Positions 1-64,000 of a stretch of DNA of 64,000 bases are shown here, in pieces. The notes under the pieces are model-generated. The model searched no databases. It saw only the letters and a program-made list of their open reading frames with translations, and was not told where the DNA came from. The position numbers and the translations under genes are program-made. The number at the start of each line of letters is the position of its first letter. The stretch's first letter is position 1. Origin of the DNA: Ignavibacteriota bacterium (lineage in GTDB: Bacteria > Bacteroidota > Ignavibacteria > Ignavibacteriales > Melioribacteraceae); contig JAZDFQ010000098.1 in NCBI GenBank assembly GCA_043807765.1, forward strand, positions 19,349 through 83,348, written 5' to 3'.

Positions 1-1
1 G

Positions 2-100
2 GGAATTCCACATTCATACAAAACTGTTGGCGATGAACCGTTTGAATTTTTGTGCATGGTTCCAAACAAAGAAGATGTAATTAAAATTGTAGATTGTTAA
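2..100 (+). CDS. Cupin-domain protein, C-terminal fragment (5' end outside window)
   Basis: Frame 2 reads GIPHSYKTVGDEPFEFLCMVPNKEDVIKIVDC*, resembling the end of a cupin barrel (PH...N/T-x-G-x-E-P-x-x-F-L-C). Confidence 0.6.
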   Translation, partial: GIPHSYKTVGDEPFEFLCMVPNKEDVIKIVDC

Positions 101-112
101 GAGGTAGAAACA

Positions 113-733
113 ATGGCTTTATTAGGCGGATTTTTCGGACCGAGCAAAGATGAAGTTTGGTCGCAATTAAGCAAAGAGCTTGGTGCTGAGTATTCGGAAG
201 GCGGATTTTTTAAAAATGGAAAAATTGTATTAACGAACAACAATTGGGAAATAACTTTAGATACTTATACCGTTCACACCGGTAAGACAAGCGCTACCTA
301 TACCAGAATGCGCGCGCCGTATGTTAATAAAGATGGCTTCCGGTTTAGGATTTACCGCAAGTCAATTTTTAGCTGGCTCGGTAAAGCTTTCGGTATGCAT
401 GATATAGAACTTGGCGATTCATTCTTTGACGAAGATTTCATTATTCAAGGGGAACCGGAAAATAAAGTTGTAAAGCTTTTCTCAAACAGAAAGATAAAAG
501 ATCTGATACAAAAGCAGCTCTCCATTCATCTGGAAGTGAAGGACGATGAAGGTTGGTTTGCAAAGAAATTTCCCGAAGGAGTTGACGAACTTATTTTTCA
601 AGTTGGCGGGGAAATAAGGGATATAGAACGGTTAAAAAACTTATTTGATTTATTTGCCGTCGTCCTTGAGGAGCTATGCAAAATTGGCTCTGCTTACGCT
701 GAAGATCCGGGAATGTCTTTGAACGAAGAATAA
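113..733 (+). CDS. Conserved hypothetical protein (DUF3137-like)
   Basis: 206-aa ORF with AGAGG RBS; TYTRMRAPYVNKDGFRF...FDEDFII pattern recalled from this family. Confidence 0.5.
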   Translation: MALLGGFFGPSKDEVWSQLSKELGAEYSEGGFFKNGKIVLTNNNWEITLDTYTVHTGKTSATYTRMRAPYVNKDGFRFRIYRKSIFSWLGKAFGMHDIELGDSFFDEDFIIQGEPENKVVKLFSNRKIKDLIQKQLSIHLEVKDDEGWFAKKFPEGVDELIFQVGGEIRDIERLKNLFDLFAVVLEELCKIGSAYAEDPGMSLNEE

Positions 734-831
734 CAAATGTGAAATCTAAATTGCGAATTGTTAATTTTAACAAAAGATTTTTCTGCAATCCGTCTTTGAC
801 GGATGCAAAGAGTGTACAATAGGAGAAAGCA

Positions 832-2175
832 ATGAGCAAATTTAAGTACGTAATTAAGCGAAGCGGCGCTATTGTGCCTTTTAATCCCGATAGAGTTTCC
901 AACGTAATTTACCGTGCGGCGGTTTCTGTTGGCGGGCGCGATAAAACAAAAGCTTCTGAGCTTGCCAAGCAAGTAATAGAAATGCTTGAAACTACTTACG
1001 AAGAAGGGCACAAACCGCACGTTGAAGAAATTCAAGATATAATTGAAAAAGTGTTGATAGAGAATGGACACGCAAAAGTTGCTAAAGAATTTATATTATA
1101 TAGAGAGGAAGCGGCTGACCGCAGAAGAGAAAACAGTAAACACTTTTCAAAACCGAATGAATTAATTCCATGGAAGAAAGTTTGGCGCTCGCTTGATTGG
1201 GCGGTTGAACATGACTTGAATACAGTTGATGGAATTAATTCCAGAATACGGCGCGGACAGTTTCCGCAAATTGTTCACGAAGCGGAAACACTTTACGAAA
1301 CTCAGCTTGATACCGCTGCCGAGCTTATCAAAGAACGTTCTAACGAACTAAAAATGGTTATGGTAAGCGGACCATCGTCATCCGGCAAGACAACTACAAC
1401 ATTTAAACTTGAGCAACGCTTGAATAAAATGGGAATGAAGTTTGTTGCGCTTGTAGTTGATAATTATTTCTTCGATTTGGAGATGCATCCAAAGGATGAA
1501 TTTGGCGATTATGATTTTGAAACTCCGCAAGCGCTCGATCTCGATTTGATTAATGATCATCTAAAACGTCTTGCTGCCGGCGAAGAAGTTTTAATTCCTT
1601 ATTATGATTTTAAGCAAGGCAAACGATTTGATAACCGGACGCCGTTACAACTTCATGATAACGAAGTTCTATTGATAGATAGTTTACATGGATTGTATCC
1701 CGAGTTCAGCCGCGAAATTCCGGCAGCTCAAAAATTCAAACTTTATCTTGAACCGCTCTTGCAAATGAAAATGCCGGACGGGCAATACATCCGCTGGACG
1801 GATTTACGCTTGATCAGAAGAATGCTTCGCGATTCAGTTCACCGCGCTTACAATCCGGAACAAACATTGCTTCACTGGCATTATGTTCGTTCATCCGAAA
1901 AGAGAACGATTCTTCCTTACAGCAACACTGCCGATTACATTGTGAATACTTCAATGCCATTTGAAGTACCAATATACCGACCCAAACTTTTGCAATTATT
2001 TAAAGAGTGGGAAAAGAAATATCAAGGTGATCCGTTGAGAGAAGATGCTTATGTGCGTGCTTCGCGTGTTCGTAAAATGCTTGATGCAATTGAACCAATG
2101 GAAGATGAATCCGCAATTCCCGGCGATTCCGTTCTGCGCGAGTTCATCGGCGGCAGCACAATGAATGTACACTGA
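832..2175 (+). CDS. ATP-cone domain fused to uridine/nucleoside kinase-like P-loop domain
   Basis: N-terminal VIKRSGAIVPFNPDRV...VEEIQDIIEKVLIENGHAKVAKEFILYR is a typical ATP cone; Walker A GPSSSGKTT and DNYFFD...DYDFETPQALD are udk-like; AGGAG RBS. Confidence 0.85.
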   Translation: MSKFKYVIKRSGAIVPFNPDRVSNVIYRAAVSVGGRDKTKASELAKQVIEMLETTYEEGHKPHVEEIQDIIEKVLIENGHAKVAKEFILYREEAADRRRENSKHFSKPNELIPWKKVWRSLDWAVEHDLNTVDGINSRIRRGQFPQIVHEAETLYETQLDTAAELIKERSNELKMVMVSGPSSSGKTTTTFKLEQRLNKMGMKFVALVVDNYFFDLEMHPKDEFGDYDFETPQALDLDLINDHLKRLAAGEEVLIPYYDFKQGKRFDNRTPLQLHDNEVLLIDSLHGLYPEFSREIPAAQKFKLYLEPLLQMKMPDGQYIRWTDLRLIRRMLRDSVHRAYNPEQTLLHWHYVRSSEKRTILPYSNTADYIVNTSMPFEVPIYRPKLLQLFKEWEKKYQGDPLREDAYVRASRVRKMLDAIEPMEDESAIPGDSVLREFIGGSTMNVH

Positions 2176-2236
2176 TAGTGTAGAATTAAGAACGTAGAAC
2201 GAAGAGTGAAAAACTTAATATAAAACCGGGGTAATA

Positions 2237-3187
2237 ATGAAAAAGTATTTGATAGTGGTTTTGTTTTTATGTTTTGTCGTTTCAGAGGTATTCGCTCAGT
2301 TTGCTGTTAAAGTAAGAACCGATAAAACAGAATATCAATATGGTGAACCGATAACCATATTGGTTGATGTAATTAATAAAAGTGATTCGGCAAGAATTTT
2401 AGTTTCTGGCTCTACGCATACTATGCAAGCCGGATTTTTTTTCAATGGTTATAATAGTCAAACACGTGAATTATGTTTTTGCACAATTGAAGAGATTGTA
2501 TTTCCACCCCGCTCAACTAGAACATATAAATGGAAAATAGTTCCTAGCGAATCCGGGTTTCCACAAAAAAATGGTGAGCAACTTATTATTGGTTACATGA
2601 TACAATTACCGGGGCTGTTTGATACTATAAAAATAAAGGCGCCAAAATACTTAGGTGGATTACTATCGGTTTCGTATAACAAAACCATCGAAAGCCAAAT
2701 TAAACCGCTTTATGATAGTCTAAAAGCAGTAAGCAAATTCTATAGTGAGTTTAATGGTAAAATTTCGGCTATGTGGAAAATTAAAGATTATGCTCTGGAT
2801 TCAGCAGTTGTTAAGTATGGAAAGGATGTAAGATTTAATTGGTTTCAAGCAAGATATTTAGATTCGCTTTGGTCTAACATAACTACAACCGAAATAAAAC
2901 AAGTATTAGTGGTTCCAGCTGAGTTTAAATTGTATGATGCGTATCCAAATCCTTTCAATCCGTCAACAAATATTAAATACGAAATTTCTAAGAGTTCGTT
3001 TGTTAGTTTAAAAGTTTATGACTTGCTTGGAAGAGAAATAGCAACTTTGGTTGATGAAATAAAACAACCGGGCAGTTATAATTCTCAATTCTCAATTCGC
3101 AATTTTCAATTTAGTTCCGGTGTTTATTTTTACACTTTGCGAGTCGGAGATTTTTTGCAAACAAAAAAGATGCTGCTTTTGAAATAA
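2237..3187 (+). CDS. Secreted protein with T9SS type A C-terminal sorting domain
   Basis: Signal peptide; C-terminal YPNPFNPSTNIKY...KVYDLLGREIATLV...SGVYFYTL...KKMLLLK. Confidence 0.85.
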   Translation: MKKYLIVVLFLCFVVSEVFAQFAVKVRTDKTEYQYGEPITILVDVINKSDSARILVSGSTHTMQAGFFFNGYNSQTRELCFCTIEEIVFPPRSTRTYKWKIVPSESGFPQKNGEQLIIGYMIQLPGLFDTIKIKAPKYLGGLLSVSYNKTIESQIKPLYDSLKAVSKFYSEFNGKISAMWKIKDYALDSAVVKYGKDVRFNWFQARYLDSLWSNITTTEIKQVLVVPAEFKLYDAYPNPFNPSTNIKYEISKSSFVSLKVYDLLGREIATLVDEIKQPGSYNSQFSIRNFQFSSGVYFYTLRVGDFLQTKKMLLLK

Positions 3188-3262
3188 TAGCAAGTAGAAA
3201 GAACGGCACAATCCTAGTTATGAAGCGTCTTAATGCTTGAATACATTTTTCAAGAGGATAAG

Positions 3263-5404
3263 ATGAGAATAAAGCGGTACTGTTTATTAGTTGGTTTTTT
3301 ATTTCTTCCACCTCTAATTAGCGCACAAACAAAAATTTCCGGTAAGATCATAGATACGAACGGCAATGCTTTGCCGGGCGCGAACATCTATATAAAAGAC
3401 ACCTACGATGGAACAACCTCTAAGATAGATGGGACATTCCTTTTTAAGACAACCGAAAGCGGTAACGCGGTTCTCGTTGCAAGTTTTGTAGGTTATAAAA
3501 AATATGAGAACAATGTTGTTCTGAAAAAAGGTGAGTTGAAAATAGATATTGCTCTGGAAGAAGAAATTACACAAATGAATGCAGTGGTAGTTTCTGCCGG
3601 TTCGTTTGAAGCGAGCGATGAAAAGAAAGGTGTAATTCTAAAACCACTTGATGTTGTTACGACTGGTGCTACTGCTGACTTATATACATCACTTAGCACT
3701 TTACCGGGTGCGCAAAAAATTGGTGAGACAGAAGGATTGTTTGTCCGCGGTGGTTCTGCGGCAGAATCAAAAACCATTATTGATGAAATGATTGTTCAGA
3801 AACCATTTTCCAGCAGCGTCCCGGATATTCCATCCCGCGGAAGATTTTCTCCGATGATGTTCAAGGGAACAGTCTTCAGCACGGGCGGTTATTCCGCGCA
3901 ATATGGGCAAGCGCTTTCTTCTGCTTTGATTTTGAAAACACAAGACATGCCCACGCAAACAATCAGTGCAATCAACTTAATGGTATTTGGTTTAGGCGGC
4001 GCGCACACTCAGCTTTGGGAAAATACCGCCGTCTCTGTTGAAGGCGGTTACTATAATCTGAATCCTTACAACAATGTTTTTAAGCAAAGAGTTGATTGGG
4101 ATAAATCACCGATTGGAATTTCGGGCTCGGCAAATTTCCGCCAAAAGATTTCTAAGAACGGATTGTTGAAAGCATTTGTGTCTTACAGTAAATCCGATCT
4201 TTCTCTTTATCTACCCGATCTTGATAATCTTCCCAACAAAACTTTTTACGGATTGAAACCGGAAAATTATTATTCGAATGCGAGTTACAGAGATATATGG
4301 GGAGACTGGAATGTGTTTGGTGGTTTTTCATACAGTTTGGATAAGGATATAATTAATGCTGCCGGTAATAACATAGAACAAGATCAAAGATTGGTTCAAA
4401 CAAAAGTTACAGCCAACAAGAAAATAATTGGTAACGCTTATTTAACATTTGGCGCGGAAATCCTAAACACACTTTACGATGATACTTACAATCAATTCAA
4501 TGTAAAACTTAACGAAACACACACAGCCGGGTTTGTTGAAAGCGATATATATTTTAGTAACGATCTAGCGGCCAAAGTTGGTATTCGCGCAGAGCATTCG
4601 AAAATTTTGGACAAATTTAACTTTGCACCCAGAGTTTCTTTTGCGTACAGATTGGGCACATACGATCAGCTTAACTTTGCCTACGGAAAATTCTATCAAA
4701 CACCGGAAAAGAATTATCTTGTTCAATACAATAAGTTTGATTACGAAAACGCCGATCATTACATCGCGAACTATCAATACATTGGTGAAGGGCAAACTTT
4801 TCGTGTAGAATTGTATTACAAACAATATCATAATCTTGTTAGAGGAACGGTTTACAATTATCCATATTTCAATTTGCCGGTTGTTCCTTTCAGCAATGAT
4901 GGAAATGGTTACGCAAAGGGTATTGATGTTTTCTGGCGGGATGGAGCTTCACTACAGAATTGCGATTACTGGGTTTCCTATTCATTCATTGATACGAAGA
5001 GAATATTTAGTAATTATCCTACAACAGCGTTTCCAACATTTGCCGCTCCGCATACTTTTTCAATTGTATTCAAGCGCTGGTTCGAATCAATTTCCGCCTT
5101 TGCGGCATTGACTTACGTTCACGCCTCCGGAAGACCGTATTTTAATCCAAACAATCCGGAGTTTCTTGGCGACCGCGGAAGCAGTTATGACAATCTTAGC
5201 TTAAACATTAGCTTTATAGCAAAATGGTTCGGAAGTTACAGCGTAATATTTTTCTCAGTAGACAATTTGCCCGGCTTTGCTAATGTTTACGGTTACAGAT
5301 ATTCCACCGATGGAAAAATTGTTGCGCCGGTAGTGCCGCCAACTTTGCGCTCGGCATTTCTTGGAATTTTTATTTCGATCGGAGAGACAAATCAATATCA
5401 ATAA
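3263..5404 (+). CDS. TonB-dependent receptor (CarboxypepD_reg-like N-domain, plug, barrel)
   Basis: Signal peptide; GNALPGANIYIK; plug motif LFVRGG...FSTGGYSAQYGQALS; start moved to ATG 3263 after GAGGA. Confidence 0.85.
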   Translation: MRIKRYCLLVGFLFLPPLISAQTKISGKIIDTNGNALPGANIYIKDTYDGTTSKIDGTFLFKTTESGNAVLVASFVGYKKYENNVVLKKGELKIDIALEEEITQMNAVVVSAGSFEASDEKKGVILKPLDVVTTGATADLYTSLSTLPGAQKIGETEGLFVRGGSAAESKTIIDEMIVQKPFSSSVPDIPSRGRFSPMMFKGTVFSTGGYSAQYGQALSSALILKTQDMPTQTISAINLMVFGLGGAHTQLWENTAVSVEGGYYNLNPYNNVFKQRVDWDKSPIGISGSANFRQKISKNGLLKAFVSYSKSDLSLYLPDLDNLPNKTFYGLKPENYYSNASYRDIWGDWNVFGGFSYSLDKDIINAAGNNIEQDQRLVQTKVTANKKIIGNAYLTFGAEILNTLYDDTYNQFNVKLNETHTAGFVESDIYFSNDLAAKVGIRAEHSKILDKFNFAPRVSFAYRLGTYDQLNFAYGKFYQTPEKNYLVQYNKFDYENADHYIANYQYIGEGQTFRVELYYKQYHNLVRGTVYNYPYFNLPVVPFSNDGNGYAKGIDVFWRDGASLQNCDYWVSYSFIDTKRIFSNYPTTAFPTFAAPHTFSIVFKRWFESISAFAALTYVHASGRPYFNPNNPEFLGDRGSSYDNLSLNISFIAKWFGSYSVIFFSVDNLPGFANVYGYRYSTDGKIVAPVVPPTLRSAFLGIFISIGETNQYQ

Positions 5405-5416
5405 AGGAGAAAGGAA

Positions 5417-6058
5417 ATGAAAAGTGTGTTAACATTTTTAGTTGTGGTTCTTTGCTTTGCAAGTATTAGTCGTGCGGATGATGAAAAGTACATTGCGGCA
5501 ATGAAGAAAAATATGATTCAAATGGATTCTATGAAAACTGTAAATGATATGGTTGATCTTACAAATGCCTTTTTAAGAATTGCCAATGCCGAAAAAGATA
5601 AATGGCTTCCATATTATTATGCTTCCCAGCTTAGTGTGCTTTCAAGTTTTACCGATTCGGTTAACAGCAAGAAAGATGAATATTTAGATGAAGCTGTAAA
5701 ATTTCTTGCTATTGCCGATTCTCTCCAGCCGAATGAATCTGAGATTTATGTTCTAAAAGGATTCATCTGTCAAGCCCGTCTTCAAGTTGATCCGATGAGC
5801 AGATATATGAAATATGGTTTTCAAATGAACGAAAATTTTGAAAAGGCTATTGCGCTCGATCCTACAAATCCCCGTCCCGAATATTTGAAAGGAGTAACTT
5901 TGTTTTATACACCGGAACAATTTGGCGGCGGTGCAAAAGTTGCAAAACCTCTTTTAGAATCCGCTCTCAAAAAATTTAATGAGTTCGCTCCAAAGAATGA
6001 ATTGATGCCGCATTGGGGCAAGCAGCAAGTTGAAGATTTCTTAAAACAAATTCCGTGA
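5417..6058 (+). CDS. Secreted TPR-like helical protein, likely partner of the upstream receptor
   Basis: Signal peptide, AGGAG RBS; WLPYYYA and KAIALDPTNPRP...PEQFGGG motifs. Confidence 0.65.
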   Translation: MKSVLTFLVVVLCFASISRADDEKYIAAMKKNMIQMDSMKTVNDMVDLTNAFLRIANAEKDKWLPYYYASQLSVLSSFTDSVNSKKDEYLDEAVKFLAIADSLQPNESEIYVLKGFICQARLQVDPMSRYMKYGFQMNENFEKAIALDPTNPRPEYLKGVTLFYTPEQFGGGAKVAKPLLESALKKFNEFAPKNELMPHWGKQQVEDFLKQIP

Positions 6059-6120
6059 CATTTCTTTTGTTGACCAAGAGAAAACTTTGAACAATATTGT
6101 AATGTAAATCTGGAGTTGTT

Positions 6121-6558
6121 ATGGATCAATTTATGCAAGCAGCAATTGAAGAAGCTCAGAAAGATTTGGAAGAAGGCGGCATTCCAATCGGTTCTGTAAT
6201 TGTACACAAAGGAAAAATTTTAGGGCGTGGACATAACCGCCGTGTTCAAAAAGGAAGCGTTATTCTTCACGGTGAAATGGACGCATTTGAAAATGCCGGA
6301 AGGCAAACGGCTTCCGTTTATAAAGAATGTGTTTTGTACACAACGCTTTCGCCGTGTCCAATGTGCAGCGGCGCAATTATTCTTTATGGAATTCCCAAAG
6401 TCATCATCGGCGAGAACAAAACTTTTATGGGCGAAGAAGAACATCTTAAATCCCGCGGAGTTAATGTAGAAGTCCTTCAAGACGAAACATGCATTAACAT
6501 GATGACAAACTTCATTGCGGATAAACCAACTTTGTGGAATGAAGACATTGGTGTTTAA
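6121..6558 (+). CDS. Cytosine/nucleoside deaminase (CDA zinc fold)
   Basis: HGE zinc/catalytic motif and LSPCPMC. Confidence 0.9.
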   Translation: MDQFMQAAIEEAQKDLEEGGIPIGSVIVHKGKILGRGHNRRVQKGSVILHGEMDAFENAGRQTASVYKECVLYTTLSPCPMCSGAIILYGIPKVIIGENKTFMGEEEHLKSRGVNVEVLQDETCINMMTNFIADKPTLWNEDIGV

Positions 6559-6562
6559 CCAC

Positions 6563-6595
6563 AATAGAACGCGGATAACACAGATGACACGGATT
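6563..6595 (+). repeat. Left arm of imperfect inverted repeat (nonamer units) flanking GxxExxY gene
   Basis: AATAGAACGCGGATAACACAGATGACACGGATT; the same units occur in reverse complement at 6990-7022. Confidence 0.85.
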
Positions 6596-6609
6596 CAAGC
6601 GGATAAAAA

Positions 6610-6990
6610 ATGTTGTACGAAGATATTACAAGCCAGATAATCAAAGCATTCTATAAAGTAAACAATACTCTAGGATTTGGTTTTTTGGAAAAAGTTTATG
6701 AAAACGCTATGAAATTAGAATTGATGAATTTGGGCTTGAAAGTGGAGCAGCAAAAAAATATTCGTGTTTATTATGAAGGAAAGGAAATTGGCGATTATTA
6801 CGCCGATCTACTTGTGAATGATTGTGTAATAGTTGAATTAAAAGTGGCCGATATTTTATGTGAAGAACACGAAGCACAATTAATCAATTATTTAAAGGCA
6901 ACAAAAATTGAAGTTGGATTATTAATAAATTTTGGAAAAAAGGCCGAATTCAGGCGCAAAATATTTTCTAATGAAAATAAATCAGTGTAA
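6610..6990 (+). CDS. GxxExxY protein (PD-(D/E)XK nuclease-like fold)
   Basis: GFLEKVY motif; ADLLVNDCVIVELK; QLINYLKAT...GLLINFG. Confidence 0.95.
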   Translation: MLYEDITSQIIKAFYKVNNTLGFGFLEKVYENAMKLELMNLGLKVEQQKNIRVYYEGKEIGDYYADLLVNDCVIVELKVADILCEEHEAQLINYLKATKIEVGLLINFGKKAEFRRKIFSNENKSV

Positions 6991-7022
6991 ATCTGTGTTA
7001 TCCGCGTCATCCGTGTTCTATT
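6990..7022 (-). repeat. Right arm of imperfect inverted repeat flanking GxxExxY gene
   Basis: Reverse complement reads AATAGAACACGGATGACGCGGATAACACAGATT, the left-arm units in permuted order. Confidence 0.85.
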
Positions 7023-7039
7023 TCTTTTAGGAAATCAAA

Positions 7040-9367
7040 ATGAAGAAAACCCTTCTGCTGCTAGTTCTGTTTTTATCAACAACAATATTCTCTCAGAAAA
7101 AAACTCCTTACGATTATGTGAATCCGTTTATCGGCACAGACGATATGGGACACACATTCCCCGGCGCGGTTGTTCCGTTTGGATTGGTGCAGCTAAGTCC
7201 CGAAACGGATTCGGTTTTGTACAACAACGGCAAGTCATATAACCCAGATGTTTACAAATATTGCGCGGGTTATCAGTATGCGGATAAAACAATCGTTGGC
7301 TTTTCTCATACGCACATGAATGGAACGGGGCATTCCGACCTTGGTGATTTTTTAATAATGCCGACGGTTGGCAAGATTCAGTTTAATCCGGGAACAAAAG
7401 AAAATCCGGAGAGCGGATACAGATCTAAATTCTCGCACGAAAGAGAAAGTGCAAGACCGGGTTACTATTCTGTTCACTTAGACGAGAACAACATTGATGT
7501 TGAACTAACTGCAAGCGAACGAGTTGGATTTCACAAGTATAAATTTCCAAAGACAAGCGATGCACATATAATTCTCGATTTAACTTCCGGCATTTATAAT
7601 TACGATGGAAAAGTTGTTTGGTCATCTGTCCGTGTAGAAAACAAAACACTCATAACCGGTTTCCGCCAAACAAACGGCTGGGCTCGTACACGTTACGTTT
7701 ACTTTGCGATGGAGTTTTCAAAACCGATTAAATCATATCAGCTAAGAAATGATGAACAGAATGTTTATGGTGGATTCTGGCGAAAGTTTAATCAGAATGA
7801 AAATTTTCCGGAACGTGCCGGACACAAAGTAAAATGCGCTTTCAATTTTGAAACGGAAGAAGGTGAAACAATTTTAGTTAAAATAGCGCTAAGCGGAGTA
7901 AGCACTGCGAATGCACTCGAAAACTTGAAAGCAGAAATTCCCCATTGGAATTTTGAGAAAGTTGTTGTGCAAGCAAAGGAAAAGTGGAACATAGAACTTT
8001 CCAAAATTACTATTGAAGCCGGCGATAAGAGCAAAGAAAATTTCTACACTTCAATGTATCACGCATTTATCAATCCCAACATTTTTTCCGATGTAAACGG
8101 CGAGTACCGCGGACTTGATCAGAATATTCATAAATCAAACAAGTTTACCAACTACACAACGTTTTCGCTGTGGGATACTTACCGAGCGCTTCATCCGCTT
8201 TATACAATCATTCAACAAAAAAGAACAAGCGATATTGTAAACTCGATGATTGCTCACTACGAGCAAAGTGTTCACAAAATTCTTCCGGTATGGTCTCATT
8301 GGGCAAACGAAAACTGGTGTATGATTGGCTATCACGCAGTTCCGGTTCTTGCAGATGCGGTTATGAAAGACATTGGCGGAATTGAAGTTAACAAAGCTTT
8401 TGATGCTTGTGTTGCCAGCGCTAACTACGATGTTTACGATGGGATTGGCGCGTATAAAAAGTATGGATTCGTTCCGGAAGACTTAAGCTCTAACGCGGCT
8501 TCTAAAACCTTAGAATACGCTTACGATGATTGGACAATCTATAAGATGGCGGAGAAATTAGGAAAGAAAAAAGAAGTTAATGAATACTGGAAACGCGCCA
8601 ACAGTTTCAAAAATATTTATGATAAAGAAACACACTATATGCGCGCAAAGAAAACTGATGATAGTTTCAAAACTCCGTTCGATCCGCTCAGCGTTGCCAA
8701 TCAAGGTTACATTGAGGGCAACGCGTGGAATTATTCTCTTTATGTTCCTCAAGATGTAAAGGGATTTATTCAGCTTCTCGGTGGAAAGGAAAAACTTATT
8801 ACTTGGCTCGATTCGCTTTTCACATTTGATTTGCCGGATAAATATTTTGGCGAAAGTGAAGATGTAACCAAAGTTGGAATGATTGGAAACTATGTTCACG
8901 GAAACGAACCGTCTCATCACGTTCCCTATATGTACAACTTTGTTGGCGCTCCGTGGAAAACGCAAGAACGTATTCATCAGATTGTTAATACAATGTACAA
9001 ACCGGAGCCGCACGGACTTTGCGGCAACGATGATTGCGGACAAATGTCGGCTTGGTACATTTTCAGTGTGATGGGATTTTATCCCGTTGCGCCGGGAAGC
9101 AATGAATATGTTATTGGAAGTCCGTGTGTTGAGAAAGCTGAAATCAACTTAGAAAACGGAAAGAAGTTTAATATGTTTGCGGAAAATTTGAGCGAGAAAA
9201 ATATTTACATTAAAGAAGTTTGGTTGAATGGAAAGAAGATTGATAGAAGCTATCTAACTCACAAAGAAATTGTAAGCGGAGGCAAACTGAAATTTGTGAT
9301 GCAAAATGAACCGAACAAAAGTTGGGCCGTTGATGAAAAATCAATGCCTTATTCAATGACTAAGTAA
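7040..9367 (+). CDS. GH92 alpha-mannosidase (alpha-1,2-mannosidase family)
   Basis: YVNPFIGT, GHTFPGA, FSLWDTYRA, SKTLEYAYDDW, HGNEPSHH, GNDDCGQMSAWY. Confidence 0.95.
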   Translation: MKKTLLLLVLFLSTTIFSQKKTPYDYVNPFIGTDDMGHTFPGAVVPFGLVQLSPETDSVLYNNGKSYNPDVYKYCAGYQYADKTIVGFSHTHMNGTGHSDLGDFLIMPTVGKIQFNPGTKENPESGYRSKFSHERESARPGYYSVHLDENNIDVELTASERVGFHKYKFPKTSDAHIILDLTSGIYNYDGKVVWSSVRVENKTLITGFRQTNGWARTRYVYFAMEFSKPIKSYQLRNDEQNVYGGFWRKFNQNENFPERAGHKVKCAFNFETEEGETILVKIALSGVSTANALENLKAEIPHWNFEKVVVQAKEKWNIELSKITIEAGDKSKENFYTSMYHAFINPNIFSDVNGEYRGLDQNIHKSNKFTNYTTFSLWDTYRALHPLYTIIQQKRTSDIVNSMIAHYEQSVHKILPVWSHWANENWCMIGYHAVPVLADAVMKDIGGIEVNKAFDACVASANYDVYDGIGAYKKYGFVPEDLSSNAASKTLEYAYDDWTIYKMAEKLGKKKEVNEYWKRANSFKNIYDKETHYMRAKKTDDSFKTPFDPLSVANQGYIEGNAWNYSLYVPQDVKGFIQLLGGKEKLITWLDSLFTFDLPDKYFGESEDVTKVGMIGNYVHGNEPSHHVPYMYNFVGAPWKTQERIHQIVNTMYKPEPHGLCGNDDCGQMSAWYIFSVMGFYPVAPGSNEYVIGSPCVEKAEINLENGKKFNMFAENLSEKNIYIKEVWLNGKKIDRSYLTHKEIVSGGKLKFVMQNEPNKSWAVDEKSMPYSMTK

Positions 9368-9381
9368 AGTGGAATGGAAAT

Positions 9382-9672
9382 ATGAAAAAGTCACTTTTAG
9401 GTTATTCAATAGTCATTCTAAGTTTAGTTTTTCTTTTAACATCGTGCATGCCGGGCGAAGGAAACTACCACGTAAAGAATCTCGCTGGATTTTTCACCGG
9501 AGTATGGCATGGCTGGATTGCGCCATTCTCGCTAGTTATGGGTTTGTTCGACCCGGCAGTACGAGTTTACGAAATCAACAATACCGGCTGGTGGTATGAC
9601 TTTGGCTTTTATATCGCGATCATAAGCGGTTTCGGCGGAGTTTCACTTTTTAGAAAGAAAAAGAAAGATTAA
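9382..9672 (+). CDS. Small membrane lipoprotein, conserved hypothetical
   Basis: Lipobox LTSC; AGFFTGVWHGWIAPFS...YEINNTGWWYDFGF hydrophobic motif. Confidence 0.7.
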   Translation: MKKSLLGYSIVILSLVFLLTSCMPGEGNYHVKNLAGFFTGVWHGWIAPFSLVMGLFDPAVRVYEINNTGWWYDFGFYIAIISGFGGVSLFRKKKKD

Positions 9673-9851
9673 CGGAAAATTTTGCTTACTTTCGTAATAG
9701 AAAGCGCGTTTATTTTGTACTTTAAATTGTGTTAATTCACATTCTTCTGAAAGGAAAAATATCCTCATATATTCAACTCTAATTGTCACACCGTTGAAGC
9801 TATTGGCAAGCGCTTTTTACAAAAAGACTATTTAAAAGTTAGGAAAGAGCA

Positions 9852-11651
9852 ATGAAGTTTTTCGGACATACATTTCACATTCCGGTTCTTGGCGTTGGTT
9901 ATTCGGTTGATGCACCGGCAAAAGTTGCCAAGTACGGTATTTCATCGGTTATATCAATTGTAGATGATATTCTTTTAGAGCAGCTAAGAAAACATTACTA
10001 TCAAAAACTGAACAAGCCATATGTACAAATCTCGCCTAAAGAGGAAGATTCGCGCGCTAAGAGAGTTACTGCTTATTTGAATTTGATGAACGAGATTGTG
10101 AAAGAGCAATTTGAGAAAGTGAAACAATCCGCATTTGAAAAAGGAAGCGAGATAACCAAATATTTTGAAATGCTTCCGGATGTATCTCATCTAAAACAAA
10201 AATACAAAGAGATGTTGGTTGAAAAAGAAGAATCGCTAAAAGCTAAACTTCAAAAGTATTTAAGAGAAAATATTCGTCACGGCGCAATAGATGTTAATAT
10301 TATGACGAAGCTTGATAAATCAAATTACGCTGCAGATGGAACTCAGCTTCCAGGTGAATTTAATGATGCTCATGCGGCACTTCGCGGATATGCAATGAGC
10401 GAACTGGAAAGCTCGCTAATTTTTTCTGCCGGAATGAATCCAAAACTTTACAGCTATCTGGAATCGTTTAAGGATTTTCTACCTAGAGCCGATGGAAGTT
10501 TCAAAAAGAAAATAGTTGTAAAGGTTAGCGATTTCCGCTCGGCGTTAATTCAAGGAAAATTTTTAGCAAAGAAAGGTTTGTGGGTTTCGGAATATAGAAT
10601 TGAAAGCGGATTGAACTGCGGCGGACACGCATTTGCAACGGACGGTTTGTTGCTCGGACCAATTCTCGAGGAATTTAAAAATCGAAAACAAGAATTGATT
10701 GCTTCTGTTAAAGAATTGTTTCATCCGGCAATTAACAAAAAAGAAATTTTTGTTGATGACAGCAAGCTAAGTGTTTCAGTTACTGTTCAGGGTGGTGTTG
10801 GAGTATCAACCGAGCATGAATTTCTTTTGAGAGAATATGGTGTGAACTCTGTTGGATGGGGAAGTCCGTTTCTTCTCGTTCCCGAAGTAATGAATGTTGA
10901 TGAAAAAACTCTTAAGCAGTTATCCGAAGCCGAAGAAGATGATTTTTATTTGAGCAATTCTTCACCGCTCGGAGTTCCGTTCAACAGCATTCGCAATAGT
11001 GGTAAAGACTTAGAACGAATTGAAAGGATGGAAAATGGCAAACCGGGAAGTCCTTGCCCAAAGAAATTTTTAGAGTTTAATAAAGAATTTACAGATAAAC
11101 CCATTTGCACAGCTTCAATTTCATACTTCAAAAAGCTTGATGCGATAAAAAACAATCCGGAATTGGGCGATAAGTATAATGCTGATTTACAAAACGCTAG
11201 CGATAAGAATTGTTTGTGCGAAGGTTTGTCAGCATCTACTTTACTCGTTAAAGGCATTACGGACACAAAACAAAGTTTAGCCGTTGCAATTTGCCCCGGT
11301 CCTAACCTAGCTTATTTTTCAAAAGTAGTATCATTAAAAGAAATGGTTGATCATATTTACGGAAGAATAAATTTAATAACGCATCCAAATAGACCGAACA
11401 TGTTTGTAAAGGAGCTTTCTCTTTATATAGATTTTTTGCAGAAGAAAATTGATGAGCGTGTTGATTTTGTAACAGCGCAAAAAGAGGAATTCTTTAATAC
11501 TTTTCGCGCTAATTTGATAGAAGGAATTAATTACTACAAGAAAATGATTCCGGAAATTTTGGAAGAAACCGATAAGATAAGAGAGAAGATTCAACAAGAT
11601 TTGGATGCGCTAGAAATTAAGCTGATGTCTTACGCTTTGGCCGGAGTTTAA
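9852..11651 (+). CDS. Conserved hypothetical protein; probable FMN-dependent TIM-barrel oxidoreductase (NMO/FabK-like) with Cys-rich C-terminal part
   Basis: 599-aa ORF; IDVNIM, FSAGMNP, IESGLNCGGHAF, VQGGVG, VGWGSPF, SPLGVP occur in NMO/FabK motif order. Confidence 0.6.
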   Translation: MKFFGHTFHIPVLGVGYSVDAPAKVAKYGISSVISIVDDILLEQLRKHYYQKLNKPYVQISPKEEDSRAKRVTAYLNLMNEIVKEQFEKVKQSAFEKGSEITKYFEMLPDVSHLKQKYKEMLVEKEESLKAKLQKYLRENIRHGAIDVNIMTKLDKSNYAADGTQLPGEFNDAHAALRGYAMSELESSLIFSAGMNPKLYSYLESFKDFLPRADGSFKKKIVVKVSDFRSALIQGKFLAKKGLWVSEYRIESGLNCGGHAFATDGLLLGPILEEFKNRKQELIASVKELFHPAINKKEIFVDDSKLSVSVTVQGGVGVSTEHEFLLREYGVNSVGWGSPFLLVPEVMNVDEKTLKQLSEAEEDDFYLSNSSPLGVPFNSIRNSGKDLERIERMENGKPGSPCPKKFLEFNKEFTDKPICTASISYFKKLDAIKNNPELGDKYNADLQNASDKNCLCEGLSASTLLVKGITDTKQSLAVAICPGPNLAYFSKVVSLKEMVDHIYGRINLITHPNRPNMFVKELSLYIDFLQKKIDERVDFVTAQKEEFFNTFRANLIEGINYYKKMIPEILEETDKIREKIQQDLDALEIKLMSYALAGV

Positions 11652-12799
11652 TCAAAATACACGCGAGGTACGCGTGTGTTAATGTTTGTAAGAATTTCGT
11701 AAGGAATTGTTCCGGCCCACTCGGCAAGTTCTTCAACTGTGATGGAGATATTTCCATCACTCCCGATTAAGATTACTTCATCACCATTATAAGCAGAATC
11801 GTTTTCTATATTCACCACTATTTGATCCATCGAAATAACACCCACTACCGGATACCGTTTCCCGCGAATCAATACTTCAGTTTTGTGTGACATGCTTCTC
11901 ATGTATCCATCGCCATAACCAAGTGGAACTGTAACTGCACGAACATCATGCTCGGCTTGCCATTTCATTCCATAACTAACGGTGCTTCCCTCCTTAATTA
12001 TTTTGAAATACACCACTAAAGATTTCCAGCTAAGAGCCGGTTGAACTTCAATTGTTCGTTTAACTTCTTGAGACGGATAAACACCGTAAAGCATTATCCC
12101 GGGACGAACAAGATCGAGAGTAGCTTCCGGTATCTGCAAAATGGCGCCGCTGTTTGCTATATGTTTTAATGGAGAAGGAATGGAATGTTTATCATAAAAA
12201 GAAACAGTTTCTAGAAACCGTTCCAGCTGAATTTTTGAGAATGCTAAATCGATGCTGTCAGAGCTTGCGAAGTGAGAATAGATTCCGGCAATATCAACAT
12301 GCTTACAATTCAAACTTGCTTTCAAAAGTTTTTCGGCGTTGTAGTAATGCACCCCTATTCTTTCCATTCCCGTATCAATCTTAAGATGAACACGCGCACG
12401 TTTTTTCATCTGCGCGGCTACTTCTTCAATTTGATTTAGTTTACCAACTGATGAAGCTGTAATAGAAAGATCGTACTTAACGAAGTGTGGAATTTGATTT
12501 CCCCAGATTCCGCCTAACACCAAGATTGGAATAGTAATTCCGGCTTTACGCAAAAGAATTCCTTCCTCAAGAACAGCAACACCAAGATAATCGGCATTCA
12601 ATTCTTGCATCAATTGAGCGATGCGCACAAGTCCGTGACCGTAAGCGTTGGCTTTAAGCACCGGCATTATCATTGCGCTTCCGGTGTGGGCTTTAATCCT
12701 CTTGAAATTTTCAGCTAGAATTTTCAGATCAACTTCTACTCGGGTTGGTCTTAAAACCTCTTCTTCGTTAATTGTTAGGTGGTTAATCTCGCTGCTCAT
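11648..12799 (-). CDS. alr: Alanine racemase
   Basis: VLKANAYGHG PLP-lysine motif, HLKIDTGMERIG, GYGDGY. Confidence 0.97.
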   Translation of the reverse strand: MSSEINHLTINEEEVLRPTRVEVDLKILAENFKRIKAHTGSAMIMPVLKANAYGHGLVRIAQLMQELNADYLGVAVLEEGILLRKAGITIPILVLGGIWGNQIPHFVKYDLSITASSVGKLNQIEEVAAQMKKRARVHLKIDTGMERIGVHYYNAEKLLKASLNCKHVDIAGIYSHFASSDSIDLAFSKIQLERFLETVSFYDKHSIPSPLKHIANSGAILQIPEATLDLVRPGIMLYGVYPSQEVKRTIEVQPALSWKSLVVYFKIIKEGSTVSYGMKWQAEHDVRAVTVPLGYGDGYMRSMSHKTEVLIRGKRYPVVGVISMDQIVVNIENDSAYNGDEVILIGSDGNISITVEELAEWAGTIPYEILTNINTRVPRVYFD

Positions 12800-12909
12800 T
12801 ATTCAATCATTAATTGTTGTAAAGATAAAATTTTTGAACAAAATAATGCATTGTTCCTTCGCAGCAATTAGTTGTATTTTTCGGCGGTAATTCATAATGA
12901 TAGATAGAA

Positions 12910-13890
12910 ATGAAAGTACTTTTTATAGGTGGAACCGGAGTGATTAGCTCCGGGTGTTCAAAATTATGTGTTGAAAAAGGAATTGATTTATTCCTTTTGA
13001 ACAGGAGTAAATCGCATAGAACACCGCCGGCTAACGCAACCATAATTAATGCAGATATACGCAATGTCAGCGCGGCTCAAAATGCAGTAGCCGGGCATAA
13101 GTTTGATGTTGTTGTTGATTGGATTGCTTTCAACGAAGAACATGTTAAAAACGATTTTGAATTGTTCAAAGATAAAACCCAGCAGTACATTTTTATTAGT
13201 TCGGCGTCCGCTTATCAAAAGCCAATTCCCAAATTGCCAATAACCGAAGAAACGCCGCTCTCAAATCCATTTTGGGCTTATTCACGCGCTAAAATTGATT
13301 GCGAGATTTTTTTGATGTCCATGTACAAAGAGAATGGTTTTCCTGTAACAATTGTTCGTCCATCTCATACATACGATGAAACAAAAAATCCACTTCGAGT
13401 AGATTACCTTCCTTTCTACAGAATGAAAAACAACAAGCCGGTTATAATTCATGATGATGGAAATTCTTTATGGACTTTAACGCACACAAAAGATTTTGCC
13501 AAAGGATTTGTAGGATTGCTTGGAAACAAAAAAACAATTGGCGAGGCTTACCAGATTACTTCTGAAGAGACGCTTACATGGAATGATATAGCGAAGCTGA
13601 TTGCTGAAAAGGCCGGATATGATTTAAAGATAGCTCATATTCCAAGTGAATTTATTAAGAAGTATGATAATGAATGGGGAGACGGATTACTTGGAGATAA
13701 AGCCCATAGCGTTAAGTTTGACAATTCAAAGATCAGAAAAATTGTACCCGAATTTAATCCTCAAATAAAATATGCCGATGGAGCCGCTGAAATAGCCAAC
13801 TGGTATATTCACAAAAAAATGAATCAATACGTCGACAACAATTTAGACCAATTGATGGATGAAATTATTCGCGCCTATTCAAGTAAATAA
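12910..13890 (+). CDS. NAD-dependent epimerase/dehydratase (extended SDR)
   Basis: GGTGVIS Rossmann motif, YIFISSASAY, YSRAK, TIVRPSHTY. Confidence 0.9.
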   Translation: MKVLFIGGTGVISSGCSKLCVEKGIDLFLLNRSKSHRTPPANATIINADIRNVSAAQNAVAGHKFDVVVDWIAFNEEHVKNDFELFKDKTQQYIFISSASAYQKPIPKLPITEETPLSNPFWAYSRAKIDCEIFLMSMYKENGFPVTIVRPSHTYDETKNPLRVDYLPFYRMKNNKPVIIHDDGNSLWTLTHTKDFAKGFVGLLGNKKTIGEAYQITSEETLTWNDIAKLIAEKAGYDLKIAHIPSEFIKKYDNEWGDGLLGDKAHSVKFDNSKIRKIVPEFNPQIKYADGAAEIANWYIHKKMNQYVDNNLDQLMDEIIRAYSSK

Positions 13891-13905
13891 GAAAGAGAGA
13901 GATTT

Positions 13906-14562
13906 ATGAGAAAATTCATGTATGCAAATCTAGTAATACTATTAATTGCACTTTTAAGCTCGCAAATATTTGCTCAAACAACAGATGCGTCGATCAAAAA
14001 ACTTATTGAAGGAAACAAGCGGTATGTGGAAAACAAGCCGACACATCAAAACCAAACGGCAAAAAGAAGAGAAGACGTTGCAAAAGGACAAAAACCATTT
14101 GCCGTTGTTATAACTTGTTCAGACTCGCGAGTGCCTCCGGAAATTTTATTCGACCAAGGAATTGGAGATTTGTTTGTAATTAGAACCGCTGGAAATATTG
14201 TTGACGATATTGGGCTGGGCAGTATTGAATATGCGGTTGAACACTTAAAAGTACCTCTTGTTGTGGTTCTTGGGCATGAACGCTGCGGCGCTGTTGAAGC
14301 GACTGTAAATGGAGGCGAAGCTCCGGGGCATATTAAGGCTCTAGTTGCAAACATAGTTAGAGCTGTTGATAAAGCCCGTGCTAAAAAAGGGGATCTTCTG
14401 GAAAACTCGGTTAAGCAAAACATCGATAATGTAGTTGAACAGATAAGCAAGTCGAAACCAATTTTAGAAGAGTTTGTTCATGCAAAGAAAATTAAAGTTA
14501 TTGGCGCGCGTTACGACTTAGACGACGGCGTAGTAAAGTTTTTTATAAACAGTGGCCATTAA
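13906..14562 (+). CDS. Beta-class carbonic anhydrase with signal peptide
   Basis: CSDSRVPPE, IRTAGN, GHERCGAV zinc ligands. Confidence 0.95.
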   Translation: MRKFMYANLVILLIALLSSQIFAQTTDASIKKLIEGNKRYVENKPTHQNQTAKRREDVAKGQKPFAVVITCSDSRVPPEILFDQGIGDLFVIRTAGNIVDDIGLGSIEYAVEHLKVPLVVVLGHERCGAVEATVNGGEAPGHIKALVANIVRAVDKARAKKGDLLENSVKQNIDNVVEQISKSKPILEEFVHAKKIKVIGARYDLDDGVVKFFINSGH

Positions 14563-14578
14563 TAATAATGTAGCTTAA

Positions 14579-15058
14579 ATGAGAAGCACAAAATTTTTCA
14601 TAGCATTAATTGGCTTTGCACTGCTTTTAGTTTTGGGATGTGTTGATAAAGCAGTAGATCCGATTACAGATTCGCTGGAAGATAATTATGCCAGATGGAA
14701 ATCTCTTGGTATAACGGATTACAGTATTGTTCAATCACAGCTTTGCTTCTGCTTTTATGGCGGTGCTAAAATGATTATTCAAGTAAGGAATAATAAAATT
14801 ATCAGCGTTCATGATTCTGCCGAAGCCAAACTAGTTCCTCAAGATCATTGGCAATGGTTTAAAACAATTGACCAATTGTTCGAAACCGCAATAAAAGCAA
14901 AAAATGAAAAGCCAAATTCATTCTCGGTTAAGTTTGATACAGAATATGGTTTCCCAAATTACTTTTGGGTTGATCCGATTGCGCAAGCTGCGGATGAAGA
15001 GTATGGATACTCCACAACTGGTTTTAGAGAATTAAATATAGAAAGCGAAACGAAGTGA
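14579..15058 (+). CDS. Lipoprotein (DUF6174-like)
   Basis: Lipobox LVLGC; W...GITDY...CFC; TIDQLF...FDTEYGFP. Confidence 0.65.
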   Translation: MRSTKFFIALIGFALLLVLGCVDKAVDPITDSLEDNYARWKSLGITDYSIVQSQLCFCFYGGAKMIIQVRNNKIISVHDSAEAKLVPQDHWQWFKTIDQLFETAIKAKNEKPNSFSVKFDTEYGFPNYFWVDPIAQAADEEYGYSTTGFRELNIESETK

Positions 15059-15672
15059 CTTTTTTACAAATATTTGGCTACACCGCATCGGCTGTAATTG
15101 CTGTTTCCTTAATGATGAGCTCAATCGTTAGATTGAGAATTATAAATCTATTTGGAGCTACTTGTTTTTCCATTTACGGATTTTTAATTGGCGCTTATCC
15201 CGTGTTTATTCTAAACGGATTTATCGCGCTGATCGATATTTATTATCTAATTCAAATTTTTGGCGAGAGAGAATACTTCCGTGTGCTCGAAGTGAAAACC
15301 ACATCAGAGTATCTAGGATACTTCTTAAAATTTCATAGCAAAGAAATCTCTAAATTCATTCCGGCTTTTACATTTGAGCCAAATGAGAATTTCCATGTAA
15401 TGTTTGTTTTGCGGGACACCGTTCCGGCCGGATTAGTGATTTCCGAATATCTTGATGACGATATAGTTTATATGAAACTCGATTTTGCTATCCCCGGTTA
15501 TCGCGATTTCAAGATGGGTAAATATGTTTTCGCTGAAATCTTTAGGCGAAAAAACGTGAAAAAAATTTACAGCGATCCAGGCAACGTAAAACATGAGATG
15601 TATCTAAAGAAAATGGGCTTTGTAAAAGCCGAATACAATTCGAAACAAGTTTATTGTTTGGAAGTGAAATAA
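15055..15672 (+). CDS. Membrane protein (YgjV-like N-terminus) with soluble GNAT-like C-terminal region
   Basis: Three hydrophobic segments (SIVRLRIINLFGA), then LDFAIPGYRDFKMGKYVF...YLKKMGF. Confidence 0.5.
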   Translation: MTFLQIFGYTASAVIAVSLMMSSIVRLRIINLFGATCFSIYGFLIGAYPVFILNGFIALIDIYYLIQIFGEREYFRVLEVKTTSEYLGYFLKFHSKEISKFIPAFTFEPNENFHVMFVLRDTVPAGLVISEYLDDDIVYMKLDFAIPGYRDFKMGKYVFAEIFRRKNVKKIYSDPGNVKHEMYLKKMGFVKAEYNSKQVYCLEVK

Positions 15673-15674
15673 GA

Positions 15675-16541
15675 ATGAATAAAACTAAACTGAGCTATGC
15701 TTTTCTGCTATTGTCTGCAATTTCAATAATTACTGCACAGAACAACTCTAAAGAAGAACCAACTGCTTCTCCGGTTACTATTAACAGAACCGAGGTTCAT
15801 AAGATTACTTCCATAGCAAACGGAAATCTTTATCCAATCTACATTGCACTTCCGGGCAGTTATAATTATACATCAAAAAAGTATCCGGTTGTCTTTATGC
15901 TTGATGCTTACTCATCGTTCGGTACAATGACGCAGATGGTAAGGCTGCTTGCTTTTAATAAAGAATTGCCGGAATTAATTATTGTTGGTATTTCTTCAGA
16001 AGGCGGCTCCAAAGAATTTAATTACAATAGGATGAGAGATTATACGCCAACTGAATTGAAAAGTGAAAAAGAAAAGCTTCTCTTTCCGGTTTCCGGCGGC
16101 GGCAAAAAGTTCTTACAGTTTATAAAAGAAGAATTAATTCCATTTGTTGAATCGAAATACAGAATTAATAAAGATGATAAAACATTGGTTGGGCATTCGC
16201 TTGGTGGATTGTTTGTGTTTTACACATTGTTTAGCGAACCATACTTGTTTAACAAATATGTATCTGTTAGTCCGGCATTAATGCTTGATGATGAGTTTCT
16301 TTTGAAACTAGAAAAGTCTTTTGCGGAGAAAAACAGTAAGCTAAATGTTTCTGTTTACACGACTATAGGATCGCTTGAAGATTCAACCTTCATAGAGCCG
16401 TGGAAAAAATTAGTCGATTCAATAAAAACACACGAGTACGAAGGCTTAAAATTGAAAAGCGAAATAGCAAATAATGAAACACATTATACAATAATACCCT
16501 ATATAGCTACTCACGGATTAAAATCGGAGTTTGAAAAATGA
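15675..16541 (+). CDS. Alpha/beta-hydrolase esterase (IroE/BesA-like), secreted
   Basis: GHSLGG nucleophile elbow; KKYPVVFMLDA; RMRDYTP. Confidence 0.85.
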   Translation: MNKTKLSYAFLLLSAISIITAQNNSKEEPTASPVTINRTEVHKITSIANGNLYPIYIALPGSYNYTSKKYPVVFMLDAYSSFGTMTQMVRLLAFNKELPELIIVGISSEGGSKEFNYNRMRDYTPTELKSEKEKLLFPVSGGGKKFLQFIKEELIPFVESKYRINKDDKTLVGHSLGGLFVFYTLFSEPYLFNKYVSVSPALMLDDEFLLKLEKSFAEKNSKLNVSVYTTIGSLEDSTFIEPWKKLVDSIKTHEYEGLKLKSEIANNETHYTIIPYIATHGLKSEFEK

Positions 16542-17281
16542 AAATAACTTTTGAAGCGTGTGTTGATTCGGTTGAATCTTCTTTGAATGCACAGCAAGGC
16601 GGCGCTGATAGAATTGAATTATGCGCGGATTTGTTGGAAGGTGGAATAACACCAAGTTACGCAATGCTTAAACTAGTGATCGAGAAATTAACAATTCCGG
16701 TGAATGTTCTTGTTCGTCCGCGAGGTGGAGACTTTCTTTACACGGATTACGAATTTGAAGTGATAATGAGAGATATAGAATATTGTAAACAAATTGGTGT
16801 TAATGGGGTTGTCATCGGTATTCTGAATGATGATGGTACTGTAGATAAAGTTAGAACTAAAGAGTTGGTCAAAGCAGCTAGGCCGATGAGCGTTACATTT
16901 CACCGTGCGTTTGATATGACTCGCGATCCAATAGAAGCTGTAAATACGTTGATCGAACTTGGCGTGGATAGATTGTTAACTTCCGGCCAAGAAGCCGATG
17001 TTTACAAAGGCATTTCTACTTTGAAGAAAATAGTTGAGCATGCCGGCAATAAAATTGTGATAATGCCCGGTGGTGGAGTTACTGAAACAAATATCAAAGA
17101 AGTTGTAGAAAAAACGGGAGTAAAAGAAATTCATGCTTCGGCTAGAGAAAGAGAGAGAAGCAAAATGAAATACATGAATTCAAAAACTTCTATGAGTGAT
17201 TCCCAAAACATGGAAGAGTACGATTTAATGATTACATCTGCGGAAAGTATCCGCACGATGATTAACGCAATAAGTTGTTAA
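16538..17281 (+). CDS. cutC: CutC-family protein
   Basis: GADRIELC, GGITPS, VRPRGGDF, TFHRAFD, LTSGQ, MPGGG. Confidence 0.95.
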   Translation: MKITFEACVDSVESSLNAQQGGADRIELCADLLEGGITPSYAMLKLVIEKLTIPVNVLVRPRGGDFLYTDYEFEVIMRDIEYCKQIGVNGVVIGILNDDGTVDKVRTKELVKAARPMSVTFHRAFDMTRDPIEAVNTLIELGVDRLLTSGQEADVYKGISTLKKIVEHAGNKIVIMPGGGVTETNIKEVVEKTGVKEIHASARERERSKMKYMNSKTSMSDSQNMEEYDLMITSAESIRTMINAISC

Positions 17282-17296
17282 AGGAAAAATATAGAA

Positions 17297-17950
17297 ATGA
17301 ATGATTTGGAAATAATTTATGAAGACGACAATATAATAGCAGTTAATAAGCCGGAGGGCTTGGCTTCAATACATGACAGCGCGGGCGAGAAGGAAGATTT
17401 ACAGACGCTTCTTTCAGAACGATGCAAACTGAAGGTGTTTGTTGTTCACCGTTTAGATAAAGAAGTTAGCGGAGTGATTTTATTCGCGAAGAATGCGGCA
17501 ACTCATAAAATGCTTAACAAACAATTTGCAGAAAGAACAGTAAAGAAAAGTTACATCGCCCTTGTTCACGGAAAAGTTATTAAAGATGAAGGTTCGATTA
17601 ATAAACCGATACGCGAGTTTGGTTCCGGCAGAATGGGAATAGATGAAGCAAAAGGCAAACCTAGCAAAACGTTATATAAAGTTATCAAACGATATCCGTC
17701 ATATTCTTTAATTGAATTGAATCCGACAACCGGAAGAAGACATCAGATTCGCGTTCATCTTTACTATATAAGCAACTCTATAGTCGGAGATATTCGCTAC
17801 GGAGAGAAGGTGCTTCAAGAACAGTATCCGCGCTTAATGCTTCATGCCAAGGAAGTTATTGTTGCGATGAATGACGGGACTGAAAAATCGTTCACCGCTG
17901 AAGTTCCTCAATCATTTTCAAAATACCTTCAAGTTATAAACGAAGGATAA
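17297..17950 (+). CDS. RluA-family pseudouridine synthase
   Basis: VHRLDKEVSG catalytic motif, TGRRHQIRVHL, GDIRYG. Confidence 0.93.
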   Translation: MNDLEIIYEDDNIIAVNKPEGLASIHDSAGEKEDLQTLLSERCKLKVFVVHRLDKEVSGVILFAKNAATHKMLNKQFAERTVKKSYIALVHGKVIKDEGSINKPIREFGSGRMGIDEAKGKPSKTLYKVIKRYPSYSLIELNPTTGRRHQIRVHLYYISNSIVGDIRYGEKVLQEQYPRLMLHAKEVIVAMNDGTEKSFTAEVPQSFSKYLQVINEG

Positions 17951-20734
17951 AATGATATAGCGGCCAATGACATTTGTGCGTGTATCTTCAACGTAATAAT
18001 CATTGGTTGTTCTCTGAGTATTATTACTTTTGTTTAGTATATCGTAAAATGTTAATCTTATTTCACCTTGATCTTCGCTGAATAATTTTTTGCCGATGTA
18101 AGCATTCCACATATAGGAGTTTGGATCGTAGCCGGTTCCAAGCCCTCCTTGATACCGATGCTCAAATTCAGTTTGAAAAACTATTCCTTCCCAGAAGAAC
18201 CAGTAAAACTTAATTCGACTTCTTACATTCAGATAGGTTTGATCCAAACTTGTTTGTGATGTATTCTTTACAACGTTGTTGGTCAGATTGCTTGAAAGAG
18301 AAAAATCTAAGTCCTTGCTGAAATTGCTGTTTAAAACTAATCCGCCTCCGTAAGAAGAGTTTTTAGAAAAATTGCTCACATCGTTTATCATATTTGGTGT
18401 ACGTGTTAATCCCAAATTTGTACTCAGATTTACGTTCGATTTGAGAAAAGCCACCGGAATTGTATAAGTAAGCATGGTTCTTAAATTGTAATAGCCATTA
18501 AAATTTTCCGGAGTTCGTAATTGTGTTCCGGCGTTTAATACAATACCACGATAAGTTATTGCTTTTGTTTCAGCTAAAATTGTTTTGTAGCCAATATAAT
18601 TGTCCGTGTAAGTTCCGTTTACTAAAATGAAAAATGCGCTCATACTCTCACTGTCTGTTAATGTATAGCGAAGAGAAAGGTTGTGCCGCGAATCTTGAGC
18701 AAGATTTGGGTTACCAATGCTAAGTTGTAGCGGATTGGAATTGTCGAGAACGTTTTGCAATTGTTCTACGCTTGGTTCGTTGTTGTTTGCACGGTAGTTA
18801 AACATCAAGTTTTTGCCGCGATTCACGTCGTACCGAACCATTACTGATGGCAAAATGGAATAGAATGTTCTGCCCGTACTCTTGATAAATGGAAAAGTCT
18901 GCTCATTTGCTAAGCGCGAAATATTGTATCCTAAGTTCAGCATTACCATTAATTCATTAACGCGGTGATTATAGCTTAAACCGTAATTCTGCACTTTGGA
19001 ATTTTTATCGTACACGTTGCTCAAATCATTCTCGAGAATTGAATAGGTTCGGTCTTGGTTTGATAAACTATAAGTTTTCTGATCACTCTCATCTTTTGAA
19101 ATAGAATATGTTGCATTGAATTGAAGCATTCCGTTTTCAGAAATCGGTTCAGTATATGCTAGGTTAACCGATCCTCCATAGCCGTTTTTTGCAAGTTTAG
19201 AACTTTGATCAAGCGTATCCGAAGAAGTTAAATCATTGTAATAAATGTTTTCAGAGTAAAGCTTCTTATCGCCGTCATTTTTTTTGTATGAAGTATTGAA
19301 TCTAAGAGATATAGTTCTTCCGCGTGTTTCAAATCTTCTTCGATACAGAAATTGTGAGGATGCATCAATAGCAGATAAATTAGAGCTGTTCAAATTTGCA
19401 ATCGAATTGAGATTTGATAAACCGGAGGTAGTATTTCCTAGAATCTTGCTGGAGCCGTCGTTTTGCTGCAGAGTTACTCTTGGTCTAATAAGAATTGAAT
19501 TGAGAGTATCGATTTGGTAATCCAAGCGTAAATTAAAACGATGATTGGTATTAGTGGAATTTGATTGGTTATCTTCAAAATATTTTTGAGATCCTTCCAG
19601 TGTAGCAAAATAATCTCTATTGGTTATGGTGCCGGAGTTATTATCGGTCTTATTAAAAAAATAGCTGGCGTTAAATTCGTTACGTTGATTCCATGAATCG
19701 GCATAATTGAATCCGGCGGCTTTAGTAGTAGTTAAACCATTTTTAGTGTCAACCAAGAAATCGGATGCACCGCCGCCACCTTGTCTTCCGCTAAATCCGC
19801 CTCCGCTCATTCCGCCTCCGCGCCCTCCCATTCTTGGTTGTCCGCCACCTCTTCGAATACCACCACCTCCGCTACTCATTACTCCCAATAAATCATCACT
19901 GGCAAAATTTTGTTCGTTGGTATTATTAAGCTGTCCTAACAGTGTAATTTTTTGTCTATCATTAAAGAAATTAATATTTCCGCCGGAAACATATTTTTCT
20001 TGATCGCCGTAGCCGCCGGAGAGTTTTCCGAATGTTCCGTTTCTAAAGTTTAAACGGGTTACAATGTTTATAGTCTTAGTTGTGTTACCATCATTAAAAC
20101 CGGTAAACTCGGATTGCTCGCTTTGTTTATCAAACACTTGAATTCGCTCAACAACTTCTGCTGGAATATTTTTTAATACTGCATTTGGATCATCACCAAA
20201 AAATGGTTTACCATCAACTAGAACGTTTTTTACATCTTCACCCTGAGCTTCTACTTTTCCATCTTGAACAACAATGCCGGGCATCTTGGCAATCAACTCT
20301 TCTGCATTTGCATCTTTATTGGTTTGGATAGCATCGGCCATAAACTCTGTTGTGTCTTTCTTTAGAATTACCAGAGGCGGTTTATCAACTACTTGAACCT
20401 CGCCGAGCTTAACATCCGTTGCAGAAAGTCTAATTATTTTCAAATCGAGCAAACCGGTTTTAACTTCAATTCTTCGTTGATAAGTTTTATACCCAACATT
20501 GCTCGCTTTGAATATGTAAATCCCGGTTCTAAGTTGATCGAGGGTAAATTTTCCTTTACCGTCTGTCGCTACTCCGCCAAGCAATACATTGTTGGTCGTA
20601 GATAACGTAACACTCGCTCCGTACAGAGGAGAGCGGCTTATCGAATCAACAACAATTCCGGTTACCGAGTTACTCTGAGCTGATAAATTGTTAAAAACAA
20701 ATAAGAGTAAAAATAAGAGTAGAATTTTTTTCAT
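17918..20734 (-). CDS. Outer-membrane beta-barrel / TonB-dependent receptor-like protein with carboxypeptidase-regulatory-like N-domain
   Basis: Signal peptide MKKILLL; KKDTTEF...AEELIAKMPG...VLVDGKPFFGDDP; Gly-rich insert; terminal YNLKVF. Confidence 0.85.
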   Translation of the reverse strand: MKKILLLFLLLFVFNNLSAQSNSVTGIVVDSISRSPLYGASVTLSTTNNVLLGGVATDGKGKFTLDQLRTGIYIFKASNVGYKTYQRRIEVKTGLLDLKIIRLSATDVKLGEVQVVDKPPLVILKKDTTEFMADAIQTNKDANAEELIAKMPGIVVQDGKVEAQGEDVKNVLVDGKPFFGDDPNAVLKNIPAEVVERIQVFDKQSEQSEFTGFNDGNTTKTINIVTRLNFRNGTFGKLSGGYGDQEKYVSGGNINFFNDRQKITLLGQLNNTNEQNFASDDLLGVMSSGGGGIRRGGGQPRMGGRGGGMSGGGFSGRQGGGGASDFLVDTKNGLTTTKAAGFNYADSWNQRNEFNASYFFNKTDNNSGTITNRDYFATLEGSQKYFEDNQSNSTNTNHRFNLRLDYQIDTLNSILIRPRVTLQQNDGSSKILGNTTSGLSNLNSIANLNSSNLSAIDASSQFLYRRRFETRGRTISLRFNTSYKKNDGDKKLYSENIYYNDLTSSDTLDQSSKLAKNGYGGSVNLAYTEPISENGMLQFNATYSISKDESDQKTYSLSNQDRTYSILENDLSNVYDKNSKVQNYGLSYNHRVNELMVMLNLGYNISRLANEQTFPFIKSTGRTFYSILPSVMVRYDVNRGKNLMFNYRANNNEPSVEQLQNVLDNSNPLQLSIGNPNLAQDSRHNLSLRYTLTDSESMSAFFILVNGTYTDNYIGYKTILAETKAITYRGIVLNAGTQLRTPENFNGYYNLRTMLTYTIPVAFLKSNVNLSTNLGLTRTPNMINDVSNFSKNSSYGGGLVLNSNFSKDLDFSLSSNLTNNVVKNTSQTSLDQTYLNVRSRIKFYWFFWEGIVFQTEFEHRYQGGLGTGYDPNSYMWNAYIGKKLFSEDQGEIRLTFYDILNKSNNTQRTTNDYYVEDTRTNVIGRYIILSFVYNLKVF

Positions 20735-21094
20735 GAACAAACCCGCACAAATTGACGTTACTTAGAGCCTTTCATTCAAAATAAAGTTTAACCCAGATTG
20801 TTCATTAGAAAAAAGAAGGTTTGTTGATAATAAAATAAGGGTAGATAATTTAAGAAGTTAACCCCGACTTACATTTTCTTGGTTTTGAAGTTTTTCTTAC
20901 ATGCGTACATCTCTCAAAACCTTAGAAAATGTTAGTCGATTTGGCATTAGCGCTTTTCTAATGACAAATTTGGGTTTAATTCTCAGAATAATTTGTGCAA
21001 AGTTAATCGAGAGAAAAAATTCTGCACTTTACTAAATTAAACCTAGAGAAAAATTACGCTGTTAAATGCTCAGAACACAAAACTGGAGAAGGAA

Positions 21095-21421
21095 ATGAAA
21101 AAGTTACTAGCAGTTGCGCTGATTGTTGCGTTATCATCAACGTTGATGATTGCACAGAACGCTACACCGGGAATAAATAAAACACAAAAGAAACAACTCG
21201 CCAGAATTCACCAAGGAGTAAGAAGTGGTGAATTAACGAAACGAGAAGCAAACTCTCTTCGCAGACAACAAGTACAAATCCAAAGAGAAAAGAAGATTGC
21301 TAAAATGGATGGAGTTGTTACAGAGAGAGAAAGAAAGCACATCAAACGAGATCAGAATAGAGCTACTAGAAATATAGCCGTAAAAAAGCACAATAGATTA
21401 GAAAGAAGAAGCAAAAGCTAA
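21095..21421 (+). CDS. Small secreted basic hypothetical protein
   Basis: Signal peptide, GGAGAAGGA RBS; internal similarity QGVRSGELTKREA / KMDGVVTERER. Confidence 0.75.
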   Translation: MKKLLAVALIVALSSTLMIAQNATPGINKTQKKQLARIHQGVRSGELTKREANSLRRQQVQIQREKKIAKMDGVVTERERKHIKRDQNRATRNIAVKKHNRLERRSKS

Positions 21422-21447
21422 TCCTTATCCCACACCCTCTCTCTCTT

Positions 21448-21484
21448 TCCGCTTCGTAATAAAATATGAAGCGGATTTTTTTTA
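21448..21484 (+). terminator. Rho-independent terminator
   Basis: TCCGCTTC...GAAGCGGA stem followed by T run. Confidence 0.75.
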
Positions 21485-21486
21485 TA

Positions 21487-21519
21487 AAAAAGAAACCCGC
21501 TATTAAACGGGCTTCTTTT
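21487..21519. terminator. Probable bidirectional terminator between convergent genes
   Basis: AAAAGAAACCCGC-TATTAA-ACGGGCTTCTTTT imperfect stem with A and T runs. Confidence 0.55.
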
Positions 21520-21550
21520 GTGGGAGGTATGTATGAGAATTTGGCGGAAA

Positions 21551-22090
21551 TTATAATCTAAAAAACGCACCGGCTGTTACATATCCAATTCCATAACCAA
21601 GCTCACCAAAAACACCCCAGCTGTTGCTAATTGCATAACGGGCACCAACGTGAAAGCCAATTAGTACAGCGCTTGAAGCTGCTGAGTATGAAACACCCAT
21701 GCCCAAGTTGCTGGGTTCGGTTACACTAACAACATTATAACCTACTGTAGCGCCGCCGTAAGCATCAAGTTTGTTGCTTGGTTCCATAAAGTGATACTCA
21801 CCTCTTGCGCCGATGATTATGTAGTTGTATTTCCATTCGTAAGATTTGCCGAAGAAGCCAAAATCGTATTTTGAACCGGCATATCCAACAATACCGCCAA
21901 CAGAAATTTTATCTGTTAATCCAAATTGCAAGCCTACGCTTAACGGGGGAATTGTTGCATCTCCTTCAACACCAAACCCAAAACCGGCGCCTATATTTAG
22001 TACTTTTCCGTTTTGGCTGTACCCTTGTGCAAATGAGGTAGTAGAAACCAGTAATCCAATTACAAATAATGTAAACAACACTTTCTTCAT
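21551..22090 (-). CDS. Small outer-membrane beta-barrel protein (OmpA/PorT-like 8-strand)
   Basis: Signal peptide, alternating aromatic beta-strands, terminal FFRL. Confidence 0.8.
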   Translation of the reverse strand: MKKVLFTLFVIGLLVSTTSFAQGYSQNGKVLNIGAGFGFGVEGDATIPPLSVGLQFGLTDKISVGGIVGYAGSKYDFGFFGKSYEWKYNYIIIGARGEYHFMEPSNKLDAYGGATVGYNVVSVTEPSNLGMGVSYSAASSAVLIGFHVGARYAISNSWGVFGELGYGIGYVTAGAFFRL

Positions 22091-22146
22091 TGATTTTTCT
22101 CCTTTATATGATTGATATTAGTATTGTAGAACTTGGACATGAAGTC

Positions 22147-22162
22147 TCAAATGGAATGCCAA
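22147..22162 (-). promoter_or_regulatory. Candidate sigma54 (-24/-12) promoter for the small barrel gene
   Basis: Minus strand TTGGCATTCCATTTGA; GG and TTG correctly spaced, A instead of C at -12. Confidence 0.45.
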
Positions 22163-22272
22163 GTCTTAATTATGGTTATAAGAGTAGAAATTAAACCCGA
22201 AGTGTGTTTTTATTGTTTATTTGTTGCATAGATGCAACAATCTAAAATAACGATGTTGCTTTTATCTTACTT

Positions 22273-22573
22273 ACTTACGTTACGCAAAATGTGGCTAAAG
22301 CCTAAGTTTATTGTTGATGTATTAACCCCAGACTTAAGTCTGGGGTTAGAAAAACGCGAAAAACAATATGGAGACTTTAGTCCAAAAGTTACAAAAGCTC
22401 CAATCCATGCGTAAGGTGAGTTATTTAACTTACGTTACGCATGTTATCATTCTGAATGGAACGCAGTGAAATGAAGAATCTCAATTTTGATTCAAAACGC
22501 GATTTATGGATTCTTCTCCCGCCGTTGGCGGGATCAGAATGATAATGGCTAATACAAATACGTAAGATGAGTT
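22273..22573. repeat. Two tandem palindromic REP/MITE-like cassettes bounded by related inverted repeats
   Basis: ACTTACGTTACGCA..TGCGTAAGGTGAGT (22273-22421) and AACTTACGTTACGCA..TACGTAAGATGAGTT (22427-22573); perfect 26-bp palindrome at 22323-22348; 12-bp IR at 22444-22455/22534-22545. Confidence 0.8.
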
Positions 22574-22654
22574 ACTTATTTAAGAAATCGGTATTAAAAT
22601 AAATAATCTCTTATTTTACGCCCGACTTTTAATAACGCATATCCGGAGAATTAA

Positions 22655-25600
22655 ATGATTTATTTTTCACGAAGCAGAATAGCGGTTATTACAATTTTCG
22701 CGTTGTTGTTTATAGCAAATCAAAGCATGCATGCCCAAACGCTAGATGAAAAAATTAATGCTCTAGTTTCTAAAATGACTCTTGAGGAAAAAGTTAAACA
22801 GCTTCACCAAGAGGGCTCGTTTAATACTCAAGACAATACGCGACTAAATATTCCGGGCTTTGTAATGGCCGACGGCCCGCATGGAGTTCGTAATGGAATG
22901 GCGACTTCGTTTCCGGTTGGAATGGGAATGGCGGCTACTTGGGATGTTGATGTTGCTTACCGCGTTGGTGAAGCCATGGGAAAAGAATTTCGCGGAAAAG
23001 GAATTCATCAAGCACTCGGGCCATGTTTGGATTTAACACTCGATCCGCGTAACGGACGTACTCCCGAAACTACCAGCGAAGATCCGTTCTTAAATTCGAA
23101 AATAAACACAGCATTTGTACAAGGTATTCAATCAACTCCGGCAATAGCTACGATTAAACATTTTTATACAGAGTATAGACAGAATGGAAGGACGACAAAT
23201 AATTATACTCTTTCTCAGAGAAATTTACTTGAGCAGCACGGACTCCAGTTCAGAGAAGCTGTTCAGAATGGTGGCGCGTTTAGCGTTATGAGTTCTTATA
23301 ACTCACTTAACGGAAAAAGTGCTGCTAAAAACTCAACTCTTCTTACTACAAATCTAAGAAACAAGTGGGGTTTTCCATTTTATGTTGTGAGTGATTGGAA
23401 TTCAATTTATTCAAGTCCGGAAGAAGCATTAAAAGCCGGGTGTGAAATTGAAATGGGCTCCACGCTTTTTCAAGATGCAACAACCGGAATTCTGAATTTA
23501 GTTAACACGGGCAAGCTTGCTGTTAGTGTTGTTGATAATGCGGTTAAGCGGGTTTTGCGAACTAAATATTTGTCCGGCATGATGGATTATTATCCGCAAG
23601 GCGACCCGAGTGATGTTAACAGTACAGCTCATCAGCTTCTTGCACTTGAAGCTGGAAAGAAAAGTATTGTGCTTCTTAAAAATCAAGACAACATTCTGCC
23701 TCTGAATAAAACAACTGTTTCAAAAATTGCAGTGATTGGACCTAACGCAGCCGTAATGCAAACGGATGGAAGCGGAAGCAGTTGGGTTGATCCATTCTAT
23801 AAAGTTTCTCCCAAAGAGGGAATTGAAAATTATGTTGGAACTGCAAAAGTTTTATATGCCAAAGGATGCGATATAAGCGGAACAAGCTATGCAAGTGATT
23901 ATAGCACAGCACTAACTTACGCCAGTCAAGCAGACTTTGTTATTTTCTTTGGCGGACTCGATCAAACACAAGAAGGAGAGGGTTTTGATCGCGTTAACAA
24001 TTCGATTGAATTACCGGGTAAACAAAAAGATTTAATTAAGCTGCTTGCTTCAGCAAACAAGAATATAATAGTTGTGTTAATAAGCGGTGGAGTTTGTACA
24101 GTTACTCCTTTTGTAAACGACATTAAAGGATTGCTCTACGGTTTTTATCCGGGACAAGAGGGAGGCAACGCGATTGCGCAAGTTTTATTTGGAGATTATA
24201 ATCCGAGCGGAAAGCTTCCGGTATCTATGCCGACAACTGATTCACAACTTCCGGATAGAACTTCCAATAATTTAGATAACAACGTTGGCGGCGGTTACCG
24301 TTGGCTGGATAAAAACAGTACTACACCGCAATATGCTTTTGGTTACGGATTGAGCTACACAACTTTTGCTTACAGTAATTTTCAAATGTCTCACACCGGA
24401 AGAGCGTATTGGGATGATAACATTTGGTTTAAAGTGGATGTTAAAAACACCGGAACGCGAGAGGGCGAAGAAGTTGTTCAGTTTTATATTGGAGGAAGTA
24501 CCGGTTTTATAACAAGGAACAAAAAAGATTTAAAAGGATTTCAAAAAGTTTATTTGGAGCCGGGGCAAACAAAGACACTTACGTTTAGTGTAACTCCAAA
24601 CGAACTTTACTATTTCAGACAGCAGAACAACAGTTACGAAATCGATCCGGGTCCTTACACTTTTTACATTGGAAGTTCTGCCGATAATCTTCTGTTTACC
24701 GGCAAGTTTGATATAATTAACAGACCGCCGAAACCGGATTTGCAAGTTGCTAATATTTACACTGTTCCCCGGTATCCTTTAGAAGGTGAGAAAGTAATAT
24801 TCCTTGCAACAATATTAAATCGGGGAACGGGACCGAGTCCGGCATCAACATTTCACGAAGTAGTATTCAAAGTGAATGGTAAAATTGTTAGTCGTTCTGT
24901 TGCTTTAAGCGATTCAATAGGAAAAGGTGGAATGGCTCTTGTTTGTGGAAACGTAGGTGAAACAAATGATAATTTAACCAATTACTGGGTTGCTGAAAAA
25001 CCGGGCACTTATACAGTAGAAGCAATGGTTGATGATAAGAGTGCAATTACAGAAATGGTAGAAAACAATAATTCGAAGACAACAACTTTTAAAGTATACA
25101 ATCAACCGGCGGCAAATCTTGCGCTAAAGAAAAAGGTGACTTACTCATCGGCGGAATCGCTAGATTACATTGGTGAAAATGCAGTAGACGGAAGCTATGC
25201 TTCTCGCTGGTCGTCTCAGTTTGCCGATCCGCAAACGTATATGGTTGACCTTGGCGCGCAGCAAGAGTTTAATCAAATTAGAATTACTTGGGAAGCGGCA
25301 TACGGTAAAGAGTATATTATTGAAACATCGAATGATGCAGTAAGTTGGAAAAAAGTTGTAGAACAGAAAAATGGCGGAGGAAATATTGAAAAGTGGAATG
25401 TAACGGAAAACGCAAGGTACATCCGCCTAACCGGAACAAAACGTGCAACAGTTTATGGCTATTCCATTTACGAATTTGAAGTTTACAATCAAACAGCTTC
25501 ATCTGTTGAAAGGGAAGAAGAAAATCTCCCATTTAATTATTCTCTTGGCAATAATTATCCAAACCCGTTTAATCCGGAAACTGTAATTGAATACACAATT

Positions 25601-25801
25601 CCCAAAGCCAGCAATGTAGAAATTAAAGTCTATGATGTATTAGGAAAAGAAATTGCAACGTTGGTTAATGAATTTAAGCAAGCTGGAAAGCATAATGCAA
25701 AGTTTTCGATTGGTGGAAAGAATATTTCGTCGGGTGTATATTTCTACAGAATGAATACGGAAGGGTTCACATTAGTAAAGAAGATGTTGCTTCTAAAATG
25801 A
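22655..25801 (+). CDS. GH3 beta-glucosidase-family enzyme with Fn3-like, CARDB, F5/8 (CBM32-like) and T9SS domains
   Basis: ADGPHGVR, NGRTPET, KHF, VVSDW nucleophile, GEGFDR; PDLQV...VDDKSAITEMVENNN (CARDB); SRWSS...VDLG...WEAAY (F5/8); YPNPFNP CTD. Confidence 0.93.
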   Translation: MIYFSRSRIAVITIFALLFIANQSMHAQTLDEKINALVSKMTLEEKVKQLHQEGSFNTQDNTRLNIPGFVMADGPHGVRNGMATSFPVGMGMAATWDVDVAYRVGEAMGKEFRGKGIHQALGPCLDLTLDPRNGRTPETTSEDPFLNSKINTAFVQGIQSTPAIATIKHFYTEYRQNGRTTNNYTLSQRNLLEQHGLQFREAVQNGGAFSVMSSYNSLNGKSAAKNSTLLTTNLRNKWGFPFYVVSDWNSIYSSPEEALKAGCEIEMGSTLFQDATTGILNLVNTGKLAVSVVDNAVKRVLRTKYLSGMMDYYPQGDPSDVNSTAHQLLALEAGKKSIVLLKNQDNILPLNKTTVSKIAVIGPNAAVMQTDGSGSSWVDPFYKVSPKEGIENYVGTAKVLYAKGCDISGTSYASDYSTALTYASQADFVIFFGGLDQTQEGEGFDRVNNSIELPGKQKDLIKLLASANKNIIVVLISGGVCTVTPFVNDIKGLLYGFYPGQEGGNAIAQVLFGDYNPSGKLPVSMPTTDSQLPDRTSNNLDNNVGGGYRWLDKNSTTPQYAFGYGLSYTTFAYSNFQMSHTGRAYWDDNIWFKVDVKNTGTREGEEVVQFYIGGSTGFITRNKKDLKGFQKVYLEPGQTKTLTFSVTPNELYYFRQQNNSYEIDPGPYTFYIGSSADNLLFTGKFDIINRPPKPDLQVANIYTVPRYPLEGEKVIFLATILNRGTGPSPASTFHEVVFKVNGKIVSRSVALSDSIGKGGMALVCGNVGETNDNLTNYWVAEKPGTYTVEAMVDDKSAITEMVENNNSKTTTFKVYNQPAANLALKKKVTYSSAESLDYIGENAVDGSYASRWSSQFADPQTYMVDLGAQQEFNQIRITWEAAYGKEYIIETSNDAVSWKKVVEQKNGGGNIEKWNVTENARYIRLTGTKRATVYGYSIYEFEVYNQTASSVEREEENLPFNYSLGNNYPNPFNPETVIEYTIPKASNVEIKVYDVLGKEIATLVNEFKQAGKHNAKFSIGGKNISSGVYFYRMNTEGFTLVKKMLLLK

Positions 25802-25813
25802 TTTTGGTGAGTT

Positions 25814-27073
25814 ATGAGTAAACTAAAATTTGGAATTATTCCAGTTGCCAGCAGCTTTCTTAGTGTTCAATTTGAAGAAGTAGCGCCGGATTGCTGGCAT
25901 CAACTCAATCAAATTGGCGGAGAAAAACTTGTTGAGGAAAGCGTATGTGAAAAGATTCCAATAGCTTATTTCGTTTTAACCGGCGGGACAGAGCAAATAG
26001 TTCTAAATCTTTTTACAAAAAGGAAGGAGCTGTTTGAAAACGAACCGGTTCTTCTAATTGCACATCCCAACAGAAATTCACTACCGGCATCAATGGAAAT
26101 TTTAGCGCGGCTTCATCAGCTTGGAGCCAAAGGTAAAATTATTTATTTAGCAGAAAACGGCGACAAAGACTCCCTAAACGAGCTTGAAAAAAACATCAGA
26201 CATCTAACGGTTTTTCATCAGCTTAAAAAAATAAAAATTGGATTAGTTGGTGAACCATCCGATTGGCTAGTTGCAAGCTCTCCGGGAGCCAAAACAATAC
26301 AAGAAGTTTGGGGCCCATCTGTTATTAAAATTCCTTTGGATGAATTGAAAGAAACAATTGCCGAAGTAACAGATGAAGAGGTGGAAAACGAGCACTTCAC
26401 TTTTACAAAAAAGGCAAGCGATTTGAAGGAGCCTTCGAAAAAGGACGCAAAACAAGTTGTTAGAGTTTACGGCGCATTAAAAAAGATTATTCAGAAGTAT
26501 GAGTTGAATGCTGTTTCGTTTCGCTGTTTTGATTTAGTATTGGATATGCAAACTACCGGATGCTATGCACTATCAAAACTTAATGATGATGGTATAGTTG
26601 CCGGATGCGAAGGGGATCTTGTTTCAACACTGGGAATGATTTGGGCAAATGCTATGACAGACCAAACAGTTTGGATGGCAAATCCCGCGCAAATTGATGA
26701 GCAGAACAACACGGTATTGTTTGCCCATTGCACTGTTCCTATAAGTATGGTTCAATCTTACAAGTTACGCTCACATTACGAATCCGGATTAGGTGTAGGT
26801 ATTGAGGGCGAGTTTACAAAGGGGAAAGTTACACTGTTAAGACTTGGCGGGAATAACTTAGAGAAGATTTGGATTACTAACGGGGAAATTATTGAAACAT
26901 CAAATACAGAGAATCTTTGTAGAACGCAAGTTACTGTTAAGATACACGGCTCAGCAAAGCCAAGTGATTTATTGAATGAACCACTCGGCAATCATGTGTT
27001 GATAATAAGAGGCAGCTACACAAAGGATATGCAGAATTGGTGGGAAACATTTATTGAAAACTACAAAGCTTAG
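25814..27073 (+). CDS. L-fucose/L-arabinose isomerase-like protein
   Basis: SFRCFD...TGCYALSKLNDDG...GCEGD; AHCTVP...RSHYESG...G..TLLRLGG; CRTQ. Confidence 0.7.
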   Translation: MSKLKFGIIPVASSFLSVQFEEVAPDCWHQLNQIGGEKLVEESVCEKIPIAYFVLTGGTEQIVLNLFTKRKELFENEPVLLIAHPNRNSLPASMEILARLHQLGAKGKIIYLAENGDKDSLNELEKNIRHLTVFHQLKKIKIGLVGEPSDWLVASSPGAKTIQEVWGPSVIKIPLDELKETIAEVTDEEVENEHFTFTKKASDLKEPSKKDAKQVVRVYGALKKIIQKYELNAVSFRCFDLVLDMQTTGCYALSKLNDDGIVAGCEGDLVSTLGMIWANAMTDQTVWMANPAQIDEQNNTVLFAHCTVPISMVQSYKLRSHYESGLGVGIEGEFTKGKVTLLRLGGNNLEKIWITNGEIIETSNTENLCRTQVTVKIHGSAKPSDLLNEPLGNHVLIIRGSYTKDMQNWWETFIENYKA

Positions 27074-27332
27074 AAATACAGCCGCTTGGTTATTATGCAG
27101 TAATAAATAATGTAGTGCATAAAAATATCTCCTATCATATCACAATTTAACTGCTGCGAAAAACGTTTTTTTAAGTACGAAATAAATTCATTGGTAATTA
27201 TACCAATGCACTCATTTAAACGTTTACAAAAGACCTTTTAAAAGGTATGATTATTGTGCTTTAAGTTGATTACTTTTGAGTGTACAATTTGGTGTATGTT
27301 CACATTTCTATAATCTACTATTAGGAGGGACT

Positions 27333-29468
27333 ATGAGTTTGGTTATTCGTCGTTTAACTATTCTATGTCTGTTGTTTTTTGCATCACAATCTTATTCACA
27401 ATGGAGTTTAACTGTTCTCGATCCTCAGCAAACATGGAACACCGCTCCGGGTAATATTGAAGAAGCGGTTTTTTCTATTGGTCAAAAAGGACTTTACAGT
27501 CAGGTAAGTGCTTACTTAACTTTTTCAGCAAAGGGTTCTAATTTCTATACAAACAATCCACTGGAAGTAGTTTACAATTTTGAATTACCTGAAGGAAGTA
27601 TCGTTTCCGATCTATGGTTGTGGATTGGAGATAAGATCAGTAAAGGAAAAGTTCTGGATGTCTGGACGGCTTCTCAGATCTATGAAAGCATTGTAAACAG
27701 AAGGCAAGACCCGGCAATACTAAAAAAGATCGGGACAAAGAGTTATCAGCTTCGTGTTTATCCAATGGGTAAAAATGAAACTCGTAAAGTTAGAATTACA
27801 TATTTAGCTCCAGTTGTTTGGAGCGAAGCAAATGTGTCGGTTGGAATTCCAACCGAACTGTTAAAAGTTTCCCGCTACCAAGTTCCAAAGGTATATTTGA
27901 AAACTTGGACGAGCATGGATTGGAAGAATCCATACATTTCAACCTCTGATAAATCGTTCAATAAGATAAACGATTCCTTCTTCGGCGATCACTTCGAAAT
28001 GGATATTTCCAGTCTCTCTACTTACAGCACCAACAACATCGTATTTGATAATCCAATGATTGGCGGAGTTTATTTTAAATACTATAAACTTGGCAACGAA
28101 GGTTTCTACCAACTCTCTGTAATGCCAGGAAATTCTTTAACCGGAAACTCGAAAAAAGCTCTTTTCTTAATTGATTACGATTCAAGAAAAAGCAATACTA
28201 CAAGAGCTACATTATTAACTAACTTGAAGCTATTATTAAAATCCAGCTTTAGCTCTAACGATAAGTTTAATATTATGTATTCCGGACTCAACATTGGGAA
28301 AGCCTCTGAAGATTGGGTAAGCGGAGATCAATCAAGCATTGATAAAGTTTTTTCTACAGTAACTGAAAATTCGATTTCCACTTACAGCAATTTGCCTGCA
28401 CTAATTAAAGAGGGCTGCGATTATCTGAACAAGAAAGGCGCTTCCGGCACAATATTCTTGTTGTCAAATTCTGATCAGTTAGGAAGCAATACAACAGCCA
28501 ATCAATTAATTAATGACATACGAAATCTGATGTCGGTTAATTATCCGGTAATGGTTTATGATTATAACGATAAGGATTATGTGTACTATTACTTCAACAA
28601 CAGATCTTATATTGGAAATGAATATCTGTATGATAACTTAAGCAGACTTACCGGCGGCACATATCAAAGAATTGGTACCAGCATAAGTACGACACTTTCA
28701 GAGCTATTTACCAAACTTAACGGTACAGTAAATTCTTTTGATTTGTATACAACTCTACAATCCGGTTTTTGCTATAGCAGACAAGCCTTAAGCGGAAAGG
28801 GAGAAGTTGTTTCTCTTAATAAACCAATATTACAAATTGGAAAATATACGGGCGAGTTTCCTTTCATTGTAAAAACTTCCGGCATGTTTAATTCTACTCC
28901 ATTTACTCAAACAATGATGATTGATGATGCGGCAAATAAAAAAGGGGAAGATATTATTCCTAAAACTTGGGTTGGTAATTACATAAACACGCTTATGAAT
29001 TCAACAATTACCAATTCAGTTATTAACGAAATAGTTGGATTGAGTAGGACTCATCAAATATTAACAAATTACACTGCCTTCTTAGCTTTAGAGAATGATA
29101 CTTCGTGGTGCTACACTTGTTTCTATGATGATGGAAAACCAATCGGTGCTACAGATGTTGAGGCAACGTCGGAAATACCAACAGAATTTTCTTTAGATGC
29201 TTATCCAAATCCATTTAATTCTCAAGTTACGATAACAGTTAAGCTCCCAAACAATATGCTTGGACAGAAACTCTCGTTCAAAATATTTAACACGCTTGGA
29301 CAAGTTGTTAAAACATTTTCTTCCGATGAAATCCAGAATAAGAGTGTGGTTAAATTGTTCTGGGATGGCAAGAATGATTTCGGCGAAGTTATTTCGAGCG
29401 GAGTTTATTTGTTTAGTGTAAGCGGCGGCAAGTTTGTTAAGACGCTTAAACTGATGTACATGAAATAA
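27333..29468 (+). CDS. VIT-domain / vWA-like secreted protein with T9SS CTD
   Basis: LEVVYNFELPEGSIVSDLWLWIG...DPAIL...YQLRVYP (VIT-like); FLIDYDS vWA-like strand; YPNPFNS CTD; AGGAGG RBS before ATG 27333. Confidence 0.75.
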   Translation: MSLVIRRLTILCLLFFASQSYSQWSLTVLDPQQTWNTAPGNIEEAVFSIGQKGLYSQVSAYLTFSAKGSNFYTNNPLEVVYNFELPEGSIVSDLWLWIGDKISKGKVLDVWTASQIYESIVNRRQDPAILKKIGTKSYQLRVYPMGKNETRKVRITYLAPVVWSEANVSVGIPTELLKVSRYQVPKVYLKTWTSMDWKNPYISTSDKSFNKINDSFFGDHFEMDISSLSTYSTNNIVFDNPMIGGVYFKYYKLGNEGFYQLSVMPGNSLTGNSKKALFLIDYDSRKSNTTRATLLTNLKLLLKSSFSSNDKFNIMYSGLNIGKASEDWVSGDQSSIDKVFSTVTENSISTYSNLPALIKEGCDYLNKKGASGTIFLLSNSDQLGSNTTANQLINDIRNLMSVNYPVMVYDYNDKDYVYYYFNNRSYIGNEYLYDNLSRLTGGTYQRIGTSISTTLSELFTKLNGTVNSFDLYTTLQSGFCYSRQALSGKGEVVSLNKPILQIGKYTGEFPFIVKTSGMFNSTPFTQTMMIDDAANKKGEDIIPKTWVGNYINTLMNSTITNSVINEIVGLSRTHQILTNYTAFLALENDTSWCYTCFYDDGKPIGATDVEATSEIPTEFSLDAYPNPFNSQVTITVKLPNNMLGQKLSFKIFNTLGQVVKTFSSDEIQNKSVVKLFWDGKNDFGEVISSGVYLFSVSGGKFVKTLKLMYMK

Positions 29469-29487
29469 GGGAGGTTTACTAGTAACC

Positions 29488-29514
29488 AAAGCGCTTGCTT
29501 CGGTGGGCGCTTTT
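29488..29514 (+). terminator. Rho-independent terminator
   Basis: AAAGCGCTTGC-TTCG-GTGGGCGCTTTT with UUCG loop. Confidence 0.8.
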
Positions 29515-29591
29515 CGTTTAAAGTTTCGTCGTCTTCAATCTAAACTTTCTTTAGTATTTTTCGATAATAATAACAAAAACGGCTACCGGAA

Positions 29592-29993
29592 ATGAAACGC
29601 ATCGGAATATCACTAGTTCTATTTATTCTCTTAATTGGCTTGAGTAATTGTGCTACAGTACTTAATACTACAACTCAGGATGTTGAAATTAGCTCTGTAC
29701 CGGAGAACGCAAAGATTACCATTGATGGAAAGAAATTTGGGCTAACGCCGCAAGTCGTTAATCTAGACAGGGATGCTAATCACATAATTAAAATTGATCT
29801 GGATGGTTACGAGCCTTACGAAACTCAGTTAACGAAGAAAATCTCTGTCTGGTTTTGGGGAAACGCTCTAAATGGCTTTTTACCTGGAATGATAGTAGAT
29901 ATGTTCACCGGCTCTATGTACAATTTGCTTCCGAAAGGAGTTTCAGTAGATCTGCAGCCGGCAAAAGCAGAGCCTACAAAAAAATCCAAATGA
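29592..29993 (+). CDS. PEGA-domain lipoprotein
   Basis: Lipobox-like LSNC; ISSVPENAKITIDG...GLTP...DGYEP. Confidence 0.8.
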   Translation: MKRIGISLVLFILLIGLSNCATVLNTTTQDVEISSVPENAKITIDGKKFGLTPQVVNLDRDANHIIKIDLDGYEPYETQLTKKISVWFWGNALNGFLPGMIVDMFTGSMYNLLPKGVSVDLQPAKAEPTKKSK

Positions 29994-30022
29994 TCTTGTC
30001 TCATCAAAAAGAAAGAACACAA

Positions 30023-30055
30023 AAAATGGCGCACAAAAGGCGCCATTTTCTTTTT
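30023..30055. terminator. Bidirectional terminator between convergent genes
   Basis: AAAATGGCGC-ACAAAAG-GCGCCATTTT with flanking A and T runs. Confidence 0.75.
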
Positions 30056-30068
30056 GTAGACATATATT

Positions 30069-30893
30069 TTATTCGAAGAACAATTTCTGCTTAGCGTCAG
30101 TTTTATCATTTGATTCATAATAAAGAAGTTCCTTTTCAGAGACAACTTTGCATTTACCAAAATCAGAATTATTGCTAACAAAATTCTTCAAATCAGTTTC
30201 CGAGCTAAATTTGATTAAAGAATAGCAAGATGACTTCTCACCGAAGTCTTCCGGCAGCAAATAAACCAAATAGTTGCTGAACGATTCAAATTTTTCGGAC
30301 CATGATGGAAAACCGTTTTGAAATCCTAGTGCGCCTTTAATTACTTTTAGATTTTTGTGCGATTTTCTAAACTCCTCATTTCCAAATCTTTCCGGAATTT
30401 GAAACAATGCTTCTTTGCTTTTGCTTAAAACAATTTCAAATAACTTAATCGTTAGCTCTCCGGCTTCCTTAGTCCCTTTGTCATTAGCTATCGAGATATA
30501 GAATCTTCCAAGTGCGGACTGAACTTGAAACGGAGTGATGCAAACATATTTAGAAAGTGTATCGCGCTTGCTGCATTTGAAATGAGAAACAGAATAAATG
30601 CCATAAGCGGCTATAGGATCAATCATTCGGTAAAATTCTACACGGAAATGTACTTTCTTCCATTCGATTTCTTGAAGCAAGAGTATGTCGAATCCATATT
30701 CTAAATAAATATCAGCGCCCCCATCTATAATTCCCCACAAGGCATCTCCGCTAAAGTAACTTGCGCGAATAATTTTGCCGGAAGGAATATCGTTAGCCGT
30801 TAATGCGGGGAAGTCGCTATCAGTTTGCGCATTATTAACAACGGAAAAAACTAAAATGAGATAGATGACTAACAGCAAAAGAAATCTTCTCAT
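30069..30893 (-). CDS. Secreted protein (DUF6599-like)
   Basis: Signal peptide; LWGIIDGGADIYLEYGF...AAYGIYS. Confidence 0.65.
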   Translation of the reverse strand: MRRFLLLLVIYLILVFSVVNNAQTDSDFPALTANDIPSGKIIRASYFSGDALWGIIDGGADIYLEYGFDILLLQEIEWKKVHFRVEFYRMIDPIAAYGIYSVSHFKCSKRDTLSKYVCITPFQVQSALGRFYISIANDKGTKEAGELTIKLFEIVLSKSKEALFQIPERFGNEEFRKSHKNLKVIKGALGFQNGFPSWSEKFESFSNYLVYLLPEDFGEKSSCYSLIKFSSETDLKNFVSNNSDFGKCKVVSEKELLYYESNDKTDAKQKLFFE

Positions 30894-32059
30894 AAACCGA
30901 GCTCAATTTTTTTCAATTCAATCTTCTCAATATCGGCAACGCCAAGATTATATTTTTGCGCGAGATCCATAAAAATTCTTCCGCGCGCAATATCTTCTTT
31001 CTGGACTTTCAGCTCAATACGTTTCTTAATTACTATGTCGTAACCAATTCTATCAACAGCTACTGCATCGCTACCGATTAATAATGTTTTGTATTCTGTG
31101 AAGAACTGAGGATTAGCACCCGGGCCGCCGTTAAAGCATCCTTTTATTCCATCAACAATATTTAAAACAACCTTGTCACGCAACGGAGGGAATGCGCAAA
31201 CCTCAGCGGTTGTTTCGTGCCAGAGCTGTTTATGCAATCGGCCGGTGTTAGATACACTTCCATAAGCAAGATTTTTTAAGCAGAGAGTTATTGATGAGCC
31301 AGCGTTCTTTAATATTGGCACATTGATGATCTTATCAACCATCTGTGTAACAATTTTTGTGAAGTAAGAATACTTTCCTTCGTTCACCATATAAGGAATA
31401 GTAGCGCTGTCATATTTTTCTTCGCAGTCAGCCATATAGTACCAGTCTTTGTCAATCATACGTTCGCCGTAGAGTTTTCCATTTTCATCATACATCTTTC
31501 CATTTTCGCCACGCTCGGTACCAATTATTTTGATGCCCGGGAAATTGTCTTTAGTGAATCCGGCTTCTGCAAGCTGTTCTTCGCGTCTATCCCAAATAAG
31601 AATTTTGTCTTTAGGTATTCCGGCATCGGTTAGCTGTTTAACAATTGCTTGTGTTACTTCAACACTTGTTGATAATGTTGGTCCGGCTACGGGATTTACT
31701 TTCAATCCAATTCTGTCTTTTTGGGAAACAAATTTTAACCAAGCATCTTTAAGCGATTTTGCTCCTGTCAATTCAAGCATTCCCTTTGCAAGCATATCGT
31801 AAGCAGCTTGTCCATCAATTTTGTTGTCTACAATCGATTTAGCATGATCAACTTCAACAACCATTCCCGGATACAAGCCGGGCATAGATAAATTTGTGCG
31901 CGGATGTTTTAACGCGTCTTCAATATTTGTTTTTGGTTTTTCCGGTGCGGCTACTGATTGCGCCAACAAAGCTGTACTTAGGAATAATACAAAAACTAGT
32001 GAGGTAATAATTTGTTTAAAGCAAAAATTAAGTTTGCGTGATGAATTTTTTGTTTTCAT
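30890..32059 (-). CDS. DUF362-domain protein with N-terminal signal-like segment
   Basis: IGLKVN, IINVPILKN...ITLCLKNL, DAVAVDRIG; start moved to ATG 32059. Confidence 0.8.
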   Translation of the reverse strand: MKTKNSSRKLNFCFKQIITSLVFVLFLSTALLAQSVAAPEKPKTNIEDALKHPRTNLSMPGLYPGMVVEVDHAKSIVDNKIDGQAAYDMLAKGMLELTGAKSLKDAWLKFVSQKDRIGLKVNPVAGPTLSTSVEVTQAIVKQLTDAGIPKDKILIWDRREEQLAEAGFTKDNFPGIKIIGTERGENGKMYDENGKLYGERMIDKDWYYMADCEEKYDSATIPYMVNEGKYSYFTKIVTQMVDKIINVPILKNAGSSITLCLKNLAYGSVSNTGRLHKQLWHETTAEVCAFPPLRDKVVLNIVDGIKGCFNGGPGANPQFFTEYKTLLIGSDAVAVDRIGYDIVIKKRIELKVQKEDIARGRIFMDLAQKYNLGVADIEKIELKKIELGL

Positions 32060-32129
32060 GGTAAGACCACATTTGTGATAAGTAAACTTAGAGATATCGC
32101 CGGTGAAAGTGTAGATCAAAAAGAGGGAA

Positions 32130-33041
32130 TTATTTAAGCGGTTGAAGTCTACTAAGTAAAAATGCGGATTTGTACTTCTTGTAAATTCTGTCCTTTTTAG
32201 GAAGAGCGCCATTTACCTTGCAAATTTCAAGAGCAAAATCGTTTGCCAGAGTATTAATTTGCTTTAGCGGGAGATTAAATAAATAACCCAAACAGAGAAT
32301 AGCCGCAAATGCATCACCGGCGCCGAGAGTATCAATTACCGCTTCATGTACAATACGCCTAAACTTATCCGATTCCGTAGCCGTATAGAGCTCGGAGCCC
32401 TTTTCTCCTAATGTTAAACCGACTAGTTCTATATTGAACTGCTCAATTAACATGTTAATCGCAAAAAAATTGTCATTTGGAAGTGCAAACAACCGTTTAA
32501 GAATTTCAAGTTCCAGTTCGTTTATTTTTATCACATTACTTACTTGAAGAGTTTTTTCAACAAATGCTTTCGTGTAAAAATCGTGACGAAGATTTAAATC
32601 GCAGAAATATTTTTTCCCCGGATAGTCTAATAATGATAAAATAGTCTTACGCGAAAATTCTGTTCGAGTAGTAAATGTGCCGAAGTAGAGTAAATCGGTT
32701 TCTTTATTAACAACCCTCTTAGCCGCGTTGTTAAGAGAAAGATGATCAAAACTACATTCAGACGAAATAATGAAGCTTGGGACTTTGTTTTCATCAAGAG
32801 CTACTTTTACAGTGCCGGTTGGATGAATTTTATCAATTGAAATGGTCTTTGTATTAAATCCGAAAGTAGAAAGAATAGCCAGCAATTCTTTTCCGTTAGC
32901 GTCATTTCCTACGGAAGAAATAAAATTAGCATTTCCGAATATTTTATGAATATGATAAATGAAATTAAAAGGGGCACCACCTAATCTTTTTTCATCCGGG
33001 TAAACATCCCAGAGTATTTCACCAATCGCCGTAATGTTTAT
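32130..33041 (-). CDS. PfkB-family carbohydrate kinase (fructokinase-like), apparent ATA start
   Basis: C-terminal DTLGAGDAF; frame stays open upstream of the tracked TTG and encodes the PfkB N-terminus ITAIGEILWDVYPDEKRLGGAPFN; no ATG/GTG/TTG in that extension. Confidence 0.85.
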   Translation of the reverse strand: MNITAIGEILWDVYPDEKRLGGAPFNFIYHIHKIFGNANFISSVGNDANGKELLAILSTFGFNTKTISIDKIHPTGTVKVALDENKVPSFIISSECSFDHLSLNNAAKRVVNKETDLLYFGTFTTRTEFSRKTILSLLDYPGKKYFCDLNLRHDFYTKAFVEKTLQVSNVIKINELELEILKRLFALPNDNFFAINMLIEQFNIELVGLTLGEKGSELYTATESDKFRRIVHEAVIDTLGAGDAFAAILCLGYLFNLPLKQINTLANDFALEICKVNGALPKKDRIYKKYKSAFLLSRLQPLK

Positions 33042-33454
33042 TTGTCTTTCCGTTTTGTCCTCATGGCTTTTGTCTTGGCAATCGATTCGTCTTTAACAAG
33101 TTTCTGATATTGAACCGACTCGACTGCATATAACGCGACTTTTCCTACTTCGTTGCTGTGGATTCCCCAACCGTAGCGTTTAGCTAAAGGGGACGTACGC
33201 AAGCAAGCTTGTCCTTTTGAGAAAAACATTTTCTTCTCTTCGGCAAAATGCTTTGCTGTAATTTTACTTTTGAGTGCGTGTATTTTAAATATAATTTCGT
33301 CGGAAGTAAATTTGTATGGCGATTGTGCTATCATTTCATATTGCAAAGCGGCAACAGTTTTGCTTTTGTTTTCCGAAGATGGAACCTTGGCTGTTTTTGT
33401 CGGACAATCATCCGCAACCTGAATTAATGTATTAAAGTAGTTGGTTGATTTCAT
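33038..33454 (-). CDS. DUF6157-family protein
   Basis: TNYFNTLIQVADDCP; FFSKGQACLRTSPLAKRYGWGIH. Confidence 0.75.
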   Translation of the reverse strand: MKSTNYFNTLIQVADDCPTKTAKVPSSENKSKTVAALQYEMIAQSPYKFTSDEIIFKIHALKSKITAKHFAEEKKMFFSKGQACLRTSPLAKRYGWGIHSNEVGKVALYAVESVQYQKLVKDESIAKTKAMRTKRKDK

Positions 33455-33499
33455 TTATGAATTCTTTTGTTGAATAAATTGGCGGGAGTTCTTAGCCTA

Positions 33500-33949
33500 T
33501 CAAATATTCTTCTTCATGCAAATGCTTTCTTTGTTTCCAACATATTCGCCATAGTTGTCAATCCACTGATAATGCATCCGTTCGTATAAAAAAATTGCTT
33601 CCGGCTGATTAACGCCGGTTTCCAGATAAATGGTTTTCTTGTTTAACTCTACAGCCCATTTTTCCAATTCTTCAACAATGATTCTTCCTATCCTTCTTCC
33701 ACGGTATTCTTTGCGGACAAACATTCTCTTTAACTCCGTACTGCCGTCATATTCAAAATCTCTTAGGCAACCACAACCGGCAGCAATTCCATCTATGTAG
33801 ATAACAAGTGTGTGCGCATCATTGTTAATTGCATTTCCCTTCTCATACAACTGCTGCGTTTCGGGATATCTTTGCCACAGTTCTTCATCAAGTAGTTTCA
33901 CCAATTCAAGAAAATCTTTATCGCTTCCGGTTGTTCTTTTTATTTCCAT
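33500..33949 (-). CDS. GNAT N-acetyltransferase
   Basis: ELKRMFVRKEYRGRRIG; LETGVNQPEAIFLY. Confidence 0.9.
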   Translation of the reverse strand: MEIKRTTGSDKDFLELVKLLDEELWQRYPETQQLYEKGNAINNDAHTLVIYIDGIAAGCGCLRDFEYDGSTELKRMFVRKEYRGRRIGRIIVEELEKWAVELNKKTIYLETGVNQPEAIFLYERMHYQWIDNYGEYVGNKESICMKKNI

Positions 33950-34048
33950 ATAAAACAAGAGCCGTTTTAATTGATGGATTCGTACGAGTAAGCCGCAACG
34001 ATTATGAGTTACACTGTAAAATTGTTAATCAAACGGAATAATGCAACA

Positions 34049-35065
34049 TTATCTTTTAAATAAATTCGATTCTACTCCCTCGTTGGTCATCTTTATAGCC
34101 TTTATATATCCTTCCTCATCAAAGTACATACGGTCAATACAAACAACTCTAAAGTCCCTAGCGACTTCACCAAGCGGTCTTCGGTGATAAACAATATACC
34201 ATTTGTCTTCACCGGGAATTTGAATTACCGAGTGATGCCCGGCGCCGGTTGCAACCTCTTTATCTTGCTGAAGTACTTTTCCGATACGTGTAAATGGTCC
34301 CGTTGGGTTATCAGCAATAGCATAGGCCACACTATAATTTGGTCCACCCCATCCTCCTTCAGACCACATGAAATAATATTTACCGTTGCGTATAAACATA
34401 AATGGCCCTTCAACGTAATCTTTAGGGGTGATCTCCTTAAACACTTTTCCATCTTCAAAAGGGATGAAGCCGGTAAACTCATTGTTAAGCTTTGCAATGT
34501 TGCAGTGTCCCCATCCGCCGTAAATTAAATAATGAGAGCCATCTTGATCTCTAAACGCAAATTGGTCTATCGGCTGTGCATTGTTATGAAAATCCGCAAT
34601 AAGAGGTTTATCCAAATAATCTTTATATGGTCCGCCGGGAGAATCGGCAACAGCAATTCCGATTCCGCCGGTGTGGCTAGAGCTATCTTTCGTATCCCAC
34701 ATCGGCCCGCCCGGGCGCTGCAGATCGTTAGCAGAAAAGAATAAGTAATACTTGTTTTCTTTTTCGATAACCGACGGAGCCCACATTGCTTTGTGTGCCC
34801 ACTTAACAATAGATGTATCAATAACTCTTGAATGTTTTTCCCATGTGACCAAATCTTTTGATGAAAACGCATCGAGGAAAACTTGCTTCTCGTAGACATC
34901 GGAGTAAGTTGGATAAATCCAGTATTCTTTTCCGAAAATAACTCCTTCCGGATCAGCGTATCTGCCTTGAATAATTGGATTGCCACTGAATTTAGCACCT
35001 ACATTACTCTGCGCAGATAATCCTATAGTGAAAAAAAATAATAATGTTCTTAATAGTCTTTTCAT
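34049..35065 (-). CDS. GH43 glycoside hydrolase, secreted
   Basis: YADP, WAPSV, QPIDQF, EGPFM, GAGHHS motifs. Confidence 0.92.
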   Translation of the reverse strand: MKRLLRTLLFFFTIGLSAQSNVGAKFSGNPIIQGRYADPEGVIFGKEYWIYPTYSDVYEKQVFLDAFSSKDLVTWEKHSRVIDTSIVKWAHKAMWAPSVIEKENKYYLFFSANDLQRPGGPMWDTKDSSSHTGGIGIAVADSPGGPYKDYLDKPLIADFHNNAQPIDQFAFRDQDGSHYLIYGGWGHCNIAKLNNEFTGFIPFEDGKVFKEITPKDYVEGPFMFIRNGKYYFMWSEGGWGGPNYSVAYAIADNPTGPFTRIGKVLQQDKEVATGAGHHSVIQIPGEDKWYIVYHRRPLGEVARDFRVVCIDRMYFDEEGYIKAIKMTNEGVESNLFKR

Positions 35066-35103
35066 GTTCAGTCCGGAAGTAGGAAAATTTTCAAGTTTTG
35101 TTT

Positions 35104-35682
35104 TTATTTCTCGATCGTTATATCGTACTTGCTTAGCAAGCCGGTAACACCCTCAATAGAAAACTTTGCTTTGGATATTTTGTTCTTCTCCGGGTCAATT
35201 GCATAATTGTAGGCCGATCTGAAATCGCAGTTTGATAAATTGGAATTTTCAAAGAGAGTTTTATTTAAGTCGCACTCTAAAAATTGTGAGCCGGATAAAT
35301 CCGCATTAACAAAATCGGTTTCTCTTAATTCGCATTTGCTGAATGTTGTTTTACGTAGTTTGAGATTGTAAAACGATGCTAGGTTTAGCTGAGAGCCTTC
35401 AAATTCCATAGTGAGCATAAGCTTATTGCAAGTTGAAAATTGCAGCCCTATTAACTTGCAGTTGGTAAACTTCACATCACGGAAAACAGTATCCGCAATT
35501 TTGACGTTGCTTAGCTCGCAGTTAACAAACTCGCAGTTGATGAAGACGTTTCCCGATAGATTAACATTTGCTATGCGGCAGTTTGTGAAGATACAGTTTT
35601 CATATTCGCCGTTAGCAAAACCATCTTTCACAAAATCGTTGTTGTTGTATTTTTCATCTAAGAAATAATTTCGCTCGCTCAT
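35104..35682 (-). CDS. Pentapeptide-repeat protein
   Basis: Repeated [x]-[D/N]-[L/F]-x-x pentads across most of the protein. Confidence 0.9.
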   Translation of the reverse strand: MSERNYFLDEKYNNNDFVKDGFANGEYENCIFTNCRIANVNLSGNVFINCEFVNCELSNVKIADTVFRDVKFTNCKLIGLQFSTCNKLMLTMEFEGSQLNLASFYNLKLRKTTFSKCELRETDFVNADLSGSQFLECDLNKTLFENSNLSNCDFRSAYNYAIDPEKNKISKAKFSIEGVTGLLSKYDITIEK

Positions 35683-36053
35683 TTACTCTTCTTTTTCTTA
35701 GCGAGATTTTCTTTAACACGGTATTTAACAATTTTGCTAATCAAGCCAAGAGGCAGCTTTTCATCTATTGGAAATTGAACGGCGCCTTTAGAGCTTTTGT
35801 ATTTCAAAAGCTCCTTCTTAAACGCCTCAATGCCCGAAGGCGCCGGGTAAAAACCAATATGGTTTTTGTAAGCTGCAAAGTGAACAAGATTTCCGTTCAG
35901 CTTAAGTGTCGGCATTTGATAACTAATTGCTTCCTCAGCACCGGGTGCAGCTTTTCTGATAGTCTCTCTCAAACTTTTCAGACTAGTTTGTACTTCTTTT
36001 GGAAAGAGAGATATGTATTCATCAATGTTGCTGAACTTTACTTTTGAATCCAA
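35679..36053 (-). CDS. DUF1801 / YdhG-like protein
   Basis: IDEYI...LRETIRKAAPGAEEAISYQMPT...HFAAYKNHIGFYP...KGAVQFP. Confidence 0.9.
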   Translation of the reverse strand: MDSKVKFSNIDEYISLFPKEVQTSLKSLRETIRKAAPGAEEAISYQMPTLKLNGNLVHFAAYKNHIGFYPAPSGIEAFKKELLKYKSSKGAVQFPIDEKLPLGLISKIVKYRVKENLAKKKKSK

Positions 36054-36066
36054 GTTGGAATCCTTT

Positions 36067-36507
36067 CTAAGAAAGTTTGACTGCTGTTTTCTTTGCTCCG
36101 CATTTTAAGCAATTAGGTTTATGAACACTAAGTAAATATCCACAGTTGCCGCAAGCACATTTTGCTTGTTCGCGTGCAACAAACTTTCTTATTCCGATTA
36201 CCTTAATTGCATTTAGATTTTCTATCATGCTCGCACCATACTTGGTTCTGTAACGTTTATCTATATGCATTAACGCTTTGCATGGAAACTCTGAGCATTG
36301 ATAGCAGAACTTGGCGTTGGCATTTGTAAAGAAGCCGCACGTTCTAATTTTGCATCTTTCTATTGATACCGGCATTCCGGCGCTAAGTTGGCGGCAGCCC
36401 GGACATTTATTCTTTTCCCTTTGAAAGGCATAACATAAACCGCAGTTCATTCCGCACTTGGCTATTAAAGACGGTTTTATTTTTGGGTGAACTATCAAGT
36501 GTTTCAA
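36067..36507 (-). CDS. DUF3795 Cys-rich protein
   Basis: CGMNCGLC, CPGC, CKIRTC, FCYQCSEFPC, C-terminal CxxC pairs. Confidence 0.85.
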   Translation of the reverse strand: MKHLIVHPKIKPSLIAKCGMNCGLCYAFQREKNKCPGCRQLSAGMPVSIERCKIRTCGFFTNANAKFCYQCSEFPCKALMHIDKRYRTKYGASMIENLNAIKVIGIRKFVAREQAKCACGNCGYLLSVHKPNCLKCGAKKTAVKLS

Positions 36508-36523
36508 GTCTCTACTCGTTCAA

Positions 36524-37465
36524 CTATTTCTGTATTTCGTCACGGCTGCATCGTGACGACGGAAGAAAATCACTCTGCATAATATTGTTTAGACTTCTTG
36601 CAAATCCATCTATGTCTGGGAACAAGGTTTCTTCTGTAATATTTTTTGACTTTAAGTCCTTAATAATACTAGGTATGATATCTTTCGGGATTACAAACTT
36701 TATTATGACTGGAGCTAAATCTTCACAATTGATATCGCTAATAGATTTTATATATGCACATTCTTCATTAAGCCCTTTTATAGAATTTTCGAAATAATTA
36801 ACCACTGTTTCTTCAAAAGAAAATTCAAGTCGTGTTGCACAAACAAAACATCCTCTCTGGGCAGACAGCCTGCTATTCAAGAAACTGGGTTCTGCTCCAA
36901 TTAAAACACCCTTAATTTTGGTGGTTTTTTTCCTACGTTGATTTTTAAAACTGATCATGTTTTGGGAAAGTTCGAGATTTACTGCTTTTCTGAAAAAATA
37001 GTCAACAGAATTGTCATTATTTATAGATTCAGAAACAAGGGTCGGATTATCTATGTTGTCAATACCATTTAGTGCGAGTGCCGTGCTATTTAATGCCCAG
37101 ATAGCACTTGAATTTTCTTGTTTTCTTGTCGCAAAAAAAGCCGCTATGAATAAAGAACTAGTAAAGTCTAGCAACCGGGTTGCAGTACCATGATGTTGCA
37201 TAATAGACAACCAGCTAAATAAGTCGTCATTACTTGGAATTTTCGTTAAATATTTTTTCGAATGTTTTTTAAATCGACTAATCGTTTTACTTTCATAATA
37301 GTATTGCCAGTAAAGATTTTCTTTCTCTAAGAACTTAGTTTCGCGTTCTAACGAGGGTTCCAGAGACCATTCGTTTTTTGATTGTCCTCGAAAAATGTAC
37401 TTTCTCAGATTCTTCACTTGAGATTTTAGGAGTTTCCAATCCTTTACATTTATAACCCAGTACAT
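36524..37465 (-). CDS. FRG-domain protein
   Basis: YIFRGQS, WSLEPSLER, MQHHGTATRLLDFTSS, AAFFA, RLSAQRGCF, ETLFPDIDG. Confidence 0.92.
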   Translation of the reverse strand: MYWVINVKDWKLLKSQVKNLRKYIFRGQSKNEWSLEPSLERETKFLEKENLYWQYYYESKTISRFKKHSKKYLTKIPSNDDLFSWLSIMQHHGTATRLLDFTSSLFIAAFFATRKQENSSAIWALNSTALALNGIDNIDNPTLVSESINNDNSVDYFFRKAVNLELSQNMISFKNQRRKKTTKIKGVLIGAEPSFLNSRLSAQRGCFVCATRLEFSFEETVVNYFENSIKGLNEECAYIKSISDINCEDLAPVIIKFVIPKDIIPSIIKDLKSKNITEETLFPDIDGFARSLNNIMQSDFLPSSRCSRDEIQK

Positions 37466-37531
37466 TGTTTATAACCTATTAGCTCATTTGTAATAACGAA
37501 AGTTGTTTTGTGTATTATCTTTCATTGTTTA

Positions 37532-38431
37532 TTACATTTTTAAAATATTTTTAATCTTTTTCCATAGTTTATTACGTTTTTTATAGCTCCATAATAATAT
37601 TTCATTCCACTCCCAACCACATGAAGAGCAATAGATGTTTTCGTCAACCGGATTAATATCGAATGTCGTAAAATTATCACAATGAAGACATTGTCTTTCA
37701 CCGGTTATAAGCTTCTTTTGTAAAAATTGTTGAAGAAGATAGTTAACAGGATCAAGCAAATTAAGTATTTGGGTTGTAAGCTCACGCTTTGCAATATCCA
37801 TTTCCAATCCTCTAAATCTGATTACAAATAAATGAATCATTGTCATTTCGTATGAAGTTAGATAACCAATATTGTAAGAATACTTTTTTAAATGTCCATC
37901 TTTAACCAATTCCCACTGGATTGGGGTGTACCCATTCAACGTAAGTTTTCCTAATCCAAGAAAGCATGTTGCCAGGTCTGTAAGGCGCTCATTTTCGAGT
38001 GTATCTGGTAATCGAATATTTTTTTGTTCAAGAAAATAATGTGTCAATTCATGCGCAAGTATTGCTGCCATGATAATTGGTGAATGTTTATTGGTTATGT
38101 TTAATTCAATTCTGCTATGATATGGTCCATTGTGTTTTATTAACCCCGGTGGGATATTATCTTTTGACCAATCGTGAGAAATGTTTGTTAATGGGTTTTC
38201 TATGCCGTTCCACTCTTCTATAACTGGGCAATTTGTCAACCCAATAAATTCCGCAAGCATTTTTATCCCCTCATTTAAAACCTGTGTTGTGCCTTGAGCT
38301 AAGAATCCGTAAAAACCAGGAGTTGGGTCAAAGAAAAAATCCTCTTTCGAACCAAGCTTGAATAAACCAATTTGTGAGTTAAGATATCTGAACTTTGATT
38401 CTATCCAGCTATAGTTTATTCTCTCTGTCAT
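37532..38431 (-). CDS. Hypothetical zinc metallopeptidase-like protein (HExxH, ImmA/IrrE-like) with C-terminal zinc ribbon
   Basis: ILAHELTH followed by ENERLTD; CLHC...CSSC near the C-terminus. Confidence 0.6.
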   Translation of the reverse strand: MTERINYSWIESKFRYLNSQIGLFKLGSKEDFFFDPTPGFYGFLAQGTTQVLNEGIKMLAEFIGLTNCPVIEEWNGIENPLTNISHDWSKDNIPPGLIKHNGPYHSRIELNITNKHSPIIMAAILAHELTHYFLEQKNIRLPDTLENERLTDLATCFLGLGKLTLNGYTPIQWELVKDGHLKKYSYNIGYLTSYEMTMIHLFVIRFRGLEMDIAKRELTTQILNLLDPVNYLLQQFLQKKLITGERQCLHCDNFTTFDINPVDENIYCSSCGWEWNEILLWSYKKRNKLWKKIKNILKM

Positions 38432-38625
38432 TTATCATATCTCCGAAGTACTCGGTTGTGTCTTAAGTAATTCAATCGTAAGCTTTTGCTTTCAATAGGG
38501 AATTGTCCTTTTTAAGCATAAAAATAAGTGTAAAAAGGTTCCCGTGGTCATATTGAATGGAATCCCGTTACTGTTTGCAAATTACTTGTTAGCATTTGCA
38601 ATTTCAAGAAAACAAAACTTGCCGC

Positions 38626-38733
38626 TCTCCCTCCTTACTAAGGAGGGAGACAAAGAGGGAGGTAAAGCTTTAACCTCACCCCCGCACACAGCGCGGGGCA
38701 AGCCCAACCCCTCTCCTTGAAAAAAGGAGAGGG
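38626..38733. repeat. Hairpin plus direct repeat copy 1, downstream of DUF559 gene
   Basis: 12-bp-arm hairpin TCTCCCTCCTTA-C-TAAGGAGGGAGA; 35-bp unit at 38670-38704; CCCTCTCCTT..AAGGAGAGGG hairpin at 38709-38733. Confidence 0.9.
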
Positions 38734-38737
38734 ACTT

Positions 38738-39115
38738 TTAAATTCTTTTTGAAGTAAGCTTTTTAATTGTTTCTTTTATTTTGTTTTCCGCATAATCGCC
38801 ATTATCAACAAACTCTTCGTTTGTAAAACGCAAAAAGGTGATTCCAATACTTTCTAAAAACTTCTGGCGTTCAATGTCATACAGTTTTTGAGCTGGTTCG
38901 TTGTGTATTCCGCCGTCAAGTTCTATCGCTAACTTTAATTCCGGTGAATAGAAATCAATTACATATCTGTCAACGGAAAATTGTCGCCTAAACTTGCAGC
39001 CAAACAAAACTCTGTTTCGCAAAACCATCCACGCAACCTTTTCCGCGTAGGTTTGTTCTTTACGTAATTTTCTGCGTGTATCCTTTAGTTCGGTTTTGTT
39101 GTAGATGCGAGTCAT
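38738..39115 (-). CDS. DUF559 / Vsr-like endonuclease-domain protein
   Basis: RRKLRKEQTYAE..W..LRNR; KFRRQ...YVIDFY; IELDGGIH; D..R..FLES.GI..LRF. Confidence 0.93.
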   Translation of the reverse strand: MTRIYNKTELKDTRRKLRKEQTYAEKVAWMVLRNRVLFGCKFRRQFSVDRYVIDFYSPELKLAIELDGGIHNEPAQKLYDIERQKFLESIGITFLRFTNEEFVDNGDYAENKIKETIKKLTSKRI

Positions 39116-39128
39116 AGTTGTTTTACCG

Positions 39129-39189
39129 TTAACCTCACCCCCGCACACAGCGCGGGGCAAGCCTTACCCTCTCCTTATCAAGGAGAGGG
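39129..39189. repeat. Direct repeat copy 2, upstream of DUF559 gene
   Basis: TTAACCTCACCCCCGCACACAGCGCGGGGCAAGCC identical to 38670-38704, then CCCTCTCCTT-ATC-AAGGAGAGGG. Confidence 0.9.
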
Positions 39190-39196
39190 AATACTA

Positions 39197-40090
39197 TTAT
39201 TTCTTTTTCAACTGCACCAGCAGCGCGCCCGCCGCGGCAATTAACATTCCGGCAAATTCTTTTAGTGTAATTGTTTCGCCAAGAAATACCCACGCAAGAA
39301 TTGCAATTTGTATCAGCATTGTTCCGTTAATGATGGATGATTCCATAGCGGTGAGTGAACGGAGAGATAAATTCCAAAGAGTGAATGCGAGCGCGGTGTT
39401 AATTCCGGCAAGCCAGAGTAAGAATAGAATATTCTTCAATCCAATTGCTGGAAAACCTTGTACAGCAATTCCTACAATAAGAAGAACAATAGAGCCAACG
39501 CCCATGCTTATAATAGTTACGGTTAGCGGATGTAACTTTCCGCCCCGGTTAACCGATCTACCGAGAATTGAAGAGCTTGCGTTTGCGATTACACCGACGG
39601 ACATTACAATCAATCCGGTAATTCTGCTTGCGGATAAATCCGCCGGAAAGAAATAAACCATAACTCCCGCTAAAAATAAAAACGCGCCAAACCATTGGCG
39701 GGAAGAGGGGGTTTCAGAAAGCAGAAATATTCCCATTACGGCAACAACAACCGGAGTAAAGTTGAGCATAAGGCTAACAGTTACAGCCGGAAGAAGAGAG
39801 AGACCGAGAAACTGAGTTCCTTGTGTAAAAGTGTAAAAAATAAAACCAAGAGCAATAAGTTTTTGCCAATCGCGTTTTTCAATTTTTTTAATTTCTTCAA
39901 TCCGTTCTTTTCTTAACGCGAATGGAAGTAAGCAAATAAACGCAATTGTGTAACGCAAGCCCGCGTAGGTAAGTGGTGGAATCTCACCAAGCCCAAGTTT
40001 TATAATTATAAATGATGTAGACCATAAAAAGGTAACAAGTAGCGCAGTAAAGATTGCGGAAGTATGTGAATGAGTTTTGGGTCTATTCAT
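39197..40090 (-). CDS. EamA/DMT-family transporter
   Basis: About 10 TM segments; [10 protein letters not shown]...[10 protein letters not shown]; LGETIT. Confidence 0.9.
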
Positions 40091-40153
40091 TTTTTGTAAT
40101 TACTGTCAGAAAAATTTTTATAAATGTGTTTTTAGATTGCCTCGCTTTATTTT

Positions 40154-40222
<69 letters not shown>

Positions 40223-40226
40223 ATAG

Positions 40227-42995
40227 CTACTTCTTTTCCCTATTCTCCAAACGGTCTTTATCTTTTTCTTTTGCTTCGCGCATCATATCCGGCACGTTAT
40301 CAATTTCGGGAGATTCTTCAAGCGATTTCCAATCAAACTTTTCATCAAGCGGATCGAGCGCTTTCTGCGGATCAAAGATTCTTGCATCAACATTTAGCGC
40401 GTTGTAAGGAGTGAAATCGGGTTTGTCTGTAAAGAAATCTGCAAAATCATTCGCACCGGTATCATACTGGTTTAAATAAGGGATGCCTAGAACATTCCAG
40501 AATGTTTTAAAGATACTTCCAAAACTGTAATGCACGTGGCTTACATAATTCTTTTTAACATAGGGTGAGATTACCATCAGAATACTTCTGTGCGCATCGA
40601 CGTGATCAACACCGTTTTGTGCATCATCTTCTGTAATAACAATCATCATGTTTTTCCAGTAAGGAGTGTGCGAAAGAAATTCTACAATTCTACCAACGGC
40701 AAGATCGTTATCCGCCATGTAGCTTTCGCGAAAAGGATAACCGGTATCGGGTCTTTCTCCCGCGCCGTGATCGTTTGGAATTATTACAGTAAGCATAGAT
40801 GGAATTTCTTTCTTCTCATCAAGCCACTTTTCCTTAAACTCTTTTGTGAACATATCAATTCTAAACTGATCCGGAATAGAAGTGTTGTAAGTTGGATAAA
40901 TCTTGGAAGAGTTTGCAAACAATGGCGCCGGAAGAGGAAAGTTTGCAATGTGTCTAACGCCGCCCTGTTTATATTTTACATCATAGTCGGCGGGTTCAAA
41001 CATTAATGCAAAACCAAAATTGAAAAAACTTTTCTTGTTGCGGTCGAGATGATCCCACATCGAACCGGCTTCGTTAAAATCTTCGGGATAAATAGCTCCG
41101 GCGGAGCCGGTAAACGATAACATGCCGGGCGATTTTGAATTCTCTTTGTACTCGCGGTTGTCGCCATAACTTGCGGGGACCGTTGTCTCAACCCATTCAT
41201 TTGGATAAGTGTTTGAAAGCCAGCGGTGTCCATCGGCAGACACATCCGCATCAACATAAAAATTATCGCTCATAGCAAAACGTTTGGCAAGCGCGATGTG
41301 GTTTGGCATAACGGTGGCGTTGTTAACCGAAGCCGTTTTGCTTCTGTTGGTAAAAGAAACATTGTAACCGTAGCGCGCTATTGTTGAATCACCATCTGCG
41401 TTTTTAACTTGCCCAAAGACTTCATCATAAGTTCTGTTTTCTTTTGATATGAACACAATATGTTTAATTGGGCTTACTTTTTCTTTTGGATAAAGAGGAA
41501 TTGGATTGTTTTTCCGTTCGGCAAAGCGCGGCGAGTTTGATTGCTCAATTCTGAAATTATTCGCAACTACTTTTTGTGTTAGAGATTTTAATTCTTCGTC
41601 TGTAGGAATATTAAAAACCGCAACTGTTCCTTTCATCAAACTGCCTATGTAACTTCCTTCCGCACCACGCTTAAAAATAGTGCCGCCGTTTGGCCCGCTG
41701 CCGAATCCTTTTGCGTTGGCAACGATGATTTTCTTGCCGTCGTTGCTCAATTTTAATTTAGCGGGAAACCAACCGGTTGGAATATGACCGAGAACCCCGA
41801 GCTTAGCTACATCAATAACGGCTATTGCGTTAATGCCGGATTCGGCAACGTACAATCTTGTTTGATCCGGAGAGAGAGTTAAGCCGTAAGGAATTACTCC
41901 ACGGAAATGTTTCAGTCTTTCATCGAGAACAAGCTTGATTGTCTTTACTACTTTCTTCTTTTGAATATCAATCACAGAAATGTTATCGTTAGTTCCGTTG
42001 CTTACAAACGCTAGTTTATTAGTTGCGGCAATTGAGTTTGGGCTGGCACCGCCGATTGCCGGAATGTCTTCAATCTTTTCTCCAATCTGAATTCCGGTTT
42101 TAATTTTTGCAATTACCTTTGCTTGTGTTTTGTTTTCAATTACAAAAACCGAAAACGCTTTAGCATCGCAAGGATTTCCAAGTCCCGGAACTTCAAACTC
42201 ATCATTCTTAATTCCTTCTTCCGACTCTTTAGATAAGTATGAAAACGGAGGAAAGTTCATTCCCTTCTTTTTGCCATCTAAGATTTTGATTTTCTTGTAT
42301 TCATACATTCCAACGTTAGCCACAAAAATATTTTTTTCATCCGGCGAAAGTGTAATTCCGAAAGGATAACGCCCAACCGGCACGTTTTGAATTACTTTAC
42401 GGCTTCTTGTATCAACAACAATCATTCTAAAATTTATCTGGTCTACTGCAAAAAGTTTTTTACCGTCTTTTGTTATAACCATATCGCCGATGTATCCATG
42501 CGAGTAGTCATTCTGTTTTGTGCTTGCAGAACAATCAATGGAATCAATGCGGTTTCCGGTCTCAAGATTGAAGAGATATATTTTATTTGTTTCGCCGCCA
42601 CTTACATAAACAGTTTTATTATCCGGCGAAATCGCTAATCCCATAAACACAGATTCAAGTACACCCTTGTCGGTAGAAGCACCGGGCGGAACTTGAATCA
42701 CTAGCGGATTCTCGCTTAAAATATTTTTTATGATTGTTATGGAAAGCGGGCCTGTTCCGGAGTTTGCCGTTACTGCGGTATTTCCATCCGGACTTAACAC
42801 CAATCCGTATGGGTGTGGCGCAGTTGTAATTTGTTTCCCTAGCGGAGTGATAAATCTTCCGTTTGGAATTACGGTTATTCCGCCGCGATTTATTTTTGTA
42901 AACTCTTTATACGACGGTGCCGATAAAATCCAAAGATCGTTTTGCGCAATAAGGGTTGAAGTGATTAAGGCAAAGAAGTAAAAATATCTTTTCAT
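40227..42995 (-). CDS. YncE/YVTN beta-propeller fused to phosphoesterase (alkaline phosphatase-like) domain
   Basis: Repeated LSPDG..YVA propeller blades; [39 protein letters not shown]. Confidence 0.9.
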
Positions 42996-43066
42996 TATGA
43001 ATTTCTTTTATTGAGAATGGAGCATTATATAAAGCTAAAGCATCCTATTGCGGATGCTTAATTAAG

Positions 43067-43429
43067 TTACTTACCGAGCAAAAGTTTGAATGCGTAAACC
43101 AGCAGAAATACTGCAAATATCTTTTTCAAAATAGCATCCGGCATAGATGTTACATATTTAGAAGTGAGGTAGCTGCCGATTACAAAGGTAACAACCATAA
43201 AAGCTACAGCTTTATAATTGATCAATCCGGCTTTGTGATAGTTCATTACCGCTAAAATGCCAATAGGTAATAGCAGCAAGGCAATAGAGGTGCCTTGAGC
43301 TTCTTTTTGTGTGTAGCCGAGAAAACCAACCAACATTGGGATAATGATTATTCCTCCGCCAATGCCAAGCAAACCGCTAAGCAATCCTGCCGCCAACCCA
43401 ATTAACAAGAGTATAAATGTTTCGTTCAT
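43067..43429 (-). CDS. Half-size TauE/SafE-family membrane protein
   Basis: GLLSGLLGIGGGIIIIP...AQGTS; 120 aa. Confidence 0.85.
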   Translation of the reverse strand: MNETFILLLIGLAAGLLSGLLGIGGGIIIIPMLVGFLGYTQKEAQGTSIALLLLPIGILAVMNYHKAGLINYKAVAFMVVTFVIGSYLTSKYVTSMPDAILKKIFAVFLLVYAFKLLLGK

Positions 43430-43434
43430 TTTTT

Positions 43435-43485
43435 CTTTGTGTCCTTTGTGATCTGTTTAATGCATGCTTTGTGCTCTTCGTGGTT
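43435..43485. repeat. Degenerate nonamer repeat remnant
   Basis: CTTTGTGTC-CTTTGTGA (43435-43451) and CTTTGTGCT-CTTCGTGGTT (43467-43485). Confidence 0.55.
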
Positions 43486-43515
43486 AAGTCTTTTTTCTAA
43501 ATGAGCAGAGCAAAG

Positions 43516-45159
43516 TTAGTCTTTTACCAGCACCATCAACAATCGCTCATTCGCGTCAATTGTAAACTCGTCATTTTGATTAAGCGTAAGTTCTCCTTTA
43601 CCATCAGACATAGCTAAACGTTTTATTTCGCCGGCTATTTTTACTTCGACCGGAAGCGGGAACGAAATGTTGTTTTCCGTTTCCCACCAAAGCACAATTT
43701 TGCTTTGACCTTTTTTGTAATGCAGTTTTGGCAGAGAAGCCTGGCGCATATAAACTTCCCAGAACCAATCTAATTTTTTACCAGAAATTCTTTCTGCCAT
43801 TTGAAGAAACTCATCAGTTGTAGCGTTACGGCATTGCGCACCGGTTTTAATTCTTTCCATCTCTTCGGTAGGATAAGCCCAGCGTCTGAAAACCTTAAAG
43901 AAAGTTTCATCACCCAAATAGTAGCGCAAAGTATGAAGAATCCATGCGCCTTTATAATAAATGTCGTTACCGTAAACCTCTCCCGATGTCTTTTCGCCGC
44001 GAGGTGCTAACGGTTGTTTGTTGGAAAAACGCTTAATGCTTTTCATGTAATCGAAATACATTTGCTTGCCGAAAACAATTTCCAGGTAAAGGGGCTGCAT
44101 GTAAGTTCCGGTTCCCTCGTGAATCCAAAAGTCGCTCCAATCGGCAACAGTAACTAAATTTCCCCACCACTCGTGAGAAAACTCATGATGGTGAAGCCAG
44201 TCGAATGGAAAATCTTTGTGGTTTTTCCATCCGGCTCCATAAGCAATAGCAGTCTGATGTTCCATTCCAAGATGAGGTGCTTCTACAACAGAATATTTAT
44301 CAACTCTAAATGGATATGGACCAAGTAGTTCTTCGTTAACTTTCATATGCAGAAGAAACTGAGGCGCGTGAACTTTTGCCTTTTCCAAACTTTCCGGTAA
44401 AACCCAAACTGAAAACGGAATTGTTTCGCCGGTTACACTAGTATAATCATATTTAATAGCATGGTAGGGACCCAAGTAAAACATTACATTATAATTGTTG
44501 ATTGGTGTGTGTGAAAACCAACTCCATGTTTTTGTACCATTCTTGTTATCAACTGAAGAAATAAATTTTCCGGAACCAATGCAAACTAAGTTTGCCGGAA
44601 CAGTAAAGTGAGTTGCAACTGAATCCGGTTCATCGCTAGGATGATCTTTGCAAGGCCACCAAATATCTGCACCACCGCCTTGGCAAGTTACAGTAACCCA
44701 ATCCGTTCCATCTTTGGTTTTTGACCAGATAAATCCATCATCCCACGGCGGACGCTTGGCAACTCTTGGTGCCCCGGCATAGGAGATTTTAATAGAAAAA
44801 GTTTCTCCTCTTTTTACCGGGGAAGGAAACTCTAATAAAATTTTTCCATTCTTTGTCTTAAAAGGAATTTCTGATTCGCCATTTTCTTTGTTAATCAGAG
44901 AAATATCATTAATTGTGTAAGTAGTATCAAGATTAATCATCATCGTTTTGAATTCGTTTACGGCGGTTGCAGTAATGATCGTAAATCCGGCAATCGCTTT
45001 TTCTACAGGATCAATATCAAGATGAATATCGTAAAATTTAACATCGTAGCATTTTTGTTCCGGGATTAGTTTTCCGCCACTGTCTTGCGAGCCAAATTTT
45101 GGAATTAAAGTAAAGTTGATGAAAAGTAGTGCGGCTAGTGCGAAGAGAGTTTTTTTCAT
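43516..45159 (-). CDS. M1-family zinc aminopeptidase, secreted
   Basis: GMEH exopeptidase motif; HEFSHEWWGN; WIHEG; YYKGAW. Confidence 0.92.
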   Translation of the reverse strand: MKKTLFALAALLFINFTLIPKFGSQDSGGKLIPEQKCYDVKFYDIHLDIDPVEKAIAGFTIITATAVNEFKTMMINLDTTYTINDISLINKENGESEIPFKTKNGKILLEFPSPVKRGETFSIKISYAGAPRVAKRPPWDDGFIWSKTKDGTDWVTVTCQGGGADIWWPCKDHPSDEPDSVATHFTVPANLVCIGSGKFISSVDNKNGTKTWSWFSHTPINNYNVMFYLGPYHAIKYDYTSVTGETIPFSVWVLPESLEKAKVHAPQFLLHMKVNEELLGPYPFRVDKYSVVEAPHLGMEHQTAIAYGAGWKNHKDFPFDWLHHHEFSHEWWGNLVTVADWSDFWIHEGTGTYMQPLYLEIVFGKQMYFDYMKSIKRFSNKQPLAPRGEKTSGEVYGNDIYYKGAWILHTLRYYLGDETFFKVFRRWAYPTEEMERIKTGAQCRNATTDEFLQMAERISGKKLDWFWEVYMRQASLPKLHYKKGQSKIVLWWETENNISFPLPVEVKIAGEIKRLAMSDGKGELTLNQNDEFTIDANERLLMVLVKD

Positions 45160-45335
45160 AGCAAATTCCTAAAAGTATGCGTAAATGTCGAAGTGAAATC
45201 TTAGTGATTATTTCTAATGCAAATTTGAGTTTGATTGGATAAAAGTCAACATTAAGAGCAAATTAGTGGGGTAAAGTTTTATTGTTTTTTTACCCGACCC
45301 AATAAAGTATTTTAACAGTAACAAAATACTTATTC

Positions 45336-47171
45336 ATGCTAAATCTATATACAACAAGTCTGCGCAGCAAAATTATTCTGGGCTTTACGGTTATTTTGCT
45401 GATTATGTTTCTGGCAACTCTGTGGAGCATCTATAATTTTTACCGCTTTAATGAATATATCAAGCAAACGATGCAAGACAACTATTCGGTTATTATCTAT
45501 TCCGATAACATGAGTAAATCTTTGGATGAGCAAGTTGAAGCCGTAATTGTAATGTTTAACCAAGATTTTGCCAGAGGAGACAGCCTCTTTACAATTAGCA
45601 CCGGAGAATTTTTTGATTGGCACCAAAAGACTAGAGAAGTTGCACTTTCCAATGAAGAGAAGAAAATTCTTGATGATATGCAAATTGAGCTGACTAAGTT
45701 CAAAGAAGAAAACATAAACACCCTTGATTATAAAATTTATTTGCGTGGAGAAGCGCCAAAAGTTAAAGTAGACCTTGGAAATTTAATTATGCAGCTTCAG
45801 TCTATTAAAGGAAAGTGTAATAGAATTCTGGAGCTGAACCATACGTCACTTGATGAATCGGTGCAAAATGTTAAAACGATAACTCAAACTGCTGCAATAA
45901 CAATTCTATTTATTCTACTTGGGGCAATATTTATAAGCTTTGTTTTCGGAACTAAATTCTCAAACTATATTGTCCGCCCGCTAACAAAACTAAGACAGTC
46001 GGTTTCTCACGTGGCCGAAGGAAATTTTAGTGAACGTATTGAGCTGGATGAAAATTCCGACGAGATAAACACACTTGCTGATGAATTTAATAAAATGAGC
46101 GAACGGCTTCAGATGTATGAACAGCTCAACCTAAATAAAATTTTGTATGAGAAAAGGAAGTCGGAACTGCTTATTGAAGGAATGAACGAGCCTGTTTTGA
46201 TGGTTGACGAGAATTTCAAAATTCTTCTTTCGAACAAGGCTTTTAACGAAATCTTTGGAGAGAAGGCAATAAAGAAAGTCGAAATAAAAAAGATATTAAA
46301 GAATGAACGAACTAAAGCCCGAAATAAAAACAACAGAGATTTTGCGATTAAGAAAGAAGAGATTATTAACTTAAAAGGTAGCGATGGCTCTCAGAGGTAT
46401 TTTAATGTTGTGGCGGCTTCATTAGATATTTTAGAGAGCAAGACACAAGGGACAGTTTTTGTTTTCAACGATATAACTAAGTATCAAGAACTTGATAGAA
46501 TGAAAAGCGAATTCATTGCTAAAGTTTCTCACGAGTTAAAGACGCCTCTTACTTCGATGGGAATGGCTCTTGGGCTCTTTGAAGATGGTGTTGTTGGAGA
46601 AGTTAACGATAAGCAGAAAGATCTCATTGTCTCTATGAAAGAAGATTATGATCGATTAAATAAGCTGGTCTATGAAATTTTAGAGCTTACAAAACTTGAA
46701 GCAAATATTGGCAGAATAAAATTTGAAGCTTTCGAAGCCTCAAAACTTGTTGAGTATGTTGCTAAAAAATTTTCCATCCATGCAAAAGAGAAAAATATAA
46801 ATTTGGAAGTTGTAGACCAGAGTATGGGCTCTAAAATAAACGGTAATATTAACAACATGATTAGCGCCGTAGAAAATCTTGTTTCCAACTCGCTTCGTTT
46901 CACTCCAAACGGAGGAGAGATTAAAGTTGAATTCATCAAAAAAGAAGACGATTTGTTTATTGAGATTTCCGATACGGGCATAGGAATTAGTCCGGCAAAT
47001 CTAAAAATGGTGTTTGATAAATTTATTCAAATAGATGATTCGGCTCCGGGAAGTCTTGGTCTTGGACTTTCAATAGCAAAGGAAATTATCGAAATTCACA
47101 ATGGAGAAATAAAAGCTTTCAGCGAACTTGGCAAAGGAAGTACATTTCAAATTAAATTACCGGTAGCGTAG
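45336..47171 (+). CDS. Sensor histidine kinase (periplasmic helical sensor, HAMP, PAS-like, HisKA, HATPase)
   Basis: Two TM helices; VSHELKTPL H-box; NLVSNSLRF N-box; DTGIG and GLGL boxes. Confidence 0.95.
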   Translation: MLNLYTTSLRSKIILGFTVILLIMFLATLWSIYNFYRFNEYIKQTMQDNYSVIIYSDNMSKSLDEQVEAVIVMFNQDFARGDSLFTISTGEFFDWHQKTREVALSNEEKKILDDMQIELTKFKEENINTLDYKIYLRGEAPKVKVDLGNLIMQLQSIKGKCNRILELNHTSLDESVQNVKTITQTAAITILFILLGAIFISFVFGTKFSNYIVRPLTKLRQSVSHVAEGNFSERIELDENSDEINTLADEFNKMSERLQMYEQLNLNKILYEKRKSELLIEGMNEPVLMVDENFKILLSNKAFNEIFGEKAIKKVEIKKILKNERTKARNKNNRDFAIKKEEIINLKGSDGSQRYFNVVAASLDILESKTQGTVFVFNDITKYQELDRMKSEFIAKVSHELKTPLTSMGMALGLFEDGVVGEVNDKQKDLIVSMKEDYDRLNKLVYEILELTKLEANIGRIKFEAFEASKLVEYVAKKFSIHAKEKNINLEVVDQSMGSKINGNINNMISAVENLVSNSLRFTPNGGEIKVEFIKKEDDLFIEISDTGIGISPANLKMVFDKFIQIDDSAPGSLGLGLSIAKEIIEIHNGEIKAFSELGKGSTFQIKLPVA

Positions 47172-48500
47172 ATGCATAGCAATAGAATTTTAGTAATAGA
47201 TGATGAAATAAATATTCTTAAAACAATCGAGCTTTCACTTATTTCTCACGGCTACAACCCGGATGTTTTTTCAAATCCGGTTGATGGCGTTAACCGCACA
47301 AAAGAAGTTTACTTTGATGTCGCCTTTGTCGATCTTAAAATGCAGCCGATGGATGGGATCTCAACACTCGTAGAAATAAAGAAAAATTCCCCGGACACAA
47401 CAATAATACTAATGACTGCACACGGCTCTATTGAAAGTGCGGTTGAAGCAATAAAAAAGGGTGCTCACGATTATATTACAAAACCATTCACCCATAAAGA
47501 GTTTCTTCATATTGTAGAAAAAGCTTTCGAATATCATCGTCTTTCTAAGCAAGCGAGAGGATTGGCAGATCAGTTAGAAGATTCTCTGCACAGCGAGTCC
47601 TTCATTACTGTAAATACAAAAACAAAACAAATATTAAAAACGGCTAAGGAAGTTGCCGATAGCGATATACCGATTCTGATTGAAGGAGAAAGCGGCACCG
47701 GAAAAGAGCTGCTGGCAAAATTCATTCACTCAAATTCTAATAGAAAGGACAACCCGTTTATTGCAATAAATTGTTCGGCTATTCCGGAAAACCTCTTTGA
47801 AAGCGAATTGTTTGGGCATGTTAAAGGAGCTTTTACAACTGCTATTAAAGATAGATTGGGCAGATTAGATTTGGCCGATGGCGGAACTTTGTTTTTGGAT
47901 GAAGTCGCAGATATACCTAAGCAAATGCAAGTTAAGCTTCTACGCTTTTTGCAAAACATGGAGTTTGAAAGAGTAGGGGAAAGTATAACACGTAAAGTTG
48001 ATGTAAGAATAATTAGTGCTACTAATAGAAAGGTTGAAAGTGATCTTGCAGAGGGAGTTATTAGGGAGGATTTCTATTATAGAATTGTTGGCGTTAGACT
48101 TTTAATCCCGGCTTTAAGGGAACGAAAAGATGATATAGAAGCGTTGCTAAGTCATTTCATTAGCAAACATGGAGCCGGAAGGAATATCTCTATAGCCGAG
48201 GAAACAAAAAAACTGTTACTTGATTATGATTGGCCGGGAAATGTTCGAGAATTTGAAACCATGGTTAAGAGAATTCTTGTTTTTGCAAAGGAGGATACAG
48301 TTCAGCCGGAACATCTGCCACAAGAAATAAATAGCTTTAAGCCCCGGCAGATAACCCAAAACGTTCAAAAGATAGATGAACTTGAAAGGCAGCATATAAT
48401 AGATGTACTAAAAATGGCTCACACAACTAAAGAGGCTTCTAGAATATTGGGCATTTCTGAAACCACGCTATGGAGAAAGAGAAAACTTTATGGACTATAA
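47172..48500 (+). CDS. NtrC-family sigma54-dependent response regulator
   Basis: Receiver DD...D..M; GESGTGKE; GAFT; LFLDE; C-terminal HTH LGISETTLWRK. Confidence 0.95.
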   Translation: MHSNRILVIDDEINILKTIELSLISHGYNPDVFSNPVDGVNRTKEVYFDVAFVDLKMQPMDGISTLVEIKKNSPDTTIILMTAHGSIESAVEAIKKGAHDYITKPFTHKEFLHIVEKAFEYHRLSKQARGLADQLEDSLHSESFITVNTKTKQILKTAKEVADSDIPILIEGESGTGKELLAKFIHSNSNRKDNPFIAINCSAIPENLFESELFGHVKGAFTTAIKDRLGRLDLADGGTLFLDEVADIPKQMQVKLLRFLQNMEFERVGESITRKVDVRIISATNRKVESDLAEGVIREDFYYRIVGVRLLIPALRERKDDIEALLSHFISKHGAGRNISIAEETKKLLLDYDWPGNVREFETMVKRILVFAKEDTVQPEHLPQEINSFKPRQITQNVQKIDELERQHIIDVLKMAHTTKEASRILGISETTLWRKRKLYGL

Positions 48501-48512
48501 TTTAACAAAGGC

Positions 48513-48548
48513 TTTCAAAATGAAATACTATTTCATTTCATATTGAAA
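48513..48548. promoter_or_regulatory. Paired palindromic boxes, candidate enhancer (UAS) for the adjacent activator
   Basis: TTTCA-AAA-TGAAA (48513-48525) and TTTCA-TAT-TGAAA (48536-48548). Confidence 0.5.
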
Positions 48549-48618
48549 AACTTGTTGCTTTATTGATCTCAAAAGTCCATTTTAACGCCTCAATTGCAGT
48601 TTCAATCGATAAAAAACC

Positions 48619-48635
48619 TTGGCACATTATTCACA
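48619..48635 (+). promoter_or_regulatory. Candidate sigma54 promoter upstream of exbB
   Basis: TTGGCAC -24 box is perfect; -12 box TCAC is degenerate; about 43 nt before ATG 48678. Confidence 0.4.
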
Positions 48636-48677
48636 TATAAATAACGGAACACATTAAATAATCAAGGAGTAATACAA

Positions 48678-49469
48678 ATGAAACAATCCGCTTTTGTTGT
48701 AACCCTCACTTTTGTTGCTATGATTAGCGCGTTTTTAATTTACGAATTCGTATTTGGTAACCCGGCAAACTTTGCTGATTTTGCTACTAAAGGTACGAAG
48801 CATGTTGCACTAGATGGTAACTTATTAGCGCTAGCATATATAGCCGGCCCTATAGTTGCTATGTTACTTGGTTTATCAATAATGGTAATTGCAGTAATTA
48901 TTGAAAGAACACTTTCGCTAAAAAAAGCTGCTGGTAAACAAGCTATCCCAAAATTCTTCAAAGCAGTTATAGATCAAATTAGAAGCGGTAACATTAACGA
49001 AGCAGTGATTCTTTGCGATAAACAAAGAGGGTCAGTTGCTAACGTATTAAAATCAGCCTTAACAAGATATCAAGAAGTTACAGCAGCAGGCTCAACAATA
49101 GATAAAGAAAAACAATTAGTAGAAGTTGAGCGTGCAGTAGAAGAAACTTTGATGCTTGAAACCCCGCTTCTCGAAAAAAACTTAATTGCTCTTTCAACAA
49201 TTTCTTCTATTGCAACAATGTTTGGTCTTTTAGGAACAGTAATTGGTATGATTCGTTCTTTCAAAGCGCTTGCTGCCGGCGGTGCTCCGGATGCTATTGG
49301 TCTTGCAACTGGTATTTCAGAGGCGTTAGTTAATACAGCAGGCGGTCTTATTGCTGCAATTATTGGTATAGTAGCATATAACTTTTTCGTAAATAAAGTA
49401 GATAACTTCACATTCCAAATTGACGAAGCTAAATACAATGTTATGCAATTATTAAAAACAGCTAAGTGA
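48678..49469 (+). CDS. exbB: MotA/TolQ/ExbB proton channel protein
   Basis: Three TM; LSTISSIATMFGLLGTVIGMIRSF; GISEALVNTAGGL. Confidence 0.93.
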   Translation: MKQSAFVVTLTFVAMISAFLIYEFVFGNPANFADFATKGTKHVALDGNLLALAYIAGPIVAMLLGLSIMVIAVIIERTLSLKKAAGKQAIPKFFKAVIDQIRSGNINEAVILCDKQRGSVANVLKSALTRYQEVTAAGSTIDKEKQLVEVERAVEETLMLETPLLEKNLIALSTISSIATMFGLLGTVIGMIRSFKALAAGGAPDAIGLATGISEALVNTAGGLIAAIIGIVAYNFFVNKVDNFTFQIDEAKYNVMQLLKTAK

Positions 49470-49477
49470 GGTAATTA

Positions 49478-49951
49478 ATGCCGCACATTAAAAAGAAAAG
49501 AGTCTCAATTCGAATAGACATGACTCCGCTTGTGGATGTGGCGTTCTTGCTTTTAACATTTTTCATGCTTACAACTACATTTAAGCCGCCGGAAGATGTT
49601 GAAGTAGTAATACCAACCTCACATTCGGAAATTAAACTTCCGGAATCCAATACTATGTTGGTTTATGTTGATAAAACCGGTGCCATTTTTATGGGCTTCG
49701 ATTCCCAACCCATGATGGAAAAAATGTTTGGCACACAATACAAGTATAAACAAGCGAGTCCGGTTAAAAAGGAAGATCTTGGTCAAAAATTAATGGATGC
49801 GAGAATGTCTAACTTAAAACTAAGAACAATTGTTAAGGCAGATGCTTCCGCTGAATATGGCGTAATCCAAGATATAATGAATATTCTGGATCAAGTTAAA
49901 ATAACCAGATTCAATATGGTTACTAACTTTGAAATTGAAAAGAAAAGTTAA
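49478..49951 (+). CDS. exbD: ExbD/TolR biopolymer transport protein
   Basis: IDMTPLVDVAFLLLTFFML. Confidence 0.93.
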   Translation: MPHIKKKRVSIRIDMTPLVDVAFLLLTFFMLTTTFKPPEDVEVVIPTSHSEIKLPESNTMLVYVDKTGAIFMGFDSQPMMEKMFGTQYKYKQASPVKKEDLGQKLMDARMSNLKLRTIVKADASAEYGVIQDIMNILDQVKITRFNMVTNFEIEKKS

Positions 49952-49965
49952 AATAGGAGATTAAT

Positions 49966-50466
49966 ATGTCCGGTGGCGCAGTTGCTGATAGCGGTGGTGC
50001 AAAACGGAAAAATAAGTATAGCAAACGTAAACCCAAAAAGAGAATCAATATCGGTATTGATATGACTCCTTTGGTGGACGTTGCTTTTCTTTTGTTAACA
50101 TTTTTTATGTTAACAACAGTTTTTCGCTTACCGCAGACGCTAGAAATAAATCTTCCCCCAAAAGATGTGGATATCAAAGTTGGTGAATCTAACCTGCTTA
50201 CAATTCGTGTTGATGATAACATGCAATTGTACTGGAACGTGGGATTTGAAGTGCCGCATAGAATTAAGTGGGAAGAAATGAATAAGTTCTTAAAAAACAA
50301 AAAAGCAGAAAACCCAAGATTTAACGTTCTTATCAAAATTGATAAGAAAGCAAAATATCATATCATGATTGATATTATTGACGAATTACGTTTAACACAG
50401 TTAGACCGTTATGCTCTGGCTCCGATGACGGATATTGATAAAAAAGAAATGGCAAGAGCAATCTAA
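49966..50466 (+). CDS. exbD: ExbD/TolR biopolymer transport protein (second copy)
   Basis: IDMTPLVDVAFLLLTFFML. Confidence 0.93.
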   Translation: MSGGAVADSGGAKRKNKYSKRKPKKRINIGIDMTPLVDVAFLLLTFFMLTTVFRLPQTLEINLPPKDVDIKVGESNLLTIRVDDNMQLYWNVGFEVPHRIKWEEMNKFLKNKKAENPRFNVLIKIDKKAKYHIMIDIIDELRLTQLDRYALAPMTDIDKKEMARAI

Positions 50467-50477
50467 GGAGATAAAAA

Positions 50478-51224
50478 ATGGCAGAATTAGCATTACAACA
50501 AACCAGCGTGTACGGAGCTTTTGAGTTAAAAAAGATCTATGCACGTAACTATACAATTGGTGTGGCGCTCGCAATTTTTTTCCATCTCTTACTGATTGGT
50601 TCTTACTACTTATCCGAGTATCTCTCCCGTGAAGATGAAGGAGGAATTCCGGAAGTAAGGTTGAAGATCAATTATAGCGATCTTGGTCCGCCACCATCAA
50701 TAGAAAACGTGGCTCCGCAAATTCAAGTTGCTGGCCCTGTAGCAGCCCCAACAGTGGGTGTTCCTGTACCTGTTCCGGATGAAGAAGCTCCGCCGGAACA
50801 AGTAATAGCAACACAAACGGAAATGGCTCAACAACAGGCTCCTGCATTGGTGGAAGATCTCTCGGGCGGCGCGCAAATTACTCAGGATATTAAAATTGAA
50901 GAAGCACCTAAGGATGAAGAACCCGGCATGAATGATTTTACGGCTGTTGAAAAATTGCCGGAAATGGTTCGTGCGGTAACTCCCGAATATCCTGAAATTG
51001 CAAAACGTGCCGGTATTACCGGAAAAGTATTTGTAAAAGTATTGGTTGATAAAACCGGTAAACCGAAAAAAGCTGTTGTAATTAAATCAGATTCAGAATT
51101 ATTCAATCAGAATGCAATAGATGCGGCAATGAGAAGTGCGTTTACACCAGCTCTTCAAAATCAACATCCTATAGCAGTTTGGATTGTGCTTCCTTACAGA
51201 TTTACTTTGGAAGGACAAAACTAA
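50478..51224 (+). CDS. tonB: Energy transducer TonB
   Basis: N-terminal TM, Pro-rich linker, C-terminal YPEIAKRAGITGKVFV...FTPA...F. Confidence 0.92.
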   Translation: MAELALQQTSVYGAFELKKIYARNYTIGVALAIFFHLLLIGSYYLSEYLSREDEGGIPEVRLKINYSDLGPPPSIENVAPQIQVAGPVAAPTVGVPVPVPDEEAPPEQVIATQTEMAQQQAPALVEDLSGGAQITQDIKIEEAPKDEEPGMNDFTAVEKLPEMVRAVTPEYPEIAKRAGITGKVFVKVLVDKTGKPKKAVVIKSDSELFNQNAIDAAMRSAFTPALQNQHPIAVWIVLPYRFTLEGQN

Positions 51225-51225
51225 G

Positions 51226-51447
51226 ATGAATACGCAGAAACTGATGGTTTACATTGGTTATACTGCGGGAGTCTTGTTTGTTATGTTGGGAATAGCAATA
51301 ATGGTAACAAAGCTATTCCCAACAACTCTTTTTGCTAGTGAACAAGTTAAAATAATTTTTGGGGTTGTAATGATTCTTTACGGTTTATACCGGATTGTTA
51401 TAATCACCCTAAAAAACCGCAGAGCTAATGAAGAAGAAACTGAATAG
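51226..51447 (+). CDS. Small two-TM membrane protein in the tonB operon
   Basis: 73 aa, two hydrophobic helices, FGVVMILYGLYR; overlaps next gene. Confidence 0.7.
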   Translation: MNTQKLMVYIGYTAGVLFVMLGIAIMVTKLFPTTLFASEQVKIIFGVVMILYGLYRIVIITLKNRRANEEETE

Positions 51448-52309
51448 TCTTTTCGTATTATCAACGATCCTGTTGGTATTATCTATTTCGGGCTGTGGTC
51501 CAGAGCCAAGAGAAACCGCAACTAAAGGTTCAATTAAGTGTTATGCCGATGAATCTCTATACTCAATGGTTGTTGAACAACGGGATACTTTCGTTTCAAT
51601 TTATTCGGCTACTAAGATAGAAGTTGAAAAAGTAAAAGCGCGTGAAGGAATTGTAAAAATTTTGAATGGAGAAATCCAGATGTTTGTTAGTTCACGCGGT
51701 CTTACAGAGGATGAAAGTAAGTTTGTTGAAAAGACTAAATCTGAGGTTAAGGTAATTAAAATTTGCTACGATGGTCTTACAGTGATTGTTGATACAAATC
51801 ACTCCTTAACTAGAATGACTACTACTCAGTTGAAACAACTTTTAGTCGGTGAGAGTAAACAATATAAAGTTTTTATTCCGGATCAGAATTCCGGAATTTT
51901 TGAAAATTTGAAAGTAGAACTGCTAGAGAACAAAAAGCCAAGCGGTGCGTTTATAGTTAAGAATGAAAAAGACGTTGTTAAAAGTGTAGTTGAAAATAAA
52001 AATTCGATTGGTGTTGTTGGATTGAACATTGCGAGAGAATCTAATGGAATAAAGATTTTAAGAATTGGAACAGATGAAAGATCGATAACCGGCGGCGAAT
52101 ACATCGAACCGGTAGCCGGGTATCTATCGAATGGAGAATATCCACTAATTAGAGAATGTTACATATTTTTAAATGAAATTGGAATTGGTCTTGGATCTGG
52201 TTTTGCAACATTTATGACTAGCACACCGGGTCAAAAAATTGTTCTAGCACACGATCTCGGTCCGGCCACAGTTCCAATAAGGTACAATAAGATGACGAGG
52301 TTAAAATGA
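51428..52309 (+). CDS. PstS-like periplasmic substrate-binding lipoprotein
   Basis: Lipobox ISGC; T.GSIKCYADES; CYDGL; GEYPLIR; GFATF...GQ.IV. Confidence 0.8.
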   Translation: MKKKLNSLFVLSTILLVLSISGCGPEPRETATKGSIKCYADESLYSMVVEQRDTFVSIYSATKIEVEKVKAREGIVKILNGEIQMFVSSRGLTEDESKFVEKTKSEVKVIKICYDGLTVIVDTNHSLTRMTTTQLKQLLVGESKQYKVFIPDQNSGIFENLKVELLENKKPSGAFIVKNEKDVVKSVVENKNSIGVVGLNIARESNGIKILRIGTDERSITGGEYIEPVAGYLSNGEYPLIRECYIFLNEIGIGLGSGFATFMTSTPGQKIVLAHDLGPATVPIRYNKMTRLK

Positions 52310-53733
52310 AGCGAATTACACTCTTCCTAATGGTTGTTTTTTTAGCAGTAAATGTTTTTGCGCAAGATAAAGCTGCTACTGCTCAAAAAGCTTTTGATAA
52401 GAAAGACTACAAAACAGCGTTTACACTTGCTAAAGAATTGCTGGATGCCGAGGATGGAGCCGGCTCTAATAGGCTGTTCATCCAACTTAGAGAAGTAAAT
52501 TATGAACCAAGGTTGGTGTATGAATATTTGGGTGATACTTATGAAAAAATGGGAGTTGCTGAGCTTGCTATATCAAACTTTGAAGAAGCTGAAAAACTCG
52601 ATTCGCTTAACATTGACCTCAAGTTTAAAAACGCCAAGCTAATGGTTAAGCAAAAAAAATATACCGATGCAATAAACAAGTATCTAAAGATTATTGCCAT
52701 TGACCCCAACAATGCTGCGGCATACCTCGAAGCGGCTACAATTATGTATCAAGCAAAGCGTTTTGCAGATGCCGCGTTGTTGTACGAAAAATATTTGGAT
52801 CAGAATCAAACCAAAGACGCTTACTTAAAAATTACCCGTGCTCTTTTGGAAATAAGGAATTATGAGAAAGTGTTTAACTTTGGTTCCGCCGGTATTGAAA
52901 AGTATCCTGAAGAGATTCAGTTGAAAAAGAACACTGCAATTGCAGCATATGCAACTCAGAAATATGCTGAAGCGGCTAAGTATTATTCGCAAGTTCCGGA
53001 TTCTATGTTGAGCACAAATGAATTAGAAAATACAGCCAGAGCATTTCAGATGGTTAAAGACGATGCCAACTCAATGAAATATTTTGAGAAGGTGGTTAAA
53101 GCGGATTCATCACGCTCAAGTATTTATATGGAATTAGCCAACGGATTTTTTAGAGATAAAAAGTTTGATGAAGCCGCCAAATATTATGAAGCAAAAGCAA
53201 AAGCTGATTCTACGAATGAGACAGCGTGGAGATATTTAGGGTTCTCTCACTACCAATTCAGAGAAAACGCTGATTCTGTTGCTGCCAACCCAAACTTCAA
53301 GAAGAATCAATTGGAGAAAGCAAGAGTTGCATTGCTACGCTCAATAGCTTTAAACGATACAAACTTTACAAACAGAAATTTCTTAATTCAAATATATACA
53401 GCTTTGGATTCATCCCAAGCATCATTGGATCAACACAAAGAAATGTTGAATCTCATCGGAAATAAAGAAGCACAATATAAAGACCAGTACATAGCCTCTA
53501 ACTCCGCTCTAGGATATAATGCTTACGATAGAAAAGCTTATGCAACCGCTATTCCATATTATTTAAGATTACTGAAGTACAGATCGGATATGTCCACTTT
53601 GAAAATATTGATGTCTTGCTATTTGCAAACTGGTAATAATGAAGAAGCGATTAACTTTGCAAGACGAATTTTGAGAATTGATCCAAACGATAAAGATGCT
53701 AAAAAAGTATTAAGGGCATTAAGCGCAGATTAA
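52306..53733 (+). CDS. Tetratricopeptide-repeat protein, secreted
   Basis: Signal peptide; many TPR-like helical repeats. Confidence 0.88.
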   Translation: MKRITLFLMVVFLAVNVFAQDKAATAQKAFDKKDYKTAFTLAKELLDAEDGAGSNRLFIQLREVNYEPRLVYEYLGDTYEKMGVAELAISNFEEAEKLDSLNIDLKFKNAKLMVKQKKYTDAINKYLKIIAIDPNNAAAYLEAATIMYQAKRFADAALLYEKYLDQNQTKDAYLKITRALLEIRNYEKVFNFGSAGIEKYPEEIQLKKNTAIAAYATQKYAEAAKYYSQVPDSMLSTNELENTARAFQMVKDDANSMKYFEKVVKADSSRSSIYMELANGFFRDKKFDEAAKYYEAKAKADSTNETAWRYLGFSHYQFRENADSVAANPNFKKNQLEKARVALLRSIALNDTNFTNRNFLIQIYTALDSSQASLDQHKEMLNLIGNKEAQYKDQYIASNSALGYNAYDRKAYATAIPYYLRLLKYRSDMSTLKILMSCYLQTGNNEEAINFARRILRIDPNDKDAKKVLRALSAD

Positions 53734-53759
53734 CAGCAGAAAATTATTCTATAATCTAA

Positions 53760-54338
53760 ATGAAAGAAAAAATGATAGATACAAGCGATTTTCACTTTAA
53801 CCCATGGCATCACGTAAGTTTTGGTAATAGTGTTCCAAGTGTTGTAAATGCGATTATTGAAATTCCCAAAGGTTCACAAGCAAAATATGAGTTGGATAAA
53901 GAAAGCGGTCTGCTAAAGCTGGACCGCGTTCTTTTCTCTTCGGTATTTTATCCGGCTAACTACGGGTTCATTCCAAGAACACTAAGCGATGATGGCGATC
54001 CGCTTGATATCCTTGTGATGTGTTCGGTTGATGTTGATCCTCTTTGCATAATTGAAGCGAAAGTAATTGGTGTTATGGAAATGGTTGATAATATGGAGAA
54101 AGACGAAAAGATCATTGCCGTTGCAAAGAATGATATTTCCGTTAATCACATGGATGATTTACACGATCTACCTCCCCATACAACTGTTCAGCTGCAAAGA
54201 TTTTTTGAAGATTATAAAAAGCTGGAACACAAAAATGTAGTAGTAGAAAAGATAGTTGGTAAAGAAGAAGCTTTTAAAATTGTTAACGAATCAATTGAAC
54301 GCTACGCTCAAAAGTACATTGTAGAAGAATATAAATGA
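53760..54338 (+). CDS. ppa: Soluble inorganic pyrophosphatase (family I)
   Basis: EIPKGS..KYE, YPANYGFIP, DGDPLD, D.KI. Confidence 0.96.
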   Translation: MKEKMIDTSDFHFNPWHHVSFGNSVPSVVNAIIEIPKGSQAKYELDKESGLLKLDRVLFSSVFYPANYGFIPRTLSDDGDPLDILVMCSVDVDPLCIIEAKVIGVMEMVDNMEKDEKIIAVAKNDISVNHMDDLHDLPPHTTVQLQRFFEDYKKLEHKNVVVEKIVGKEEAFKIVNESIERYAQKYIVEEYK

Positions 54339-54481
54339 GTGTTTCTATCGAAACAGAACCTGAGGGGATTAAGATGAAAAGAAAAACCGCGCAAATGAAT
54401 TATTTGTCGTTCATAATATTTCTTATTGCGGGCACAATGCTTTTCGGGATGGCATATTATTTGTTTTTAATATTCTCATAA
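54335..54481 (+). CDS. Small single-TM protein (48 aa), not in ORF track
   Basis: MSVSIETEPEGIKMKRKTAQMNYLSFIIFLIAGTMLFGMAYYLFLIFS*; ATGA overlap with ppa stop. Confidence 0.5.
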   Translation: MSVSIETEPEGIKMKRKTAQMNYLSFIIFLIAGTMLFGMAYYLFLIFS

Positions 54482-54583
54482 AATCAATTTATCTTAGTTA
54501 TTAGTTGATTTAAGCAATTATCTGTTGTTGCTATTCGTAAGAGTAAGAATAGTGGATGATTAATTGTTAATCATGAGAAAAGT

Positions 54584-54931
54584 ATGAATGTATTTGCACT
54601 CCTAGGTTATATGATTCTCCTCACCGCGGCCATAAGCTTCTTTGTTGCGTTTATTATTCAAGCCCTCTACACAATTATTACAAAACTTGAAAAGGGAGCT
54701 AGGACAGAATTGGCGCCCGAACTACACACTGTTAGCTTAGATACGGTTCAAAAAGAAGCCAAATCGCAGAGTTTAGAGGGGGAAATTAATGCGGCCATTG
54801 CAATCGCTATTCACCTTTATACTAAGAATATCCATGATGTTGAAAACATGAAGATCACAATACAGAAAACCATGAAGCCCTACTCTCCGTGGAATTCCAA
54901 AATATATAACGTAACTCCGTGGCGAAGATAA
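54584..54931 (+). CDS. OadG-family (gamma/delta) subunit of Na+-translocating decarboxylase
   Basis: N-terminal TM; EINAAIAIAIHLY...HD.E...ITI...YSPWNSKIY. Confidence 0.8.
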   Translation: MNVFALLGYMILLTAAISFFVAFIIQALYTIITKLEKGARTELAPELHTVSLDTVQKEAKSQSLEGEINAAIAIAIHLYTKNIHDVENMKITIQKTMKPYSPWNSKIYNVTPWRR

Positions 54932-54964
54932 TTATCCGACTATCATATAAAACAGAATTGTAAA

Positions 54965-56185
54965 ATGCATTCGACAGATGTTTTCAACTTGTTTCAAGGA
55001 ATTTCAACTCTCTTAGCTTCCGATCCTATTATAATGTACACTAGAATAGCCCTAATGCTATTGGGACTGTTGTTGGTCTATTTGGGCAAAAAGGAGATTC
55101 TAGAACCTCTTCTGATGATACCGATGGGAATTGGAATGGCATCAATTAATGCCGGAATTCTCTTTATGCCTAATCATACGCAAGGTAATTTGTTTCTCGA
55201 TCCGCTTATCACTAACACCGACCAGCTTATGAATGCTCTTCAGATAAATTTCTTACAGCCGATATATACATATACCTTTAGCAATGGATTGATTGCTTGT
55301 TTTGTCTTTATGGGAATTGGGGTTCTACTAGATGTCGGCTTTCTGATTGCGAGACCATATCTAAGTATGTTCTTAGCACTTTGTGCGGAATTGGGAACAT
55401 TTCTTACTATTCCAATTGCTATGGCAATGGGTTTGAATATTAAGGATGCTGCTTCCATCGCGATGGTTGGCGGTGCCGATGGCCCAATGGTTTTGTTCAC
55501 TTCTCTTAATCTTTCTAAGGAGTTGTTTGTACCAATAACTGTTGTGGCCTACTTGTACTTGGGACTAACTTACGGGGGCTATCCCTATTTGATAAAGCTT
55601 CTTGTTCCAAAGAAACTTAGGGCAATTAAGCACGAGCCGAAGAAAAATGTTAAGGTAATTACTTCCGGACAAAAACTTGCCTTTGCGGTTATTACTTGTG
55701 TTATACTTTGTTTGTTGTTTCCGGTGGCGGCTCCGTTGTTCATGTCTCTATTCATCGGTGTTGCAATTAGAGAATCCGGCTTGAAGCACCTTATTGATTT
55801 TATCGGAGGTCCTTTGCTTTATGGATCAACTTTTTTTCTTGGATTACTCTTAGGCGTTTTGTGTGAAGCTCACTTGTTACTCAATCCTAAAATTCTTCTA
55901 CTGCTTGTACTAGGAATAATATCTCTTCTATTGTCCGGAATTGGTGGAATTATGGGTGGCTATGTAATGTACTTTATTACCAAAGGAAAGTTCAATCCTG
56001 TTGTTGGTATTGCGGGCGTAAGCTGTGTTCCAACAACAGCAAAGGTAGCACAATAGTCTGTAAGTGAAGCCAATCCTCAATCACTGATATTGCCGGAAGC
56101 AATAGGAGCTAATATTTGCGGTGTAATTACCACAGCCATTATTGCCGGTATTTACTTAACTGTAATACCTCTATTATTCAAATAG
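54965..56185 (+). pseudogene. oadB: Na+-translocating decarboxylase beta subunit interrupted by in-frame TAG at 56054-56056 (nonsense allele, sequence error or readthrough)
   Basis: EPLLMIPMG, GGADGP motifs; same frame continues after TAG with SVSEANPQSLILPEAIGANICGVITTAIIAGIYLTVIPLLFK*. Confidence 0.8.
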
Positions 56186-56193
56186 TTTCTTAT

Positions 56194-57606
56194 TTATTTG
56201 GTAGTAGTTTGCTTTCGCTTCCAGAAAAAGTAAAATGGAAGTCCGCTTAGAACAAGTATCAATCCCATCATTGCATTTTGTGTGTCTGAAACAATTGAGT
56301 TCACCAAAAAGAGAAATGCAAACACTACAAAAATTGCCGGGGTGTAGGGATAACCCCAAACTTTATAGGGACGGTGAACATCGGGCATCTTTTTGCGAAG
56401 AATGAAAACACCATATGCCCCAAGCATGTAAAACAGCCACGAAGCAAATATCACATAATCAGTAATCATATCGAAGGAACCGGAAAGAACTAAAACACAT
56501 GACCAAATTCCTTGAACTAGTAACGAAGTATGCGGTGTTCCGAATTTTGGATGGACATTGCCTAAACTTTTGAAAAACAAATTTGCCCTTGCCATTGCAA
56601 ACGGTACACGTGCTGTAGATAGAATACTTCCGTTAAGCGCACCAAAAGTAGAAATGATTACAGCTATAGAAATTATTGAAGCGCCATTGGTGCCAAATAT
56701 TTTTTCGGCAGCTGTTGCGGCAACTAAAGGAGATTTTGCCATTTCATCAATAGGAAGAACATACAAGAAAGCTATATTTATCAAAACATAAACTGCAATT
56801 ACAATTAGCGTTCCGTAAAAAAGCGCAAGGGGAACATTCCGGTTCGGGTTTTTAACTTCGCCGGAAACAAAAGTGATATTGTTCCATGCATCGTAAGCCC
56901 AGAAAGCCCCGGCAAAAGCTAATCCCAGCATACTTATAAAACCAGCAGTAGATTTATGTGGCAGCGCAAATCCGTTGTAAACATTAGAGAAACTTCCGTT
57001 GCCAACGAATAAAAGCAAAAAAATAATTAGTAAAATTGAAGCAATCTTAATAAATGTGACTATTGTCTGAACTGCTCCGCCGAAGATTACGCCGGCATAA
57101 TTAACGCCGGTTAGAAAAGCTGTAACGGAGATTGCAACGGCCTTTGTTCCAAAATCCGCAAAGGGGTGAATATCACCAACTAGCGGCATAAATACCGCAA
57201 AGTCTTGCCATGCTTGCGGCAGCTGCGGGTACTTAATAAAGTAACCTAGATACTCTGCAAACGCATAAGCAATTGCTGCTTGGCTTCCCGTCTGAATAAC
57301 CGAAAGAATTGACCAACCATATAAATACGCTGTAAAATCGCCATACATTCTTCTGAAGTAAACATACTGCCCTCCGGTAGCATCAATCATTCCGGCGACT
57401 TCGGCATTTACCAGTACGGCAATTAATGTGATAAGGCCAGCAGCAATCCAAACAAATATTAAAAGCTCGGGGGAGCCTAATTGACTTGCCATTGTTGCCG
57501 GTTTACGGAATATACCGGAACCAATCATCGATCCGGCTACTAGCATCATTGCCGCAGTTAATGTTAATCCGCGTACTAGCTCTGTTTTCTTTGGTTGTTC
57601 TTTCAT
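56194..57606 (-). CDS. APC-family amino acid permease
   Basis: GSMIGSGIF, GGQY.Y, WAYDAWNN, EVKNP. Confidence 0.93.
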   Translation of the reverse strand: MKEQPKKTELVRGLTLTAAMMLVAGSMIGSGIFRKPATMASQLGSPELLIFVWIAAGLITLIAVLVNAEVAGMIDATGGQYVYFRRMYGDFTAYLYGWSILSVIQTGSQAAIAYAFAEYLGYFIKYPQLPQAWQDFAVFMPLVGDIHPFADFGTKAVAISVTAFLTGVNYAGVIFGGAVQTIVTFIKIASILLIIFLLLFVGNGSFSNVYNGFALPHKSTAGFISMLGLAFAGAFWAYDAWNNITFVSGEVKNPNRNVPLALFYGTLIVIAVYVLINIAFLYVLPIDEMAKSPLVAATAAEKIFGTNGASIISIAVIISTFGALNGSILSTARVPFAMARANLFFKSLGNVHPKFGTPHTSLLVQGIWSCVLVLSGSFDMITDYVIFASWLFYMLGAYGVFILRKKMPDVHRPYKVWGYPYTPAIFVVFAFLFLVNSIVSDTQNAMMGLILVLSGLPFYFFWKRKQTTTK

Positions 57607-57814
57607 TAAACGATTCTGCAAAAGTTGCGGCAAAATAAACAATAGTCTCTTATTCTCAAATCAAGAAAGCAGATTTCTTAATTAATAGGCTAAAGAAATT
57701 TGATTAACCGAATACTGATAAAAGAAAAACTAATTTTTTGTGTGTTCTAAAAAATAATTATCTTCGCACTGCGTCATGGCAACACATTTTTGGGCTTACT
57801 AAAAAGGAGCGGCA

Positions 57815-57937
57815 ATGGAAGCAAATAAAAAAGAAACACACGCAAGCAGTTTTGGATTCTATTTCTTAATGGGAATCATCGGATTCAGTATTCTTTACAT
57901 TGTGGGTTACTTAATCTACACAGCCATTTTTGGCTAA
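57815..57937 (+). CDS. Small single-TM protein (40 aa) upstream of kup, not in ORF track
   Basis: AAGGAG RBS; MEANKKETHASSFGFYFLMGIIGFSILYIVGYLIYTAIFG*. Confidence 0.65.
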   Translation: MEANKKETHASSFGFYFLMGIIGFSILYIVGYLIYTAIFG

Positions 57938-57962
57938 AATCATTTCTAGGCAAACACACCTA

Positions 57963-59798
57963 ATGGTTCATAAAAAATCTTCTGGTACTAATTTTAGCGA
58001 AATACTTAAAGCACTAGGACTTGTTTTCGGAGACATCGGAACAAGTCCTATTTATACCCTAAGTGTAATCTTTATGTTTACAGCACCAACACAAGAAAAT
58101 GTGCTCGGAATACTTTCCTTAATGTTCTGGACATTAATAATTCTTGTTACAGTTGAGTATACTTTTCTTGCCATGCACTTAGATTCAAAGGGTGAAGGTG
58201 GAATTGTTGTACTTAAAGAAATTTTACACGGTACATTAAAGAAAGGAAGATCAATAGCTTTTGTTACCTTTATGGGCTACGTTGGTGTTTCACTTCTAAT
58301 GGGCGATGGAGTTATTACTCCGGCAATAAGTATTCTTTCGGCAGTGGAAGGTCTGCAGCTAATTCCGGGTATGGGTCATATCAGTGTAAACGCAATAGTA
58401 ACTATAACAATCGTTATCACTATACTATTATTTATGATTCAGTCAAGGGGAACTGATAAAGTCGCGGCATCTTTCGGACCTATAATGGTAATCTGGTTTA
58501 CTGCGCTTTTCCTTTCCGGATTCCTATCGATGATTCACAATCCATCGGTTGTCTTTTCTTTGAGTCCTCACCATGGTATTCAGTTTATGCTTAATAACGG
58601 CGCTGCCGGCTTTGTAGTTCTCTCTGAAGTAATATTGTGTGCTACCGGCGGCGAAGCCTTGTATGCTGATATGGGACATCTTGGCAAGAAACCGATCCGC
58701 CATGCGTGGATTTTTGTTTTTATAGGACTTGTAATGAATTATTTTGGGCAAGGTGCTTTTGTAATTGCTCAAGGTGCAAATTATAATCCGAATGCGAACA
58801 TTTTGTTTTCCATGGTGAAGGGGCAAGCTGAGTTTCTTTACGTCCCATTTTTAATTCTAACTTTGTTTGCTACAATTATTGCATCACAGGCAATGATAAG
58901 CGCAGTTTTCTCCCTTGTGTATCAAGGAATACGTACACACATATTCCCGCTTACAAGAGTTAAATATACATCTACACATCTAAAGTCTCAGATTTATATC
59001 GACTCTGTTAACTGGCTCTTGCTCATCTCCGTAATCTTGATAATTTTAGTTTTCAAAGCATCACATAATTTAGCCGCAGCTTACGGATTTGCAGTTACGG
59101 CAACAATGGCAGTAAGCACGGTATTCATGCTTTGGATTTACACAAAACAGAAGAAGAAATTAAAAGTAGTAATTGCCTCACTTGTAATAATCGTAAACAT
59201 CGCATTTTTAATTTCTGTATTTACCAAAATTCCGCATGGTGGTTACTGGTCAATAATTATCGCGGCCGTTCCATTTGCTATAATCTTTATTTGGACAAAG
59301 GGCAATAGAGCGATTTATCGTTCATTCCGTTCTTTACCAATTGATACTTACCTTGTAAGCTATGAACAGATTTATGATTCGGGAAAAGTGTTGCCGGGAA
59401 CGGCATTATTTTTTGCTAAGAGTTTAGATATGATCCCGCCATACATGGTACACTGCACATTAAGAGGCGGAATTCTTTACGAGGATAATGTTCTGGTTTC
59501 GATTGTTACCACAGATTCCCCGCGCGGAATACAGAAACTTTACGTGCCGGAAATTGCAGATGGACTTTCGGGACTTGAAATACAAGTTGGTTATATGGAA
59601 AGATTAGATATTCCGAAGCTATTAAAAGAAACAAATATAGATCCGAAGGTGATGTTCTACGGTGTTGATGATATTAAAGCAAAAAAAATGTATCTCAAGT
59701 TTTTCGCATTCATAAAGAGAATTACACCAAACTTTGTTCAGTTTATCGAGCTGCCTTATCATAAACTTCACGGCGTACTGACTAGAATAGAAATTTAG
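57963..59798 (+). CDS. kup: KUP/HAK/KT potassium uptake protein
   Basis: LGLVFGDIGTSPIY, GEGG, GDGVITPAISILSAVEG, TGGEALYADMGHLG. Confidence 0.96.
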   Translation: MVHKKSSGTNFSEILKALGLVFGDIGTSPIYTLSVIFMFTAPTQENVLGILSLMFWTLIILVTVEYTFLAMHLDSKGEGGIVVLKEILHGTLKKGRSIAFVTFMGYVGVSLLMGDGVITPAISILSAVEGLQLIPGMGHISVNAIVTITIVITILLFMIQSRGTDKVAASFGPIMVIWFTALFLSGFLSMIHNPSVVFSLSPHHGIQFMLNNGAAGFVVLSEVILCATGGEALYADMGHLGKKPIRHAWIFVFIGLVMNYFGQGAFVIAQGANYNPNANILFSMVKGQAEFLYVPFLILTLFATIIASQAMISAVFSLVYQGIRTHIFPLTRVKYTSTHLKSQIYIDSVNWLLLISVILIILVFKASHNLAAAYGFAVTATMAVSTVFMLWIYTKQKKKLKVVIASLVIIVNIAFLISVFTKIPHGGYWSIIIAAVPFAIIFIWTKGNRAIYRSFRSLPIDTYLVSYEQIYDSGKVLPGTALFFAKSLDMIPPYMVHCTLRGGILYEDNVLVSIVTTDSPRGIQKLYVPEIADGLSGLEIQVGYMERLDIPKLLKETNIDPKVMFYGVDDIKAKKMYLKFFAFIKRITPNFVQFIELPYHKLHGVLTRIEI

Positions 59799-59825
59799 TC
59801 TGCCGACAGTTCGATAAAACTCTTC

Positions 59826-62018
59826 TTAATTCCACAATTGTTTATTTTGCTTAGCGCCCATCTTTAAAATTAACTTACCGCCTTGCAGCAGATCGTTATG
59901 ATTAAAAGAACTCTTTGTTAATTCCTTCCCATTTAGCACAACGCTCTGCACATAAATATTTTTAACAGAAACATTTTGTGCTGTAATAACAAACTTCTTT
60001 CCATTTTCTAATGTTAAAGTCGCTTCATCAAACATTGGCGAGCCGATTTCATAATTCTGATCTGCCGGATTGAACGGATAAAAACCCAACGCGCTAAATA
60101 CGAACCATGCAGACATTTGTCCGCAATCTTCGTTACCGCATAAGCCATCCGGTGTGTGGTTATAAAGTGTTCTCATAATTTGTGCAACAAGCTTTTGTGT
60201 TTTCCATGCTTCGCCCGTGAAGTTAAACATATACGCTGTGTGATGACTTGGTTCGTTACCGTGCGCGTATTGTCCAATTAAGCCACTTATATCGGGGCTG
60301 GTGTTATCTCCTTCAACCTTAGAATCAATTGTAAAAAGTGAATCGAGTTTAAGTGAGAATTTTTCTTTCCCCCCGTGTAGATTAATCAATCCTTGTACAT
60401 CTTGCGGAACGAACCATGAATATTGCCAAGCGTTTCCTTCTGTGTAATCATGAACACTGTGGTCAGAGCGTTTAGGATTAAACGGAGAGCGCCACGTTCC
60501 ATCGCTAAGCTTTCCGCGCATAAATCCTGTTGAAGCATCAAACAAGTTTTTATAATATTCGGCCCGCGATGAATATGTTTTATAATCTTCATCTGCGCCT
60601 AAATGCTTTGCAACTTGTGCAATACACCAGTCATCATAAGCGTATTCAAGAGTTCTAGAAACAGATTCATTCACATTATCGCCAGGAATATAGCCGAGTT
60701 CGCGATATTCCTTTAATCCAAACTGATCTTGCATTGCGGAAAGTTTCATCGCTACGAAAGCTTCATTAACATCAAATCCGTTAAAGCCCTTGAGTATTGC
60801 ATCTGTAATAACCGGAATTGCGTGATATCCAATCATGCAGTTAGTTTCGTTACCTGCTAATTCCCAGACCGGAAGCAATCCGTATTCGCGGAAATGTGCG
60901 AGCATAGAATTGATCATATCGTTAATGCGTTCCGGCTGAGTAATTGTGTAAAGAGGGTTTGCGGCGCGGAAAGTATCCCACAAAGAAAATATACTGTACT
61001 TTGTATAACCATTGGTTTTACGTGCTGATTTATCCGGGCTTTTATAACTACCATCAACATCGCTAAATATTACCGGAGCCAGCATTGTTCTGTAAAACGA
61101 AGTATAAAAAGTTGTGAGCAGATTTTTATCGGTTGATTTAACTAGAATTTTATTTAATTCTTTATTCCACTGCTGCAAAGCCGAAGCTCTTGTTTTTTCA
61201 AAACTCTGTGCCGCGTTGTCTGCAACAAGATTGGCTTTTGCATTAGCAATGCTGACAGAAGAAATCGCGGTACGAATAGTCAGTTGATTTGAATCGAACT
61301 TGAAAACCGCTTTGGTCTTTTTCGATTTATACTCCGTGATACCTTGCGGGAGAGTCGTATCATTACCAAGCCAATGAAGTGTAATTGGTTTGGAAAATTC
61401 CGAAACGAAATAAACTCTCTGATCTTCAGCCCAACCCTTAGATAACCTATATCCAACAATACGCGTGGAGCTTTCAATTTTTATATAAGTCTCAACCGGA
61501 GAATCCCAGTTAATTGCAAAGCCTAAATCAAGTTGAACATAGGCATCATTATTTTTTGGAAAAGAGTAACGCTGAATTCCGCTTCTTAATGCTGCGGTTA
61601 ATTCCACTTTCACTTTGTTATCTAAAGTAATAGTGTAAAATCCGGGTTCGGCTTTTTCATTTTTATGTGAAAACTTTGTCTGAAATTTGTGCGCACTGAT
61701 TTTTGAATCATCAAAATTCTTGGGCAAAGCAGTCGGCATAAAACTAATATCGCACAAATCGCCAATACCGGTACCACTCAAATGCGTATGGCTGAATCCG
61801 GCAATCAGACTATCAGAGTAATTATAACCGGAACACCAATCCCATCCGGTGCGCCCGTTATCGGGACTTAGCTGCACCATTCCAAAGGGAACTGTTGCGC
61901 CGGGATAAACATGTCCGTGTCCGTTTGTACCCATAAAAGGATTTACATACTGTGTTAGATTTCTTTGAGCGAATAGAGATGAAGCAGTTAGAGTAATAAT
62001 AAGCAACCACTTTTTCAT
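59826..62018 (-). CDS. GH92 alpha-mannosidase
   Basis: YVNPFMGT, FSHTHLSGTG, FSLWDTFRA, SRTLEYAYDDW, HGNEPSHH, GNEDCGQMSAW. Confidence 0.95.
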   Translation of the reverse strand: MKKWLLIITLTASSLFAQRNLTQYVNPFMGTNGHGHVYPGATVPFGMVQLSPDNGRTGWDWCSGYNYSDSLIAGFSHTHLSGTGIGDLCDISFMPTALPKNFDDSKISAHKFQTKFSHKNEKAEPGFYTITLDNKVKVELTAALRSGIQRYSFPKNNDAYVQLDLGFAINWDSPVETYIKIESSTRIVGYRLSKGWAEDQRVYFVSEFSKPITLHWLGNDTTLPQGITEYKSKKTKAVFKFDSNQLTIRTAISSVSIANAKANLVADNAAQSFEKTRASALQQWNKELNKILVKSTDKNLLTTFYTSFYRTMLAPVIFSDVDGSYKSPDKSARKTNGYTKYSIFSLWDTFRAANPLYTITQPERINDMINSMLAHFREYGLLPVWELAGNETNCMIGYHAIPVITDAILKGFNGFDVNEAFVAMKLSAMQDQFGLKEYRELGYIPGDNVNESVSRTLEYAYDDWCIAQVAKHLGADEDYKTYSSRAEYYKNLFDASTGFMRGKLSDGTWRSPFNPKRSDHSVHDYTEGNAWQYSWFVPQDVQGLINLHGGKEKFSLKLDSLFTIDSKVEGDNTSPDISGLIGQYAHGNEPSHHTAYMFNFTGEAWKTQKLVAQIMRTLYNHTPDGLCGNEDCGQMSAWFVFSALGFYPFNPADQNYEIGSPMFDEATLTLENGKKFVITAQNVSVKNIYVQSVVLNGKELTKSSFNHNDLLQGGKLILKMGAKQNKQLWN

Positions 62019-62088
62019 AATTCTTTCCTTGAAGAAGTTGAGTATGATTATATATCTTATATGTAAAATAAGAATCTTTAGGTGTACT

Positions 62089-62343
62089 ATGAACCTTGAA
62101 ATAAAAATCGAATTGCCTTCGGAGTTGTTAGCTACATTAAGAGCAGCTCCTAATGAATTTGTTTCTCAAATGAGGATGGCTGCTGCAATAAAGTGGTATG
62201 AACTTGGAAGAATATCACAATCAAAAGCTTCGGAGATAGCCGGTGTAAGCAGGCAATCATTTCTGGCTGCTTTGGACGATTATGGAGTATCTCCTTTCCA
62301 GGAAACAGGAGAGGAATTATTTAGTGAATACCCACATGACTAA
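62089..62343 (+). CDS. UPF0175-family protein (putative antitoxin)
   Basis: MAAAIKWYELGRISQSKASEIAGVSRQSFL. Confidence 0.85.
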   Translation: MNLEIKIELPSELLATLRAAPNEFVSQMRMAAAIKWYELGRISQSKASEIAGVSRQSFLAALDDYGVSPFQETGEELFSEYPHD

Positions 62344-62815
62344 ATTAGTTGTAAATGCTTCTCCAATTATTTCGCTCAGCGCAATAGACCGGATAGATAT
62401 ATTGTTACAACAAGCGAATGTTTTGATAATAGCAAAAGGGGTACGCGATGAAATTACAGCTCACCCGGATAAGACCGATCCCGCAATAAAATGGATTAGC
62501 GAATTACCTCTATTCCATGTGGTTCCGGTTGATCTAAAAATAGCGGCTTGGGATTTAGGTAAAGGAGAAAGTGAAGTTTTATCATTCTGTCTTAATAACG
62601 AAGGACATATTGCGGTAATTGACGATCTTGCTGCACGCAAATGTGCGGCGGCATTTGGTATTAAAGCGATTGGAACTATTAGTTTGATTCTTTCCGCTAA
62701 AAATCTAAGCATCATCCCATCAGTAAAACCAATCTTGGTTCTATTAAGAAATAATGGCTTTAGAATCAAAGATGAGCTTTTCGCAACTTGCTTAAAAATT
62801 GCAAAAGAAGATTAG
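62336..62815 (+). CDS. DUF3368 PIN-domain protein (putative toxin)
   Basis: VVNASPII, LGKGESE, IDDLAARKCA...GTISLIL; overlaps UPF0175 stop. Confidence 0.88.
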   Translation: MTKLVVNASPIISLSAIDRIDILLQQANVLIIAKGVRDEITAHPDKTDPAIKWISELPLFHVVPVDLKIAAWDLGKGESEVLSFCLNNEGHIAVIDDLAARKCAAAFGIKAIGTISLILSAKNLSIIPSVKPILVLLRNNGFRIKDELFATCLKIAKED

Positions 62816-64000
62816 CTAATATTTCTCCTTCAATAACTGCGGATGTTCATTTGCAACTTTAATCATAAACTCGCCGAACAAAGTATTTGCCCAAGCAAAC
62901 CATGGACGCGAAAATCTGCTTGCGTCATCTTTGTTGAATGATTCGTGCATAAATCCGGTTCCGGCGTGAGTATGTTTTAGAATCTTAATGCACTCTCGGA
63001 TTTCGCTTTCGTTAATGCTAGTTAAGCCGCGCATAATAACTGCAAGATGCCAAATCATTCCAAGTCCGGCATGCGGTCCGCCAATACCTTTCCCGGCTTT
63101 TCCTTCAAAGTAATAGGGATTGTTTTTACTGAACAAAAACTTGCGTGTGTTTTGGTAAACCGAATTATTCACATCAACTGCATCCAGATAGGGAAGTGAG
63201 AGCAGACTTGGAACGTTTGCGTCATCCATAAATAATTTGTTTCCAAAACCATCAACCTCATACGCAAAAATTTGTCCAAAGTGTAAGTGTTCGGTAATAG
63301 AATATGCTTTTAATGCCTCTTCAACTTCATATGCGAGTAAGAAGAATTCTCTAGCCATGGCTCTATCATCTAAAACACCCTTGAAGATTTCATTCAGTTG
63401 CTTTAACGAAGCAACTGCGAAATAATTGGACGCGATTAAAAATGGGAATATGGTTGAATCATCGCTCGGTCTGAAAACAGACACAATTAACCCAACCGGA
63501 TTAATAGGGTTCCCGTAGCCGCCTAACACAACGCCATCTGTGGCCCATGCTGTTGTGCGCATAAATTTGTAAGGTGAAGTCCCGTCTTTGCGCTGTTGTT
63601 CCCTAAATGTTTTTAAAACCAGTTTCATTGCAGCAATCCAATCTTTATCGAAGATGGAAGTATCGCCGGTGGTTTTCCAATAGTTATATGCTAAGCGTAC
63701 CGGATAACAGAGGGAATCAATTTCAAATTTGCGTTCATGCAAGTCGGGTTTCATTTCAGTAATGTCATTTTTCCAAGGAGAATCTGCCGGACCATCGTTA
63801 AATGCGTTTGCGTATGGATCGATAAGAATACACTTTGTTTGACGATTAATTACACCGGCTACTAAATCTTTCAGCTTCTTGTCTTTTTTTGTTAACGGCA
63901 AATATGGCCAAACTTGCGCGGTTGAATCGCGGAGCCACATGGCGTTAATATCTCCGGTAATAACAAAAGTATCCGGCTTGCCGTCTATTATTTTGTGAGT
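62816..64000 (-). CDS. GH125 exo-alpha-1,6-mannosidase (5' end outside window)
   Basis: TFVITGDINAMWLRDS, ERKFEIDSL, MDDANVPSLL, HESF, F.R.WFAWAN; frame open to window edge. Confidence 0.93.
   Translation of the reverse strand, partial: THKIIDGKPDTFVITGDINAMWLRDSTAQVWPYLPLTKKDKKLKDLVAGVINRQTKCILIDPYANAFNDGPADSPWKNDITEMKPDLHERKFEIDSLCYPVRLAYNYWKTTGDTSIFDKDWIAAMKLVLKTFREQQRKDGTSPYKFMRTTAWATDGVVLGGYGNPINPVGLIVSVFRPSDDSTIFPFLIASNYFAVASLKQLNEIFKGVLDDRAMAREFFLLAYEVEEALKAYSITEHLHFGQIFAYEVDGFGNKLFMDDANVPSLLSLPYLDAVDVNNSVYQNTRKFLFSKNNPYYFEGKAGKGIGGPHAGLGMIWHLAVIMRGLTSINESEIRECIKILKHTHAGTGFMHESFNKDDASRFSRPWFAWANTLFGEFMIKVANEHPQLLKEKY

Follow-up and report, generated by a model that had tools for sequence, protein, structure and literature searches.

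Locus, gene and predicted product

The window, as we call the whole 64,000-nucleotide stretch of the Ignavibacteriota contig analysed here, contains one intact cassette in which a gene of the GxxExxY family is enclosed by two inverted, repeat-built arms (Table 1). An earlier note on this DNA had placed the unit between two unrelated genes, and the Pfam assignments of the neighbours, a deaminase upstream and a GH92 glycoside hydrolase downstream, agree with that description. The deaminase, with 87–97% amino acid identity in relatives with or without the cassette, ends with a stop codon 4 nt upstream of the left arm, which in turn ends 5 nt 5′ of the GxxExxY ATG. The cassette is sense-oriented within a string of co-directional genes, with no space for a promoter of its own.

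Table 1. Features of the cassette and its flanks (positions in the window)
Feature	Position	Strand	Remarks
Cytidine/deoxycytidylate-type deaminase	6121..6558	+	upstream flank, outside the element; PF00383, E 4.4e-25
Repeat-armed GxxExxY cassette	6563-7022	+	one intact copy, ~460 bp
Left arm, outer terminal motif AATAGAAC	6563..6570	+	mirrored as GTTCTATT at 7015-7022
Left arm, unit array GCGGAT, AACACAGAT, GACACGGAT, TCAAGCGGAT	6571..6604	+	9-nt period, units inward-pointing
GxxExxY gene	6610..6990	+	126 aa, minimal RecB/Cas4-like PD-(D/E)XK nuclease (predicted)
Right arm	6981..7022	+	reverse complement: AATAGAAC, ACGGAT, GACGCGGAT, AACACAGAT, TTACACTGAT
T-rich spacer TCTTTTAGGAAATCAAA	7023..7039	+	17 nt, right arm to GH92 start; candidate part of the element
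GH92 alpha-mannosidase-family glycoside hydrolase	7040..9367	+	downstream flank, outside the element; PF07971 E 3.9e-180, PF17678 E 1.4e-81

The gene product matches PF13366 (PDDEXK_3; E 2.4e-41, 141.2 bits, cut-off 22), which is its sole Pfam match, and over its full length TIGR04256 (E 5e-41, 139.7 bits, cut-off 35). Its catalytic and family residues (G22, G24, E27, Y30, D66, E76-x-K78 and Q90-xxx-Y94) are intact; G24-F-L-E27-K-V-Y30, D66 and E76-L-K78 are invariant among 67 sequences, and the RecB-type hallmark QxxxY is represented by Q90-LIN-Y94, situated after the ExK strand. With an AF2 model of high confidence (pLDDT 94.8), the best Foldseek matches were Cas4 SSO0001, LHK-Exo, lambda exonuclease, AdnAB and MGME1 (best structures 4ic1, 3syy, 6m9k, 7sjr and 8xa9; E 7e-4 to 2e-2, TMq about 0.5). 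The PD-(D/E)XK fold proposed earlier can accordingly be specified, by motifs, model and structural matches, as RecB/Cas4/lambda-exonuclease-like, and the model depicts a nuclease of minimal RecB/Cas4-like type whose active site is intact. Its motifs, its predicted fold and a dN/dS of 0.037 relative to the orthologue in G011 give the appearance of an active nuclease under selection. Two-domain tandem fusions occur in the family and suggest that its members form dimers.

The family is very large, with 15,093 clusters (50% identity) matching at E ≤ 1e-3, and the function of PF13366 has been given as ‘Unknown’ (PMC3424549). In the literature searched we found no function assigned to it, the papers checked containing only passing mentions; a PDB sequence search with the protein and searches of PADLOC and PHROGs gave no match. 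No recognised transposase (DDE, serine, tyrosine or HUH) was found in the cassette, whose only protein is the 126-aa nuclease core.

Structure and conservation of the arms

Each arm is 42 nt long and consists of the terminal motif followed by four phased 9-nt units that point inward. The two arms are 76% complementary in register, and a perfect 17-nt match between them is also present, offset by one 9-nt unit. Their local inverted-repeat score of 44 exceeds that of every one of 1000 shuffles (mean 19.9, sd 2.9, max 36) as well as those of 307 other ORF-sized positions in the window (≤31), so the bracketing of the gene by inverted repeats, as first claimed from inspection, is real. Equally correct was the observation that arm units encode the end of the protein: the final codons and the stop codon (AAA TCA GTG TAA, with TAA at 6988-6990) come from the innermost unit of the right arm.

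The units are variants of a single degenerate 9-mer, RACRCRGAT. The earlier note had read them as permuted nonamers and had proposed active repeat shuffling. The repeated 9-nt units stand, but their permutation is not demonstrable, since the in-register mismatches (6 of 6) are A↔G and fall at the degenerate positions, three per unit, and comparison with the orthologous arms of G011 and G003 shows point changes but no rearrangement of units. Units 2 and 3 of the left arm are swapped relative to the consensus of 47 arms in the genome, an order for which four transitions account equally well. We therefore rejected unit shuffling as unproven. The units resemble DnaA boxes (TTATCCGCG versus TTATCCACA), but this identification was dropped, by reasoning only, as it misfits most units and the RAG and AAT unit classes.

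Relative to G011 the arms are 98% identical, against a pS of 0.22 in the ORF and 0.37–0.48 in the flanks; relative to G003 they are 74–81% identical at an ORF pS of 0.87, and the terminal motif has become ATAGACC in both arms, a symmetric change. The 47 arms of the genome vary only within a fixed skeleton, with C.C.GAT and ATAGAAC hardly changing, and positions −1 to 5 of the terminal motif carry 1.25–2.0 bits of information. Solo arms, which are unable to form a stem, retain the same skeleton. These sequence comparisons show the arms to be under purifying selection and far better conserved than synonymous sites.

Recurrence of the arms across paralogues and phyla

Inverted unit arrays were found at the ORF ends of all ten other GxxExxY loci in the same genome and of almost all among 28 loci from relatives, so that inspection of the flanks of further copies, which the earlier note had recommended, revealed no general lack of arms. 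Among 76 loci from many phyla, 75% lie above the 95th percentile of a displaced-flank control, and inward phased GAT arrays occur on the left at 48 and on the right at 44, with none for the TAG control. The unit period across loci is 9–10 nt. Cassettes are sense-oriented between co-directional genes in 31 of 32 cases, close against their neighbours.

Genomes carry several diverged copies of the gene, each protein clade having its own unit type. Mapped on the protein tree, unit class requires 6 changes versus 20 when shuffled (0 of 200 shuffles were as low) and, for the relatives alone, 4 versus 10.5. Unit class follows protein clade and not host; as a consequence, a single genome holds both GAT-type cassettes and cassettes of the RAG type, whose proteins belong to different clades, and GAT units are common to the same protein clade in different phyla. 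Across phyla, with proteins about 50% identical, the unit sequence itself is retained along with complementarity. The four GAT-type cassettes of the genome encode proteins that are 60–71% identical, and their arms differ.

Filled and empty sites within the genus

At the site in the window, the cassette is present in G000, G011, G010 and G003 and absent from at least seven other relatives. In G004, G005, G013 and G006 the whole spacer between the deaminase and GH92 genes is different and holds other hairpins, and among the relatives examined no clean empty allele of this site was found. For that reason the earlier statement that no target-site duplication is evident continues to hold here; it does not extend to the paralogous site C99. 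There, the site is precisely empty in G003, G001, G007 and G006, in which the two genes overlap at ATGA/GTGA. The filled allele is a clean insertion into this 4-nt stop/start overlap; both stop and start are restored in it, with TGA/ATCA duplicated (3–4 nt). The duplication is readable at C99 only, the other sites being too diverged, and it could be a by-product of selection that keeps stop and start. As the empty C99 allele holds no hairpin, either the gene and the arms came together or an earlier hairpin left no trace.

Filled, empty, solo-arm and other-hairpin states were observed at two further sites, C78 and C2; taken over four sites, positions in the genus are filled, empty, or occupied by a repeat element that lacks the gene or is of another kind. 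Gene and arms behave as one discrete unit in inheritance, gain and loss. In so far as they are present or absent at syntenic sites, this agrees with the suspicion of a mobile unit, and the search for empty sites found a cassette that is not syntenic in all relatives. Gain could not be distinguished from loss or allelic replacement, because flank identities to the same relative are inconsistent between loci (G003, 82% at one and 93% at another). No near-identical GAT-type copies of the sort that recent transposition would leave were seen, the GAT-type cassettes and hairpins of the genome being all mutually diverged, in contrast to a MITE with 31 near-identical copies in the same genome.

Several routes of movement were considered and set aside. 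That the ORF generally homes into gene-less hairpins already in place is unlikely, given the hairpin-less empty allele at C99 and arms that, between copies, are only ~70–80% alike. A homing endonuclease gene was rejected, there being no single cognate target site and the cassettes sitting at unrelated sites. Carriage by plasmids or phages as a vehicle is rare: the gene was found in 8 of 72,556 plasmid records and, among viruses, in one archaeal virus.

Dispersed gene-less arms

Mapping of orphan repeats in the genome, another proposal of the earlier note, gave 47 arm ends, 8 of them at cassettes and about 39 belonging to orphan arms. Phased arrays number 32+23 genome-wide versus 0 for the reversed-pattern control, and intergenic phased short-repeat arrays amount in total to about 150. 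For each cassette there are about 10 hairpins or arms that lack the gene. Many arms lie between an A-run and a T-run, resembling bidirectional terminators, and at many of the arm ends GTTCTAT is followed by a run of T.

Gene-less GAT-type arms and hairpins occur only in genomes that carry the gene. Over 25 relatives, arm-end count and gene count are correlated (Spearman 0.77); arms were detected in 16 of 20 gene-bearing and in 0 of 5 gene-less genomes, with the reversed control at 0 everywhere.

Other repeat-armed elements inhabit the same genome. AAG-type arrays (~30 identical, at contig ends), initially taken for IS ends with a transposase, proved to belong to an ORF-less, TA-flanked MITE of 145 nt that is present in 31 near-identical copies. 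Four-helix-bundle genes (n=18), which encode non-nuclease proteins, have the same arm architecture, and the nuclease is therefore not required for it. This parallel hints at a wider rule of small genes colonising operon junctions. A search of positions 6000–7600 against Rfam at E ≤ 1 found nothing.

Interpretation and alternative explanations

From co-variation, conservation and co-occurrence, we infer that the GxxExxY nuclease may bind, cut, spread or maintain the arms. Our best reading, which we hold at about even confidence, is by analogy that of a semi-mobile nuclease–repeat partnership, made up of the gene and its dispersed arms, like RAYT–REP or Ssn–NTS. In this view the encoded nuclease would recognise the arms as its cognate array, reading the phased units probably as a dimer or a larger oligomer; movement might begin with breaks that it makes at the arm ends or close to them and be completed by the host's repair or recombination. 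To our knowledge, strand transfer is beyond a nuclease alone. Co-variation and co-occurrence could alternatively result from co-inheritance plus selection by another factor.

A bolder version, which we consider improbable, sees in the cassettes an undescribed minimal autonomous mobile element, in which an oligomer of the ~125-aa nuclease reads its own arm units. Cuts at the ATAGAAC ends would then lead to excision of the ~460-bp unit and its insertion into operon stop/start junctions, leaving behind a 3–4-nt duplication; the dispersed gene-less arms would be non-autonomous derivatives, and every protein clade would have arrived at a separate unit ‘code’. If this were true, the family would represent a natural library of programmable-looking, sequence-specific nucleases.

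Among the competing explanations, the one that survives best, though we regard it as unlikely, is an RNA-level element like the intervening sequence (IVS) of 23S rRNA. The arms would form a long stem in the operon transcript and never be touched by the protein; the stem would be cut by RNase III, or would serve to insulate the flanking cistrons or to stabilise them, which would make the insert tolerable in operons, and unit type would track protein clade through co-inheritance only. In its minimum-free-energy fold, the 476-nt transcript indeed has the arms paired with each other (z −4.8, about 30 pairs), the genome holds many four-helix-bundle cassettes whose arms are inverted unit arrays, and the only experimentally characterised architectural relative, the Coxiella 23S rRNA IVS, is excised by RNase III (PMC4990558). 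The nearly uniform sense orientation of cassettes that hug co-directional neighbours also fits, but is equally predicted for a selfish gene that lacks a promoter. Sense-strand arm mismatches, however, have no significant excess of G-U over A-C (102 vs 85, p 0.24), and 57% of the arm mismatches are transversions; the lack of a significant G-U bias makes the RNA explanation less likely. Further points against it are the conservation across phyla of the unit sequence and not of complementarity alone, the skeleton kept by stemless solo arms, and the dependence of arm counts on the presence of the gene. On the sequence evidence, the mismatch pattern and the 9–10-nt period fit reading by a protein better than an RNA helix.

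It is also possible, albeit distinctly doubtful, that the GxxExxY gene is a passenger in REP/MITE- or terminator-like hairpins spread or kept by another enzyme or by the host, and that the four-helix-bundle genes likewise merely reside in hairpin loops. The large surplus of gene-less hairpins and arms over cassettes speaks for this, as do the terminator-like A-run and T-run bounds and a layout common to two unrelated protein families; the 31-copy MITE shows that arrays of such a kind can be moved by another system, and the same intergenic sites are occupied by different hairpin types across species. Yet a passenger would not be expected to show unit types that track its protein clade across phyla, none of the gene-less genomes has arms, a hairpin is missing from the empty C99 allele, and the GAT-type arms are linked to no other candidate enzyme. 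A chance inverted repeat, or an ordinary terminator beside an unrelated small gene, could be suspected from the intergenic position past a stop codon and the T-rich tail, but is already refuted by the controls (a score of 44 against maxima of 36 in shuffles and 31 in the window, and reversed-pattern controls of 0 genome-wide) and by the recurrence of the layout at essentially every paralogue and across phyla, which makes it vanishingly improbable.

Should the arms be recognition sites, as the nuclease–repeat partnership would have it, GxxExxY/PF13366 would gain its first biochemical hypothesis that is both concrete and cheap, and a class of phased short-repeat arrays in intergenic DNA would find an explanation. 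A 125-aa nuclease with clade-specific DNA recognition might then be of interest to tool builders.

Comparison with known systems

The protein shares with the Cas4/RecB nucleases (SSO0001, 4ic1), its best structural matches, the catalytic arrangement D...ExK...QxxxY. It differs from Cas4 in being ~60% of its size (TM 0.5 on query, 0.3 on target) and in having two Cys, without a four-cysteine Fe-S cluster or a CRISPR context.

In architecture, the IVS of Coxiella burnetii (S23p) is close: it has a 28-bp stem with tandem GACAGAT heptamers, a four-helix-bundle ORF and RNase III excision, and is considered a selfish insert tolerated inside a transcription unit (PMC4990558). Here, too, an ORF lies in the loop of a long stem formed by terminal inverted repeats with short units. 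The cargo, in contrast, is a predicted nuclease, the insertion is between protein genes and not in helix 45 of 23S rRNA, and the arm mismatches are without an RNA-pairing signature.

Like IS elements and MITEs, GxxExxY cassettes combine terminal inverted repeats, a conserved outermost motif and internal units with gene-less derivatives, filled and empty sites and, at one site, a possible short duplication. Unlike IS elements, they have no recognised transposase and no near-identical copies that would point to recent transposition; a consistent target-site duplication was not found, TGA/ATCA at C99 being the one readable case.

RAYTs are Y1/HUH transposase-like proteins whose genes are flanked by inverted short repeats that are also dispersed, gene-less, in intergenic regions, often as hairpin doublets; REPs themselves are single imperfect palindromes. 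The comparison with RAYT/REP drawn in the earlier note is apt as an analogy, in view of a discrete unit of gene and arms that is present or absent at syntenic sites, armed paralogues and orphan arms: the GxxExxY gene lies between inverted copies of a genome-dispersed repeat, and repeat and gene co-occur across genomes. The differences are that the protein is a predicted RecB/Cas4-like PD-(D/E)XK nuclease and not Y1/HUH, and that its arms consist of four phased 9–10-nt units plus a conserved terminal motif, unlike REPs.

In the literature searched we found no description of a repeat-armed GxxExxY nuclease–repeat partnership. A parallel exists in Ssn, site-specific GIY-YIG ssDNA nucleases whose gene is flanked on both sides by the recognised NTS/SRM repeat, with hundreds of dispersed copies; genomes rich in NTS/SRM have an Ssn gene, and cleavage and a role in transformation have been demonstrated (PMC11893778). 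The GxxExxY gene is similarly repeat-flanked on both sides, with arm counts that track gene counts. It differs from Ssn in nuclease fold (PD-(D/E)XK versus GIY-YIG) and in having phased unit arrays versus SRM hairpin motifs; repeat cleavage, demonstrated for Ssn, is putative for GxxExxY, and syntenic presence and absence suggest that the GxxExxY gene moves with its arms. If the arms are recognition sites, GxxExxY would constitute a third, structurally unrelated nuclease–repeat partnership beside RAYT–REP and Ssn–NTS.

Structure of the window cassette

Both arms of the cassette (window positions 6563–7022) begin at the outside with AATAGAAC, followed inwards by four units, namely GCGGAT, AACACAGAT, GACACGGAT and TCAAGCGGAT on the left and, reverse-complemented, ACGGAT, GACGCGGAT, AACACAGAT and TTACACTGAT on the right. 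They are 76% complementary in register and match perfectly over 17 nt when slid by one 9-nt unit. Their simple local-alignment score was 44, against 19.9±2.9 (maximum 36) in 1000 shuffles and at most 31 at 307 other ORF-sized positions in the window; the inverted repeat described in the earlier note is therefore real. That arm units encode the end of the ORF was also borne out, the innermost right-hand unit encoding K-S-V followed by TAA.

The same note had read the differing unit order of the two arms as a sign of active shuffling, which we do not accept. The six in-register mismatches are all A/G and fall at the three positions where a single 9-mer, RACRCRGAT, is degenerate; orthologous cassettes from the congeners G011 (91% DNA identity) and G003 (82%) carry point changes at these positions, with no re-ordering of units; and the swap of units 2 and 3 seen in the left arm relative to the consensus of 47 arm ends in the same genome (AATAGAAC GCRGAT GACRCRGAT TWAACNGAT TTACGCNGAT) is explained equally well by four transitions.

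Coordinates of the window cassette, its neighbours and example four-helix-bundle loci on other contigs of the same genome
Feature	Position	Strand	Description
Cytidine/dCMP-type deaminase gene	6121-6558	+	upstream neighbour; stop 51 nt before GxxExxY ORF
Left arm	6563-6604		42 nt
GxxExxY gene	6610-6990	+	126 aa; full-length match to PF13366 PDDEXK_3 (E 2.4e-41) and TIGR04256 GxxExxY (E 5e-41)
Right arm	6981-7022		42 nt
GH92 gene	7040-9367	+	downstream neighbour; begins 49 nt past GxxExxY ORF
Four-helix-bundle locus	C94:52033-52356
Four-helix-bundle locus	C41:26794-27120
Four-helix-bundle locus	C66:163083-163403

Arms across the GxxExxY family

The genome containing the window (111 contigs, 5.0 Mb) carries some 11 loci of the GxxExxY family, and the other copies share the arms: inverted arrays of 8–9-nt units stand at the ORF ends of every locus. 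Unit classes pair with protein subfamilies, four 'NFGK' proteins being found with CRCRGAT or AACWGAT units and a terminal ATAGAAC, and 'NFN' proteins with CGCAAAG, CACAAAG, CACAGAG or CACTAAG units. Nearly all of 28 further loci in 20 related genomes were likewise armed, with the class matching the subfamily. Across phyla (76 loci; Bacteroidota, Ignavibacteriota, Chloroflexota, Acidobacteriota, Planctomycetota, Pseudomonadota and others), the flank inverted repeat exceeded the 95th percentile of displaced-flank controls at 75% of loci, and inward arrays with three or more phased GAT units were detected on the left at 48 and on the right at 44 (TAG control, 0); the units are spaced by 9 or 10 nt, and their logo is A-C-R-C-R-G-A-T. 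On a maximum-likelihood tree of 99 proteins, unit class changed six times versus approximately 20 with shuffled labels (0 of 200 shuffles as low), and four times versus 10.5 within the relatives alone. Unit type tracks the protein clade rather than the host, so that a single genome holds several unit types, one per clade, and the GAT unit, sometimes together with the ATAGAAC end, is common to distant phyla in the same clade (approximately 50% protein identity).

An appreciable fraction of the copies have become pseudogenes through in-frame stops, frameshifts or truncation, with arms retained, both in this genome (C59:29740-30090, C41:22599-22936, C9:21720-21827) and in the cross-phylum set (L054, L070, L092, L094, L105). 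A tiny GC-rich palindrome, CCCGCCTGCCGGACGGGCAGG, is nested in the first left-arm unit of another cassette (C2:3610-3640); GC-rich mini-palindromes also occur at C97:13018 and L121, and such mini-hairpins adjoin unit arrays at other loci. On plasmid pZRK30-1 of the cultured isolate Fusobacteria bacterium ZRK30, a possible experimental handle, a GxxExxY gene (61% identical; L158, 900-1630) has a left arm and two additional right-arm copies on its upstream side and a single right arm downstream.

Dispersed arms and their co-occurrence with the gene

Mapping of orphan repeats, as proposed in the earlier note, returned 55 GAT-type and 104 AAG-type phased arrays of at least three units, and none with reversed-pattern controls. 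The 47 arm ends with AATAGAAC plus units comprise eight at the four cassettes, some eight hairpins that lack the gene, and approximately 23 solo arms. Almost all lie between genes; as they have diverged from one another, a recent burst is not seen. Gene and repeat co-occur: among 25 related genomes, a 21-nt arm-end pattern was present in 0 to 63 copies per genome (reversed control 0 in each), its count following the number of NFG-clade genes (Spearman 0.77), and it was absent from all five genomes without a GxxExxY gene.

Nine solo GAT-type arms ending in ATAGCCC lie within the loop of an outer 14–16-bp hairpin followed by a T-run, forming a terminator-like dispersed repeat of approximately 110 nt (e.g. 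C14:16492, C50:14099, C59 on the minus strand, C61:29498 and C69:144770). The outer stems are of two types, GGCTGTCTCAAAAG... and GTAGATGTCGCATAATTA..., and ATAGCCC arm ends are abundant in G011 and the relative G004.

Selection on arms and gene

The arms are under selection. Between the window and G011, each 42-nt arm has a single change, whereas synonymous sites differ by 22% in the ORF and by 37–48% in the flanking genes. Compared with G003, the arms are 74–81% identical and the synonymous sites of the ORF are saturated (pS 0.87); the terminal motif there reads ATAGACC in the left arm and GGTCTAT in the right, and is thus altered in both. The gene, with a dN/dS of 0.037, is under strong purifying selection. 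ORF and flank pS disagree in both directions, 0.22 versus 0.37–0.48 in G011 (L030) and 0.87 versus 0.48–0.55 in G003 (L029), which may indicate that the cassette has been exchanged or replaced while its site stayed the same.

Gain and loss at operon junctions

Among 32 loci from this genome and related ones, the upstream neighbour runs in the same direction as the GxxExxY gene in 31 cases, as does the downstream neighbour in 31, typically at a spacing of a few tens of nucleotides. The gap between arm and ATG is too short for a promoter. The cassettes thus sit in sense orientation within gene strings and are presumably transcribed by read-through.

The deaminase–GH92 junction, which the earlier note had wished to see compared, is not uniformly filled. 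The cassette is present in the window genome (G000), G011, G010 and G003. Other hairpins occupy the same spacer elsewhere: one of AAG type with two units in G004, a long one built of AAGAT units in G005 and a small one in G013; G006 has a plain terminator hairpin together with an extra gene. In G017, from another genus, a 34-nt mini-element, ATAGACCGCGTCATCTGTGTTGTCCGTGGTCTAT (ATAGACCGCG...GGTCTAT), directly follows the deaminase stop (L033, G017:C165), and the adjacent GH92 gene is largely deleted, its last approximately 50 codons remaining, which places a deletion endpoint at the arm.

The sites of three other GAT-type cassettes (C99, C78 and C2) were also compared. At the C99 site, G000, G010, G011 and G004 have the cassette, and G003, G001, G007 and G006 have a precisely empty allele, in which the flanking genes overlap by ATGA or GTGA; in the filled allele the upstream stop is kept, a new ATG is supplied and TGA/ATCA flanks the insert on either side. 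G008 has a remnant that lacks the gene and retains both ends. The C78 site is filled in six genomes, empty in two and occupied by a CACAGAG-type gene-less hairpin in two others, and the C2 site is filled, is empty or holds a solo right arm (G012). Gene and arms therefore appear and disappear as one unit at operon junctions, which are repeatedly colonised by different array elements. The differences may reflect gain, precise loss or allelic replacement; flank identity to one relative varies by locus (G003, 82% at one and 93% at another). At C78, and probably at C2, the upstream host gene ends at the TAG inside the terminal AATAGAAC; at C78 its protein is longer than in the empty allele.

The encoded protein

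The AlphaFold model, for which 67 sequences were used (pLDDT 94.8), best matched, in the PDB, Cas4 SSO0001, the LHK and lambda exonucleases, the AdnAB nuclease domains and MGME1 (E 7e-4 to 2e-2; TM approximately 0.5 on the query). D66, E76-x-K78 and Q90-xxx-Y94 are invariant; the protein has neither the Cas4 cysteine cluster nor a separate DNA-binding domain. The family is large, with 15,093 matching clusters (50% identity, E<=1e-3). It is seldom found on plasmids and phages, is absent from defence and phage profile libraries, and includes tandem two-domain fusions, which suggests that the protein works as a dimer or larger assembly. In the representative library, such proteins (P0001–P0005, P0021, P0076 and P0090) measure 250–270 aa.

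Interpretation

With moderate confidence, we regard the cassette as a semi-mobile unit whose arms would serve the encoded RecB-like nuclease as cognate recognition arrays, with the dispersed arms as its partners. The comparisons above show that gene and arms behave as a unit, that the arms are selected, that units are clade-specific and that gene and repeat co-occur; binding and cutting of the units by the protein are predictions, as is any means of movement.

It is unlikely that the arms are instead an RNA stem similar to an intervening sequence (IVS). The arms do pair when the 476-nt cassette is folded as RNA (z -4.8), and an RNA-level role is the only one demonstrated for an array-armed layout: the Coxiella IVS, the one characterised case for its four-helix-bundle family, has a 28-bp terminal stem with GACAGAT heptamers and is cut out of rRNA by RNase III (PMC4990558). 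Eighteen four-helix-bundle genes (TIGR02436, the family of 23S rRNA IVS ORFs) in the window genome are likewise enclosed by inverted arrays of short units in tandem, which differ from the GxxExxY types (ATTGAGA, GTAGAGT, GGATTT, TAAGAT and others), so the architecture does not need a nuclease. However, the sense-strand arm mismatches of 47 strong cassettes are not biased towards G-U relative to A-C (102 versus 85, p 0.24), and 57% of mismatches are transversions; what is conserved is the unit skeleton with its period of 9–10 nt, kept even by solo arms with no pairing partner, including the nine that an unrelated outer hairpin encloses in its loop. This favours sequence-specific recognition of the units over a mere helix.

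That the gene is a passenger in independently spread hairpins appears improbable. Other machinery is able to move such arrays, since a MITE of approximately 145 nt with TA flanks and terminal inverted repeats ACTGAAGTTACGC...GCGTAACTTCAGT carries paired AAG-type arrays in its interior, in right-arm then left-arm order. It has 31 near-identical copies (e.g. C66:122317, C54:38958 and C99:12896), many at contig ends, where they break the assembly; none was seen within the window. A diverged copy truncates a GxxExxY gene on C9 at residue ~36. A chance inverted repeat is practically out of the question, given the arm score relative to its controls.

Our literature search found no paper describing the repeat-armed arrangement for GxxExxY. 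The semi-mobile cassette would work in a manner similar to the enzyme–repeat partnerships RAYT-REP and Ssn-NTS (PMC11893778), but it belongs to neither family, as both the fold and the type of repeat differ.

Follow-up and report, generated by a model that had tools for sequence, protein, structure and literature searches.

An intact DUF559 nuclease-fold gene framed by triplex-type repeat modules in an Ignavibacteriota genome, pointing to a nuclease-and-repeat partnership

Within the 64,000-nucleotide stretch of Ignavibacteriota DNA analysed here (the window), an intact gene for a predicted nuclease of the DUF559 family lies between two direct copies of a structured repeat module. We interpret the locus as a selected nuclease-fold gene placed in its own repeat family and forming with it a nuclease-plus-repeat system comparable to RAYT/REPIN, a reading that our comparative analysis puts midway between acceptance and rejection. 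The pairing of gene and repeat recurs at other DUF559 loci and, to judge from these sequence comparisons, points to an undescribed nuclease-and-repeat partnership.

The DUF559 gene and its flanking modules

Read in the sense of the DUF559 gene, the features of the locus follow one another as listed here (positions are those of the window).

39197..40090, minus strand: EamA-family transporter gene, the upstream neighbour in the gene sense (Pfam EamA, E = 2e-41)
39129..39189, minus strand: TM_A1, the upstream repeat copy, whose module end lies 13 nt 5' of the ATG and which contains the 35-mer at 39129-39163
38738..39115, minus strand: intact DUF559 nuclease gene of 125 aa, ATG at 39115 (Pfam PF04480, E = 1e-30)
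38670..38733, minus strand: TM_A2, the downstream repeat copy, which contains the 35-mer at 38670-38704
38626..38663, plus strand: TM_B, a triplex-type motif on the opposite strand, with a hairpin at 38626-38650 and the mirror block GAGGGAGGT at 38655-38663 (strict motif scan)
38553..38620, minus strand: promoter-like module, TTGAAA-N17-TAATTT with leader hairpin GGGATTCC...GGGAACC, facing the downstream 299-aa gene

The 35-mer TTAACCTCACCCCCGCACACAGCGCGGGGCAAGCC is present in two exact copies (38670-38704 and 39129-39163, given for the plus strand) at a spacing of 459 bp. Each copy is adjoined by a GC-rich hairpin with a 10-bp CCCTCTCCTT/AAGGAGAGGG stem, enclosing a 5-nt loop at 38709-38733 and a 3-nt loop at 39167-39189 (chance expectation 0), and a third hairpin, TCTCCCTCCTTA/TAAGGAGGGAGA, occupies 38626-38650. 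When folded as single-stranded DNA, these blocks are much stabler than their shuffles (z ~ -6.3). An earlier note on this DNA had described the identical direct repeats, the hairpins with their different loops, the DUF559 gene between them and the lack of a transposase, and all of this holds: the repeats are exact and beyond chance, the hairpin coordinates are right, the 125-aa reading frame is intact and no transposase is involved. Its further claim, that the gene has its own repeat family, needed to be recast. A scan of the window with up to three mismatches revealed no third copy of the 35-mer (0 expected from 100 shuffles), and a search of the whole 5-Mb genome with up to eight mismatches returned the same two copies only, making the 35-mer unique to this locus. 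A family defined by the 35-mer was therefore rejected, as it has no other exact or near-exact copy in the genome, in favour of the larger module around it, which is of a dispersed BoxC/PIT/TM type.

On the evidence of its layout, the 35-mer is the inner part of this module (TM_A), comprising the small extra hairpin and the G-rich third block of a BoxC/PIT/TM design. In the gene sense, TM_A consists of a pyrimidine arm, a loop, a purine arm, the extra small hairpin and the mirror G-rich block. The BoxC/PIT/TM design itself, in which a pyrimidine arm and a complementary purine arm, each followed by a short loop, precede a mirror G/A(T) block, was found in TM_B by the strict scan, and TM_A conforms to it once a nested hairpin is allowed in the second loop. 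TM_A1 begins 7 nt beyond the EamA stop codon with hairpin hpA1 (39167-39189), continues with TAA, the extra hairpin CCCCGCGCTGTGTGCGGGG (39138-39156) and the G-rich third block GGGGTGAGGT (39132-39141), and closes with another TAA. TM_A2 starts 4 nt past the DUF559 stop codon with hairpin hpA2 (38709-38733), followed by GTTG, the extra hairpin (38679-38697) and the third block (38673-38682). TM_A2 and TM_B make up an inverted doublet, and the third blocks of the two are able to pair. A permissive Rfam search of positions 37900-39700 gave chance-level matches only, the top one being RsaF with 26 bits, where the gathering score is 60.

The encoded protein scores 106.1 bits against Pfam PF04480 (cut-off 20.6), with residues 10-117 covering profile positions 3-108 of 109, and its Pfam matches are limited to DUF559, MTES_1575 and DUF2726, all of the PD-(D/E)XK kind. 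It matches the solved DUF559 protein PDB 3HRL with 5e-14 by single sequence and 9e-28 by profile; the catalytic domain of I-Bth0305I (3R3P) is reached with the family profile (E = 3e-4), the single sequence falling short. By these matches, the protein is classed as a predicted nuclease of the DUF559 family with the Vsr/EDxHD variant of the PD-(D/E)XK fold. Its putative catalytic residues D54, E65, D67 and H71 are invariant in an alignment of 14 relatives. Compared with the ortholog in the congener G004, whose homology spans the ATG into hpA2 (window 39115-38724), pN is 0.07 and pS is 0.78, and three ortholog pairs show a pN much smaller than pS; judged by these values, the gene is under purifying selection.

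The neighbouring genes encode the EamA transporter, a 299-aa protein without family and an FRG-domain protein. A consensus promoter scan upstream of the DUF559 gene gave no match, and transcription of the gene by read-through from EamA is only a guess. The promoter-like module beyond TM_B has at least 15 copies in the genome (nhmmer profile) with diverse genes downstream, and we treat it as context, outside the cassette.

One-copy sites and cassettes in metH

The EamA gene, whose DNA identity is 66-82% across ten relatives, was used as an anchor for locating the orthologous site in these genomes. In G004, which belongs to the same genus, the site behind the orthologous EamA gene (contig C21) contains a single TM_A, TM_B and the promoter-like module, and DUF559 is absent. 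The inverted TM_A/TM_B doublet is thus also present at the gene-less site, where the extra hairpin of TM_A is kept, its stem altered by a compensatory C-G / T-A change. A 47-bp stretch of the G004 site (L018 1142-1188) aligns twice by BLAST, to window 39176-39132 and to 38718-38673, which defines the additional segment of the filled site.

38705..39163, minus strand: 459-bp segment extra relative to the G004 one-copy site, consisting of the gene and one repeat copy (BLAST against G004)

Owing to the repeat, the register of this segment is ambiguous (38670-39128 or 38705-39163), and the comparison rests on BLAST coordinates, as global pairwise alignment misplaces the gap because of the duplication. 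A gene-less site with one repeat is the expected leftover of recombination between the two copies, and the best reading of these alignments is that the filled and one-copy states would differ by gain or loss of the gene and one repeat through such inter-copy recombination. An empty site in a relative, which the earlier note had suggested seeking, therefore exists.

The same note had taken the perfect identity of the repeats to imply recent duplication or homogenisation. Beside the 35 identical base pairs, the hairpin loop and the linker of TM_A1 and TM_A2 are wholly different. In addition, at a sister locus available from two strains (L053 and L054), the flanking modules are alike in one strain and differ in the other. 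Both observations weaken a simple recent duplication, a conclusion that we consider unsafe; gene conversion can, judging by this pair of strains, yield the identity of flanking copies.

The unit is also found inside a protein-coding gene. Five relatives, representing three genera and two families, have a motif-DUF559-motif cassette that aligns in frame between the two B12-binding domains of MetH. The metH gene of the window's own genome (G000) has the native 14-aa linker, with cassette and motif absent; since this empty site is without either motif, both motifs belong to the insert and not to the target. Other candidate comparisons were discarded. The proposal that the DUF559 genes G000_C24 and G003 L037 are orthologs at different loci was withdrawn as an argument for mobility, since the synteny search gave a common neighbourhood with local indels. 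Nor did G010:C206 qualify as a clean empty counterpart of the C24 locus, and G000 C89 was likewise rejected as one for the G004_C20 DUF559 gene, being a variable spot with a degenerate motif and a PIN/antitoxin-like pair.

Association of motifs with DUF559 genes and competing explanations

The TM module is dispersed, with gene-less copies elsewhere in G000 and in its relatives, so that solo copies of the repeat family, for which the earlier note had proposed a search, exist, and repeats of the same design also accompany other DUF559 loci. In G000, which has about 30 motifs per 5 Mb, a strict motif lies within 150 bp of all three stand-alone DUF559 genes. Among 35 loci from across the order, flanking direct repeats (E <= 1e-5) were detected at 20, compared with 0/387 random sites and 6/393 random ORFs. 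We also assembled 73 related loci from three phyla, namely Ignavibacteria, Bacteroidota and Cyanobacteria, with 127 sites shifted by 2.5 kb as controls. A motif is located no more than 200 bp away at 68 of these loci (controls, 2/127), and direct repeats are present on both sides at 36 (controls, 0/127); the flanking repeats are 22-262 bp long, with target coding sequence included in some. At 27 of the 73 loci, a plus-strand motif starts -43 to -52 from the ATG and ends about 14 nt 5' of it, a family norm with which the 13 nt of TM_A1 agree.

Motif sequence also varies with the type of protein. Proteins of the xYNK type pair with CCCTCTCC / GGGTGAGG motifs, MSLN proteins with CCCTTCTCTT / GGGGATGA motifs and IIPYNP proteins with TCCCCTCC / GGGGTG motifs. 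Genome-wide, the match is loose: G034 is rich in CCCTCTCC motifs and has MSLN-type genes only, which counts against strict pairing. Across 41 relatives, motifs occur in 19 of the 21 genomes that have a stand-alone DUF559 gene and in 6 of the 20 that lack one (Fisher p = 9e-5, Spearman rho = 0.70; a statistic that ignores kinship). Also counting against our reading are G017, which has 10 motifs and no gene in a genome that is 99% complete, and an unrelated Mu-like morphogenesis gene that is likewise flanked by motif copies. Not all flanking repeats are motifs: some are plain local sequence, as where the 3' end of the upstream gene is repeated, and tandem arrays also occur around motifs; hairpin-induced replication slippage, which requires no nuclease, could be the source of both. 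In E. coli K-12, for which 23 TMECO copies have been catalogued (PMC4666352), the DUF559 gene ycjD has a TMECO motif about 130 bp downstream of it and, beyond the motif, a duplicate of the ycjD 3' end.

The gene could alternatively be a resident housekeeping enzyme, immobile and Vsr-like, that repairs T:G mismatches or processes structures such as hairpin or triplex replication blocks, with the repeats as passive by-products of instability. We consider this rather improbable, although several observations agree with it: the strong purifying selection, the tandem arrays and duplicated gene ends around motifs, and lineage C99, in which DUF559 is syntenic in three species and hence behaves as a resident gene. 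Triplex motifs are, moreover, a published source of local instability (PMC4666352). Caulobacter VsrA resembles the present protein in its DUF559 domain and in being a stand-alone gene unlinked to a methylase gene, and the available part of the VsrA report proposes a chromosomal repair-type role tied to a cytosine methylase, with neither flanking repeats nor mobility mentioned in that part (PMC12907096). The canonical linkage of Vsr to a C5-cytosine methyltransferase gene is absent here, the four neighbours examined including no methylase gene, which speaks against a housekeeping role; because unlinked pairs of Vsr-like and methylase genes exist according to the same part of that report, the missing linkage does not exclude a Vsr-like function. 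What a housekeeping role leaves unexplained is that each protein subfamily has its own motif sequence beside it, that the distance from motif to ATG is constant across phyla, and that a single genus includes both filled and empty versions of the EamA site and of metH.

True transposition would instead involve opposite-strand nicks at the borders of a resident motif, joining of a 395-424-bp gene segment and gap filling that duplicates between 35 and 64 bp of target. Vsr-type enzymes are nickases, as is known from E. coli Vsr, which suits this scheme; so do the congener G004, which has a single copy of precisely the duplicated stretch, and the range of repeat lengths with occasional target coding sequence, which fits two independent nicks. 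We nevertheless judge it unlikely. Simple duplication does not predict wholly different loops and linkers beside 35 identical base pairs, the metH empty site has neither motif and thus marks the motifs as part of the insert, the fixed upstream distance between motif and ATG is a family trait, and the flanking modules of L054 are not mutual duplicates.

A low probability also attaches to the view that the motifs are regulatory punctuation, acting as terminator, mRNA-stabiliser or operator modules of adjacent transcription units without a special tie to DUF559. It would account for motif copies that begin directly after the stop codons of unrelated genes, for hpA2, which together with its T-run scores as a plus-strand terminator, and for the promoter-like module dispersed upstream of many genes. 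PIT/TM elements were, however, reported to lack promoter and terminator activity in E. coli (PMC4666352), and roughly 30 strict motifs among thousands of genes would hardly be expected at every one of the three DUF559 genes of G000 or, in other genomes, so much more often at DUF559 loci than at the shifted controls. An integron-like cassette, mobilised through folded hairpin sites by a tyrosine recombinase, is very improbable and unsupported at this locus: a small ORF with a hairpin site is the expected architecture and an integron-integrase-like gene exists in G000, but this sole candidate is on a different contig (C62), the locus is no array, inspection by eye shows the motifs as short, perfect hairpins that lack the bulges of attC sites, and the same pairing is seen at ycjD in E. 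coli K-12.

Relation to known systems and a proposed life cycle

RAYT/REPIN systems, associated with the work of Bertels and Rainey and of Nunvar, reportedly comprise one enzyme gene between short hairpin repeats that are also scattered as gene-less singlets and inverted doublets; gene and repeat are said to co-occur across genomes, and gene subfamilies to have distinct repeat sequences. The DUF559 system shares these properties, since its gene is flanked by a repeat of which gene-less singlets and doublets are scattered elsewhere, motif and gene co-occur across genomes, and the repeat sequence differs by gene subfamily. Unlike RAYT, the enzyme has the PD-(D/E)XK / Vsr fold and is not an HUH (Y1) transposase of the IS200/IS605 kind. 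Unlike REPINs, the repeat combines a hairpin with a mirror purine block, its flanking copies are direct rather than inverted, and its number is low (about 10-30 per genome).

The repeats themselves most resemble the BoxC/PIT/TM family, published as intrastrand triplex motifs, whose consensus is CCCTCNCCC N3-6 GGGNGAGGG N3 GGGNGAGGG (Holder et al. 2015, PMC4666352). They share its putatively triplex-forming design, intergenic position, frequent inverted doublets, loops that vary more than stems and association with local rearrangement. They differ from the published elements in their sequence families and in the nested extra hairpins of some copies. Neither ycjD nor DUF559 is named in the triplex-repeat paper, which describes no partner gene for the motifs (PMC4666352).

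Among nucleases, the EDxHD homing endonuclease I-Bth0305I (Taylor et al. 2011, PMC3239194) has a homologous catalytic domain and likewise shows presence or absence of its gene at defined sites, as seen here including the metH of relatives; the present gene differs in lacking an intron or intein, in its length of 125 aa without a long N-terminal DNA-binding region, and in being framed by repeats. The relatives' metH cassettes, which are read in frame without splicing, recall the ShiLan phage-methylase insertion (PMC11855218), which differs in its HNH nuclease, its phage host and its lack of hairpin repeats, the window's own copy being intergenic. In contrast to insertion sequences and MITEs, the repeats are direct and 22-262 bp long and the unit contains no transposase; no short target duplication was noticed by eye at the borders read.

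In the RAYT/REPIN-like reading that we prefer, the nuclease would recognise the folded or duplex motif and nick or cut there, and the resulting breaks would induce recombination and gene conversion among motif copies. Gene conversion would keep the flanking copies alike, and recombination between them would leave a solo motif, at this locus with release of a 459-bp circle carrying the gene and one motif. The released unit could then reintegrate through a single crossover with another motif copy. We extend this, tentatively and with more reservation, to the proposal that DUF559 nucleases, including E. coli YcjD, are the missing partner enzymes of BoxC/PIT/TM repeats. Each subfamily would cut its own motif and thereby create, homogenise, spread or delete motif copies, and would carry the motif-framed gene to new sites, among them, in frame, conserved genes like metH, from Ignavibacteria to cyanobacteria and enterobacteria.

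If this is true, a life cycle resembling that of REPIN/RAYT or of solo LTRs would be run by a PD-(D/E)XK nuclease. Members of the DUF559 family are very widespread and hardly any function has been assigned to them, and since the 1990s neither an origin nor a partner of the BoxC/PIT/TM repeats has been known. Were the two specifically paired, each would gain a testable role, and the pairing can be examined directly in E. coli K-12, where ycjD lies beside TMECO. Confirmation would extend the repeat-plus-enzyme lifestyle to a second enzyme class, unrelated to that of RAYT, and would help to explain local genome instability as well as spliceless nuclease cassettes inside essential genes.

Anatomy of the DUF559 locus

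The window carries a DUF559 (PF04480) nuclease-family gene between two direct 35-bp repeats, as an earlier note had described; the modules to which these belong are called TM_A1 and TM_A2. The two 35-mers are identical and spaced 459 bp apart, each lies beside a 10-bp stem CCCTCTCCTT/AAGGAGAGGG with a loop unlike that of the other copy, and the third hairpin proved equally real.

Features of the window locus, in gene sense (minus strand)
Upstream: EamA transporter gene, then 7 nt
39167-39189: hpA1, hairpin of TM_A1, then TAA
39129-39163: 35-mer of TM_A1, then 13 nt
38738-39115: DUF559 gene (minus strand), ATG to stop, 125 aa, full-length domain, then 4 nt
38709-38733: hpA2, hairpin of TM_A2, then GTTG
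38670-38704: 35-mer of TM_A2, then 19 nt
38626-38650: third hairpin, within the opposite-strand motif TM_B (38626-38663)
38553-38620: promoter-like module (minus strand)

No further 35-mer copy was found in the window at up to three mismatches. As single-stranded DNA, the hairpin blocks fold far better than shuffled sequences (z ~ -6.3). Every loop and linker base differs between the two repeat copies, against 0 differences among the 35, and plain duplication fails to predict such unlike surroundings beside an identical 35 bp.

As a repeat family, the 35-mer held up only in part: the exact sequence is unique to this locus when up to 8 mismatches are allowed across the whole host genome, G000 (5.02 Mb, 111 contigs, 37% G+C; window = C98:19349-83348), but the larger module containing it is dispersed, with copies in G000 and its congeners alignable over ~200 bp. 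In gene sense this module comprises a hairpin CCCTCTCCTT-loop-AAGGAGAGGG, a few bases, then GGGTGAGGT, a loop, ACCTCCCTC and TTTG, followed by a hairpin TCTCCCTCCTT-loop-AAGGAGGGAGA and a promoter-like stretch. GGGTGAGGT is the purine arm mirrored, with T permitted opposite A, and the purine arm of the third hairpin has its mirror in GAGGGAGGT on the opposite strand. Published BoxC, PIT or "TM" intrastrand triplex motifs have the consensus CCCTCNCCC N3-6 GGGNGAGGG N3 GGGNGAGGG and frequently form inverted pairs (PMC4666352); judging from its sequence, the window module is of this design. A strict scan of G000 returned ~30 such motifs, including the one at 38626-38663.

At the window locus, the second loop of TM_A harbours an additional small hairpin, CCCCGCGCTGTGTGCGGGG, which together with the third block and TAA makes up the 35-mer. 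Small GC-rich hairpins nested in hairpin arms or loops, and present in one strain only, also distinguish L053 (1870-1900, 1950-1990) from L054 (1180-1245), two versions of another DUF559 locus, where for example GCCCTTCGGGC in one strain is GCCCCGCCATAGGCGGACAGGCCTTCGGGC in the other; the extra hairpin of the window is of the same kind.

Several further repeats were observed in G000. Three TM_A-type copies (C85:20248-20284, 30312-30348 and 30924-30960) each directly follow a stop codon (TAAAGT-CCCTCTCC), and two of them frame a 188-aa gene resembling Mu-type virion morphogenesis genes. The promoter-like module recurs in at least 15 other places (for example C62:1792-1875, C28:26257-26345, C106:897-981 and C89:102982-103067), with TTGATA, 17 nt, TAAGTT and a GGGGTTCC...GGGGAACC leader hairpin; many of these copies have short simple repeats behind them, along with a CAAATAGAT box. 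The genes downstream are very diverse; six of them were searched against Pfam and four received an assignment (GmrSD_N, RelA_SpoT, Zn_dep_PLPC and, for an integrase, Phage_integrase and Phage_int_SAM_4), and the C62 integrase we take, by its motif, to be an integron integrase. A ~150-bp repeat at C24:4685-4845 recurs at no fewer than 22 further sites, several of them at the ends of contigs (C39, C40, C41); it is 96-99% identical within G000, has copies at 80-87% in congeners and looks like an active MITE-like element.

Filled and empty sites

The search of relatives for an empty site was successful. In the same-genus genome G004, the orthologous EamA gene (82% DNA identity) is followed by one TM_A, a loop, TM_B and the promoter-like stretch, with no DUF559 gene; in other congeners the site behind EamA holds unrelated DNA. 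A single 47-bp stretch of G004 aligns to both window repeat copies, so that the window has 459 bp more, made up of the gene and one of the repeat copies, a difference that may reflect either gain in G000 or loss in G004. The G004 TM_A has the extra hairpin too; one of its pairs is T-A in G004 and C-G in the window, a two-sided change that keeps the stem.

The closest relative of the window protein (87% amino acid identity) is encoded at another G004 locus, on C20, between direct copies of the whole module, and homology to the window begins exactly at the ATG and runs through hpA2 and the downstream module. In L054, a metagenome contig with the same locus, the two sides carry unlike module variants, whereas in G004 and L053 the upstream module is now 96% identical to the downstream one. 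Flanking copies have thus been homogenised, and perfect identity need not mean recent insertion; the earlier note had taken it to imply recent duplication or homogenisation. At the corresponding G000 site (C89:101960-102950) there are a degenerate motif, flank repeats of the GxxExxY type lacking their gene and, judged by eye, putative genes for a PIN-domain protein and a small antitoxin; small cassettes are exchanged at this spot.

Long PF04480 matches in relatives (open frames of 1240-1420 aa) turned out to be methionine synthase genes, metH. In the five that were aligned, from three genera and two families (G004, G008, G020, G032, G038), an in-frame DUF559 domain bracketed by one motif at either end separates the B12-binding_2 domain from the B12-binding domain; G007 has the same insert on an interrupted contig.

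DUF559 inserts in metH, and the empty counterpart
G004:C6:352995-353321: insert
G008:C10:103695-104021: insert
G007:C59:12666-12992: insert
G020:C2:410622-410942: insert
G032:C51:2608-2928: insert
G038:C17:26035-26361: insert
G000:C38:38250-38582: empty, native 14-aa linker, no motif

The metH motifs are translated as Pro/Ser/Gly-rich linkers. Both motifs are part of the insert here, and the filled and empty states are evidence for mobility of motif-gene-motif units. A parallel is the ShiLan element, likewise an in-frame homing insert without splicing (PMC11855218).

Distribution and specificity of the gene-motif pairing

All three stand-alone DUF559 genes in G000 adjoin such motifs. We extended the search to 35 loci, drawn from the flanks of 33 stand-alone genes in 40 relatives of the order, three G000 loci and one from G004, with three unusable ones dropped. 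Flanking direct repeats (E <= 1e-5; 22-191 bp) were present at 20 of these, compared with 0/387 random positions and 6/393 random ORFs of similar size. The protein subfamily of the window was covered by 73 loci, drawn from Ignavibacteria, Bacteroidota and Cyanobacteria. A motif is found no more than 200 bp from 68 of them, against 2/127 internal controls displaced by 2.5 kb, and 36 are framed by direct repeats, against 0/127 of the same controls. At 27 of the 73, a gene-strand motif starts 43-52 nt before the ATG and hence ends ~14 nt before it, as in the window; the downstream copy begins at the stop codon in 13 of the 36 repeat-positive loci.

Within the order, three protein subfamilies are each paired with their own motif sequence.

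Protein subfamilies and their motifs
xYNK: CCCTCTCC / GGGTGAGG
MSLN: CCCTTCTCTT / GGGGATGA
IIPYNP: TCCCCTCC / GGGGTG

Across 41 genomes, the general motif pattern occurs in 19/21 with a stand-alone DUF559 gene versus 6/20 without (Fisher p = 9e-5, Spearman rho = 0.70; both statistics ignore phylogeny), and the pattern read backwards gave 0 matches in all 41. Two exceptions are G017, with 10 motifs and no DUF559 gene, and G034, with many CCCTCTCC motifs yet only MSLN-type genes.

In E. coli K-12 (NC_000913.3, 1351100-1351800), the end of ycjD is a degenerate GC hairpin, after which come a diverged copy of the gene's last ~45 bp and then a TMECO motif (CCCTCGCCCCTCTGGGGAGAGGGTTAGGGTGAGGGG). Other small genes of G000 have flanking repeats of their own: besides 3 DUF559 genes there are 11 GxxExxY (PDDEXK_3) genes with ACGCGGATAACACAGAT-type repeats and 18 four-helix-bundle (23S_rRNA_IVP) genes with short AT-rich simple repeats.

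A possible nuclease-repeat partnership

The solved DUF559 protein 3HRL is matched by the window protein at 5e-14 and by the family profile at 9e-28; the profile also reaches 3R3P, the catalytic domain of the homing endonuclease I-Bth0305I, at 3e-4. D54, E65, D67 and H71 are invariant, ortholog pairs have pN of 0.02-0.07 against pS of 0.39-0.78, and the gene is functional and under selection.

We give roughly even confidence to the best reading, in which nuclease and repeat are partners in a manner analogous to RAYT/REPIN. The DUF559 protein would act on its cognate motif, and breaks there would lead to recombination and conversion among motif copies. When the two flanking copies recombine, a solo motif would stay behind and the gene would depart with one motif as a circle, 459 bp in the window; a single crossover of this circle at another motif copy would reinsert it, with direct repeats of any shared-sequence length. 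What the data show directly is the anatomy of the locus, the empty site, the association statistics, the pairing of motif with subfamily and the selection on the protein; the target of the enzyme, the circle and the direction of events are inferences.

Several observations are at odds with a simple story. In three species one DUF559 lineage has kept its synteny, and so has the C24 lineage. Some relatives have flanking repeats that consist of ordinary local sequence, for example the final 27 codons of the gene upstream (L041, L042), and at L040 the gene is accompanied in tandem by a decayed second copy. Motif copies also flank the Mu-like morphogenesis gene, and G040 has tandem arrays of motif plus spacer with a period of 199-206 bp (C1:199152-200181 and C1:3353803-3354941), the latter (L044) with one unit holding a DUF559 gene whose terminal codons, stop included, fall within the motif. 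Among the alternatives, a resident repair or structure-processing nuclease beside passively unstable repeats, for which VsrA offers a comparison (PMC12907096), is rather unlikely. Transposition with a long target duplication through staggered nicks is improbable, and regulatory punctuation with no special tie to DUF559 equally so. An integron-like cassette is very improbable.

DUF559 and triplex-type repeats are each known separately; our literature search found no link between them, and ycjD and DUF559 both go unmentioned in the triplex-repeat paper (PMC4666352). In the papers found to mention it, DUF559 figures as a mere domain label, as a relative of homing endonucleases or, in the VsrA paper (PMC12907096), as a Vsr-like repair protein. 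To a partnership of the kind we favour, the window contributes a clean pair of filled and one-copy sites, motifs specific to protein subfamilies, a test of co-occurrence at the level of genomes, and evidence that flanking copies undergo conversion.
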